Shown piece after piece: positions 1 to 64,000 of a DNA stretch of 64,000 bases. The DNA is from an uncultured Clostridia bacterium (GTDB taxonomy: Bacteria > Bacillota > Clostridia > TANB77 > CAG-508): the NCBI GenBank assembly GCA_963558185.1, contig CAUWFE010000003.1, forward strand, positions 14,135 through 78,134, given 5' to 3'. The notes beneath the pieces were generated by a model. The model was not told the DNA's origin. It saw only the letters and a list, made by a program, of their open reading frames with translations, and did no database searches. Positions within the stretch are counted from its first letter, which is position 1. The number at the start of each line of letters is the position of its first letter. The translations under genes and the position numbers were made by a program.

Positions 1-672
1 TTGAATAATAGATGTTGTAATAGTAGCACCATCTGTAATGGCTCCAATTTTAATTGGTTTTCCAGTATCATTTCTAAACTTAAAATCTAATCCACCATAA
101 GAAACAGCGGCATCTTTACCTTCAGGTACATAATAAACATCTTTTCCATGTTCATGTCTTTCTAAAACCGATAAAGAAGGAATTTGCAAAACAGTATTAT
201 ATAAAGTACTGCTTACTTGACAATTTCCACCACCAATTCCAGTAGTTGTTTTATGGTCTACAATAATTTTTGCTTCTTGATATCCTCTTTCAGAGGTTGG
301 ATTTCCAACCGTTTGATTAAAAGAAAATGTTTCACCTGGTTGTATAACAGTTTCATTTAATGTAGAACATGTAAGTTCAATATTTTTTACACGTCCAGCT
401 GAATTATCACCAATAACAGTTTCAAAAATTGCAATTGTAGTTTCAGTAGTAGCACTTTGTTTTATATCGTGCCTGTTTTCTAATAAATTTTCAATTTTAT
501 TATTTTGTTTAGAAGTATCTATATAATTTACCTGTGTAGAAATTTGTGTAGCACCTGGTGGAGCAGTTTGTGTTTGAGCAGGTTTATTAAAAAATTGAAA
601 AATAAAATAGGCAATACCAGAAAATATAATTAAAGCAACTAATATCCAAATTATTTTTGAATGTGATTTCAT
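1..672 (-). CDS. VanW-family protein. N-terminal part only, the C-terminus lies beyond the window start.
   Basis: Reverse-strand ORF starting at ATG (complement of 670-672). It has an N-terminal TM helix followed by VanW hallmark blocks: PGETFSFN, GGGNCQVSSTLYN, ERHEH and YGGLD. Confidence 0.75.
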   Translation of the reverse strand, partial: MKSHSKIIWILVALIIFSGIAYFIFQFFNKPAQTQTAPPGATQISTQVNYIDTSKQNNKIENLLENRHDIKQSATTETTIAIFETVIGDNSAGRVKNIELTCSTLNETVIQPGETFSFNQTVGNPTSERGYQEAKIIVDHKTTTGIGGGNCQVSSTLYNTVLQIPSLSVLERHEHGKDVYYVPEGKDAAVSYGGLDFKFRNDTGKPIKIGAITDGATITTSIIQ

Positions 673-791
673 GTTAACTTCATCCTTTCAACAATATTAT
701 AAACTATAAATAAAATAATATGCTATAAAAAGTTACCATATATTCATAATAATTCCATCATAGGAAAACAAAAGTTAAATATAATAAAAAT

Positions 792-1469
792 ATGAAAAAA
801 CAAAATTTAATATCAATATTATTTCCACAAATGTGTTTAATATGTGGAAAACATTGTAATAGCAATGTATGTAACAAATGCTTTTTAAAATTTCGCAGGC
901 AAAATTTATTCAATTTAACAAAAAATAGTAATCAATATTTTCAAAAACATTTATATCTTTTTAAATATGAAAATGAAATTAGAAATATAATATTAGACTA
1001 TAAATTTCATGAAAAATCCTATTTATCACAATTATTTGTACAAATTATAATAAAAAATGAAAAAATATGTAGATTTTTGAAAAGTTATGATATAATAATT
1101 GAAATTCCAATACATAAAAAAAGAAAATTTGAACGTGGATACGACCAAAGCAAATTAATTGCTAAAAAAATAGCAAAAGAATTATCAATTGAATATGCCA
1201 AAAATGCACTAGTAAAGCAAAAAAATACTATTGCACAAAGCACACTTAATAGAAAAGAAAGATTTGCCAATAGTCAAAATGTATATAAAATACAAAATTC
1301 ACAAAAAATAAATGGAAAAAGAGTAATTTTATTTGATGATATATTCACAACTGGTGCTACAGCAAATAGTTGTTCAAAATTATTACAAGAAAATGGAGCA
1401 AAAGAAATATTAATATTTACTTTAGCAAAAGATATTTTAAAAACAAATAATAAAGATAAAAAAATCTAA
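792..1469 (+). CDS. comFC: ComF family protein (competence protein F, phosphoribosyltransferase-type)
   Basis: N-terminal CxxC...CxxC zinc ribbon. C-terminal PRTase motif VILFDDIFTTGAT. Confidence 0.8.
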   Translation: MKKQNLISILFPQMCLICGKHCNSNVCNKCFLKFRRQNLFNLTKNSNQYFQKHLYLFKYENEIRNIILDYKFHEKSYLSQLFVQIIIKNEKICRFLKSYDIIIEIPIHKKRKFERGYDQSKLIAKKIAKELSIEYAKNALVKQKNTIAQSTLNRKERFANSQNVYKIQNSQKINGKRVILFDDIFTTGATANSCSKLLQENGAKEILIFTLAKDILKTNNKDKKI

Positions 1470-1503
1470 AATTTTAAACATTTTAATGAAAGGATGATAA
1501 AGA

Positions 1504-3480
1504 ATGGAAGATTTAGTAGAGAGCATATTAGACTATATAAGATCAGATTATACAGATTATGCAATAATGATAAATGGTGAATGGGGAAGTGGAAAAACTT
1601 ATTTTTGGAACCATAAAATTCGTAATAAAATAGAATCTATGATGTTAAATGGAAAAAGATATAGAACTATTTATATGTCTTTATATGGTATATCTAACTT
1701 AGAAGAAATTAGCAAAAAAATCTTTATAGAAACAACACAACTAATGGACAAAAATTTAAAAAAATATATGGATATAAGTGGGCAAAATACTATACCAGAA
1801 TATGCAAAAACAGGTTTAGACATGGCAAACTTCTTTGGAGTTACACAAAATGGTGATAGATTAGATTACGGAGAATTCTTTTCCACAGAGGATAAAGTAT
1901 TATGTTTTGATGACTTAGAAAGAGCAAATGTAGATGTTATTGATATTTTAGGATATATAAACAACTTTGTAGAACATGACCACATAAAAACAATTATTAT
2001 TTGTAATGAAAAAGAACTTTCGACTAAACTTAAAAGTAGTAACTTAGAAATGAAAACATTTATAGCAACATATCTTTTAGATAAAGAAGGTGATTTAGTC
2101 AAAAAAACTGATAAACCTATGGTTGAGAGAATACAAGATACAATAGAATATGTATTTGATAAAGCAAATGACTATGAAAGAATAAAAGAAAAATTAATAG
2201 GTGAAACATTTGAATATGCACCAGAATTTAATTATATTATTAGTGGACTTTTAATGAGATATGAAAGATATCCAGATTTAATTCGTTTTTTAAGAGAAAA
2301 TACAGGACTAATTATTTCTACATTTAATAAAAGCGGAACACGTAATTTAAGAATTTTAAAACATGCATTAAATGATTTTAAAAAGATATTTGACATGGTA
2401 AATAAATCATATCCAAATACAAACCATAGAGTAATGCAAACTATGCTAATATTTACTATTGCAATTTCTTTTGAAATAAAAGCTGGTAAAGTTACAAAAG
2501 ATAAATTTATAAATATAAATAGTAATGAAGAATATAAAGCTACATTAGTATCATCAAGAGTATTTATGGATAATAGACAATTTTATATTAAAGAGTTTGA
2601 TAATAACTATTATTATAATTTTAAAGCTGAATATCGTTTCTTTAAATTTATTGAAATATATGTGCGTACACGTATATTTGATATGAAAATATTTAAAGAT
2701 AATATGGAAGTTATAATAAATACTGTAGATACAGATAAATTACCAGGATATAAAAGATTACTTACAGAAGAATATTGGAAAATTACAGATGACCAATTTG
2801 ACGGTGTTATAGAAGAAGTATTAGATGATGTAAAAAATGGCAGATTAAAACCAATAGAAATTGTAAAAATCTTTGCATACTTTTGTTATTTTATAAAAAA
2901 AGAATTAATAAATCATGATATTAAAATGATAAAAAGTGTATTTATGACAGGTTTAAATTTATCATCTTTAACAGCAGAATACTGTGAAAATGTAGAAGAA
3001 GAACTTGACCAAGTATCTGTAGATGTTGCAGGACCTGAAATGGAAGAAATTATAAAATATTTTAGTGAGATAAATAGTAAATTAAAAGATAAAATGTACA
3101 TGGAAAAGGCAGAAGACATATTTAAAAATATTCCTATGAAAATGGAGATATTTTATGATAAATTTGCTAAAGAATGTATGGATATTCCTATTTTTAAATA
3201 TTATGATACATTCCAAATGTTCCAAAGAATTTCATGTGCAAGTAATGAGGATATTGTAACAATAAAAGAAATGTTATCAGAAAGAGCAAGAAAATATAAA
3301 AATCAAATAGAACCAGAAATTCCACAAATGAAGAAATTAAAACAAGTTATGGACGATTATATAGATGGAAAAGAAACTACAATTAAAATAGTAATGTTAC
3401 AAGATTTTTCATCAGAACTTGGAAAAATTATAGACAAATATAGACCAAGATTATTACCAGCAAAAGAAGAAAATTTGTAA
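1504..3480 (+). CDS. KAP-family P-loop NTPase, cytoplasmic variant with no obvious TM inserts
   Basis: N-terminal Walker A motif INGEWGSGKTYF. The KAP-type Walker B motif hhhhDDLER is present as VLCFDDLERANVD. The remaining roughly 450 aa are helical. RBS AAAGGATGA lies upstream. Confidence 0.7.
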   Translation: MEDLVESILDYIRSDYTDYAIMINGEWGSGKTYFWNHKIRNKIESMMLNGKRYRTIYMSLYGISNLEEISKKIFIETTQLMDKNLKKYMDISGQNTIPEYAKTGLDMANFFGVTQNGDRLDYGEFFSTEDKVLCFDDLERANVDVIDILGYINNFVEHDHIKTIIICNEKELSTKLKSSNLEMKTFIATYLLDKEGDLVKKTDKPMVERIQDTIEYVFDKANDYERIKEKLIGETFEYAPEFNYIISGLLMRYERYPDLIRFLRENTGLIISTFNKSGTRNLRILKHALNDFKKIFDMVNKSYPNTNHRVMQTMLIFTIAISFEIKAGKVTKDKFININSNEEYKATLVSSRVFMDNRQFYIKEFDNNYYYNFKAEYRFFKFIEIYVRTRIFDMKIFKDNMEVIINTVDTDKLPGYKRLLTEEYWKITDDQFDGVIEEVLDDVKNGRLKPIEIVKIFAYFCYFIKKELINHDIKMIKSVFMTGLNLSSLTAEYCENVEEELDQVSVDVAGPEMEEIIKYFSEINSKLKDKMYMEKAEDIFKNIPMKMEIFYDKFAKECMDIPIFKYYDTFQMFQRISCASNEDIVTIKEMLSERARKYKNQIEPEIPQMKKLKQVMDDYIDGKETTIKIVMLQDFSSELGKIIDKYRPRLLPAKEENL

Positions 3481-3564
3481 AACTTGGTAACTATATATTT
3501 ACTGCATAAAAATTTCCTTTTTTGACATAATAAGTGTAAACTAAAAATAAAGGAGGGAAATTTT

Positions 3565-4119
3565 TTGAAAGCAACAGGAGTCGTAAGACGTATAGATGAT
3601 TTAGGTAGAATTGTAATTCCAAAAGAAATAAGAAAGGTTCTTCGAATAAAAGAGGGGGATCCATTAGAAGTTTTTACAGATAAAGAAGGGCAAGTAATAT
3701 TAAAAAAATATTCTCCAATAGGGGAACTTTCAGAATTTGCAACAGAATATGCAGAAACATTAGCAAAAACAACAGGACATATTGCATGTATTACAGATAA
3801 AGATACAGTAATTGCTGTATCTGGGGCATCTAAAAGGGAATATTTAGAACAAGCTATAAGCCAAGACCTTGAAAAAATTATGGATTATAAAGAAGCATAT
3901 ATAAGTAAAGAAAATGATAATATTTCAGTGCCTGTAACAAAAAATGATAAAGGTGAGAAGAAAAATAATTCACAAGTAGTATATCCTATAATATCTGATG
4001 GAGATGTAATAGGAAGTGTTATACTAATATCAAAAGATGCAAATACAAAAATGACAGAAGTAGAAAATAAAGTAGTTCAATCAGCAGCAAACTTTTTAGG
4101 AACACAAATGGAGCTATAA
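3565..4119 (+). CDS. spoVT: Stage V sporulation protein T (AbrB-type N-terminal domain plus GAF domain)
   Basis: TTG start 7 nt after AGGAGGG. The N-terminus VVRRIDDLGRIVIPKEIR is an AbrB/SpoVT swapped-hairpin domain. Length of about 180 aa is typical. Confidence 0.85.
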   Translation: MKATGVVRRIDDLGRIVIPKEIRKVLRIKEGDPLEVFTDKEGQVILKKYSPIGELSEFATEYAETLAKTTGHIACITDKDTVIAVSGASKREYLEQAISQDLEKIMDYKEAYISKENDNISVPVTKNDKGEKKNNSQVVYPIISDGDVIGSVILISKDANTKMTEVENKVVQSAANFLGTQMEL

Positions 4120-4243
4120 ATTTTACCAGAATGTTACAGGAATATTACAAATTAAAAACATATAATAAAACTATTGATTTTATTTGAAAAGTATAGTATA
4201 AATATATTGATAAAACTAGACTTACAAAGGAGGAAGTGTGACA

Positions 4244-4483
4244 ATGGAAAAAGTAGATATTAAATTTGCAGGACAAGAAGAAAATGCAGTAGAACAAAAT
4301 GGATTACCATCAAAAGTATCTGGATGGACAAAAGTAAAAAACTTTTTATTTCAAGAAATAAAAGTAGAATTAACACCAAAACAAGAAAAAGTATTCCAAG
4401 AAGTACATGATTTCTGGCATCAAGAAATCACATTTAAATCTTTCAAAGATTTTCTACTTCAAGATATTGAGATTACTTTATAA
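4244..4483 (+). CDS. Small acidic hypothetical protein
   Basis: ORF with AGGAGGA 9 nt upstream of the ATG at 4244. A GTG at 4238 is too close to the SD. It is followed by a perfect terminator. No recognisable domain. Confidence 0.4.
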   Translation: MEKVDIKFAGQEENAVEQNGLPSKVSGWTKVKNFLFQEIKVELTPKQEKVFQEVHDFWHQEITFKSFKDFLLQDIEITL

Positions 4484-4490
4484 TAAGGAA

Positions 4491-4518
4491 GAATACTGCT
4501 AAACAGTATTCTTTTTTT
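4491..4518 (+). terminator. Rho-independent terminator
   Basis: GAATACTG-CTAAA-CAGTATTC hairpin followed by T7. Confidence 0.8.
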
Positions 4519-4613
4519 GGCATTATTTGTTAATGCAAAGTTTTGTTAGCACAATTATAAAGCTAATTCGAATTTAGTATCACCAAATAAAACTATAGAA
4601 AGGAATTGATATT

Positions 4614-5303
4614 ATGGATATATTCAATAGAACAAAATTATTAATAGGAGAAGAAAATTTAAAAAAGTTACATATGTCAAATATATTAGTTTTTGGGGTA
4701 GGTGGAGTAGGTGGATATGTAATAGAAGCATTAGTAAGAGCAGGTATAGAAAATATAACCATTGTGGACAATGATACTATTTCTGAAACTAATATTAACA
4801 GACAAATCATAGCTACTACTGAAAATGTAGGAAAATATAAAGTAGATGAGATGAAAAATAGAATTTTATCAATAAATCCATATACAAAAGTAAAAGCAAT
4901 TAAAGAATTTTATACAGAAGAAAGCAATATTTTAAATGATACATATGATTATGTAATAGATGCCATAGATACAGTAAGTTCTAAAATTGCTATTATAAAA
5001 AAATGTAAAGAATTACAAATTCCAATAATATCATGTATGGGAACAGGAAATAAATTAAATCCCAAAAATTTTAAAATAGCAGATATTAGTAAAACTAAAG
5101 TATGTCCTCTTGCAAAAGTTATAAGAAAAGAATTAAAAAAATTAGGAATCGAGAAAGTAAAAGTATTATATTCAGAAGAAGAACCTATAAAAACATATGA
5201 AAAAGAAGAAAATAGAAAAGTTCCAGCAAGTATTTCTTTTGTACCTTCTGTAGCAGGCTTAATAATTGCATCAGAAGTAGTAAATGATTTAATTACTATT
5301 TAA
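4614..5303 (+). CDS. tcdA: tRNA threonylcarbamoyladenosine dehydratase (ThiF/MoeB-family, TcdA/YgdL-like)
   Basis: Rossmann motif VFGVGGVGGYVIEALVRAGI, the ThiF-family fold, and typical length. Confidence 0.75.
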   Translation: MDIFNRTKLLIGEENLKKLHMSNILVFGVGGVGGYVIEALVRAGIENITIVDNDTISETNINRQIIATTENVGKYKVDEMKNRILSINPYTKVKAIKEFYTEESNILNDTYDYVIDAIDTVSSKIAIIKKCKELQIPIISCMGTGNKLNPKNFKIADISKTKVCPLAKVIRKELKKLGIEKVKVLYSEEEPIKTYEKEENRKVPASISFVPSVAGLIIASEVVNDLITI

Positions 5304-5325
5304 TAGTTTCAAATCTTTTTACAAG

Positions 5326-5511
5326 AAATGCCTTGGAATATAAGCTTTTCATTACATTCCTTAGGTTTATTACGAAATTTAAGAAATTCTAATTTATTTT
5401 ATGGCACCCTTCCACTAAAAGTGAACTCTTTCCATAAAATGGCATAGAATTTCTAAAATTTCTCCATAAACATTTGTCATTTTATTCAAAGCTTATATTC
5501 CAAGGCATTTC
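5326..5511. repeat. Intergenic palindromic repeat element, copy 1. About 186 bp with 23-24 bp terminal inverted repeats (MITE/ERIC-like).
   Basis: The arms AAATGCCTTGGAATATAAGCTTTT and AAAGCTTATATTCCAAGGCATTTC are inverted repeats. The roughly 140-bp core is near-identical, as a reverse complement, to 36591-36776. Confidence 0.8.
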
Positions 5512-5563
5512 ATGTATTAATTTAAAAACAGCAAAAGATATAATATAAAATTAATTAAATATA

Positions 5564-5592
5564 TTGCAAACTAATGTTTAGAGTGATATAAT
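5564..5592 (+). promoter_or_regulatory. Sigma-A type promoter upstream of ruvA
   Basis: TTGCAA at -35, a 17-nt spacer, then an extended -10 TGaTATAAT. Confidence 0.55.
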
Positions 5593-5618
5593 TTCTAAAA
5601 ATGAATAAGGAGAAGCAA

Positions 5619-6221
5619 ATGATAGCATATATAAAAGGTATTTTAGAGGTAAAAACAAGTGGATATATAATAATTGATATAGCAGGAATTGGATACAAAG
5701 TGTTTATGTCTGAATCAGCTATACAAAAACTAGGAGAGTTAGGAGAAACTATAAAAATTCATACATATTTAAGAGTAAGAGAAGATGATATGAGCTTATA
5801 TGGATTTAATACAAATGATGAATTAAGAATGTTTGAATTATTACTTTCTGTTAGTGGAATTGGTGCAAAGGTTGCTATAAATATATTATCTAATATTACA
5901 CCATCTAATTTTATCATAGCCATAATAAGTAATGATATAGCAAAAATAAAAAAATTACCGGGAATTGGACCAAAAACAGCACAAAGGCTTGTATTAGAAC
6001 TAAAAGATAAACTTAAAAATGAAACTGTAGAACAACCAGAAATAAAAGAAGAAATTGAAATAATAGAACAATCAAATGAAAATGTAAAAGAAGCTATTTC
6101 AGCATTACAAGTTTTAGGATATACAAAAGCTGAAATAGATAAATCGTTAGAAAATGTAGATAAACAAGAATTATCTGTAGAAGATTTAATTCGTATAGGA
6201 TTAAAAAATTTAGCAAAATAG
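5619..6221 (+). CDS. ruvA: Holliday junction branch-migration protein RuvA
   Basis: MIAYIKGIL...GIGYKV OB-fold domain and helix-hairpin-helix motifs (VSGIGAKVA, LPGIGPKTAQRL). The start is taken at the ATG after AAGGAGAAG rather than at the upstream in-frame ATG at 5601. Confidence 0.9.
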   Translation: MIAYIKGILEVKTSGYIIIDIAGIGYKVFMSESAIQKLGELGETIKIHTYLRVREDDMSLYGFNTNDELRMFELLLSVSGIGAKVAINILSNITPSNFIIAIISNDIAKIKKLPGIGPKTAQRLVLELKDKLKNETVEQPEIKEEIEIIEQSNENVKEAISALQVLGYTKAEIDKSLENVDKQELSVEDLIRIGLKNLAK

Positions 6222-6234
6222 AAAGAGGAATAAA

Positions 6235-7488
6235 ATGGCAGATTTAAGTAAACCTTTAGCATTTCGTATGAGACCTAAAACATTAGATGATTATGTAGGT
6301 CAAGAGCATATAATTGGAAAAGATAAAATACTATATAGAACTATCAAAGCAGATAGATTATCTAGTATTATTTTATGGGGACCACCAGGTTGCGGAAAAA
6401 CATCTTTAGCAAGAGTAATTAGTAATACTACAAAATATAAATTCATTCAAATAAATGCAGTAACAGCAGGAATTGCAGACATAAAAAACGCAGTAGAGCA
6501 AGCAAGTAATTTACTTATGAACCCATCTGGAAAATGTATTTTATTTATAGATGAAATTCATAGATTTAATAAATTGCAACAAGATGCTTTATTGCCATAC
6601 GTAGAAAATGGAACTGTTATATTGATAGGAGCTACTACAGAAAATCCATATTTTGAAGTAAACAAAGCTTTAATTTCAAGGTCAATGGTAGTAAAATTAG
6701 AAGCCTTAACTGAAGAAAATATTTATCAAGTGTTAAAAAAGTCATTAATATCAGAAGAGGGACTTGCAAATTATAACATAAAAATAGAAGATGAAACATT
6801 AAGAAAAATTGCACAAACTGCCAACGGAGATGTAAGAACAGCCTTAAATGGTTTAGAAGTAGCAGTATTAACTACTAAAATGAATGAGGAAGGAGTAATA
6901 GAAATTACTCCTCAAATTGCAAAAGACAGTGTACAAACAAGAAAGGCAATATTTGATAAAAAAGGAGATAGCCATTATGATAATATAAGTGCATTTATAA
7001 AATCAATGAGAGGTAGTGATCCAGATGCTACATTATTTTACTTAGCTAGAGCAATTCAAGGAGGGGAAGACCCTGTATTTATAGCAAGAAGAATAGTAAT
7101 TGCTGCGGCAGAAGATGTAGGTATGGCAAATCCACAAGCTTTAGTAGTTGCAAATTCTGCTATGCAGGCTGTACATATGGTAGGAATGCCAGAAGGAAGA
7201 ATTATACTAGCAGAAGCTGCAGTATATGTGGCAACATCTCCAAAATCTAATGCATCATATATAGGAATAAATGAAGCATTAGAAGATGTAAATTCAAAAG
7301 ATACAGGAGAAATTCCAATGCATATTCGAAATGCCCCAGTAGAAGGCATGGAAGCACATGGATATCATAATGGATATAAATATCCACACGATTATCCAGG
7401 TCATTATGTACAGCAACAATATTTACCAGATAAAATGCTTGGAACTAAATATTATAGACCAGATGAAATGATTAAAAATGATAAATAA
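6235..7488 (+). CDS. rarA: Replication-associated recombination protein A (RarA/MgsA, AAA+ ATPase)
   Basis: N-terminal LAFRMRPKTLDDYVGQEHIIG. Walker A is WGPPGCGKTSLA and Walker B is ILFIDEIHRFNK. The C-terminal MgsA domain includes YHNGYKYPHDY. Confidence 0.85.
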   Translation: MADLSKPLAFRMRPKTLDDYVGQEHIIGKDKILYRTIKADRLSSIILWGPPGCGKTSLARVISNTTKYKFIQINAVTAGIADIKNAVEQASNLLMNPSGKCILFIDEIHRFNKLQQDALLPYVENGTVILIGATTENPYFEVNKALISRSMVVKLEALTEENIYQVLKKSLISEEGLANYNIKIEDETLRKIAQTANGDVRTALNGLEVAVLTTKMNEEGVIEITPQIAKDSVQTRKAIFDKKGDSHYDNISAFIKSMRGSDPDATLFYLARAIQGGEDPVFIARRIVIAAAEDVGMANPQALVVANSAMQAVHMVGMPEGRIILAEAAVYVATSPKSNASYIGINEALEDVNSKDTGEIPMHIRNAPVEGMEAHGYHNGYKYPHDYPGHYVQQQYLPDKMLGTKYYRPDEMIKNDK

Positions 7489-7500
7489 AAACTCCAAAAG

Positions 7501-7532
7501 AATAGATACAAAAGAGTATCTATTTTTTTGTT
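7501..7532 (+). terminator. Rho-independent terminator after rarA
   Basis: AATAGATAC-aaaaga-GTATCTATT hairpin followed by a T-run. Confidence 0.75.
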
Positions 7533-7613
7533 TTTTATTTTAACGTAAGCTTTATAAAAAATATATGTACAAAAATAAAGCAAAGATAATTTTCATTTAG
7601 CAAGTAAAAATAA

Positions 7614-7688
7614 TGTCGAAAACTTCCTATAATTCGGCAAAACTTTCTAAAATTCGCTATTGGAAAAAATTACCATATGTATTATAAT
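7614..7688 (+). promoter_or_regulatory. spoIIA promoter region with Spo0A-box-like motifs
   Basis: TGTCGAA lies at 7614-7620 and TTCGGCA, the reverse-complement form of a 0A box, at 7633-7639. Downstream is TTGGAA at -35, a 17-nt spacer and TATAAT at 7683-7688. Confidence 0.45.
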
Positions 7689-7723
7689 CATAATATCAAT
7701 AGACAAGCAGAGGGGGTATAAAT

Positions 7724-8047
7724 TTGAATGTATATTTCAAAAATGAAACAAAAACATTAACATTAGAATTGACAGAAGAAATAGATCATCACTCTACAGA
7801 AGAAATAAGGAGGATAGCAGACTATGAAATTGAAAGATATATGCCTAGAAAAGTTGTATTTGATTTTCATAATGTTACTTTTATGGACAGTGCAGGAATA
7901 GGCATGGTACTAGGTCGTTATAGAATGATAAAAATGTTGGGTGGTACTTTGGAAATTTCACAAGCAAATACTAATGTAAAAAAAATATTAGAAATGTCAG
8001 GAGTACTGAAAATTTGCCCAATGAAAGAATGTAGCAAAACAATTTAA
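7724..8047 (+). CDS. spoIIAA: Anti-sigma F factor antagonist SpoIIAA (STAS domain)
   Basis: STAS-domain protein of 107 aa with a TTG start after a GGGGG RBS. It is first in the spoIIAA-spoIIAB-sigF triad. Confidence 0.85.
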   Translation: MNVYFKNETKTLTLELTEEIDHHSTEEIRRIADYEIERYMPRKVVFDFHNVTFMDSAGIGMVLGRYRMIKMLGGTLEISQANTNVKKILEMSGVLKICPMKECSKTI

Positions 8048-8063
8048 AATATAGGAGGAAAAA

Positions 8064-8549
8064 ATGAAAGGATTATATGATAATGAAATGAAATTAGAAT
8101 TTGCCTGTAAATCTGCCAATGAAGCATTTGCAAGAATTAGTGTAGCAGCATTTGCATCTCAATTAGATCCTACCATAGAAGAATTAGCAGATATAAAAAC
8201 AGCAGTATCTGAGGCTGTTACTAATTGTATTATTCATGCTTATGAAGGAATAGAAGAGGGAAAAGTAAAAGTAGAAGCACAATTAAAAGAAAATACTATA
8301 TTAATACAAATTTCAGATACAGGTAAGGGAATTGAAAATATTGAAATTGCTAAAAAACCACTATACACTTCAAAACCAAACTTAGAAAGGTCAGGAATGG
8401 GCTTTACAATTATGGAAAGTTTTATGGATGAAGTAGAAGTAGAATCAATATTAAATTTAGGTACAAAAATAACAATGAAAAAAACTATAAAAAAAGAAAG
8501 TAAATTAGAGGAAGTAAAAGAAAATGAAATGATAGAAAATAAAGAATAA
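8064..8549 (+). CDS. spoIIAB: Anti-sigma F factor SpoIIAB (GHKL serine kinase)
   Basis: GHKL ATPase motifs ([25 protein letters not shown]). It lies between spoIIAA and sigF. Confidence 0.9.
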
Positions 8550-8571
8550 TAATTCAAAAGAGGAGAGTTTT

Positions 8572-9297
8572 ATGTCATATGAGCAAAATATAGGCAATAT
8601 AGAAAAAGCACAAAAAGGGGATTCTCAAGCACTTACAACTCTAATAGAAGAAAATAATGGTCTTATTTGGAGTATTGTAAGAAGATTTAAAGATAGAGGC
8701 TATGAAATAGAGGATTTATATCAAATAGGGTGTATAGGATTTATCAAATCTATAAAAAGGTTTGATACTTCTTATGATGTAAAATTATCAACATACTCAG
8801 TACCATATATTTTAGGTGAAATTAAAAGATTTATTAGAGATGATGGAAGTATAAAAGTAAGTAGAAGTTTAAGAGATTTAGCTAGAAAAATTAAAGATTT
8901 GCAAGCAAGATATTTAGCAGAAAATGGACGAGAAATTACAATAAGCAAAATAGCTGAAGAATTAAAAATATCAAAAGAAGAAGTAGCTGTTGCATTAGAA
9001 GCAGTAAGCCCAGTGATTTCTATATATGAAAGTTCATATAGTGATGAAGAAGGAGAGCTAGATTTAGCAAGTAAACTTTCAACTGGAGTAGACGAAACAG
9101 AAAAATTAACTAATCATATGTCAATTCAAAAAATTCTGCAAGAATTAAAAGATAGAGATAGAGAAATTATATTACTAAGATATTATAGAAATAAAACACA
9201 AATGGAAGTATCAAGAATTTTGGGTATTAGTCAAGTTCAAGTTTCTAGAATTGAAAAGAAAATTTTAAAAGAAATGAAATTTAAGCTTGCAATGTAA
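8572..9297 (+). CDS. sigF: RNA polymerase sporulation sigma factor SigF
   Basis: Sigma-70 region 2 (YQIGCIGFIKSIKRFD) and region 4 HTH (TQMEVSRILGISQVQVSRIEKK). It is the third gene of the spoIIA operon. Confidence 0.9.
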   Translation: MSYEQNIGNIEKAQKGDSQALTTLIEENNGLIWSIVRRFKDRGYEIEDLYQIGCIGFIKSIKRFDTSYDVKLSTYSVPYILGEIKRFIRDDGSIKVSRSLRDLARKIKDLQARYLAENGREITISKIAEELKISKEEVAVALEAVSPVISIYESSYSDEEGELDLASKLSTGVDETEKLTNHMSIQKILQELKDRDREIILLRYYRNKTQMEVSRILGISQVQVSRIEKKILKEMKFKLAM

Positions 9298-9350
9298 GAA
9301 AAATAAAAAATTAAAATATATTTGTGATTTGAGAAAGGAATTAGTTAAAT

Positions 9351-10364
9351 ATGAAAAAAATATTGATATATATGTGTGGCTTTATATTACTATGTATTAT
9401 GATTCCTTTGATTTTTACAAAAAGATTTACAAATAATGTTCAAACTTCAAATACTTCAAATGAAATTGTAATAAATAATCAAAATAATGTACAAGAAAAT
9501 TCATACAATTATAAAGATTATAATGTAGTAAAATTGCTACATATGGAAACAAATGAAATAGAAGAAATCCCATTAGATGAATATTTGTATGGTGTAGTGT
9601 CAGCAGAAATGCCAGCAACATTTGAAAAGGAAGCTCTAAAAGCACAGGCAGTAGTTGCAAGAACATATACAATATATAAAATACAGAATAATGAAAACAA
9701 ACATGGAGAAGCTAGCATTTGTGATAACTCCGCATGTTGCCAAGCATGGATATCAAAAGATAAAAGGTTTGAAAAGTGGGAAGAAGCTAAAAGAGAAGAG
9801 AATTGGAACAAAATTGTTTCAGCAGTAAATGATACAAAAGGTAAAATAATTACATATGAAGGAAAGCCAATAAATGCCTTTTTTCATTCTAATAGTGGAG
9901 GAAAGACAGAAACAACATTAAATGTATGGGGAGGAAGTGGTTACCCATATTTACAAACAGTAAGTACATCAGGAGAAGAAAATTATACACAATATTCATC
10001 AGAATATGTATGTAGTAAACAAGAATTTATTAGTAAAATACAAGAAAAACACAAAGATTTTGCAATAGATTTTTCTAATCCAGAAGAACTTAAAGTATTA
10101 GAACATACAGATGGAAATCGTATAAAAAAGATGAAAGTTGGAAATTTAGAATTGTCTGGAGTAGAATTAAGAACTATATTTTCACTTAGGTCAGCGAATT
10201 TTACAGTACAATTAGACGGAGAAAATATAAAGTTTCAAGTAACTGGATATGGTCATGGAGTAGGAATGAGTCAAACAGGAGCTGATAGCATGGCAAAACA
10301 AGGAAGCGATTATGAAGAAATTATAAGACACTTTTATACAGGAATTGAAATTATAAATTTATAA
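9351..10364 (+). CDS. spoIID: Stage II sporulation protein D (SpoIID/LytB family lytic transglycosylase)
   Basis: N-terminal TM. SpoIID motifs include AQAVVARTY, NAFFHSNSGGKTE and GYGHGVGMSQTGA. Confidence 0.8.
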   Translation: MKKILIYMCGFILLCIMIPLIFTKRFTNNVQTSNTSNEIVINNQNNVQENSYNYKDYNVVKLLHMETNEIEEIPLDEYLYGVVSAEMPATFEKEALKAQAVVARTYTIYKIQNNENKHGEASICDNSACCQAWISKDKRFEKWEEAKREENWNKIVSAVNDTKGKIITYEGKPINAFFHSNSGGKTETTLNVWGGSGYPYLQTVSTSGEENYTQYSSEYVCSKQEFISKIQEKHKDFAIDFSNPEELKVLEHTDGNRIKKMKVGNLELSGVELRTIFSLRSANFTVQLDGENIKFQVTGYGHGVGMSQTGADSMAKQGSDYEEIIRHFYTGIEIINL

Positions 10365-10431
10365 AATTAAATGTATAAAATTGACAATTACGGAAATAAT
10401 TAAACTAAAGAAAAAGTAAGGAGGAAAAAAT

Positions 10432-11268
10432 ATGGAAAGACGTAGGAGAAATGAAGAAAAATTGGTAGGAGGAGAAAATAAAAGATTAATTTATATAGTA
10501 GTTGGAGTATTGATTGTTGCCGTTTTAGCATTTGTAATTACATTTCTAGTATATAGTAATAATATGAGTGTAAATCCAGAAGAACCAGGAATAGGTCAAA
10601 TAAAAATGGAACCAGTACTAGCTAATCAAATTAGTAATGAACAAACTTCACAAGTAAGTAGTTCTGTAGGAAAAAATGTAAATGAAATGATGGAAAATGA
10701 TATAAAAATTGCAATTAATACAACAAATATGGAAAAAGAGAAAGTAACAGAAGAACAGAAAGAGCAAGAAAAAAATAAATCAGAAAAGAGTAATGTAGAA
10801 AAGAATGAATCAGAAAAAGTCGAAAAAGAACAAAAAGAAGAAACAGCAAAAGAGAATGAGGAACCAGTATTTACAAAACCAGTTGAAGGAGAGATAAGTG
10901 TAAATTTTGCGAAAGATAATTTAGTTTATTCAGAAACTTTGCAAGAATGGGTAACACATAATGGAATAGATATAAATGCAGAAAAAACCACGGTAGTTAA
11001 AGCTTCAGCTGATGGTACTGTTAAAGCAATAAAAAATGATCCAAGATATGGTATAACCGTTATTTTACAACATCAAAATGGATATGAAACAGTATATTCA
11101 AATTTATTAACAGCTGAATTTGTAAAAGAAGGGGAAGATGTTACAACAGGACAAACTTTAGGAACAGTAGGCAACACTGCTACTTTTGAAATTGCACAAG
11201 AACCACACTTACATTTTGAAATTTTAAAAGATGGGGAAAATGTGGACCCTAATTTATATATAAAATAA
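10432..11268 (+). CDS. M23/LytM-family metallopeptidase with N-terminal TM. SpoIIQ-like because it sits next to spoIID.
   Basis: TM helix, K/E-rich linker, and a C-terminal LytM domain with HxH (EPHLHFEI). Clostridial SpoIIQ retains the HxH motif. Confidence 0.55.
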   Translation: MERRRRNEEKLVGGENKRLIYIVVGVLIVAVLAFVITFLVYSNNMSVNPEEPGIGQIKMEPVLANQISNEQTSQVSSSVGKNVNEMMENDIKIAINTTNMEKEKVTEEQKEQEKNKSEKSNVEKNESEKVEKEQKEETAKENEEPVFTKPVEGEISVNFAKDNLVYSETLQEWVTHNGIDINAEKTTVVKASADGTVKAIKNDPRYGITVILQHQNGYETVYSNLLTAEFVKEGEDVTTGQTLGTVGNTATFEIAQEPHLHFEILKDGENVDPNLYIK

Positions 11269-11276
11269 TATTAAAA

Positions 11277-11310
11277 GTGCATTACTAAATAAAAAGTAAT
11301 GCATTTATTT
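11277..11310. terminator. Bidirectional rho-independent terminator
   Basis: TGCATTACT-aaataaaa-AGTAATGCA hairpin with T-rich flanks. Confidence 0.6.
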
Positions 11311-11457
11311 ACTATTTAATAAGGTTAAGCTATTAGGTAATTATTTACAAAAAATTATAAATAATATATAGTAAAAACTTGTTTAAAATATAATAAAGAG
11401 TAGTTTTTTGATAACTACTCTTTAACATTATATAAGTGGATATTTATAAAATAGGAA

Positions 11458-12744
11458 TTAATTTTGTGGAACTAATTTTTCTAATCCACCCATATATGGT
11501 CTTAAAACTTCTGGAATAATTACACTTCCATCAGGTTGATAGTTATTTTCCAAAATAGAAATTAACATACGAGGAGGAGCAACAACAGTATTATTTAGTG
11601 TATGTGCATAATAATTTCCGTTTTCTCCTTTAATACGAATTCCTAATCTACGTGCTTGAGCATCAGTAAGATTAGAACAACTACCAACTTCAAAGTATTT
11701 TTGTTGCCTTGGACTCCATGCCTCAACATCACAAGATTTTGCTTTTAAGTCTGCTAAGTCACCAGAACAACATTCTAACGTACGTACAGGAATACCCATA
11801 CTTCTAAAGAATTCTACAGTGTAAGACCACATTTTATCATACCAATTCCATGAATCTTCTGGTTCACATACAACAATCATTTCTTGTTTCTCAAATTGAT
11901 GAATTCTATAAACTCCACGTTCCTCTATTCCATGTGCACCTTTTTCTTTTCTAAAACAAGGAGAATATGATGTCATTGTATATGGCATTTTGTCTTTTTC
12001 AAGAATTTGACCTTTAAATTTGCCTATCATTGAATGTTCACTAGTACCAATTAAATATAAATCTTCTCCTTCTATTTTGTACATCATGGCATCCATTTCA
12101 TCAAAACTCATAACGCCAGAAACAACATCAGAACGAATCATAAAAGGTGGAATACAATAAGTAAATCCTTTATTAATCATAAAATCTCTAGCATACGTAA
12201 TAACAGCAGAGTGTAATCTAGCAACATTACCTAATAAATAATAAAAGCCATTACCAGAAACTCTACGTGCTGAGTCAAAATCTATTCCTCCTAATTTTTC
12301 TAAAATTTCTCCATGAAATGGAATATTATAGTCAGGAACAACAGGCTCACCAAATCTTTCAATTTCTACATTTTGACTATCATCTTTTCCTATAGGTACG
12401 CTTTCATGAATCATATTTGGAATTTTCATCATTCTTTCTTTTACTTGAATTGAATATTCTTCTTCTAATTTTTCATTTTCTTCAAGTTTATTATTAATAT
12501 CTTTAACTTTTTGCTTTATATCTTCTGCTTCTTCTTTTTTACCTTCTTTCATAAGTAATCCAATTTGAGAACTTAAAGAGTTACGTGCAGCACGTAATTC
12601 ATCTCCTTTTAATATTGCTTCTCTGTTTTTCTTATCTAACATAATGACTTCATCAACTAAAGCTAGTTTATGGTCTTGAAATTTTTTCTTAATGTTTTCT
12701 TTAACTAAATCGGGATTTTCCCTTACAAATTTAATATCTAACAT
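11458..12744 (-). CDS. serS: Serine--tRNA ligase
   Basis: N-terminal coiled-coil arm. Class II aaRS motifs are present (FRKEKGAHGIEERGVYRIHQFEKQE, GSCSNLTDAQARRLGIRIK). The start is taken at the ATG (complement of 12742-12744) after AAGGGGAAA, not at the longer in-frame ORF. Confidence 0.9.
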   Translation of the reverse strand: MLDIKFVRENPDLVKENIKKKFQDHKLALVDEVIMLDKKNREAILKGDELRAARNSLSSQIGLLMKEGKKEEAEDIKQKVKDINNKLEENEKLEEEYSIQVKERMMKIPNMIHESVPIGKDDSQNVEIERFGEPVVPDYNIPFHGEILEKLGGIDFDSARRVSGNGFYYLLGNVARLHSAVITYARDFMINKGFTYCIPPFMIRSDVVSGVMSFDEMDAMMYKIEGEDLYLIGTSEHSMIGKFKGQILEKDKMPYTMTSYSPCFRKEKGAHGIEERGVYRIHQFEKQEMIVVCEPEDSWNWYDKMWSYTVEFFRSMGIPVRTLECCSGDLADLKAKSCDVEAWSPRQQKYFEVGSCSNLTDAQARRLGIRIKGENGNYYAHTLNNTVVAPPRMLISILENNYQPDGSVIIPEVLRPYMGGLEKLVPQN

Positions 12745-12745
12745 A

Positions 12746-12990
12746 AAATTTCCCCTTTCTATTTGGCTGCATAAAACAAAAAAGTCCATATGCTATGCAT
12801 AAGGACGAATATATTTCGCGGTGCCACCTTAATTACTTAAAATTAAAAAGTATCTTTCCATGCTGATAACCAAGCATGACTCGGTTTAGTTTTCACTAAA
12901 GGCATAAAAGTAGATTCATCTATATGTATATAACTGTTTTCACCAACCACAGATTCTCTAATATATAAAATTATAGATTACTTATCTTTT
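12746..12990 (-). promoter_or_regulatory. T-box riboswitch leader of serS, with a UCU serine specifier
   Basis: On the minus strand there is an AGAGA element, then a specifier loop GAAUCUAC. The conserved T-box sequence AATTAAGGTGGCACCGCG is the complement of 12815-12832. A terminator GTCCTTATGC-ATA-GCATATGGAC plus T6 lies just upstream of the serS RBS. Confidence 0.75.
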
Positions 12991-13175
12991 ATATAGCAAT
13001 TTAACAATATTAATTTTACCATATTAATAGAAAATATGCAACAAAAATAAAAAATATTTTATTACTAGTAGTTAAAGCTTTCTAGTTAAAATTATTAAAA
13101 AGTATTATCTCCTATCACTATATGACAAACTTCGACATAAAATATAATAAGCCAAAGTTATATAGGAGGATAATT

Positions 13176-14003
13176 GTGAAAAACATAAAAAAGGGAGATA
13201 TAGTAGCAAGAATTTCATATGGAAAAGATATAATTTTTTCAATTGAGAAAATAGTAAGAACAGAAAAACATGAAATTGCAATATTAAAGGGAATAACAAA
13301 AAGAATTGTAGCAGATAGTTATATAGAAGATTTAGTTGTAGTTGATAAAAGAATAGTACAAGAAGCTCAAGAAAAAATAGATAATAAAATAAAACATAAA
13401 TTACAAACAGCAAATTTATCAAAGAATTTTTTTGGCTTAAAAAGAGGAAGTAAAGAATTAATAACAGGAAGTATTTTGCATTTAGATGGAGATAAAAGAT
13501 ATAGCCAAAAATCTATGAGATATTATAAAAGTTTAGGATTAAATGCAAATGTAAAAAACATAGCAGAATATAAACAGCCTAAAATGATATTAGAATTATT
13601 AGAAATTTATAATCCAGACATATTAATAGTTACTGGTCATGATGGAATGATAAGAAAAGGAATTAAATATAACGATATATATAATTATAGAAATTCTAGA
13701 TATTTTATACAAACAGTGAAAAAAGCAAGACAATATAAAAATACAAAAGAATTAGCAATTTTTGCAGGAGCATGCCAAAGTTTTTATGAAGCATTAATAG
13801 AAGCAGGAGCAAATTTTGCATCTTCACCAGGCAGAATAATGATAGACTTTATAGATCCTTTAATTGTAGCAGAAAGAATTGCAACAACAGATAATTATAA
13901 ATATCTAAGAATTGAAGACATAAAAGACGAATTAAGAGATGGAGAAGAAGGTGTTAGTGGAATAGGTAGTATAGGGAAGAAAAAGAGTAATATACAAATG
14001 TAA
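13176..14003 (+). CDS. yabG: Sporulation-specific protease YabG
   Basis: Matches B. subtilis YabG in the N-terminal blocks GDIVARISYGKDIIFSIEKI and IAILKGITKRIVADSYIEDLVVV. GTG start at 13176, 5 nt after AGGAGGA. The in-frame ATG at 13122 lacks an SD. Confidence 0.7.
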   Translation: MKNIKKGDIVARISYGKDIIFSIEKIVRTEKHEIAILKGITKRIVADSYIEDLVVVDKRIVQEAQEKIDNKIKHKLQTANLSKNFFGLKRGSKELITGSILHLDGDKRYSQKSMRYYKSLGLNANVKNIAEYKQPKMILELLEIYNPDILIVTGHDGMIRKGIKYNDIYNYRNSRYFIQTVKKARQYKNTKELAIFAGACQSFYEALIEAGANFASSPGRIMIDFIDPLIVAERIATTDNYKYLRIEDIKDELRDGEEGVSGIGSIGKKKSNIQM

Positions 14004-14098
14004 TTTAAAAGAAATCAAAATGTAATATAAATGTAATAAATAAGCTTAAAAAGCTTTAGTATCAACTAAAAACAATATTCGACATAAGGTTTTACGTT

Positions 14099-14127
14099 TT
14101 GACAAAATGTGCATTTTATGTTATTAT
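14099..14127 (+). promoter_or_regulatory. Consensus-like sigma-A promoter of veg
   Basis: TTGACA, a 17-nt spacer, then TATTAT. The veg promoter is classically very strong in Bacillus. Confidence 0.6.
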
Positions 14128-14156
14128 CTTAGCATATTAATAAAGTAGGTGATATA

Positions 14157-14435
14157 GTGATTTGTAAAAGTGATATAACAAATTTAAAAACTGATATAGG
14201 GGATATGATAGGACAAAAAATCATTGTTAAAGGATCTCTAGGAAGGAGCAAATCATTTGAAAAAGAAGCTACTATAGAGAAAGCATATGAAAATATATTT
14301 GTTGTAAAATATGATGAAAACCAAAGAAATACAACATATAGTTATACTGATGTTTTAACAAAAACAGTAGAATTAGATATTTTTGATGGAAAAGAATATA
14401 ATCCATTAGTTCCAAATATTACAGAATTAAAATAA
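14157..14435 (+). CDS. veg: Veg protein (biofilm formation stimulator)
   Basis: Aligns with B. subtilis Veg: DITNLKTDIGDMIGQKIIVKGSLGRSKS against [26 protein letters not shown], and YSYTDVLTKTVEL against YSYADILTETVEL. The yabG-veg adjacency is also seen in Bacillus. Confidence 0.8.
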   Translation: MICKSDITNLKTDIGDMIGQKIIVKGSLGRSKSFEKEATIEKAYENIFVVKYDENQRNTTYSYTDVLTKTVELDIFDGKEYNPLVPNITELK

Positions 14436-14537
14436 ATGTAAGTTAGCAAAAGCTAGCTTATTTTTTTGCAAAAAATAGTCATTTTTGGTATTGTACATAC
14501 ATATATTAAAATAACAAAATAAAGGAGGTAAATAAAT

Positions 14538-16067
14538 ATGGCTATAGAGCTTGCAAAAGAAACTTTATGCATAGGGCAAATGGTAGGGCAAAAAGTAGAA
14601 AATTGGATTGCAGAAACAGATAGTGTGGTACCAGATATTAAGCCAGATATTTTAAATACTATAAATACAAATGGAACAATATGTGTGTATAAAAAAGAAA
14701 TATTAGATGGAAAAATAAAAATAGAAGGAAGTATACAAGTATATGTAGCTTATTTAGCAGATGATGAACAAAGTAATTTACGAAGTTTACATACAACTGT
14801 AGACTTTTCAAAAGTGATAGAAATGGAAAATGCAAAAGAAGGGATGAATTTAGAAGAAAATTTACGATTAAAAAATATAGAATGCAAAGTATTAAATGGA
14901 AGAAAAGTAAATATAAAAGCTATGATAGAAGCAAATGTATTAGTATCAGCAAATGAAAATATAGAATTTGTAAAAGAAATTAAAGAAGTAAAAGATGTTC
15001 AAATGTTAAATGAAAGTTTAATGATAAATTCTTTATTAGGTAGTGGAGCAACTAAAGTTTATGCAAAAGATACATTTATAATACAAGAAGTAGATGATTT
15101 ATCTGAAATAATGAAGGTAAACATAGCAATTAAAAATAAAGAAACAAAAATAAGCTATAATAAAGTTTTAGCAAAAGCTGATACAGAAGTAAAAATAATG
15201 TATTTAACTACAGATGGAAGAATTAATAAAGTAGAAGGAACTATTCCTATTATGGGATTTATAGACATACAAGATGTAACAGAAGAAAACCTTTGTGAAA
15301 CTAATTATGAGGTTAAAAATTTATTAATTAAACCGAATAATATAGAAGAACATTCTGTATATATTGAAGCAGAGGTTGAACTTAACTGCAATGTGTATGA
15401 AACAAAACAAATAAATGTTATACAAGATTTATATAGTCCAAGTGTAAATTTAAATTATAAACAAAAACAGATAAATTGTTTAGGACAAAAAAAGCTAGCA
15501 AAAGATATATTACATTTAACTGAAAAACAATATATAGAAGAAATAGGAAATCATAAAATACATGATGTAGAAGTAATACCAATTATATCTAATCAAAATA
15601 TTATGAAAGATAAAATATTATATGAAGGAGAATTAGAATTAAAGTGGATATTTGAAGCAGAGAATAGTTGTAAAATGGATACAAAAGTTACAAACATACC
15701 GTTTCAATATCAAATGGACTGTATAGGAGCAAAAGCTAATTCAAAGGTAAATACTCAAATGGAAATAATTATGCAAGATTTTGTAATACTACCAGACCAA
15801 AGTATTCAAAGTAAAATTGATATTCAATTTATTGCAGAAATATCTACAAAACAGTCAATAAGTGTAATAGACAATATATCTATCGAAGAAAGCAAATTAG
15901 AAGAAAAATATAGTTTAGTAATATATTTTGTAAAACCAGGGGATAGCTTATGGAAAATTGCAAAAAAATTTAGAAGTACAGTAGAAGCAATTGCAAAAGT
16001 TAATGATATTGAGAATGAAAATAAAATTAATGTAGGGGAACAATTATTTATTCCTATGGCCATTTAG
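14538..16067 (+). CDS. DUF3794-repeat protein with C-terminal LysM domain (SipL-like spore morphogenetic protein)
   Basis: About 500 aa of repeated beta-rich modules, then the LysM motif YVKPGDSLWKIAKKFRSTVEAIAKVNDI. Clostridial SipL has this architecture. Confidence 0.6.
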   Translation: MAIELAKETLCIGQMVGQKVENWIAETDSVVPDIKPDILNTINTNGTICVYKKEILDGKIKIEGSIQVYVAYLADDEQSNLRSLHTTVDFSKVIEMENAKEGMNLEENLRLKNIECKVLNGRKVNIKAMIEANVLVSANENIEFVKEIKEVKDVQMLNESLMINSLLGSGATKVYAKDTFIIQEVDDLSEIMKVNIAIKNKETKISYNKVLAKADTEVKIMYLTTDGRINKVEGTIPIMGFIDIQDVTEENLCETNYEVKNLLIKPNNIEEHSVYIEAEVELNCNVYETKQINVIQDLYSPSVNLNYKQKQINCLGQKKLAKDILHLTEKQYIEEIGNHKIHDVEVIPIISNQNIMKDKILYEGELELKWIFEAENSCKMDTKVTNIPFQYQMDCIGAKANSKVNTQMEIIMQDFVILPDQSIQSKIDIQFIAEISTKQSISVIDNISIEESKLEEKYSLVIYFVKPGDSLWKIAKKFRSTVEAIAKVNDIENENKINVGEQLFIPMAI

Positions 16068-16079
16068 AAAAAGGAAATT

Positions 16080-16784
16080 ATGGATAAAATTTATTCAAGA
16101 AGAAGAATCAAGATACCAAACATAAGAAAAAACATTGAAAATAAAAAAATGAAAAAAATAATTATTCTATTTACAATTTTTATTATAGGAATAATAACAG
16201 CTAAATTTATATTATCTGCAATTATTCCTATAGTAGATAAAGAATGTAGAGATATATGCAAAATAATTGCAACAAAGGTAAGTAATGAACAGGCGACAAA
16301 AGTAATGAATAATTATAAATATGATGATATGACAGTAATAACAAAAGATTCAAAAGGAAATATTGCAATGATTAGTGCAAATATGATTACAGTAAATGAA
16401 ATTACATCAGATATTGCAATAAAAATTCAAGAAGCATTTGAAAAAAATGAAAATGCCGTTTTTAATATAAAGTTAGGTTCTTTTTTGGGAAGCAAAATGT
16501 TATCAGGTAGAGGACCAGATATAGAAATAAAATTAAAAACCACAGGAAATATAGAAACTAATTTAATATCACAATTAGAATCTACAGGAATAAATCAAAC
16601 ATTACACAAGATTTATTTAGAAGTAAAGTGCAAAGTTAGTGTATTAACACCTTTTGAAACTATTGAAGAACAAATTGTAAATCAAATATTGTTAGCAGAA
16701 TCTGTAATTATAGGAACTACTCCAAATACATATTATAATTTAGAAGGGTTAGATCAAAAAGAAAGTTTAGAAGCGATGGAATAA
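16080..16784 (+). CDS. yunB: Sporulation protein YunB family
   Basis: N-terminal TM. YunB-like blocks include MISANMITVNEITSDIAIKIQE, FLGSKMLSGRGPDIEIKL and YLEVKCKVSVLTPF. Confidence 0.65.
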   Translation: MDKIYSRRRIKIPNIRKNIENKKMKKIIILFTIFIIGIITAKFILSAIIPIVDKECRDICKIIATKVSNEQATKVMNNYKYDDMTVITKDSKGNIAMISANMITVNEITSDIAIKIQEAFEKNENAVFNIKLGSFLGSKMLSGRGPDIEIKLKTTGNIETNLISQLESTGINQTLHKIYLEVKCKVSVLTPFETIEEQIVNQILLAESVIIGTTPNTYYNLEGLDQKESLEAME

Positions 16785-16840
16785 GAGCATATAAGTATGC
16801 TCTATTTTCTTTACTAAAATATTGAGAATTTTATTGCGAA

Positions 16841-16861
16841 ATGTCGAAAATTTAAGTATAA
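16841..16861 (+). promoter_or_regulatory. Spo0A-box-like motif abutting a -10 element upstream of the sufC-like gene
   Basis: TGTCGAA at 16841-16847, followed by TATAAT at 16856-16861. Confidence 0.35.
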
Positions 16862-16931
16862 TATATGTGTAATATTTCAAAGAGCGGTGGAAGAAATATT
16901 ATAGCAAAAAATAACCAAGAGAGGAGTATAT

Positions 16932-17657
16932 ATGTTAGAACTACAAAATGTATGTTTTACAAGAGAAAATAAAAAAATATTAGATAATATAAATTTAAAA
17001 TTAGAAGATAACCAATTTGTTGTTATTACTGGTCCAAATGGTTCAGGAAAATCAACACTTGCTAAAATTATAATGGGAATAGAAAAACAGGACAATGGAC
17101 AAGTTATATTAGATGGTCAATATATTAGTAACAAAACTATATATGAAAGAGCAAATTTAGGAATGAGTTTTGCTTTTCAACAACCAGTAAAATTTAAAGG
17201 AATTACTGTATATGATTTATTAAAAATTTCAGCTAAAAAGCAAATAAATAGAAAAGAAGCTTGTGAAATACTTGCTAAAGTAGGTTTATGTGCAAAAGAA
17301 TATTTAGATAGAGAAGTAAATAGTTCTTTATCAGGAGGAGAATTAAAAAGAATAGAAATTGCTACTGTAGCATTAAGACAAGCAAAGCTAACTATATTTG
17401 ATGAGCCAGAAGCAGGCATTGACTTATGGAGTTTTCAAAGTTTAATTAAAGTCTTTGAGGAAATAAGAAATGAAATTCATGGAACTACTATAATTATTTC
17501 ACATCAAGAGAGAATTTTAAATATTGCAGATAAAATAATTATAATGAAAGCTGGAAAAATAGAAAAAATAGGAACAAGAGAAGAATTAATATCTGAGGTA
17601 ATAGGTACAAATACAAAACCTGCATGTTGTAAAATAGGAGGTGGAAAGTATGAGTAA
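16932..17657 (+). CDS. sufC: Fe-S cluster assembly ATPase SufC-like (ABC ATPase)
   Basis: Walker A GPNGSGKST, ABC signature LSGGELKR, Walker B TIFDEPEAGID and the H-loop. The size and sequence resemble SufC. Confidence 0.65.
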   Translation: MLELQNVCFTRENKKILDNINLKLEDNQFVVITGPNGSGKSTLAKIIMGIEKQDNGQVILDGQYISNKTIYERANLGMSFAFQQPVKFKGITVYDLLKISAKKQINRKEACEILAKVGLCAKEYLDREVNSSLSGGELKRIEIATVALRQAKLTIFDEPEAGIDLWSFQSLIKVFEEIRNEIHGTTIIISHQERILNIADKIIIMKAGKIEKIGTREELISEVIGTNTKPACCKIGGGKYE

Positions 17658-18579
17658 TTTAGAAAATATAGATAATAAACTATTATCAGAAATATCTGAT
17701 AGTTTAGAAAATACTTTTCAAGGGGCCTATAATATTAGAAAAAATGGAAAAGGAATAGAACGTAAAATAACTGAAAATATTAATATAGTAACAAAACAAG
17801 ATGTGTCAGGAATTGATATATATGTAAAAGAAAATACAAATATGGAATTTGTACATATACCAGTTATAATTACGGAAAGTGGTTTAAAAGATATAGTATA
17901 TAATGATTTTTATATAGGAAAAAATGCAAAAGTAATTATTATTGCAGGCTGTGGAATTCATAATGACCATCATGCAGAAACCACTCATAATGGAATTCAT
18001 CGATTCTTTTTAGAAGAGGGAGCATATGTAAAATACTATGAAAAGCACTATGGTGAAGGCACAGGAGATGGAAAAAGAGTGTTAAACCCTGTAACAGAGG
18101 TACATTTAAAGGATGGTGCTACAATGGAAATGGATTCAGTTCAAATAAAAGGAGTAGATTCAACAGATAGAATAACTAAAGGAACATTAGATGCAAATAC
18201 TAATTTTATAGTAACAGAAAAAATTATGACACATGGAAATCAATTTGCAAAAACAACATTTGAAGTAGAGCTAAAAGGTGAAAATTCAAGTACACATGTT
18301 ACATCAAGGTCTGTTGCAACAGATAATTCACTACAAGAATTTAAATCAAATGTTACAGGTAATAATAAATGTTTTGGTCATGTAGAATGTGATGCAATAT
18401 TAAAAGATAATGGAAAGGTAATTGCTACACCTGAAATTGTAGCAAATTGTGTAGATGCAAATTTAATTCACGAGGCAGCTATAGGAAAAATAGCAGGAGA
18501 GCAACTTATGAAATTAATGACATTAGGTCTAACAGAAAAAGAAGCTGAAGAACAAGTAATAAACGGATTTTTAAAATAA
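17641..18579 (+). CDS. SufB/SufD-family Fe-S cluster assembly protein
   Basis: Beta-helix SufBD-like region, translationally coupled to the sufC-like gene by overlap. Confidence 0.55.
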   Translation: MESMSNLENIDNKLLSEISDSLENTFQGAYNIRKNGKGIERKITENINIVTKQDVSGIDIYVKENTNMEFVHIPVIITESGLKDIVYNDFYIGKNAKVIIIAGCGIHNDHHAETTHNGIHRFFLEEGAYVKYYEKHYGEGTGDGKRVLNPVTEVHLKDGATMEMDSVQIKGVDSTDRITKGTLDANTNFIVTEKIMTHGNQFAKTTFEVELKGENSSTHVTSRSVATDNSLQEFKSNVTGNNKCFGHVECDAILKDNGKVIATPEIVANCVDANLIHEAAIGKIAGEQLMKLMTLGLTEKEAEEQVINGFLK

Positions 18580-18595
18580 AAAAAGGAGTGATTGC

Positions 18596-19054
18596 ATGCA
18601 GAAAAATACAATAATTATTGCTATTGCAATAGTTATATCTATTTTAATAGGAATTGGTATAGGAGTTTTTATTCCAAAATTAAAGCAAGCAACACTTCCA
18701 GAATGGAAAAAGAAATATCCATATATAGAAGAATCAGATTATGAAATAAATATAGAAGGAGATAAACAAATATTAGAAGAATTAGCACAAAACGATGACA
18801 AATCTTCCATAACAAGAGAAGTATATCATTATATATATTATGATGATGAAAAAGCACAAGAACAGTTTTTACAAGATTTAAAACAATATCCGTATAATAC
18901 AAATGTTGATACTGAAACAAAATGTGTAGTAGTTATTGTAAATTCAACAACAGAAGAAAAGGTAATAGAAGAACAAATGCTTAATATATTAAATCTATCT
19001 AAAAAGTATAATTTAGAATATGATGGCTGGGAAACAATAATTTGCAATGGTTAA
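18596..19054 (+). CDS. Membrane-anchored hypothetical protein
   Basis: A single N-terminal TM, good RBS (AAGGAG) and no recognised domain. Confidence 0.4.
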   Translation: MQKNTIIIAIAIVISILIGIGIGVFIPKLKQATLPEWKKKYPYIEESDYEINIEGDKQILEELAQNDDKSSITREVYHYIYYDDEKAQEQFLQDLKQYPYNTNVDTETKCVVVIVNSTTEEKVIEEQMLNILNLSKKYNLEYDGWETIICNG

Positions 19055-19250
19055 CAAAAAGTAGTATAATAGAAATATAACTCGTTGTTTTATATTAAAG
19101 GAGGTTTTAATGAAAGAACTATTATTTTATAAAAAATACTTGAAAAAGAGTAAAAAAATATGATGTTCTAGTTATTTAAAACAGCAACCGAGTCTATTAA
19201 TTAAAGACTCAAAAGCAATAAAGTCATAATAGCAAAGAAGGATATATTGT

Positions 19251-19885
19251 ATGATTATTGAACTGCCAAAAAGAATAAATTTGACTAATGCAAAAATACA
19301 AGGAAATTATTTAATACTGTATGAAAAAAATGATTTTGAAAATACCATGTATGAGCTTACATATGTGTTAAGAAAAATCGGTGCATATATTGTGGAAGAA
19401 AATTAGGTAAATATAACAAATCATTAGATCACAGATATCCACGGGTATATGGAGGAATAAGTGTAACAAATAATTTGTTTCCTTGTTGTAGTACTCATAA
19501 TTCTGAGAAGAGTGATATGAATCATGAACAGTATTTAAAGTACAAAAAATTAAGACAGAAGCAAAGAAAAGAGTTGAAAAAGACTTTCTTAGAAATGAAT
19601 GAGAAAATTCTTAAAGAAAAAGGTTTTATCTTACCTAAAAATTGGGTATTTTTTACGAACAGGAGTAAAATTCGGTTTCGAAAATACAAAAATAGCATTA
19701 GAGGAAAAAAATATGCAAAAATTGCAGAATTTTATGGAAAATATAAGAAACTGCCAAGACCTATAATAGTAGATAAAAATTACAATTTTTTAAAAGGATA
19801 TAATGTATTATTGTTTGCATGTGACAATAACATTAATATTGTTCCTGTAGTAATGCTTGAAAATGTGATTTTATTAACAAAGTAA
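19251..19885 (+). pseudogene. HNH endonuclease gene disrupted by a 1-nt deletion in an A-run
   Basis: Frame 0 reads MIIELPKRINL...TYVLRK and ends at 19406. A second frame reads NRCIYCGRKLGKYNKSLDHRYPRVYGGISVTNNLFPCCSTHNSEKSD, which is a canonical HNH signature (CxxC...DH...N...CxxC...N), and continues to 19885. One extra A in the A5 tract at 19372-19376 would fuse the two. Confidence 0.6.
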
Positions 19886-20023
19886 AAAAATGATGAGAGA
19901 TTTAATAAGTAGTAAATCTCTCATCAATTTTTCTTTAAAATATAGACATAGAATTGTAATTTATGATAAAATAAAAAACATAAAAGTAATAATAATTAGT
20001 TTGTAATGTAAGAGGGGAACAAA

Positions 20024-21085
20024 ATGAAACTAATAAAAGACCAAGTGCTGTATATAGATAATATAAAGTATGTAGTTGTTAACATGATAGAATTTGAAGA
20101 AGATCAATGGATATGGCAAGAATATGAAATCATAGATGAACACAGAATACACAAATGGTTAACAATAGAAGAAAATGAGTATAATGAAATAGAATATTAT
20201 TTATATACTACATATAGAACTTCATGTAATGGTACTGAAAAGGAATTTTCAGAAGCAGATAAAACCTATAGATTATATGACCAAGGAATTGCAAAAGTAA
20301 GAAACTATTTTGGAAATGCAGATGTAGATATGTTAGAAACTTGTGAATATTACGATTATATGAGCATTACAGATAGAACTATAATTTCAATAGAAAAATG
20401 GATAGATGAAACAGAAAAGACCATAGGTGAAAAAATAGGTAAGCACAGAATAAAAGTGGTTGAACCTGAAGTAAAAGAAATAACTACTGAAGAAATAAAT
20501 GAATTGAGACACCAAATTAATGGAAAACAAAAAGCAAAGAAAATAGCCAATACTATAGCAAGTATAGTTTTAGTATTCATAATATTAATTGGATTAACAC
20601 CTATGTTTCAAAGTTTTTTTCAAAAAAAATCAATGCGAAAATATATAGAAAAAAGTAATAAATATATATATGTAACATCTATTACAAACAATGTAAATAA
20701 AGAAAAAGCAAAGGTATATAAATCATTATTGCCTACTGTTGATTCAACAGTAAAAGATATAATTGATGGAATACCAGATGCAATAAATAAAGTTACAAAT
20801 AGTAATAGCACATCTAAGAGTATTAATAGTGATGTTGGAATACAAACAAGAGATGAATTTGCATATGTATATAAAGAGAATTCAGAAATTTTTGTACAGG
20901 TATCGAAGAAAAAATATGTAAATAACTCTAGTTCAACATATCATTCACATCATAGTCGTAGGTATTATAGTACATATAATAGTAGTGTAACAGATAAAAG
21001 TTATATGGATTATTCAAGTTCAGCTAGGCAAAAAAGTGTAAATAGCAGAACTTCAATGGGTGGAGGAACATCTTCAGGAAAATAA
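20024..21085 (+). CDS. DUF4178-like domain protein with central TM helix and Ser/Tyr/Asn-rich tail
   Basis: Soluble N-terminal domain, one TM (IASIVLVFIILIGL) and a low-complexity C-terminus. It is first in a cluster with two DUF350 proteins, SpeE and SpeH. The DUF4178 assignment is from memory and tentative. Confidence 0.45.
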   Translation: MKLIKDQVLYIDNIKYVVVNMIEFEEDQWIWQEYEIIDEHRIHKWLTIEENEYNEIEYYLYTTYRTSCNGTEKEFSEADKTYRLYDQGIAKVRNYFGNADVDMLETCEYYDYMSITDRTIISIEKWIDETEKTIGEKIGKHRIKVVEPEVKEITTEEINELRHQINGKQKAKKIANTIASIVLVFIILIGLTPMFQSFFQKKSMRKYIEKSNKYIYVTSITNNVNKEKAKVYKSLLPTVDSTVKDIIDGIPDAINKVTNSNSTSKSINSDVGIQTRDEFAYVYKENSEIFVQVSKKKYVNNSSSTYHSHHSRRYYSTYNSSVTDKSYMDYSSSARQKSVNSRTSMGGGTSSGK

Positions 21086-21101
21086 AGGAGGAAAAATAGT
21101 T

Positions 21102-21308
21102 ATGTATATAAATTGGGGAGAAATATTAAATACGATAATATATGCAGGAATAGGAACAGCATTAATGATAGGATGCATGTATGTTTTTGATTTATTAGTT
21201 CCATATGATTTTAATAAGGAATTAAAAGAAAAAAATGTGGCAGCAGGTTTTATAATAGCTGGTATATTTATTGCTATTGGTATAATAGTAAGAACTGTAA
21301 TAAAATAA
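21102..21308 (+). CDS. DUF350 small membrane protein
   Basis: Two TM helices with the DUF350 motif KNVAAGFIIAGIFIAIGII, matching the YjfL family. ATG start 10 nt after AGGAGG. Confidence 0.65.
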   Translation: MYINWGEILNTIIYAGIGTALMIGCMYVFDLLVPYDFNKELKEKNVAAGFIIAGIFIAIGIIVRTVIK

Positions 21309-21323
21309 TGGGGGAGTGAAAAC

Positions 21324-21530
21324 ATGGAAATTTTAGCAAAGATTATTGAAATGTTTATTTATGTAGCAATAGGAATTATGTTTTGCATAATAGGGTATAA
21401 AATTATACAATTAATTTTTAGAAAGAGTTTTAATATAAATGAAGAAATAAACAATTATAATAAAGCAGTTGGAATAATGCTATCAGGGATGTTTATAGGA
21501 ATAGCTATTATTATGAGTGGTGTTTTATAA
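21324..21530 (+). CDS. DUF350 small membrane protein (tandem paralog)
   Basis: Motif NKAVGIMLSGMFIGIAII, paralogous to the preceding ORF. Confidence 0.65.
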   Translation: MEILAKIIEMFIYVAIGIMFCIIGYKIIQLIFRKSFNINEEINNYNKAVGIMLSGMFIGIAIIMSGVL

Positions 21531-21531
21531 A

Positions 21532-23055
21532 ATGAAAATAAAAGAAGAAAAAGATTTTGACTACAGACTACTATTAGTAACAACGCTATTAATATCAATT
21601 TGCTCTATAATCTATGAACTATTAATAAGTAGTATAAGCTCATATTTACAAGGGGATAGTATAACACAGTTTTCAATAACAATAGGACTGTATATGAGTG
21701 CGATGGGAATAGGATCTTATTTATCTAAATTTATAAAAAATAAATTATTTAATAAATTTGTAATAATTGAATTGTCTGTAGGTATATTAGGTGGATTTTC
21801 TAGTTTAATATTATTTATGTCAAATATATACACACAGATATATAGTTTAATAATGTATGCATTAATAATATTAATAGGAATTTTTGTAGGGTTAGAAATA
21901 CCTATATTAACTAGAATAATAGAGTCACATAAAAGTAATGTAAGAAAGAATTTAGCTAATATTTTTACATTTGATTATATTGGTGGATTAATAGGTTCTA
22001 TTGCATTTCCAATAATTCTATTTCCAAAATTAGGATTTATAACAACAGCTTTATTAGTAGGGAGTATTAATATAATAGTTGCTTTGCTAATAATATTGAA
22101 ATATAATGTTTATATAGAAAACTATAAAATTACAAGAAATATATCGATATTTTGTTTAGTTATAATTGTTCTATTTTTATTTTCAGGAGAAATGATTACA
22201 AAGCAAATAGAAGAAGGATTATATAGAGATGATGTTATTTTAACAGAGCAAACGAGTTATCAAAAAATAGTGTTAACAAAGCATAAAGATGATTTACGAT
22301 TATTTTTAGATGGAAATTTACAATTTAGTAGTATAGATGAATATAGATATCATGAAGCATTAGTTCATATACCAATGTTATATGCTAAATCACATCAAAA
22401 TGTTTTAATATTAGGAGGAGGAGATGGACTAGCAGCAAGAGAAGTTTTAAAATATGATGATGTGGAAAATATAGTTTTAGTAGATATTGATAAAGAAATG
22501 ACAGAATTATGTAAAAATAATGAACAAATATCTAAGCTAAATAATGATTCTTTGAAAAATGAAAAAGTGCAGGTAATAAATGATGATGCATATATTTTTG
22601 TACAAGAAAATCAACAAAAGTTTGATGTTATAATAATAGATTTTCCAGATCCTAATAATGAAACTTTGAACAAATTATATACAAATGTATTTTATAATTA
22701 TATAAAAAATAATTTAACACCAGATGGAGTAATGGTGTGTCAGTCAACAAGCCCATATTACGCAAAAAAATCATTTTGGTGTATACATAAAACAATTAAA
22801 ACACAATTTAATACAGTAAAATCATATCATTTACAAGTGCCATCATTTGGCGAATGGGGATTTAATTTAGCTTTTAATGGTGAAAACACTATGAAAAAGT
22901 TGCAGATAAAAACACAGTATTTGACAGATGAAAATATATATTCACTATTTGAGTTTGGCAAAGATGAAATAATAGATTTAAGCACAATAGAGGAAAATAA
23001 TATGTTTAAACCAGCTCTTATAACATATTATAATGATGAAGTTAGAAATTGGTAA
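21532..23055 (+). CDS. speE: Polyamine aminopropyltransferase (spermidine-synthase family) fused to an N-terminal polytopic membrane domain
   Basis: About 200 aa with several TM helices, then the spermidine-synthase core: LILGGGDGLAAREVLKYDDVENIVLVDIDKEMTELCK and DVIIIDFPDP. The track ORF begins at GTG 21517. The ATG at 21532 follows the DUF350 stop. Confidence 0.75.
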   Translation: MKIKEEKDFDYRLLLVTTLLISICSIIYELLISSISSYLQGDSITQFSITIGLYMSAMGIGSYLSKFIKNKLFNKFVIIELSVGILGGFSSLILFMSNIYTQIYSLIMYALIILIGIFVGLEIPILTRIIESHKSNVRKNLANIFTFDYIGGLIGSIAFPIILFPKLGFITTALLVGSINIIVALLIILKYNVYIENYKITRNISIFCLVIIVLFLFSGEMITKQIEEGLYRDDVILTEQTSYQKIVLTKHKDDLRLFLDGNLQFSSIDEYRYHEALVHIPMLYAKSHQNVLILGGGDGLAAREVLKYDDVENIVLVDIDKEMTELCKNNEQISKLNNDSLKNEKVQVINDDAYIFVQENQQKFDVIIIDFPDPNNETLNKLYTNVFYNYIKNNLTPDGVMVCQSTSPYYAKKSFWCIHKTIKTQFNTVKSYHLQVPSFGEWGFNLAFNGENTMKKLQIKTQYLTDENIYSLFEFGKDEIIDLSTIEENNMFKPALITYYNDEVRNW

Positions 23056-23368
23056 TTGGAGATGTAATAAGTTGAAAGCAACAATGTACAATTATAATAC
23101 GTGGATAAAATATGAAAAAGAAGAAATTTTAATACCAAAACTTGAAAAAATATTAGAAGAAAGTGGATTCACAATAATTAAAAAAGTGGAACACTTTTTT
23201 GAAGTACAAGGATATACAGGAATATGGCTTTTAGCAGAAAGTCATTTTGCAGTACATACATTTCCAGAAGAAGATAAAATATATCTTGAAATTTCAAGTT
23301 GCGTAAAAAAATATTTTGATAGTTTTTTAGAAAAGTTTGAAAAAAATTTAAGTACTTATATGCTATAA
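23033..23368 (+). CDS. speH: S-adenosylmethionine decarboxylase proenzyme (small pyruvoyl SpeH/SpeD type)
   Basis: The self-cleavage and active-site motif LLAESHFAVHTFPEE is present. B. subtilis SpeH has ISESHLTIHSFPEH. It overlaps the speE stop. An alternative start is the ATG at 23084. Confidence 0.7.
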   Translation: MMKLEIGNWRCNKLKATMYNYNTWIKYEKEEILIPKLEKILEESGFTIIKKVEHFFEVQGYTGIWLLAESHFAVHTFPEEDKIYLEISSCVKKYFDSFLEKFEKNLSTYML

Positions 23369-23400
23369 TCAAAAAAAGTTAATTTAATATATAGATAAGT

Positions 23401-23445
23401 AAAACCTCAGAAGTTTTAAAACTTCTGAGGTTTGATAGTTTTTGT
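23401..23445. terminator. Bidirectional rho-independent terminator between speH and rpsI
   Basis: AAACCTCAGAAGTT-ttaaaa-CTTCTGAGGTTT perfect hairpin with T-runs on both sides. Confidence 0.8.
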
Positions 23446-23456
23446 ATAAAATTATA

Positions 23457-23864
23457 TTATCTCTTACTAAATTGTGGAGCTTTACGAGCTTTTTTAAGAC
23501 CGTATTTTTTTCTTTCTTTCATACGTGGATCTCTTGTTAAGAATCCATTAGATTTTAAAACTGGTCTAAATTCAGCATTTGCTTCATTTAATGCTCTAGC
23601 AATACCATGACGAATAGCTCCTGCTTGTCCTGTAAATCCACCACCTATTACAGTAGCGATTACATCATATTTTGATATTGTATTTGTAACTGTTAAAGGT
23701 TGTTTTACAATAACTTTTAAAGTTTCTGTTCCAAAATATTCATTAATATCTTTTCCATTAATAGTAATAACGCCAGAACCTTCTACTAATCTAACTCTTG
23801 CGATAGATTTTTTTCTTCTTCCAGTTCCACAGAAAACGATTTTTTCTGATTTAGCTTTAGCCAT
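23457..23864 (-). CDS. rpsI: 30S ribosomal protein S9
   Basis: C-terminal [14 protein letters not shown] and the internal [19 protein letters not shown] block. Confidence 0.9.
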
Positions 23865-23906
23865 TTTAATTTCCTCCTTAAATTTCTATCTTATTTTCTA
23901 ATTATA

Positions 23907-24341
23907 TTAGAAATTCCACATTTCTGGTTTTTGAGCCATATTTTCATGTTCATTTCCAGCATAAACTCTTAATTTTGTTAACATTTTTCTTCCTAAACTA
24001 TTGTGTGGAAGCATTCCTTTTACAGCTAACATCATAGCTCTTTCAGGTTTTGTATTCATCATAACTCTAGCAGTAGTTTCTTTTAAACCACCAATATATC
24101 CTGAATGATGTCTGTAAATTTTTTGATCTAATTTTTTTCCAGTTAAAACTGCATCTTTACAATTAATGATAATAACGTGATCACCATTATCCATATTAGG
24201 AGTATAAGTAGGTTTATGTTTTCCTCTTAATAATTTAGCAGCTTCTGTTGCAACTCTTCCTAATGGTTTATTTGCGGCGTCGATTATATACCATTTTCTT
24301 TCAATTTCACTTTTCTTTATACTATATGTAGTGTTGTTCAT
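23907..24341 (-). CDS. rplM: 50S ribosomal protein L13
   Basis: Characteristic N-terminus ([32 protein letters not shown]) and the conserved rplM-rpsI gene order. Confidence 0.9.
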
Positions 24342-24522
24342 GGTAAAAAATACCCTCCATTCATAATATTATATTTATATGAAATCTTATTTATAACTAC
24401 CGGGGAGAAGTTACAAATGAGATGACATTACAAAATTATTTTAATTGCTATACTATTCTAATACAAAAATGCTAGAAAGTCAACATTTTGAATAAAATTT
24501 GTAAAAATATTTAAATTTTTAT

Positions 24523-24739
24523 TGACTTTATTTTAAATTTATGATATAAGTATATGTAGTTTTTAAGTAGCAATCCATGCTCACCTTATCGTATAGAAAA
24601 AGGTTTATACTATATAATATCCTAAGCTATGTATAAATATAGATAGGAATATATGTAATATTTGAGATGGATTGACTTATAAAATAAGTCAATTTTTTTA
24701 TGCAACCAAGTTAGGCAAAAAAATCAGGAGGTGTTTTAT
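24523..24739 (+). promoter_or_regulatory. Promoter and long leader of the infC-rpmI-rplT operon (candidate L20 autoregulatory leader)
   Basis: TTGACT, a 16-nt spacer, then extended -10 TGaTATAAG at 24523-24550. A roughly 190-nt untranslated leader runs from there to infC. Confidence 0.5.
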
Positions 24740-25249
24740 ATAAAACAAGATTTACTAATTAATGAACAGATTAGAGCTAAAGAAGTTCAAGTAATTGATA
24801 ATGAGGGTAACAAAATAGGTCCAATTTCAATTAATGAAGCATTAGATATGGCATATGACAAAAAATTAGATTTAGTATTAGTTGCACCAAATGCAGAACC
24901 AAAAGTATGCAAATTAATGAACTATGGTAAATACAAATTTGAACAGTCAAAAAGAGAAAAAGAAGCTAAGAAAAAACAAAAAACATTGGAAATGAAAGAA
25001 ATTAGAATTACACCAAATATTGAAGAACATGATTTTGGGTTTAAAGTAAAAAATGCTAAAAAATTTATTGAAGATGGAAACAAAGTAAAAGTTACAGTTC
25101 GTTTCAGAGGAAGAGAACTAAACTATGTAAAATTAGGAGAAGAAACATTAAACGAATTCATAAAAGAAATGGAAGACGTTGCTACTCCTGAGAAAAAGCC
25201 AGTATTGGAAGGTAAAAATATGTTTATTATATTAGCAAAAAAATCTTAG
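24740..25249 (+). CDS. infC: Translation initiation factor IF-3, with a non-canonical AUA start
   Basis: The IF3 sequence KQDLLINEQIRAKEVQVID matches the Bacillus IF3 N-terminus. AGGAGG at 24726-24731 sits 8 nt before an in-frame ATA at 24740. The GTG at 24731 overlaps the SD. Confidence 0.85.
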   Translation: MKQDLLINEQIRAKEVQVIDNEGNKIGPISINEALDMAYDKKLDLVLVAPNAEPKVCKLMNYGKYKFEQSKREKEAKKKQKTLEMKEIRITPNIEEHDFGFKVKNAKKFIEDGNKVKVTVRFRGRELNYVKLGEETLNEFIKEMEDVATPEKKPVLEGKNMFIILAKKS

Positions 25250-25291
25250 AAATTTGCTAATAATATATAAAAAATGCAAGGAGGAATAATT

Positions 25292-25495
25292 ATGCCAAAG
25301 TTAAAAACAAACAAAGCTGCAAAGAAAAGATATTCATATACAGCAACAGGAAAGGTAAAAAGAACAAAAGCAAATAGAAGACATCGTTTAGCTACAAAAA
25401 CACCAAGAGCAAAAGCTAGAGGAAAAGTTTTAGACGCATATGCAGATAAAACTTGTGAAGTAGGAATTAAAAAATTACTACCATATGGAAACTAA
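25292..25495 (+). CDS. rpmI: 50S ribosomal protein L35
   Basis: MPKLKTNKAAKKRY N-terminus, 9 nt after AAGGAGG. About 66 aa. Confidence 0.9.
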   Translation: MPKLKTNKAAKKRYSYTATGKVKRTKANRRHRLATKTPRAKARGKVLDAYADKTCEVGIKKLLPYGN

Positions 25496-25527
25496 AATAT
25501 AAAACAATTAAGGAAGGTGAATGAAAA

Positions 25528-25878
25528 ATGGCAAGAGTTAAAACAGCAGTAATTACTCGTAAAAAACATAAAAAAGTATTAAAAAGAGCAAAAGGTTACT
25601 ATGGAGCAAAACATTATAGATTTAGACAAGCAAAACAAGCTGTTATGAAATCAGGAATGTATGCATATGTAGGAAGAAAAGATAAAAAAAGTAACTTTAG
25701 AAAATTATGGATAGCTAGAATTAATGCAGCAGCTAGAATGAATGGAACAACATATAGCAAATTAATTGCAGGGCTAAAAAAAGCAAATATAGTTGTAAAT
25801 AGAAAAATGCTTGCAGATTTAGCAGTAACAGATCCAAAAGCTTTTACAGAAATAGCTGAAAAAGCAAAAAATGCATAA
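25528..25878 (+). CDS. rplT: 50S ribosomal protein L20
   Basis: [17 protein letters not shown]-terminus. Conserved infC-rpmI-rplT gene order. Confidence 0.9.
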
Positions 25879-25884
25879 AAACAA

Positions 25885-25928
25885 AAAGCACACATACGCT
25901 AATTAAAGCACATGTGTGTTTTTTTTAT
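25885..25928 (+). terminator. Rho-independent terminator after rplT
   Basis: CACACAT...ATGTGTG stem followed by T8. Confidence 0.55.
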
Positions 25929-25987
25929 AAAATTATTATGGAATACATTGAGATGGAGTCTTAACAAAGAAAGGAATTCAATAAAAT

Positions 25988-26581
25988 ATGAGAATTGGAA
26001 TTGATATTGATGGTGTTTTAACCAATTATGAAAATTTTATAAGAGTGTATGGAACAAAATTTAATTATGAAGAAAATATAGAAATGAAAAATTTAGATTT
26101 TTCAAAATATGATGAACAAGAAACATATAATTGGACAAATGAACAATATGAAAAGTTTTGGAATCAATATTTAGAGTGGTATGCTACAAAATATCCAGCA
26201 AGGGAGTATTCATCAGAAATATTAAAAACCTTAAAAAATAGAGGAAATGAAATAATTATTATTACGGCTAGAAATAACGAAGGTTTACCAAAAGAAAAAC
26301 ATCAAGAAATGAAAGTATTAGTAAAGCAATGGTTAAAAGAAAATGATATAATATATGATAAATTAATTTTTTCAGAGAGCAGTAAACGAAAAATATGTAT
26401 AGAAGAGAAGATAGATGTAATGGTAGACGATTCGCCATATGTTTTAGAAGAACTTAAAAATGATATCAAAACAGTATGTTTTGATGCAAGTTACAATAAA
26501 AATATTGAAACTATAAGAGTTTATGAATGGTATCAATTATTACAAATTTTGACAAAACATAATAAAAGTATTATAATTTAA
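25988..26581 (+). CDS. HAD-superfamily 5'(3')-deoxyribonucleotidase-like protein
   Basis: HAD motif I IGIDIDGVL. Overall resemblance to the YorS/NT5C-type 5'-nucleotidase family. Confidence 0.55.
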   Translation: MRIGIDIDGVLTNYENFIRVYGTKFNYEENIEMKNLDFSKYDEQETYNWTNEQYEKFWNQYLEWYATKYPAREYSSEILKTLKNRGNEIIIITARNNEGLPKEKHQEMKVLVKQWLKENDIIYDKLIFSESSKRKICIEEKIDVMVDDSPYVLEELKNDIKTVCFDASYNKNIETIRVYEWYQLLQILTKHNKSIII

Positions 26582-26597
26582 AAGATACTTATTAAAA

Positions 26598-26960
26598 ATG
26601 TTTTTCAGAATGGAGAAATTTAAAATGGAGTTATTACGGCAGTGGGAAGATGTAAAGACAAAGACAAAAAGAATTTTGGAACTTATAGAAACACAAAAAG
26701 TGTATTTCTATACTGTAAACGAAGGCAATAAGGAAGCTGCAAGAGATTTATATAACGAAGAAATTTTAGAATTTTCAAAATTATTTTATGATGTATATCA
26801 TTCAATGGAAGATATAAAAAAAGCAGGGTATGAAGAAAAATTTATATACTTTCCAAGTAGAGAAAACTGCAAAGTTATTTGCATGATTTTAGTTATACGT
26901 AATGCTTTGGGAAAATATCGTTTCCCATTATATGTGAAGTCTTCTGATCTGATATCTTAA
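26598..26960 (+). CDS. Hypothetical protein
   Basis: ORF only, with no recognised motif. Confidence 0.3.
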   Translation: MFFRMEKFKMELLRQWEDVKTKTKRILELIETQKVYFYTVNEGNKEAARDLYNEEILEFSKLFYDVYHSMEDIKKAGYEEKFIYFPSRENCKVICMILVIRNALGKYRFPLYVKSSDLIS

Positions 26961-27104
26961 AGAATTATCATTTATACTTAAAAGATTTAGTGGAATTAAT
27001 GTCAGAAAAAGATATTGATGAAGATATGAGATATTGGGCTATGCATGAGTTCTTAAAGTATCCGGAAGTTGAGTATGTTGTAAAAATTATATTATGAAAA
27101 ACAA

Positions 27105-27139
27105 AAGGCTGTCATAAATTTGACAGCCTTAACCTTTTT
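27105..27139. terminator. Bidirectional terminator at the convergence point with the spoVA operon
   Basis: AAGGCTGTCA-taaattt-TGACAGCCTT perfect hairpin with T-runs on both strands. Confidence 0.75.
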
Positions 27140-27174
27140 ATATAACAAATTAAATATATGCTAAAGTGATTTTT

Positions 27175-27561
27175 TTATTGCTTTTTAATTTTTGGTTTTG
27201 ACATTATAGAAGCAATATATCCGAAGAAAATTGCAGCAGCAATTCCACCAGCAGCCATTTTAACACCACCAATAAAAGCACCTAAAAGTCCACTTGTTTG
27301 AACTTCAGTAATTGCACCTTTGGCTAAATTTGCGCCAAAACCAGTTAATGGAACAGTAGCACCACAACCAGCAAAATCTATAATGTATTGATATAAACCT
27401 AAGCCACCTAAAATAGCTCCAACAGTAACAAAAAGTACTAAAATCCTAGCAGAAGTTAACTTAGTTTTATCAATTAATATTTGTGCAATTACACAAATAA
27501 GACCACCAACAATAAAGCAACGTAACATTAAAGACCAGTCAATAGTTTGCAAAAAATCCAT
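27175..27561 (-). CDS. spoVAE: Stage V sporulation protein AE (SpoVAEB-type small membrane subunit)
   Basis: Small polytopic membrane protein with the SpoVAC/AEB family fold (GGLICVIAQILID, GAGATVPLTGFGANLAKG). Last gene of the spoVAC-AD-AE trio. Confidence 0.75.
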   Translation of the reverse strand: MDFLQTIDWSLMLRCFIVGGLICVIAQILIDKTKLTSARILVLFVTVGAILGGLGLYQYIIDFAGCGATVPLTGFGANLAKGAITEVQTSGLLGAFIGGVKMAAGGIAAAIFFGYIASIMSKPKIKKQ

Positions 27562-27571
27562 ATTTACCCCC

Positions 27572-28585
27572 TTATATTTTAGAGTTTTCTATACTAATAG
27601 CATGGGCAATACCAGGAATAGATTCTCCTTGTTGAGAACTAGTTGAATTCATAAGAGCACCAGTTGCAATTAGTAATAATTTATTTATTTTTTTATCTTG
27701 TAATAACTTATAAAAATATCCAGAAAATACAGTAGCAATACAAGCACAACCACTTCCACCAGAGTGAGTGTCTTGATTTTGTTTATCAAAAATTAATTTT
27801 CCACAATCATTGTGTAAATTATTTATATTATAACCTTTATTTTTACATAAATCTTGTAAGATATCAGAACCAACATAACCTAAATCACCAGTAACAATAG
27901 CATCATAATAGCTAGGTGCTCTGTTAGTATCTTGAAAATGAGTAATTAATGTATCAAAAGCAGCTGGAGCCATGGCAGCTCCCATATTATTTGCATCTTT
28001 AATTCCCATATCTACAATTTTCCCAGGAGTAATATGAGTTATAAAAGGACCATTCCCTTCTTCAGAAATAATAGCACTACCAGAACCAGTTACTGTCCAT
28101 TGAGCAGTAGGAGGTCTTTGATTACCTAATTCTAGTGGAAAACGAAATTGTTTTTCTGCACTACAAAAATGACTAGATGCTGCACAAACAATATTCTTTG
28201 CGGCTTTAGAATCAACAAATACAGAAGCTAAACACATACTTTCTACAAATGTAGAACATGCACCGAAAACTCCAAAAAAAGGAATATTTATTTCTCTAAG
28301 ACCAAAACTAGAAGAAATACATTGATTTAATAAATCACCCGCAAAACAAAAGTCAATATTTGTATTAGTAATATTAGATTTTGCAATAACAGCATTAACA
28401 GTTTCTTTTATTATTTTACTTTCAGCTTTTTCCCAGCTTTTTTCTCCCCAAAATTCATCTTCTAAACAACGATCAAAATATTTAGCAAGAGGACCTTCAC
28501 CTTCTTTAGGTCCTACAATAGATGCTACTTGAGTAATTGTAGGAAAATTATCCATTCTAATTGTTTGCTTTCCAAGCTTTTTCAT
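27572..28585 (-). CDS. spoVAD: Stage V sporulation protein AD (thiolase/KAS-like fold)
   Basis: About 337 aa with a beta-ketoacyl synthase-like fold (GVFGACSTFVES, SGGSGCACIATV). It lies between spoVAC and spoVAE. Confidence 0.85.
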   Translation of the reverse strand: MKKLGKQTIRMDNFPTITQVASIVGPKEGEGPLAKYFDRCLEDEFWGEKSWEKAESKIIKETVNAVIAKSNITNTNIDFCFAGDLLNQCISSSFGLREINIPFFGVFGACSTFVESMCLASVFVDSKAAKNIVCAASSHFCSAEKQFRFPLELGNQRPPTAQWTVTGSGSAIISEEGNGPFITHITPGKIVDMGIKDANNMGAAMAPAAFDTLITHFQDTNRAPSYYDAIVTGDLGYVGSDILQDLCKNKGYNINNLHNDCGKLIFDKQNQDTHSGGSGCACIATVFSGYFYKLLQDKKINKLLLIATGALMNSTSSQQGESIPGIAHAISIENSKI

Positions 28586-28605
28586 AATTTCATCCCTTTC
28601 TTAAA

Positions 28606-29052
28606 TTAAACAAAAAAACAATAAATCATTCCTATAATAACAGAAGCAGAAATACCAAAAACTAATACAGGACCTGCAACAGTAAACATCTTTCCGCCTA
28701 CACCCATAATGTATCCTTCAGATTTATATTCAATTGCAGGAGATACAATAGAATTTGCAAAACCTGTAATAGGAACTAAAGAACCTGCACCAGCAAATTT
28801 TCCAATTCTGTTGAAAATATTTAAGCCAGTTAATAATGCAGAAATACCAATTAAAATAATAGAAACTACAGTATTACAAGCAGCAGTATCTAAACCTTGA
28901 TATTTGCAAAAGAAAAAAATCAATTGACCTATACTACATATTAAACCTCCAACAAAAAAGGCTTTTATACAATTTGTGAAAATAGGTGAATTTGGAGATT
29001 TTTTATCTACATATTCACTATATTTTTTCGGTGAATCCATTGGATTATCCAT
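28606..29052 (-). CDS. spoVAC: Stage V sporulation protein AC
   Basis: Polytopic membrane protein with SpoVAC signature blocks (FFVGGLICSIGQ, FAGAGSLVPITGFANSIVSPAIEYKSEG). Confidence 0.85.
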   Translation of the reverse strand: MDNPMDSPKKYSEYVDKKSPNSPIFTNCIKAFFVGGLICSIGQLIFFFCKYQGLDTAACNTVVSIILIGISALLTGLNIFNRIGKFAGAGSLVPITGFANSIVSPAIEYKSEGYIMGVGGKMFTVAGPVLVFGISASVIIGMIYCFFV

Positions 29053-29066
29053 AATAAAACCTCCTT

Positions 29067-29282
29067 TTAATCTCTATCTCTATCAATAACAAAACTTAAG
29101 TCTATATCTACAAAATATTCTGTAATTTTTTTACCAGAAACATGAGCCCTTTGATCTAAAATTTTTACAGAAGAAATATAGTCAATAGTTTTTGAAGCTT
29201 CTGCAATAGTTTGTACAATTGCATCTTTCCAAGATACTGTAGAAGTACCAGTTACAACAATATGTTTTTCCATTAATACCAA
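29067..29282 (-). CDS. Dodecin-family protein, first gene of the spoVA transcription unit
   Basis: HIVVTGTSTVSWKDAIVQTIAEASKTIDYISSVKILDQRAHVSGKKITEYFVDIDLSFVID aligns with the dodecin consensus (VKVIELVGTS..SWEDA...A..A..T...I...EV......V.DGKI.EY...V.V.F). The start is probably the internal MEKH. Confidence 0.5.
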   Translation of the reverse strand: MVLMEKHIVVTGTSTVSWKDAIVQTIAEASKTIDYISSVKILDQRAHVSGKKITEYFVDIDLSFVIDRDRD

Positions 29283-29410
29283 TCCTTTCTAAACAAGTTT
29301 TTCTTAAAAATATATTTACCAAATTTTCTAATTTTATACATAATTATTGACATAGAATTTGATATTAAATATAATAGAATAAGAAATGAACAAACGAAAG
29401 GAAATAAAAA

Positions 29411-31102
29411 ATGAGTAGAAAAAGGGAAAAAAAAGTTAAAACGAATAGAATATTTATTAAAATAATAGTTATAGCAATATTTTTAATTGCAATAATTGCT
29501 ATACTACAAATAGCACCCAATTATGTAAGAGATAAAGAAACAGGAAAAATAAATATACTTATAAATAATAATAATGTAACTAATAGCATGAAATACGATA
29601 TATTTCTGCAAAATGGAATAATCTATATGTCGACAAAAGATATTGCAAATTTCCTTGATGAGAATATTTATTATGATAATAATTATAATCAAATTTTAAC
29701 TGGTTCTGACACTAAAATGGCAAGTATGCCAATTGATAAGAATGAAATGTATATTAATAGTGTAAAGCAAGAAATTAAAGGAAAAGCAATTCAAAAAGAT
29801 GAAACATTTTATTTACCAGTTTCAGAAATGAACAATATTTATAATATAGAAATTGAATATATTGAGGATACAAATAGAGTAATAATAGATTCAATAAGTA
29901 GAGAAAAGAAAATGGCTAATAGTGCTGGTAACTATGATGTAAAATCTTTACCTACAAGTTTTTCAAAAACAGTGGCAAAAATAAAAAAAGGTGAAAATGT
30001 TACTATTGTAAAAGACGAAGAGAATGAGACAGACTGGATTAAAATTAGAACAAAAGATGGAATTATAGGATATGTAAAAAAGGTTGCAAATACATATTCA
30101 GTAAGAGAAAATATGGAAAAACAAAAGCAAATAGATGGTACTATCAGTATGTTTTGGGACTATTACTCTGAATATGCAGATGCTCCTGAAAGAACAGAAA
30201 AAATTTCTGGTGTAAATGTGGTTTCTCCTGCTTTTGCCCATTTGTCAGATGAAGAAGAGGGAGATATAGAATTAAATATAGGAAAATCTGGTAAAGAATA
30301 TATAAAATGGGCACATGATAATGAATATAGAGTATGGGCAATGGTATCAAATAATATTTCAAGTTCAAAAATTAAAGATATAACTTCAAAAATATTAAGA
30401 GATTATAAATTAAGAGAAAAATTGATAAATAATATAGTAAATATGACTTTAGAGTATGATTTAGACGGAATAAATATAGATTTTGAAAATATATATAAAG
30501 ATGATAAAGATTATTTATCAAGATTTATTATTGAACTTGCACCTAGACTTCATGAATATGGAAAAGTATTATCTGTAGATGTTACAGCACCAGATGGGGG
30601 AGACGACTGGTCACTTTGCTATGACCGCCATTTAATAGGAAAAGTAGCAGATTATTTAGTATTTATGGCATATGACCAATATGGACAGACTTCTGATGAA
30701 GCTGGAACAACAGCAGGTGCTGACTGGGTAGAAGTCAATTTAAAGAAGTTTGTAGGAACACAAGAAGATGTAGATGCAGATAGAATTATTTTAGGTATGC
30801 CATTCTATGCAAGACAATGGAAAGAAAAAAATGGTGATATAACTAGTTCAGTAGTGTCAATGAAATATATTGACGAAGTTGTTCCAGAGACAGCACAAAG
30901 AACATGGTTAGAGGATAAAAAACAATACTATGTAGAATATGAAAAAGATGAAAGTAAGTGTAAAATGTGGATAGAAGATGAAGAATCTTTAAAAGCAAAA
31001 TTTGAACTTATGAAAAAATACAATTTAGCAGGTGCTGCATATTGGGCAAAAGATATGGAAAAAGATAATACTTGGGATATGATAGCAGAGCAAATAAAAT
31101 AG
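29411..31102 (+). CDS. Membrane-anchored glycoside hydrolase family 18 protein (YdhD/YaaH-like spore peptidoglycan hydrolase) with SH3b and Cu-amine-oxidase-N-like domains
   Basis: N-terminal TM. An SH3b-like segment includes KKGENVTIVKDEENETDWIKIRTKDGIIGYVKK. The GH18 catalytic motif is DGINIDFENI (DxxDxDxE). Confidence 0.65.
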   Translation: MSRKREKKVKTNRIFIKIIVIAIFLIAIIAILQIAPNYVRDKETGKINILINNNNVTNSMKYDIFLQNGIIYMSTKDIANFLDENIYYDNNYNQILTGSDTKMASMPIDKNEMYINSVKQEIKGKAIQKDETFYLPVSEMNNIYNIEIEYIEDTNRVIIDSISREKKMANSAGNYDVKSLPTSFSKTVAKIKKGENVTIVKDEENETDWIKIRTKDGIIGYVKKVANTYSVRENMEKQKQIDGTISMFWDYYSEYADAPERTEKISGVNVVSPAFAHLSDEEEGDIELNIGKSGKEYIKWAHDNEYRVWAMVSNNISSSKIKDITSKILRDYKLREKLINNIVNMTLEYDLDGINIDFENIYKDDKDYLSRFIIELAPRLHEYGKVLSVDVTAPDGGDDWSLCYDRHLIGKVADYLVFMAYDQYGQTSDEAGTTAGADWVEVNLKKFVGTQEDVDADRIILGMPFYARQWKEKNGDITSSVVSMKYIDEVVPETAQRTWLEDKKQYYVEYEKDESKCKMWIEDEESLKAKFELMKKYNLAGAAYWAKDMEKDNTWDMIAEQIK

Positions 31103-31157
31103 GTATAAAAATAATATCACTTTCATAGAATTAAACAAGCTATGGAGGTGATTTTTT

Positions 31158-32048
31158 ATGGCTTTAAAATATATCATATTAAATAAAAATAAAGGAAAAT
31201 CAATAGGCAATATTTTAGGGATGGTGAAAATAGAAAATAAAGGTATGAATGTACATATTATAGAAATTCCCAATAAAAAGAAGAAATGGACAATAAAAAA
31301 GATAAAAAAGCAAATACAAGATGATGATGTGATAATGCTGTCAAATGATTTACAAGAATACAAAAAATATATTCCTAATAAAAATATAAAAAAAGTACAA
31401 ATAAAACCATATCTACTTGAAGATATAATAAAATTTATTATAAAAAATAATAAAAGTAATTTGAAATTAGAAATGCAAGATTTATATTTTTTATGCAAAG
31501 AATGTAACATTAAGATAATTGAGATGTTAGAATTTTTTTTAAGAAGAGTTCGAACTATAAATATTATTGCAGAAAATATTTCAGCATATCAAAAGTGTAT
31601 AGAAAAGTATCCAGAAGAAGAGGCGATGAATATTACAATTTCAAATAATTATAGGAAAAGTTTGAAAAGGGCCAAATGGGTAATTAATGTAGATATGAAA
31701 TTAGAAGAAATAAAGAGGTATACTTTAAGAAGAGACGGAATATTTATACAATTACAAGATGAAAAGATTTTAGGTTTATTAGGTTTTGAGGGAATAATAA
31801 TTGATGATGTAGAAATAGATATTGCAGAAGAAATAAAAGAAAGGTATAAGAAATGGGGAATAGGGGAAATGTTTTGTGTAAAGGATTTGTATGAGAGTGA
31901 CTGGACTTGTGAAACAACATACTATGAAAATGTGCAAAAAATGAAAAAAGAACAAGTAATTTTGAAAAACTTAATTGGAATTAATGGAATAATAGAAAAA
32001 GAAGAATTTAAAAATACAAAAATATCCTTGACAAATACTAAAAACTAG
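31158..32048 (+). CDS. Hypothetical protein
   Basis: A 296-aa ORF with RBS GGAGGTGA. Lys-rich, with no recognised domain. Confidence 0.35.
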   Translation: MALKYIILNKNKGKSIGNILGMVKIENKGMNVHIIEIPNKKKKWTIKKIKKQIQDDDVIMLSNDLQEYKKYIPNKNIKKVQIKPYLLEDIIKFIIKNNKSNLKLEMQDLYFLCKECNIKIIEMLEFFLRRVRTINIIAENISAYQKCIEKYPEEEAMNITISNNYRKSLKRAKWVINVDMKLEEIKRYTLRRDGIFIQLQDEKILGLLGFEGIIIDDVEIDIAEEIKERYKKWGIGEMFCVKDLYESDWTCETTYYENVQKMKKEQVILKNLIGINGIIEKEEFKNTKISLTNTKN

Positions 32049-32141
32049 TTTAATATATAACAGTTAGTATAGATAGAAGGTGAACTAAAATGTTAGCTAT
32101 TAAAAGTTGCATTTTAGTTTTATATATAAGGAGGAATAAAA

Positions 32142-32621
32142 ATGGATGACAATAAAGAGGTAATTTTAACACAAGAAGGATATGAAAAGCTAGAACAAGA
32201 ATTAGATTATTTAAGAACTACTAAAAGAGCTGAAGTAGCTGAAAGAATAAAAGTAGCTTTAGGTTTTGGAGATTTATCTGAGAATTCAGAATATGATGAA
32301 GCTAAAACAGCTCAAGCTGATAATGAAGCTAAAATTGCAGACTTAGAAAATAAAATACGTTATGCAAAAATAATTGATGAATCAGAAATTGATACTAAAA
32401 CAGTTCAAGTAGGTAATACTGTTAAAGTATTAGATATGGAATTTGATGAAGAAGAAACTTATACAATAGTAGGTTCTACAGAAGTAGACTTATCACAAAA
32501 TAGAATTTCTAATGAATCACCAATTGGAAAAGCTTTATTAGGTGCAAAGAAAAATCAAGTAGTTTCAGTTGAAGCACCAGCAGGAATTATTAAATTAAAA
32601 GTATTGTCAATTACTTTATAA
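32142..32621 (+). CDS. greA: Transcription elongation factor GreA
   Basis: [47 protein letters not shown] coiled-coil and acidic tip. C-terminal FKBP-like domain. Confidence 0.9.
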
Positions 32622-32706
32622 AGTATGGTATTTTACCATGCTTTTTTTTCATAATATAGTAAATATAATATATTGAAATATGTTTATAAATAATAGGAGG
32701 AGTATA

Positions 32707-33258
32707 ATGAAAGTAAAAGTGTTCAATCTTGAAAATGTAACACCAGAAGAAGTTGATAGAAAAGTAGAGAAAGTAAGAGCTATTATTTTAAATGACGAAG
32801 GAAAAGTTCTAGTAGGAAATTATGCAGGAGTATATTTATTACCAGGTGGATCTATAGATAGAGATGAAGAAGAAAAACAAGCATTAACAAGGGAAATTTT
32901 AGAGGAAACAGGTATTGAAAATGTAAACTTAGAAAATACTCCTTTTTTGAAATTACAAGCATTGGATAGAAATTATTTTGATAGAAAAGAAAAAAGAGAA
33001 TTAAACAGGCAAACTAATACAACTTTTTATTATGGAAGGACAAATAGTTCAATTGATTTAAATAAACAACAATTAACACAAAGTGAAAAAAATAGTCGTT
33101 TTAAAATTTCATTTGAAAACTTATCAATACTTACATATTTAATTGAAAATAACAAAACTACAAATAGTAAAAAATATGTATATGAAAGAGAAATGCTTAC
33201 AGTATTAAAAGAATTTGCAGAATATAGAAGAGAAAAATATATAGAAAGTGAAAGATAG
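32707..33258 (+). CDS. NUDIX hydrolase
   Basis: Nudix box GGSIDRDEEEKQALTREILEETGI. ATG start after AGGAGGAG. The track ORF begins upstream at 32680. Confidence 0.7.
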   Translation: MKVKVFNLENVTPEEVDRKVEKVRAIILNDEGKVLVGNYAGVYLLPGGSIDRDEEEKQALTREILEETGIENVNLENTPFLKLQALDRNYFDRKEKRELNRQTNTTFYYGRTNSSIDLNKQQLTQSEKNSRFKISFENLSILTYLIENNKTTNSKKYVYEREMLTVLKEFAEYRREKYIESER

Positions 33259-33324
33259 GAAAAGTGGTTTTGTAAATACATGTCCAATGAAAACTGATTG
33301 CAATTGTGAATAAATTATATAATA

Positions 33325-33371
33325 AAAAGGTTTCAATACATATGAAAGTCATATAGTAAGTGAAACCTTTT
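33325..33371. terminator. Bidirectional terminator (compound hairpin)
   Basis: AAAAGGTTTCA...TGAAACCTTTT outer stem with an inner ATATGA-aag-TCATAT stem. Confidence 0.6.
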
Positions 33372-33378
33372 AAAATAA

Positions 33379-34101
33379 TTAAATTTCTAATATTTTTCTA
33401 GCTTTTTCAACATCTTCATTATTAGCTGTTCGTATATTTTCTAGTGGATAATCAAAACATAATTTTTCCCACTTGAATTTTCCTAAATTGTGATATGGCA
33501 AAATTTCAACTTTTTCTACAGTATTTAAGCTTTCTATAAATTTTTTTAAATTTTTAAGATCATTTTCATCATCTGTAATTCCAGGAACAAGTACTTGTCT
33601 AATCCACATTGACTTATTATTAGTACTTAGGTAATGTGCAAATTCTAATTCATTTTTATTTGACTGACCTGTAAGCCATATGCATTTTTCATCATTAATA
33701 CATTTAATATCTAATAAAAATAAGTCAGTTAATTCAATTATTTTGGCAATTTTCTCTGTAATTGGTAAATTACCAGAAGTATCAATACAAGTATGAATAT
33801 TTTGATTTTTTAATTCTTGTAAAAGCTCAATTAAAAAGTCAGCTTGTAATAATGGCTCACCACCACTTATTGTAACGCCACCATTAGGGCATATATAATT
33901 TTTATATTTCATAATTTTTTGCATAATTTCATTAACAGAATATGTTGTACCAGCATTAATAGGCCAAGTATCTCTATTTTGACAATATTTACAATTCATA
34001 TTACACCCTTGCATAAATATAACAAATCGTATTCCTGGACCATCTACAGCTCCTAAACTTTCAAAAGAATGTATTTTACCTTGAATTTCATTTTGTATCA
34101 T
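33379..34101 (-). CDS. pflA: Pyruvate formate-lyase activating enzyme (radical SAM)
   Basis: CNMNCKYCQN is the CX3CX2C cluster. The glycyl-radical activase N-terminus GxVHSxES-like block (GKIHSFESLGAVDGPGIRFV) is present. Confidence 0.85.
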   Translation of the reverse strand: MIQNEIQGKIHSFESLGAVDGPGIRFVIFMQGCNMNCKYCQNRDTWPINAGTTYSVNEIMQKIMKYKNYICPNGGVTISGGEPLLQADFLIELLQELKNQNIHTCIDTSGNLPITEKIAKIIELTDLFLLDIKCINDEKCIWLTGQSNKNELEFAHYLSTNNKSMWIRQVLVPGITDDENDLKNLKKFIESLNTVEKVEILPYHNLGKFKWEKLCFDYPLENIRTANNEDVEKARKILEI

Positions 34102-34218
34102 TTTATTGTATCCTCCACATATATTAGTATTTTAATAAAATCTTAAAAGAACTTTTAAAATCGATTATAAAAAATAGAATATACTACAAAAAGTAAATAT
34201 ATTCTATTTTTTTGTAAT

Positions 34219-36453
34219 TTAGAATTTTTCTTGAATTGTTCTATTAATAACATCTAATTGTTGTTCACGTGTTAACTTAATAAAATTAACTGCATATCCA
34301 GAAACACGAATTGTAAGTTGAGGATATTTTTCTGGGTGATCCATTGCATCTAAAAGTAATGCTCTATCAAATACATTAACATTTATATGATGGCCAGTTT
34401 GTTTAAAATAACCATCTAATAAGCTAATTAAATTGTTAACTTGTGTATCTAATTCTTTTCCTAAAGTTCCAGGAGTAATAGAAAATGTATAAGAAATACC
34501 ATCTTCTGAATATTCATAAGGAAGTTTAGCAATTGAATTCATAACAGCTACAGAACCATTTGTATCTCTTCCATGAAGAGGGTTTGCACCTGGACCAAAA
34601 GGTTCACCAGCACGTCTACCGTCAGGAGTATTTCCTGTTGCTTTTCCATAAACTACATTTGAAGTAATTGTTAAAATTGATAATGTATGTTTTGAATGTC
34701 TATATGTTTGATATTTTTGTAATTTTCTCATAAAAGTTTTAACAATATTAACAGCAATTTCATCTACTCTATCATCATCATTACCGAATTTTGGAAAATC
34801 TCCTTCAGTTTCATAATCAACAGCAAGACCAGTTTCATCACGAATAACTTTTACTTTTGCATATTTGATAGCAGATAAAGAATCAGCTACAACAGAAAGT
34901 CCAGCAATTCCACAAGCCATTGTTCTTAATATTTCTCTATCATGTAAAGCCATTTCTAAAGCTTCATATGAATATTTATCATGCATATAATGAATTGCGT
35001 TTAATGCTTTTATATAGATTTTAGCTACATAATCCATCATTAAATCAAATTTTTCCATTACTTCGTCATAATTTAAATATTCAGAAGTAATAGGTGAGTA
35101 TTTTGGTGCAATTTGTTTTCCACTTTTTTCATCTCTACCACCATTAATTGCATAAAGTAAAGTTTTTGCAAGGTTAGCTCTTGCACCGAAGAATTGCATT
35201 TGTTTACCAATTTTCATAGCAGAAACGCAACAAGCAATTCCGTAATCATCCCCTAAAGTTACTCTCATTAAATCATCATTTTCATATTGAATAGAAGATG
35301 TTTGAATAGAAAGTTTAGTAGTATATTTTTTAAAGTTTTCAGGTAAGTTATTAGACCATAATACTGTTAAGTTAGGTTCTGGAGCAGGGCCTAAATTAGT
35401 TAGAGTATGAAGTACTCTAAATGAGTTTTTAGTAACTAAAGTTCTACCATCAACTCCCATACCACCAATACTTTCTGTAACCCAAACAGGGTCTCCACTA
35501 AATAATTCATTATATTCAGGTGCACGTAAAAAGCGAATCATACGTAATTTCATTACAAAGTGATCCATTAATTCTTGTGCTTGTTCTTCTGTTAAAGTTC
35601 CATTTTCTAAATCTCTTTGAATATATATATCAAGGAATGTAGAAGTTCTACCTAAACTCATAGCAGCACCATTTTGGTCTTTAGTTGCTCCTAAGTAAGC
35701 AAAATATAACCATTGGATAGCTTCTTTTGCATTAGATGCAGGAACAGAAATATCAAAACCATAACGAGCAGCCATTTTCTTTAAATCTTCTAATGCTATA
35801 ATTTGGTCATGAATTTCTTCTCTTTCTCTAATTATTTCTTCAGTAAATATATCAGTATCTAAAATTTCTAATTCATGCTTTTTCTCTTCAATTAATACAT
35901 CAACACCATATAATGCAACTCTTCTATAATCACCAATTATTCTACCACGACCGTATCCATCTGGTAAGCCTGTAATTAAATGTGAACTTCTAGCTGCACG
36001 TACATCTGGAGTATATACAGAGAAAACACCATCATTATGAGTTCTTCTTAAATTATTATAAATATAATCTGTTTGTGCATCTACTTCATATCCATAAGAA
36101 GTACATGATTTTTCTACAATTTTAATACCTCCATTAGGCATTATAGCTCTTTTTAAAGGCTTATCTGTTTGAAGCCCAACTATTTCTTCTAAATCTTTAT
36201 CAATATATCCTGCATCATATGCATTAACAGCAGATGGAGTTTTTGTATCTACATCTAATACTCCATTTTTTCTTTCTTCTTCATAAAGTTTTAATACTTG
36301 ATTCCATAAATTTTTTGTTTTATCAGTAGGCTTTGCTAAGAAAGAATCATCACCTAAATAAGGTGTGTAATTTGCTTGAATAAATCCTCTTACATCTATT
36401 TCTTTAGTCCATTCGCCTAAAAAATTAAATCCATTCCATTGTTTGAAATTCAT
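34219..36453 (-). CDS. pflB: Formate C-acetyltransferase (pyruvate formate-lyase)
   Basis: Glycyl-radical motif RVSGYAVNF near the C-terminus and the active-site CC (GIACCVSAM). The start is taken at MNFKQWNGF after AAGGAAGGAA, not the upstream in-frame extension. Confidence 0.9.
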
Positions 36454-36590
36454 AATAAATTCCTTCCTTTCTTGTTTATGTAAGGCATCAAAATACCTTA
36501 CTAATATACAAAAATATATTAACATACCATTTATATTTTTGCAATGGAAAATTTTGAAATTAATGTTTAATATTTTTTATAATTTTTGCT

Positions 36591-36776
36591 AAAAAGCTTT
36601 GAAATATAATCTTTAAATGAAATGACGAATGTATATGGAGAAATTTTAGAAATTCTTTGTAATTTTATGGAAAGAGTTCACTTTTAGTGGAAGGGTGCCA
36701 TAAAATAAATTAGAATTTCTTAAATTTCGTAATAAACATTAAGGAATGTAATGAAAAGATTATATTTCAAAGCGTT
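36591..36776. repeat. Intergenic palindromic repeat element, copy 2. It is in inverted orientation relative to copy 1.
   Basis: Arms AAAGCTTTGAAATATAATCTTT and AAAGATTATATTTCAAAGCGTTTT. The core GGAAGGGTGCCATAAAATAAATTAGAATTTCTTAAATTTCGTAATAAAC is the reverse complement of 5360-5410. Confidence 0.8.
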
Positions 36777-36851
36777 TTTTGTATTAATTAGAATAAAAAG
36801 AAAAATAATGCCCTGAAAAAAAGCATTATTTTGAAAAAGATTTATTTAGAA

Positions 36852-37193
36852 TTAATTGTTCTGTGCATCATAAATAAGATTAGCTATTTTGTAAATCAAT
36901 TTTTGATTTTTAGGAGTACATAATTTTAGTAGATCAGAAAATTCAGAATCTAAATACTTATGAGACGCATTAGAGACACCATCTAAAATTTGTCCTTCTG
37001 AAACACCTAAAATCGAACAAATCTGTGATAGCCTGTGTAAATTTAAATGAATGCTACCACTTTCTACTTTACTTAAATAAGCAATAGAAACGTTCATTCT
37101 TTCAGATAATTCTACTTGTGTCATTTGTCTCGATTTCCTTGCTCTTTTAATGCGTCCACCGATTACTGAGTAATCTAAAGCCATATCTACCAT
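36852..37193 (-). CDS. XRE-family helix-turn-helix transcriptional regulator
   Basis: HTH_XRE motif RIKRARKSRQMTQVELSERMNVSIAYLSKVESG. Confidence 0.7.
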   Translation of the reverse strand: MVDMALDYSVIGGRIKRARKSRQMTQVELSERMNVSIAYLSKVESGSIHLNLHRLSQICSILGVSEGQILDGVSNASHKYLDSEFSDLLKLCTPKNQKLIYKIANLIYDAQNN

Positions 37194-37373
37194 CCTTTCA
37201 ATTTAATCAGTGATTATATTTTATAATGATAATAGAAATTTTACAAGATAATCATAGATAAAATTAGAGCTATAGTTTAAAAAAATCTCTGTAATACTAT
37301 TGAAATCAACTAAAAAAAATGTCATAAATTTATGACATTTAATATGGGGTTTAAGTTAACTTGAAACTATAAG

Positions 37374-38846
37374 TTAAAAATTATCTTTATAAACATTATT
37401 TGCCTTAACCCAAATAGATACATTTCCGCCAGCAGTATAAAAAATACCATTTCCATCTTTATCAACATATACAGTTTCTTTTAAATTACCTGTAATGTCA
37501 TATAAAATACAATTTGATAAGTATTTACCAACATTCATTACTTTAGAACCACCTGGACCATCAGACATTATAACAGCCATACCAGAGTCAGAATGTTCAC
37601 TGTCACCAGTACGTGTAAAACCAATAATATTGTAATCATCAAAATAATCGGTTTCTTTCCCATAAGCAAAATATTTTCTGCATAAAATCAATTTATCTAG
37701 CCACTTTTTCATTGGAGCAACATTCTGCTTAGGAATACCGTAATAATTTCCATAAAATATGCAAGGAAGCCCAACATTTCTTAGTAGAATAAGAGCATAA
37801 GCAAGTGGTTTAAACCAGTCTTGAACCCAAGATTGAAGAGATTGTCCAATTTCTGTATCATGGTTATCAACAAATGTAATAGCTTTATCTGGGTTACAAG
37901 CAACTAATGAACCATTAAATATATTACGCATATCATAATTTCCATTACTATTAGAAGCTTGATAAAAATTATAATGTAAAGGTACATCAAATAAAGATAA
38001 GGAATTATCAACATTTGACAAGTAGTTATTAAGAGTATCTACATTAGAACTCCAATATTCTCCAATAGAAAATAAATCTTGATATGTTTCTTTCCTAAGT
38101 TCATTTAAAAATTTTTTCATAAAAGAGCAAGATATATGTTTTATTGCATCCATACGAAAACCATCTACATGTGTAGTTTCTAAATACCATTTTGCCCAAT
38201 TAAAAATTTCTTCTACTACTTCTGGATTTTCAAAGTCAACATCTTCACCCATTAAATAATCAAAATTACCATTTTCTCTATCAACATCTTCATCCCAATG
38301 TTTTCCATAAAATAAGTAAATAGAATTTTTCTTTGTATTTTCATCATAATCAACACCATCAAAGTGAGTCCAATTCCACTTAAAAGATGAATATTTATTT
38401 TTTCTTGCATCAAAAGTATATTTTGTCCATGCTTTAATTACTTTTGGGCTAGATAAAGTATAATTGCGATTTTTATAGTCTTTTTCAATGGCTAAAACAT
38501 TTTCTACACCATCAGCACCTAAACGGTGATTTAAAACAATATCTGCTAAAACTTCTATATCATTATCATGTAATTTTTCAATAGCATTAAGATATTCTTC
38601 TTTAGTACCATATTTTGTACGAATGGACCCTTTTTGTGGAAATTCTCCCAAATCATACATATCGTAAACACCATAACCAGTATCAGATATTCCAGAACTT
38701 CCTTTATAAGCTGGTGGAAGCCATATATGAGTAATTCCTATTGAAGATAAAAAATCAGCTTGATTTGCAACCTTAAGCCATAAATTATCTTCTGGTTTAG
38801 TATACCATTCAAAATAGTGCATCATCGTTTTATTTATATTTTTCAA
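37374..38846 (-). CDS. Cytoplasmic alpha-amylase (GH13)
   Basis: MMHYFEWY N-terminal signature, the GH13 catalytic regions DGFRMDAIKH and FVDNHD, and no signal peptide. Confidence 0.85.
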   Translation of the reverse strand: MKNINKTMMHYFEWYTKPEDNLWLKVANQADFLSSIGITHIWLPPAYKGSSGISDTGYGVYDMYDLGEFPQKGSIRTKYGTKEEYLNAIEKLHDNDIEVLADIVLNHRLGADGVENVLAIEKDYKNRNYTLSSPKVIKAWTKYTFDARKNKYSSFKWNWTHFDGVDYDENTKKNSIYLFYGKHWDEDVDRENGNFDYLMGEDVDFENPEVVEEIFNWAKWYLETTHVDGFRMDAIKHISCSFMKKFLNELRKETYQDLFSIGEYWSSNVDTLNNYLSNVDNSLSLFDVPLHYNFYQASNSNGNYDMRNIFNGSLVACNPDKAITFVDNHDTEIGQSLQSWVQDWFKPLAYALILLRNVGLPCIFYGNYYGIPKQNVAPMKKWLDKLILCRKYFAYGKETDYFDDYNIIGFTRTGDSEHSDSGMAVIMSDGPGGSKVMNVGKYLSNCILYDITGNLKETVYVDKDGNGIFYTAGGNVSIWVKANNVYKDNF

Positions 38847-38928
38847 AAAATCATCTCCAATATATTGAAAATTTCAACAAATGTATTATATAATAATTTT
38901 ATTAAATAAACAATAGAGGAAGATAAAA

Positions 38929-39546
38929 GTGAATAAAATTAAAAAAAATACAAAATGGATTATTTTAGGATTAACAACATCAATATTTATAATAATATTG
39001 TTATTTTTATTTGAAAATAGAATATCTTTTTTAGATAATAACATATATCATATAATTTCAAAATGGATATCTAAGCCAATGACAAATTTAGCACTTGGAA
39101 TAACTTTTTTTGGTTCAGCAACAGCAATTATAATTATAGCTATAATTACAAGTATAGTACTAGCTATAAAAAAGAAAAAATATTGGAAATATGTAGGAAT
39201 CAATTTAATAATTGTTGCTCTATGCAATCAAGTAATTAAATTTTTAGTAGCAAGACCTAGACCAGAAGGATATAGGCTTACATTAGAAAATGGATATAGC
39301 TTTCCTTCTGGGCATACAATGATAAGTGCAGGATTTTATGGATTTTTTATATATTTAATATATAAAAAAGTTAAAAACAAATATGTAAAATGGGGAACAA
39401 TTATACTTCTATCATTATTAGTGACATTAATAGGAATTAGCAGAATTTATTTAGGTGTACATTTTGCAAGTGATGTTTTAGCAGGCTTATGCTTTTCTAT
39501 ATCATATTTAATATTTTTTATAAATTTAATAAAAGAGAAAATATAA
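38929..39546 (+). CDS. PAP2-family phosphatase (undecaprenyl-diphosphatase-like)
   Basis: PAP2 motifs KxxxxxxRP (KFLVARPRP), PSGH (SFPSGHTM) and SRxxxxxHxxxD (SRIYLGVHFASDV). Confidence 0.7.
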   Translation: MNKIKKNTKWIILGLTTSIFIIILLFLFENRISFLDNNIYHIISKWISKPMTNLALGITFFGSATAIIIIAIITSIVLAIKKKKYWKYVGINLIIVALCNQVIKFLVARPRPEGYRLTLENGYSFPSGHTMISAGFYGFFIYLIYKKVKNKYVKWGTIILLSLLVTLIGISRIYLGVHFASDVLAGLCFSISYLIFFINLIKEKI

Positions 39547-39553
39547 GGAGGTA

Positions 39554-40621
39554 ATGAGTTTGAATATAGTAACAGATTTTTCAACATGGATACAATCTAA
39601 AGGTTCAGTAATATGGCTTGAACTATTAATTGTAATTTCAATAATTGTTATATTTAATTTATTTAGAGGGCAAATAGCTTACTTTATTATTAAAACTATA
39701 AAGTGGAAAGAAAAAGACAAAAAAAAGATAAAAAGTAATTCTTTTTATAAACCACTAAAAACATTTTTACTAGTATTAGTTATATATTTAGGTATATTAT
39801 ATTTAAAATTGCCAGAAAGTATAATTAGTATAGTTTCAAAATTATTTAGAGTTATTACTATTATTTTAATTGCAAATGGTTTTGCAAATTTAATAAGACC
39901 TGAATCTACAATATATAATAAATTAAAAGAAAATGAAAAATTTAAAGGCAATGATAATATATTAAATTTTATAAGCAAGATTGTAAAAATAATAACATAT
40001 ACAATTGCAACATTTGTAGTTTTAGCAGAGTTTGGATATAATTTAAATGGAATTATAGCAGGATTAGGACTTGGAAGTGTGGTAGTAGCTTTAGCTTCTC
40101 AAGATATTGCAAAAAGCCTATTTGCAGGAGCTATGATATTTATGGATAAACCTTTTACTATAGGTGATTACATATTAGTTGCAAATTATGAAGGAACAGT
40201 AGAGGATATTAAGTTTAGAAGTACTAGAATTCGTTTATTAGATGGAAGTGTAGTTACAATACCTAATCACTTAATTACAGAATCGAATATTAATAATTGG
40301 AATGGAATTGAACAAAGAAGATATAAAACAGATATAAAATTGTCAATTGATAATGAATTAAGTATAATAAAAGAATTTATAGTAGAATTAAAAAATGCAT
40401 TAAATAATAATGGTAATATAAAAGAAAATAGTGCCAATGTAACATTTTCAGAAATAAAAGAAGATAGTTTTGTAATAACAATCTATTTTTACACAAATGT
40501 TGTAAATTATGTAGAATATATAGAATTAAAACAGTCAGTTAATTTTTATATTATGGATTTGTTAAAACAAAAAAATCTAAAATTATCATGCAATGCATCA
40601 AGAATAACATTAGAAAAATAG
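39554..40621 (+). CDS. Mechanosensitive ion channel (MscS family)
   Basis: N-terminal TM helices, then the MscS beta-domain FTIGDYILVANYEGTVEDIKFRSTRIRLLDGSVVTIPN. Confidence 0.8.
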   Translation: MSLNIVTDFSTWIQSKGSVIWLELLIVISIIVIFNLFRGQIAYFIIKTIKWKEKDKKKIKSNSFYKPLKTFLLVLVIYLGILYLKLPESIISIVSKLFRVITIILIANGFANLIRPESTIYNKLKENEKFKGNDNILNFISKIVKIITYTIATFVVLAEFGYNLNGIIAGLGLGSVVVALASQDIAKSLFAGAMIFMDKPFTIGDYILVANYEGTVEDIKFRSTRIRLLDGSVVTIPNHLITESNINNWNGIEQRRYKTDIKLSIDNELSIIKEFIVELKNALNNNGNIKENSANVTFSEIKEDSFVITIYFYTNVVNYVEYIELKQSVNFYIMDLLKQKNLKLSCNASRITLEK

Positions 40622-40668
40622 AATAAAATATATGCTTTTGGTAAAAATACATTTTAGGAGGATTTGAG

Positions 40669-41673
40669 ATGTTTTTACCAGAAGCTATTTTTTTTGAAAA
40701 AGAAATTGAAAAGTATAAATTAGGTGAGGAGCTAATAACACTATATAAAAACTATAATGTACCATTTTATGAAATAGAAAATCATAATAATATAGAAGAA
40801 ATGAGAAAAAAAGAAAATAAAGATTTTCCAAAGATGAAAAGAAATTTAATATTAGGAATAAGAAAAACACATAATTATGTAGAAAATCATAAAGTTTCTG
40901 ATTTTTTAGTACCATATACATCATCAGGCTGTATTGCAATGTGTTTATATTGCTACTTAGTATGCAATTATAATAAATGCTCATATCTTAGAATATTTGT
41001 AAATAGAGAGTATATGCTAGATAAATTAATAAATAAAGCTCAAAAAGCAGAAAAAGAGCTAACTTTTGAAATTGGTAGTAATAGTGATTTAGTATTAGAA
41101 AATACAATTACACACAATTTAGAGTGGACAATAGAGAATTTTGCAAATACAACTAAAGGAAAAATAACTTTTCCAACTAAATTTAGTATGATAGATTCTC
41201 TTTTAGAACTTAATCATAAAGGTAAGGTAATAATTCGCATGAGTGTTAACCCAGAGGAAATTATTAAAGAAATTGAAAAAGGAACCTCTCCATTAAAGCA
41301 AAGAATAGAAGCAATTAATAAGTTAAAAGAAGCTGGATATGAGGTGGGAATTTTAATAGCACCAGTAATTTTAGTAGATAATTATAAATTATTATATAAA
41401 AATTTAATAAATTATATGTATGAAAATTTAAGCAAAAAAGCTAAAAAAGATATATTCTTTGAAATTATATTTATGACATATAGTTATGTTCATAGGAAAA
41501 TTAATGAAGAGGCATTTCCTAAAAGTAATGATTTATATTCTAAAGAACTAATGGCAATGAAAGGAAAGGGAAAATATAGATATAAAAATGAAATAAAACA
41601 AGAAGCAGAAAAATATATAGTTGAATTATTATCACAAAAATTTAAAGATAATAAAATTATATATATTGTTTAA
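40669..41673 (+). CDS. splB: Spore photoproduct lyase (radical SAM)
   Basis: CIAMCLYCYL is the CX3CX2C cluster. It aligns to B. subtilis SplB in the SSKPSAEY-like, TFEIGSNSDLV and EKGTSPLKQRIEA blocks. Confidence 0.85.
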   Translation: MFLPEAIFFEKEIEKYKLGEELITLYKNYNVPFYEIENHNNIEEMRKKENKDFPKMKRNLILGIRKTHNYVENHKVSDFLVPYTSSGCIAMCLYCYLVCNYNKCSYLRIFVNREYMLDKLINKAQKAEKELTFEIGSNSDLVLENTITHNLEWTIENFANTTKGKITFPTKFSMIDSLLELNHKGKVIIRMSVNPEEIIKEIEKGTSPLKQRIEAINKLKEAGYEVGILIAPVILVDNYKLLYKNLINYMYENLSKKAKKDIFFEIIFMTYSYVHRKINEEAFPKSNDLYSKELMAMKGKGKYRYKNEIKQEAEKYIVELLSQKFKDNKIIYIV

Positions 41674-41710
41674 AATGTTACTGGATATTGGTTTTTATTA
41701 TTTTTTTGGT

Positions 41711-41763
41711 AAAATGCCTTGAAATATAAGCTTTGAATGAAAAGCTTATATTTCAAGGCATTC
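41711..41763. repeat. Minimal copy of the repeat family: arms only, forming a 22-23 bp perfect hairpin
   Basis: AAATGCCTTGAAATATAAGCTTT-gaatga-AAAGCTTATATTTCAAGGCATT. The same arm sequence as copy 1, but with no 140-bp core. Confidence 0.75.
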
Positions 41764-41889
41764 CTTGCATTAATTTACAGAAAACATTATTTAGTAACTT
41801 TAAAATATATAATTAAAAAATTAAACTTGTAATTTAATGTAAATTATGCTAATATAATAACATAAAAAATTAAGAAAGAAGGGGGAAAA

Positions 41890-43476
41890 ATGGAGAAAAA
41901 AACATTTTATGTAACAACACCAATTTATTATCCAAGTGGAAGATTTCATATAGGTACAGCATATACAACTTTACTTGCAGATACTATGAAAAGATATAAA
42001 AAACAAAGAGGATATGATACATATATGTTAACTGGACTTGATGAACATGGACAAAAAATACAAACAGTAGCAGAAACAAAAGGAATATCCCCTAAACAAC
42101 ATGTGGATGATATAGCTGATTATGCTAAAAAATTATGGAAAAAGATGAATATAGAATATGACGATTTTATACGTACAACAGAACCAAGACATGAAAAAAT
42201 AGTTGAAAAAATATTTGAACAATTACTAAAACAAGGAGATATATACAAAGGAGAATATGAAGGTTGGTATTGTATGCCTTGCGAAACTTATTTTACAGAA
42301 ACACAATTAGTAGATGGAAAATGTCCTGATTGTGGAAGAGAAGTAAAAAAGATGAGAGAAGAATCATATTTTTTCAATATGAAAAAATACCAAGATAGAT
42401 TAATAAAATTTTATGAAGAAAATCCAAACTTTATTGAACCAGTATATAGAAAAAATGAATTATTTAATAATTTTATAAAACCAGGGTTAGAAGATTTATG
42501 TATAACTAGAACAAGTTTTGACTGGGGTATAAAAGTTCCAAGTGATCCAAAACATGTAATTTATGTGTGGTTAGATGCATTAATAAATTATATAACAGCA
42601 TTAGGATATGGAAGTGAAGATGATAGTAAATTCAAAAAGTATTGGCCAGCAGACTTGCAAATAGTAGGAAAAGATATTATACGTTTTCATGGTATATATT
42701 GGCCAATATTCTTAATGGCACTTAATTTACCACTTCCTAAGAAATTGTATTCACATGGATTTATAATGATGAAAGATGGAAAAATGAGTAAATCAAAGGG
42801 AAATGTAGTATATCCAGAATTATTAATAGATAGATATGGTTTAGATGCAACAAAGTACTTCTTATTACGTGAATTTCCATATGGACAAGATACAGTATTT
42901 TCACCAGAAGGATTTATAGAAAGATTTAATTATGATTTATGTAATGATTTAGGAAATTTACTAAATAGAACTATAGGTATGATGAATAAATACTTTGAAG
43001 GAATAATTCCAGAAAATGTAGGTAAAATTAATTTAGTAGATGAAGAATTAGAAGATTTTGTACAAAATAAAATTTGCGAATTTGAAAATAATATGGAAAC
43101 AGTTCATATAAGTAATGCTATGGAAAATATTTTTCAAATTGTATCAAGAAGTAACAAATACATTGATGAAACAATGCCATGGACACTTGCTAAATCTGAA
43201 AATGAAGAAGATAGAGAAAAATTAAAATCAGTATTATATCACTTAGCAGAAAATTTAAGAATTATAGCAGTATTGTTACAATCAAGTATGTTAGAAACAT
43301 CTAATAAAATTTCAAATCAATTAAATATAAATGAGAATAACATGACTTGGAATTCTATAAAAGAATATGGAAATATTATAAGTGGTAATAAAGTAATAGA
43401 AAAAGGAGAACCTTTATTTGTTAGGCTAGATAAAGAAGAGGAAATAGAATATATTAGAGAAGGAATGAAAAAATAA
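41890..43476 (+). CDS. metG: Methionine--tRNA ligase (short form without C-terminal tRNA-binding domain)
   Basis: HIGH motif as PIYYPSGRFHIGTAYT, KMSKS motif as KMSKSKGN, and a zinc knuckle CMPCETY...CPDCG. Confidence 0.9.
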   Translation: MEKKTFYVTTPIYYPSGRFHIGTAYTTLLADTMKRYKKQRGYDTYMLTGLDEHGQKIQTVAETKGISPKQHVDDIADYAKKLWKKMNIEYDDFIRTTEPRHEKIVEKIFEQLLKQGDIYKGEYEGWYCMPCETYFTETQLVDGKCPDCGREVKKMREESYFFNMKKYQDRLIKFYEENPNFIEPVYRKNELFNNFIKPGLEDLCITRTSFDWGIKVPSDPKHVIYVWLDALINYITALGYGSEDDSKFKKYWPADLQIVGKDIIRFHGIYWPIFLMALNLPLPKKLYSHGFIMMKDGKMSKSKGNVVYPELLIDRYGLDATKYFLLREFPYGQDTVFSPEGFIERFNYDLCNDLGNLLNRTIGMMNKYFEGIIPENVGKINLVDEELEDFVQNKICEFENNMETVHISNAMENIFQIVSRSNKYIDETMPWTLAKSENEEDREKLKSVLYHLAENLRIIAVLLQSSMLETSNKISNQLNINENNMTWNSIKEYGNIISGNKVIEKGEPLFVRLDKEEEIEYIREGMKK

Positions 43477-43571
43477 TATAAAATTCACCAAAAAGACATA
43501 TTAGAATTATATAATAATTAAAACAGGAGGATTTCAATAATCCTCCTTATTTCAAAGAAGGAGAAAAAATA

Positions 43572-44249
43572 ATGAATGATGTAACTGTTTTGGTAGTAGA
43601 TGATGAATCAAGAATGAGAAAATTAGTAAAAGACTTTCTACAGCAAAAAGATTATAAAGTATTAGAAGCAGCAGATGGAGAAGAAGCATTACATATTTTT
43701 GAAGAGAACGAAAATAAAATAGGAATAATATTATTAGACGTAATGATGCCGAAATTAGATGGATGGTCAGTGTTAAGACAAATAAGGCAAACTTCAAAAG
43801 TTCCAATTATAATGCTTACTGCAAGAGGAGAAGAACAAGATGAATTATTTGGATTTGAATTAGGTGTAGATGAATATATATCAAAACCGTTTAGTCCTAA
43901 AATACTAGTTGCAAGAGTAGAGGCAATACTAAAAAGGTCTAGAGCAAATGAAACTCAAACTAAAGATTATGGTGGTATTGTAATAGATAGTGAAGGAAGA
44001 ACAGTAAAAATAGATGGAAAGCAAATAGATTTAAGTTTAAGGGAATATGAACTTTTAAAATATTTGATGGATAACCAAAATATTGCATTATCACGTGATA
44101 AAATATTAAATAATGTATGGAATTATGATTATTATGGAGATTCAAGAACTATAGATAGTCACATAAAAAAAATTAGACATAAATTAGGTAAAAAAGGTAA
44201 ATATATTGAAACTATGAGAGGGGTAGGGTACAAATTTGAGGTAAAATAA
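43572..44249 (+). CDS. OmpR-family response regulator
   Basis: Receiver domain (VLVVDDE, LLDVMMPKLDG) and a winged-helix C-terminus (LSLREYELLKYL...TIDSHIKKIRHKL). Confidence 0.85.
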   Translation: MNDVTVLVVDDESRMRKLVKDFLQQKDYKVLEAADGEEALHIFEENENKIGIILLDVMMPKLDGWSVLRQIRQTSKVPIIMLTARGEEQDELFGFELGVDEYISKPFSPKILVARVEAILKRSRANETQTKDYGGIVIDSEGRTVKIDGKQIDLSLREYELLKYLMDNQNIALSRDKILNNVWNYDYYGDSRTIDSHIKKIRHKLGKKGKYIETMRGVGYKFEVK

Positions 44250-44314
44250 GGAAGTGCGGGTTATAAATTCTTTTCAAACCAAATTTGTACCTTGCGGAAG
44301 GAATGGGATAAAAA

Positions 44315-45826
44315 ATGGAAAAATTAAAGAAAAAATTTAGCTCAGTGAGAGTAAAATTATTTTTTTCTTTATGTATAGTAGTCATTTCAATTATACTATT
44401 TTTAATAGTTATAAATAATGTGGTGTTAGAAACTTTTTATATATACTCTAAAACTAAAAACATAGTTGAAGCATATGAAAAAATAAATTACATGTATAAT
44501 CAAATAGAAAATGGTGTAACAGGAATAGATGTAGAAACAGAATTAAATAAAATCGCAGTAAAAAATGAATTTGATATTGTTGTGGAAAATGAACAATATA
44601 TTACACTATACACAACAGATTCTAATTTTAATTCATTATTAGAAAAAATTAATATATATGCACAAAGCAATAAAAAGTTGACAAATAATCAAATTATATA
44701 TTCAAAAGACAATATAAAAATTGAAAAAGTAGTAGATGAAAAAGATGGCATGAATTATATAATTTTAAATGCAACGTTAGAAAATAATTATAGACTATTT
44801 ATACGTATACAAGCAGAAACAATACAAGAAAGTGTACGAGTTTCTAATAATTTATTAATTCTTATAGGAATAGTTTCAGTGATAATTGCAGGAATTTTAG
44901 CTTCATTTATTTCTAGAAAATTTACAGAACCTATATTAGAGTTAAATGAAATTGCTAAAAATATGTCAAAACTAGATTTTAGAAAGAAATATGAAATAAA
45001 AGATACAAATGACGAGATTAATGATTTAGGAAGAAGTATTAATATAATGTCTCAGAAATTGGAAACAACAATAAAGCAATTAAGAAATAATAATATAGAA
45101 TTGGAAAAAGATATAGAAGAAAAATCTAAAATAGATGAAATGCGTAAACAATTTATATCAGATGTATCTCATGAATTGAAAACTCCAATAGCACTTATTC
45201 AAGGTTATGCAGAAGGATTAATTGAAAACGTAAATAATGATGAAGAATCTAGAAATTTTTATGCACAAGTTATATTAGATGAATCAAATAAAATGGATAT
45301 ATTAGTTAAGCAATTATTAGAATTGATGAAACTAGAATATGGAAAAAGAGAATTTAATAATGAAACATTTGACATAATAGAATTAATAAAAGAAGTTATT
45401 AGAAAATGTAATGTGATGCTAAAAGAAAAGAATATAGAAGTAGAATTTAGCACATTAGAGCCAACTTATGTATTTGCAGATGAATTTTATATAGAACAAG
45501 TGGTAACTAATTATATTACAAATGCTATAAAACATTGTGAAGAAAAAAATGGAAAAAGAGTAATTAAAGTTAATGTAGAAAAAGTAAAAGATAAAATAAG
45601 GGTTAAAGTGTATAATTCAGGAGAACAAATAGGTGAAGAAGATTTAGAGCGTATATGGAAAAGATTTTATAAAATAGATAGTTCACGAAATCGAGATGAT
45701 GGTGGAACTGGAATTGGTTTATCTCTTGTAAAAGCAATTATGAATAACTATGGAAATCAATATGGAGTTGAAAATAAAGAAGAGGGAGTAGAGTTTTACT
45801 TTGACCTAGAAAGTGCAAAAAAATAA
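44315..45826 (+). CDS. Sensor histidine kinase (two TM helices, HAMP, HisKA, HATPase_c)
   Basis: H-box FISDVSHELKTPIA. N, G1 and G2 boxes are present (NAIKH, GTGIGLSLVKAIM). Confidence 0.85.
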   Translation: MEKLKKKFSSVRVKLFFSLCIVVISIILFLIVINNVVLETFYIYSKTKNIVEAYEKINYMYNQIENGVTGIDVETELNKIAVKNEFDIVVENEQYITLYTTDSNFNSLLEKINIYAQSNKKLTNNQIIYSKDNIKIEKVVDEKDGMNYIILNATLENNYRLFIRIQAETIQESVRVSNNLLILIGIVSVIIAGILASFISRKFTEPILELNEIAKNMSKLDFRKKYEIKDTNDEINDLGRSINIMSQKLETTIKQLRNNNIELEKDIEEKSKIDEMRKQFISDVSHELKTPIALIQGYAEGLIENVNNDEESRNFYAQVILDESNKMDILVKQLLELMKLEYGKREFNNETFDIIELIKEVIRKCNVMLKEKNIEVEFSTLEPTYVFADEFYIEQVVTNYITNAIKHCEEKNGKRVIKVNVEKVKDKIRVKVYNSGEQIGEEDLERIWKRFYKIDSSRNRDDGGTGIGLSLVKAIMNNYGNQYGVENKEEGVEFYFDLESAKK

Positions 45827-46075
45827 TAAATACAAAGTCATTAGAAGAATTAGAATTGGCTTCTAATGGCTTTTTTTGTGCATTATTTGTCAGAATTTGT
45901 CGAAAATATCTTTAAAAAAAGACTTTACAAAACTGTAAATATATGGTAATATATATCCAGCTTTTAAATTGCAATTTAAATCAAAAAAGTTAATTCATTA
46001 GATTTTTATCATTAATTTAATTCTTAGTAAAAATCTAACTAATTAAAATCAATTTAAGGTAGGTGAATTGTATGA

Positions 46076-46654
46076 ATGTTATTATGTAATAAAAAAAATG
46101 TAATTATACTATCATTAATTTTATCAATCATTATTCTTTTTGGAATTCATTTTATATTAATAGATGTTGATAATAAAAAAAGTACTCAAAATAATTTACA
46201 ATCTCAAGTAACTTTAAAAATATCAAAACAAAAGTTAAAAACAAATAATTATGAATCATTATTTATATATCAAAAAACCAGTAATTGGAGAATAAAAATT
46301 CCAAGAATTAATTTAGATGCTGCTATACAAGAAGGTACAAGTACAGCTACTATGAGGCAAGCAGTAGCTCATTTTGAAAATACAAGTAAATGGAATGGAA
46401 ATGTTTGCTTAGCAGCACACAATAGAGGATATAAATATAATTTTTTCGCACTAATTAAAAATCTAAAAAAGGGTGACATTATAATATATAAGTTAGGAGA
46501 TGAAGAAAGAGTATATGAAGTAGAAAAAAATATGCTAATTCCAGAAACAGAATGGTCATATTTAGAAAAGAGTAATGATAACAAAATCACATTAATTACT
46601 TGTGTAGAAAACAAACCTGAATATAGAATTTGTGTACAAAGTAAAGAAATATGA
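46076..46654 (+). CDS. Sortase (SrtA-like transpeptidase)
   Basis: N-terminal TM anchor, the catalytic His in LAAHNRG, the TLITC cysteine motif and a downstream Arg in YRICV. Confidence 0.75.
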   Translation: MLLCNKKNVIILSLILSIIILFGIHFILIDVDNKKSTQNNLQSQVTLKISKQKLKTNNYESLFIYQKTSNWRIKIPRINLDAAIQEGTSTATMRQAVAHFENTSKWNGNVCLAAHNRGYKYNFFALIKNLKKGDIIIYKLGDEERVYEVEKNMLIPETEWSYLEKSNDNKITLITCVENKPEYRICVQSKEI

Positions 46655-46666
46655 GAAGGGAGTAAA

Positions 46667-47254
46667 ATGAAAAAAAGGAAAATAAATAAAAAAACTATAA
46701 TAATTCTTTGTATTGTGCTATTGTTGCTACTTAGTATATTAGGAGGATATACATATTCAAAATATTATACAAGAGTAACAGGTAGTGGAAAAATACAAGT
46801 AGGAAAATGGGCTTTTAAAGTAAATGGTGAAACTAGCCAAATGGCAAATATAAATTTAGCACAAACATATGATGAATCTACATTAGTAGAAGGAAGAATT
46901 GCACCAGGAACAAAAGGTTCTTTTGATATTGTTATTGATGCAACTGGAAGTGAAACATCATTAAGATATATGGTAATATTTAGTGAAACTAGAAGACCAC
47001 CAACATTATATTGGGAATATAATGGAAAAAGATATACACATATTGTAGATATGAATAATGATCTAGAAGGTATAATTAATGCAAATGATGAAAACAAAAT
47101 AATAACAATGACAATAAAATGGGAGTGGCCTTTTGAAATAAAAGATACAGTAACAGGAGATGCTAAGGACACAGAATATGGTTCTACAATTGAAGAATAT
47201 GGTATTGATGTAGGAGTTATGGGATATCAATTAAATCCACAAATTGCACAATGA
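46667..47254 (+). CDS. Secreted protein with a signal of the class that SipW cleaves (TasA/camelysin-like candidate fibre subunit)
   Basis: Signal-anchor, then the motif YSKYYTRVTGSGKIQVGKWAF, paralogous to the start of the ORF at 47696. Beta-rich and about 190 aa. It flanks sipW. Confidence 0.5.
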   Translation: MKKRKINKKTIIILCIVLLLLLSILGGYTYSKYYTRVTGSGKIQVGKWAFKVNGETSQMANINLAQTYDESTLVEGRIAPGTKGSFDIVIDATGSETSLRYMVIFSETRRPPTLYWEYNGKRYTHIVDMNNDLEGIINANDENKIITMTIKWEWPFEIKDTVTGDAKDTEYGSTIEEYGIDVGVMGYQLNPQIAQ

Positions 47255-47691
47255 AAAGACTAAAAAATGTTATATTTATTATTATTTTGCTTCTATTATT
47301 AATTGTAATTGGCATTATAAAAACAAAATTGCCAAATCATAAAATACAAATATGTGGTTTTAGTATATGGATAGTAGAAACAGGTAGTATGTTACCAGAA
47401 TTAAACATTGGTGAAGCAATAATAATAAAGGAAAATAAAGATTATGAAATTGGAGATGTAATAACATATAAAGAAAAAAATTTATATTATGTAACACATA
47501 GAATTGTAGAAAAAACACCAGAGGGATTTTATACAAAAGGTGATAATAACAATGTTAAAGATGAAGATATAGTTTTATTAAATCAAATAGAGGGAAAGGT
47601 GGTGTTTCATTCTATTATATTAGGATATATAATTAAATATAGTTGGATTTTAATCATTCTTCTACTTTTAGTAATTATTCTATGCACATGA
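47251..47691 (+). CDS. sipW: Signal peptidase I, SipW (ER/archaeal) type
   Basis: VETGSMLPEL carries the catalytic Ser. Other SipW-type blocks are GDVITYK, VTHRIV and TKGDNNNVKDED. The start overlaps the upstream stop. Confidence 0.8.
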   Translation: MKRLKNVIFIIILLLLLIVIGIIKTKLPNHKIQICGFSIWIVETGSMLPELNIGEAIIIKENKDYEIGDVITYKEKNLYYVTHRIVEKTPEGFYTKGDNNNVKDEDIVLLNQIEGKVVFHSIILGYIIKYSWILIILLLLVIILCT

Positions 47692-47695
47692 AACT

Positions 47696-48190
47696 ATGAA
47701 TAAAAAGATAATAAAATTAAAAAATAAAAAAATTGCAATAATATTTATAATAATACTATTTATAACTTTTTTTATTACAGGAACAGTATTTGCAAAATAT
47801 GTATCAAAAATAACAGGAAAAGGAATTGCATATATAGCTAAACCTATAGTAGAATTAGTTGGAAATAATACTTTAAATTTAGATATATCTAAAGAAAATT
47901 CAAAATACTATTTTGAAGTGAAAAATTATAATGAAGAAAATGAAATAACAGAAGTAAAAATGGAATATTACATAGAAATACAAATAGATAAGCCAAGTAA
48001 TATAAAATATGAGATATATAAAATAAATGAAAATAAAAGAGAAAAAATAGAAATGAAAAATGAAAAGAGTAGAAAATTTACTTTAAGAGTGAAAGAAAAA
48101 CAAATAGATAAATATTGTATAGAAATAAATAATAAAGAAACAAAAGAATGTCAAATGCAAATTAAAATTTTATCAAAACAAATAGAGTAG
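47696..48190 (+). CDS. Secreted protein paralogous to the 46667 ORF, with the same signal class
   Basis: Signal-anchor, then FAKYVSKITGKGIAYIAKPIVEL, paralogous to 46667. Confidence 0.5.
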   Translation: MNKKIIKLKNKKIAIIFIIILFITFFITGTVFAKYVSKITGKGIAYIAKPIVELVGNNTLNLDISKENSKYYFEVKNYNEENEITEVKMEYYIEIQIDKPSNIKYEIYKINENKREKIEMKNEKSRKFTLRVKEKQIDKYCIEINNKETKECQMQIKILSKQIE

Positions 48191-48196
48191 GTAAAA

Positions 48197-64000: not shown

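Follow-up and report, generated by a model that had tools for sequence, protein, structure and literature searches.

Foldback MITEs with compensated arm changes, an undescribed family in uncultured gut Clostridia

Introduction

The Correia elements of Neisseria (NEMIS/CREE) are non-coding intergenic MITEs of ~100–160 bp with terminal inverted repeats of ~26 bp. They are found in many copies, form a long hairpin over the whole element and carry a central binding site for the IHF protein. The ERIC (IRU) sequences of enterobacteria are imperfect intergenic palindromes of ~127 bp whose central inverted repeat is strongly conserved and which occur as size variants differing by internal indels. ERIC-type MITEs of Yersinia are associated with TA duplications. 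The element described here, from an uncultured gut Clostridium, belongs to a family that is likewise multi-copy, non-coding and intergenic, with inverted arms and a hairpin spanning the whole element as in Correia elements, and it has in common with ERIC the imperfect intergenic palindrome, the conserved centre and the existence of size variants. It displays, however, no sequence similarity to Correia elements. Their ends are conserved and they feature a TA duplication, whereas the present family has variable ends, an invariant tip and, in its long form, duplications longer than TA; its host is a Firmicute, devoid of classical IHF. The differences to ERIC lie in the unrelated sequence and host, and no match was found in Rfam, plasmid or phage collections.

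REPINs have invariant ends, a variable spacer and frequent two-sided compensatory changes (PMC3116915). They are also non-autonomous hairpin elements whose compensatory changes and singlet and stub remnants have counterparts in the family reported here, but REPINs are not known to make a target duplication, which is present in the long form of this family, and their conservation gradient is the opposite one. Invertons are similar in that a segment of 100–400 bp bounded by inverted repeats of 10–30 bp is found in both orientations. The present family differs from them by the lack of an invertase and of a convincing promoter, by its uniform orientation among assemblies of the species, and by being multi-copy with target duplications.

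Two processes, which are not element families, complete the comparison. During replication in E. coli the nascent strand can switch to itself as template, by which imperfect inverted repeats become more perfect (PMC7202029), and small hairpin-facilitated loop inversions of 4–50 bp are widespread in the non-coding DNA of chloroplasts (PMC12371153). Quasipalindrome template switching and minute inversions match the mirrored arms, the flipped 6-nt loop and the flipped 139-bp interior described below. Arm copying, loop flips and interior deletions had been described in reporter genes of E. coli and in chloroplast spacers; the MITE family offers a natural example from bacteria where the three can be seen together. 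No report of template switching or minute inversions driving arm covariation in a bacterial MITE family was found in the literature.

Host and Genomic Neighbourhood

The window, namely the whole 64-kb stretch of DNA that was analysed, has a GC content of 26% and codes for housekeeping and sporulation functions (spoVT, spoIIAA/AB-sigF, spoIID, yabG, sipL, spoVA and spo0A). Its host is an uncultured human-gut Clostridium present in dozens of metagenome assemblies. About 60 of the 62 window ORFs of at least 100 aa were checked for membership in a protein family. No transposase or recombinase was found among the ~60 ORFs with an assignment, in agreement with the preliminary description of this DNA, which had noted no transposase nearby. 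No cognate transposase or full-length IS was found in the window, in ~730 kb of fetched loci or in plasmid, phage and viral collections, and neither a cognate IS nor a multi-copy protein was found among the ORFs surrounding the 14 long-form copies of the element (see below). BLAST of the short and long forms against plasmid and phage collections returned no match, nor did a scan of viral contigs for the hairpin apex. The end motif of the long form had 17 single matches in viral contigs; these were dismissed as chance occurrences because they show no further homology.

Full Copies and an Arms-Only Remnant in the Window

Copy 1 is a full short-form element, a 197-bp imperfect palindrome at positions 5320–5516 with its core in + orientation. 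It is found between a ThiF/TcdA-like gene (4614–5303) and ruvA (5619–6221). Its left arm, GAAATGCCTTGGAATATAAGCTTT (24 bp, 5325–5348), is perfectly complementary to the right arm (24 bp, 5488–5511). Copy 2, also a full short-form element (36589–36780), has its core in − orientation and is located between the terminator-like hairpin of an HTH gene and the conserved promoter of pflB. Read on the + strand, its arms are AAAAAGCTTTGAAATATAATCTTT on the pflB side (36591–36614) and AAAGATTATATTTCAAAGCGTTTT on the HTH-gene side (36755–36778); they are complementary over GCTTTGAAATATAATCTTT with a single mismatch, A vs C, at the outer end. The perfect complementarity of the arms within each copy, as initially reported, is thus exact for copy 1 and fails at the outermost position of copy 2.

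The 139-bp interiors of the two copies are near-identical and oppositely oriented; after reverse-complementing copy 2, the two elements align at ~88% overall. A 42-nt core string is found exactly twice in the window, at 5398–5439 (+) and 36663–36704 (−), and not once in shuffled sequences. The near-identical, reverse-complemented core recognized in the preliminary description is thereby confirmed, as is the stem that it had placed within the core (TTTTATGG/CCATAAAA). The palindrome is not confined to the ends. It extends imperfectly over the whole element, with arms of 85 nt that are 79% complementary, and each full copy is predicted to fold as one long hairpin (−71.6 and −78.9 kcal/mol for the two RNA strands, −45.5 kcal/mol for DNA). 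The z-score of the fold is ~−12 and 0 of 200 shuffles fold equally well. All three window loci are intergenic and, as originally stated, the window copies contain no ORF, the limit used here being 40 aa or more.

The arm consensus occurs six times in the window, in three inverted pairs, against 0.09 occurrences expected by chance. The third pair (41713–41762), between the spore photoproduct lyase gene and metG, had been counted as a third copy of the repeat; it is an internally deleted remnant that consists only of two 22-bp arms (41713–41734 and 41741–41762) around the 6-nt loop GAATGA (41735–41740), with the core absent. In the remnant the two inner arm borders of the full element are joined at an ATT microhomology, a junction that identifies the remnant as having arisen by deletion. 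Only the other two of the three reported copies are therefore full ones.

A good promoter-like site for ruvA is found at 5564–5592, with copy 1 upstream of it. Copy 2 is similarly followed by a TTGMAA-17-TAWTAT block that precedes pflB and, as read off the alignment, is conserved in relatives. The copies lie upstream of native promoters and not within them, and effects on ruvA, pflB and metG are probably incidental.

A Dispersed Family of Related Elements

The preliminary description had proposed a search for copies in related genomes. A genome scan with a 20-mer from the hairpin tip as query identified 20 of them in six uncultured Clostridia MAGs. Together with the two window copies the family amounts to at least 22 dispersed copies in at least seven genomes, all 22 being intergenic. 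The MAG proteins are 46–76% identical to their window orthologues, which corresponds roughly to genus-level divergence. With the exception of one orthologous pair, the loci are non-orthologous and have no flanks in common with the window or with one another. The genome scan and the plasmid and phage BLAST detected no sequence similarity to the element outside Clostridia MAGs. A search of the 730 kb of fetched DNA by nhmmer with the family profile yielded neither diverged members nor any whose apex differs. The hosts are very AT-rich (~26% GC), spore-forming, uncultured gut Clostridia, and the family is a marker of their clade.

Members come in two forms. The short form (7 copies, including the two in the window) has 173–197 bp, while the long form (14 copies in two MAGs) has 450–480 bp and is a longer palindrome around the same centre, with the conserved ends TTAAGTTTCGKTTTTTT...AAAAAAMCGAAACTTAA. 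Direct repeats of 8–12 nt flank 7 of the 8 complete long-form copies. The flanks of one copy match over a mean of 9.1 nt versus 4.8 nt for mismatched flank pairs, a significant difference, and 3 of 56 mismatched pairs reach 8 nt. Such repeats, which correspond to target-site duplications of 8–10 bp, are the signature of staggered-cut transposition and, combined with the conserved ends of the long form, they indicate that the family is a MITE. The window copies and their short-form relatives have no detectable target-site duplication (6.4 nt vs a background of 6.2 nt). The target duplications that were to be looked for according to the preliminary description were therefore detected in the long form only, and sequence comparison supports the MITE reading at the level of the family.

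Copy 2 is missing from relatives whose PflB is 90–91% identical and in which the HTH-pflB gene order is kept. In the window species, where the element is present, 398 nt separate the two genes, as opposed to 167–183 nt in the relatives that lack it, hence copy 2 is specific to the lineage of the window. A nucleotide-exact empty site was not recovered for copy 2, the intergenic DNA of the relatives being too diverged, and none was found for copy 1 among the metagenome RuvA relatives, the best of which are at most 67% identical and have another upstream gene. The dispersed intergenic copies, the duplications of the long form and the lack of copy 2 in relatives uphold the MITE/ERIC-like non-autonomous mobile element put forward among the initial options. 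The element represents a family, not described before, of foldback (long-hairpin) MITEs, which are a known kind of element.

The Hairpin Tip

The apex of the hairpin is asymmetric and nearly invariant throughout the family, despite a divergence of the hosts at roughly genus level. In copy 1 it reads TTTTATGG-CACCCTTC-CACTAAAAGTG-AACTCTTT-CCATAAAA (5397–5439, +) and the apex of copy 2 (36663–36705, −) is identical to it. Identity among copies rises from 45–63% in the outer arms to 66–89% in the inner arms and 96–100% in the apex flanks, the latter being measured outside the 20-mer that served as scan query. Conservation is thus highest at the tip and lowest in the arms, opposite to typical MITEs and to REPINs, whose ends are the most conserved part. 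This gradient implies that the asymmetric 43-nt tip is constrained in sequence, and comparison of the copies suggests that the tip is most likely needed for mobilisation or for binding a protein. The invariant hairpin tip provides a concrete candidate for a protein-binding site. Note that the increase of conservation towards the tip is left unaccounted for by the model of a foldback MITE with arm copying.

A more far-reaching proposal, which we put forward tentatively and hold to be rather unlikely, is that the function of the element resides in its tip, either as a specific protein-binding or regulatory module or as the recognition loop of a hairpin-dependent mobilisation, that the foldback MITE disperses this tip through the genome, and that the arms need only pair. 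In such a MITE the determinant would be located in the loop instead of the ends, and the capacity to fold would be maintained by self-templated correction of the arms. A promoter-like site in the apex (TTCACT-18-TAAAAT) is weak, with 9 of 12 consensus positions, and faces away from ruvA and pflB. Matches to the Spo0A and CodY boxes noted by eye in the inner arms were rejected as too degenerate in DNA of 26% GC.

Compensatory Changes in the Arms

The arms differ between the three window loci and the differences are compensated inside each locus. Covariation was analysed separately for the short and the long forms, since a joint RNAalifold alignment misaligned the outer arms. In the long form 98.2% of the cells are in standard pairs. 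Two-sided changes affect 22 pairs and 57 cells, compared to 17.6 cells in shuffles, with 0 of 500 shuffles reaching the observed value, and the signal is lost when partners are slid by 1–3 columns. The changes are concentrated in the outer stem, which evolves fast and shows them in 18 of its 39 pairs. Two-sided changes of the short form are found in 13 of 56 pairs, again mostly in the outer stem.

The compensatory changes reported at the outset are consequently real and highly significant, while the selection on structure deduced from them is probably wrong. Mismatches over the whole structure are G:T in 14 columns and A:C in 11, and the cells of the outer stem comprise 452 Watson-Crick pairs, 3 G:T and 5 A:C. 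The similar frequency of G:T and A:C argues against RNA, because an RNA made from one strand should tolerate G:U but not A:C. The orientation of the copies relative to genes is random, with 7 one way and 5 the other, 4 being in divergent and 1 in convergent contexts. Together with the two segment flips described in the next section, these features fit DNA-level copying from arm to arm by template switching better than selection on an RNA. Such copying appears to be the best-supported cause of the arm covariation. Compensated arms would equally result from selection for a stable single-stranded hairpin intermediate, the explanation put forward for REPINs (PMC3116915). Even when compensatory covariation is perfect, an intergenic repeat does not have to encode a structured RNA.

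Uncompensated changes are found among strains of the window species. One is carried at the outer edge of the left arm of copy 1 by four variants (L003, L004, L130 and L131), and strain L134 has an A>G change in the pflB-side arm of copy 2. Such fresh one-sided changes are visible raw material for later mirroring.

Flips and Deletions

Segments between paired arms are found in both orientations at two loci. L007 and L025 are a single locus in two MAGs, with flanks that are 97–98.6% identical. The 18-bp arms are identical in both and the 139-bp interior is exactly reverse-complemented. The second case is the loop of the arms-only remnant, which is GAATGA in the window, L100, L101 and L133 and the exact reverse complement, TCATTC, in L102/L134, a short-read assembly, and in L103/L135, a long-read one. 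A spacer of 6 nt cannot be inverted by synapsis of recombinase sites, which assigns this flip to the minute-inversion type facilitated by a hairpin.

The orientation of the full copies does not vary among assemblies of the window species. The site and orientation of copy 1 are identical in 10 of the 10 species assemblies that cover its left junction, and copy 2 has a constant orientation in all assemblies with the full copy (the window, L104, L105 and L134), which come from different samples. This constancy makes a fast programmed switch unlikely.

Interior deletions are represented, besides the window remnant, by an ends-only derivative of the long form (L016:4720-4800). Copy 2 lacks 162 bp in L106/L135, a long-read, frameshift-rich assembly, and this deletion may be an artefact; the full copy 2 is retained in the short-read assembly L134, which has the same remnant-loop variant as L135.

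Proposed Mechanism and Alternative Readings

Taken as a whole, the family is probably one of foldback MITEs that spread in trans and whose copies then behave as self-correcting DNA palindromes. The gene-less elements would be mobilised by a transposase encoded elsewhere, as suggested by the target duplications of the long-form relatives, and the cognate IS would be expected to carry the element ends TTAAGTTTCGG... or AAATGCCTTGRAATATAAGC. Once inserted, a copy could be corrected during replication when the nascent strand folds back and copies one arm from the other, that is, by quasipalindrome template switching. Any change confined to a single arm would thereby be either erased or mirrored in its partner, yielding compensatory differences without selection on RNA. 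The segment between the arms, whether the 139-bp interior or the 6-nt loop, would occasionally invert, presumably via the hairpin, and slippage across the hairpin base would remove the interior and leave arms-only stubs.

Two other readings attribute the complementarity of the arms to selection. The arms could be kept complementary by the fold of a structured RNA, be it an sRNA, a terminator or insulator, or a hairpin that serves in processing or stabilisation. The very stable predicted RNA hairpins, the strong covariation and three G:U positions that are fixed in the long form on its core(+) strand can be invoked for such an RNA, and the comparable hairpins of Correia and ERIC elements influence mRNA fate. 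The probability of this reading is nevertheless slight. A search of the window against Rfam at the gathering threshold gave no match, the element itself had only chance-level ones at E-values up to 10, and it has neither a T-tract nor a terminator-like site, so that the sRNA or terminator considered in the preliminary description is not supported. The lack of strand bias relative to flanking genes, the flipped orientation at an orthologous locus, the G:T and A:C parity with an almost purely Watson-Crick outer stem, and the fact that the two strands fold about equally well all speak against an RNA. The selected structure could alternatively be a single-stranded hairpin moved by a single-copy HUH/RAYT-type transposase, as in REPINs, with the arms selected in the hairpin intermediate. 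Its probability is just as small. IS200/RAYT-type transposition is not known to produce a target duplication, whereas duplications flank the long form; a REP head of the GTAG type is missing from the element and the window encodes no Y1 transposase. The architecture is indeed that of a long hairpin made of inverted halves, its constrained tip could serve as recognition loop, and frequent compensatory changes as well as arms-only and asymmetric deletion products resemble what is found for REPINs and their excision (PMC3116915), but the variable ends and invariant centre are the reverse of the REPIN arrangement (PMC3116915). IS200/IS605 PATEs, integron attC sites, retron msd and IS110 bridge RNA were rejected in view of the target duplications and of the symmetric foldback; no adjacent gene and no Rfam match was found for these four larger-element readings either.

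The remaining two readings concern the origin of the arms and of the flips. A programmed invertible switch, in which the arms are invertase sites and flipping of the interior toggles a promoter or another signal for the neighbour gene, has little probability. It would account for the presence of both orientations of the interior at the L007/L025 locus and for the loop of the remnant flipped between strains; the position of copies upstream of genes (4 divergent vs 1 convergent contexts), the promoter-like site of the apex and the breakage of MEGAHIT contigs within copy 1 in several samples are compatible with it. Against it stand the uniform orientation of copies 1 and 2 in the species and a promoter-like site that is poor and directed away from the genes, with ruvA and pflB having sites of their own downstream of the element. 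The 64 kb of the window encode no recombinase, the 6-nt spacer between the 22-bp arms of the remnant is too short for recombinase synapsis, the sequences of the arms vary between copies, and the long-form relatives have target-site duplications. The arms could also belong to the target, a small asymmetric core having been inserted into pre-existing, locus-specific palindromes such as terminators. This would explain why the core is constant and the arms differ between loci, why an arms-only hairpin is present in the window, and why the long form looks like a larger palindrome with a centre similar to the short form. Such a nested origin is highly improbable: homology between the arms of different copies is clear, with nCTTnnAATATAAnCTTTT in common, the arms have 22–24 bp without terminator features, and the arms-only hairpin carries the inner junctions of the full element joined at the microhomology, as expected of a deletion product.

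Metagenome Contigs that End within the Element

MEGAHIT contigs from several samples terminate inside copy 1, with an overlap of 119 nt. The element is thus relevant to assembly quality, since metagenome contigs of several samples break within it.

Promoter-like sequences in the long form and at copy 2

The long form of this foldback MITE family, of 450-480 bp, carries an invariant TGTTATAAT in each of its outer arms. These motifs face inward (L023 long-form copies, alignment A3 columns 76-84; e.g., L012:4300-4310) and match the extended -10 consensus. Their presence in both arms means that each long-form copy could be transcribed convergently from its two ends by these predicted promoter elements. 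In the window, a promoter-like site with a 10/12 match is found at 36759-36787 (-), composed of a -35 hexamer, TTAATA, provided by the flank and of TATAAT located within the arm of copy 2, the short-form element between the HTH gene and pflB. The site is directed through copy 2 towards pflB. A hybrid promoter may thus have arisen when copy 2 inserted, placed upstream of pflB's own conserved promoter.

The hairpin AAATAATGC...GCATTATTT (36800-36835) lies just downstream of the HTH gene, and a T-rich stretch comes after it on the minus strand. This hairpin looks like the terminator of the HTH gene; it fails the terminator rule of the prediction tool, its A+T content being too high. The pflB-pflA spacer has gained extra DNA in relatives (L128:4235-5640; L127:4235-4646), which in L128 includes a gene with an ORF6N domain, encoded on the opposite strand, and in L127 a 65-aa ORF. 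Two tandem HTH genes are present upstream of pflB in L128.

Strain variants and contig ends at copy 1

Copy 1, the element that precedes ruvA, occurs in two strain variants at its outer left edge (5321-5329), TACAAGAAATGCC and TATTAGAAA-GCC, when the window is compared to the corresponding loci L003, L004, L130 and L131. The right arm is the same in both variants and, therefore, the left-edge difference is one-sided and uncompensated. MEGAHIT k119 contigs from different samples terminate within copy 1 (L005:1, L006:1 and L125:2066, which correspond to window positions 5337, 5361 and 5479, respectively), and the overlap between left-side and right-side contigs is exactly 119 nt. These ends indicate a branch of the assembly graph at the element. 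Its possible causes are the left-arm strain variants, mixed orientation, or the palindrome itself.

Remnants and other foldback elements in relatives

A half element composed of the left arm and the inner arm, which stops just before the apex, adjoins a gene in L029 (23-103), whose species has a RuvA identity of only 58%. Family remnants thus extend past the six MAGs found in the genome scan with a 20-mer from the hairpin tip. In one related species (L027:1205-1450), the space between a membrane-protein gene and ruvA is occupied by another, different palindrome of about 250-290 bp, whose arms include AGTCAAAACTATAAATTATAAAATTCTTGTACTTATATATTAAA and its complement. The orthologous spacer of L093 (1491-1501) has only ~10 nt. 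The clade thus appears to contain several foldback MITE families that are unrelated to one another.

Other features of the window

The gene 6235-7488 (+), which adjoins ruvA, is not ruvB but codes for a MgsA/RarA-type AAA+ recombination factor; its Pfam domains are RuvB_N, AAA_assoc_2 and MgsA_C. The intergenic gaps 14003-14538, 19054-19475, 21085-21517 and 55661-56228 (400-570 nt), the last of which is downstream of spo0A, have neither an Rfam match nor the family repeat. A T-box leader (12798-13003 (-); Rfam RF00230, 108.6 bits) is found immediately upstream of the seryl-tRNA synthetase gene (11458-12789 (-)), an ordinary and already known arrangement.
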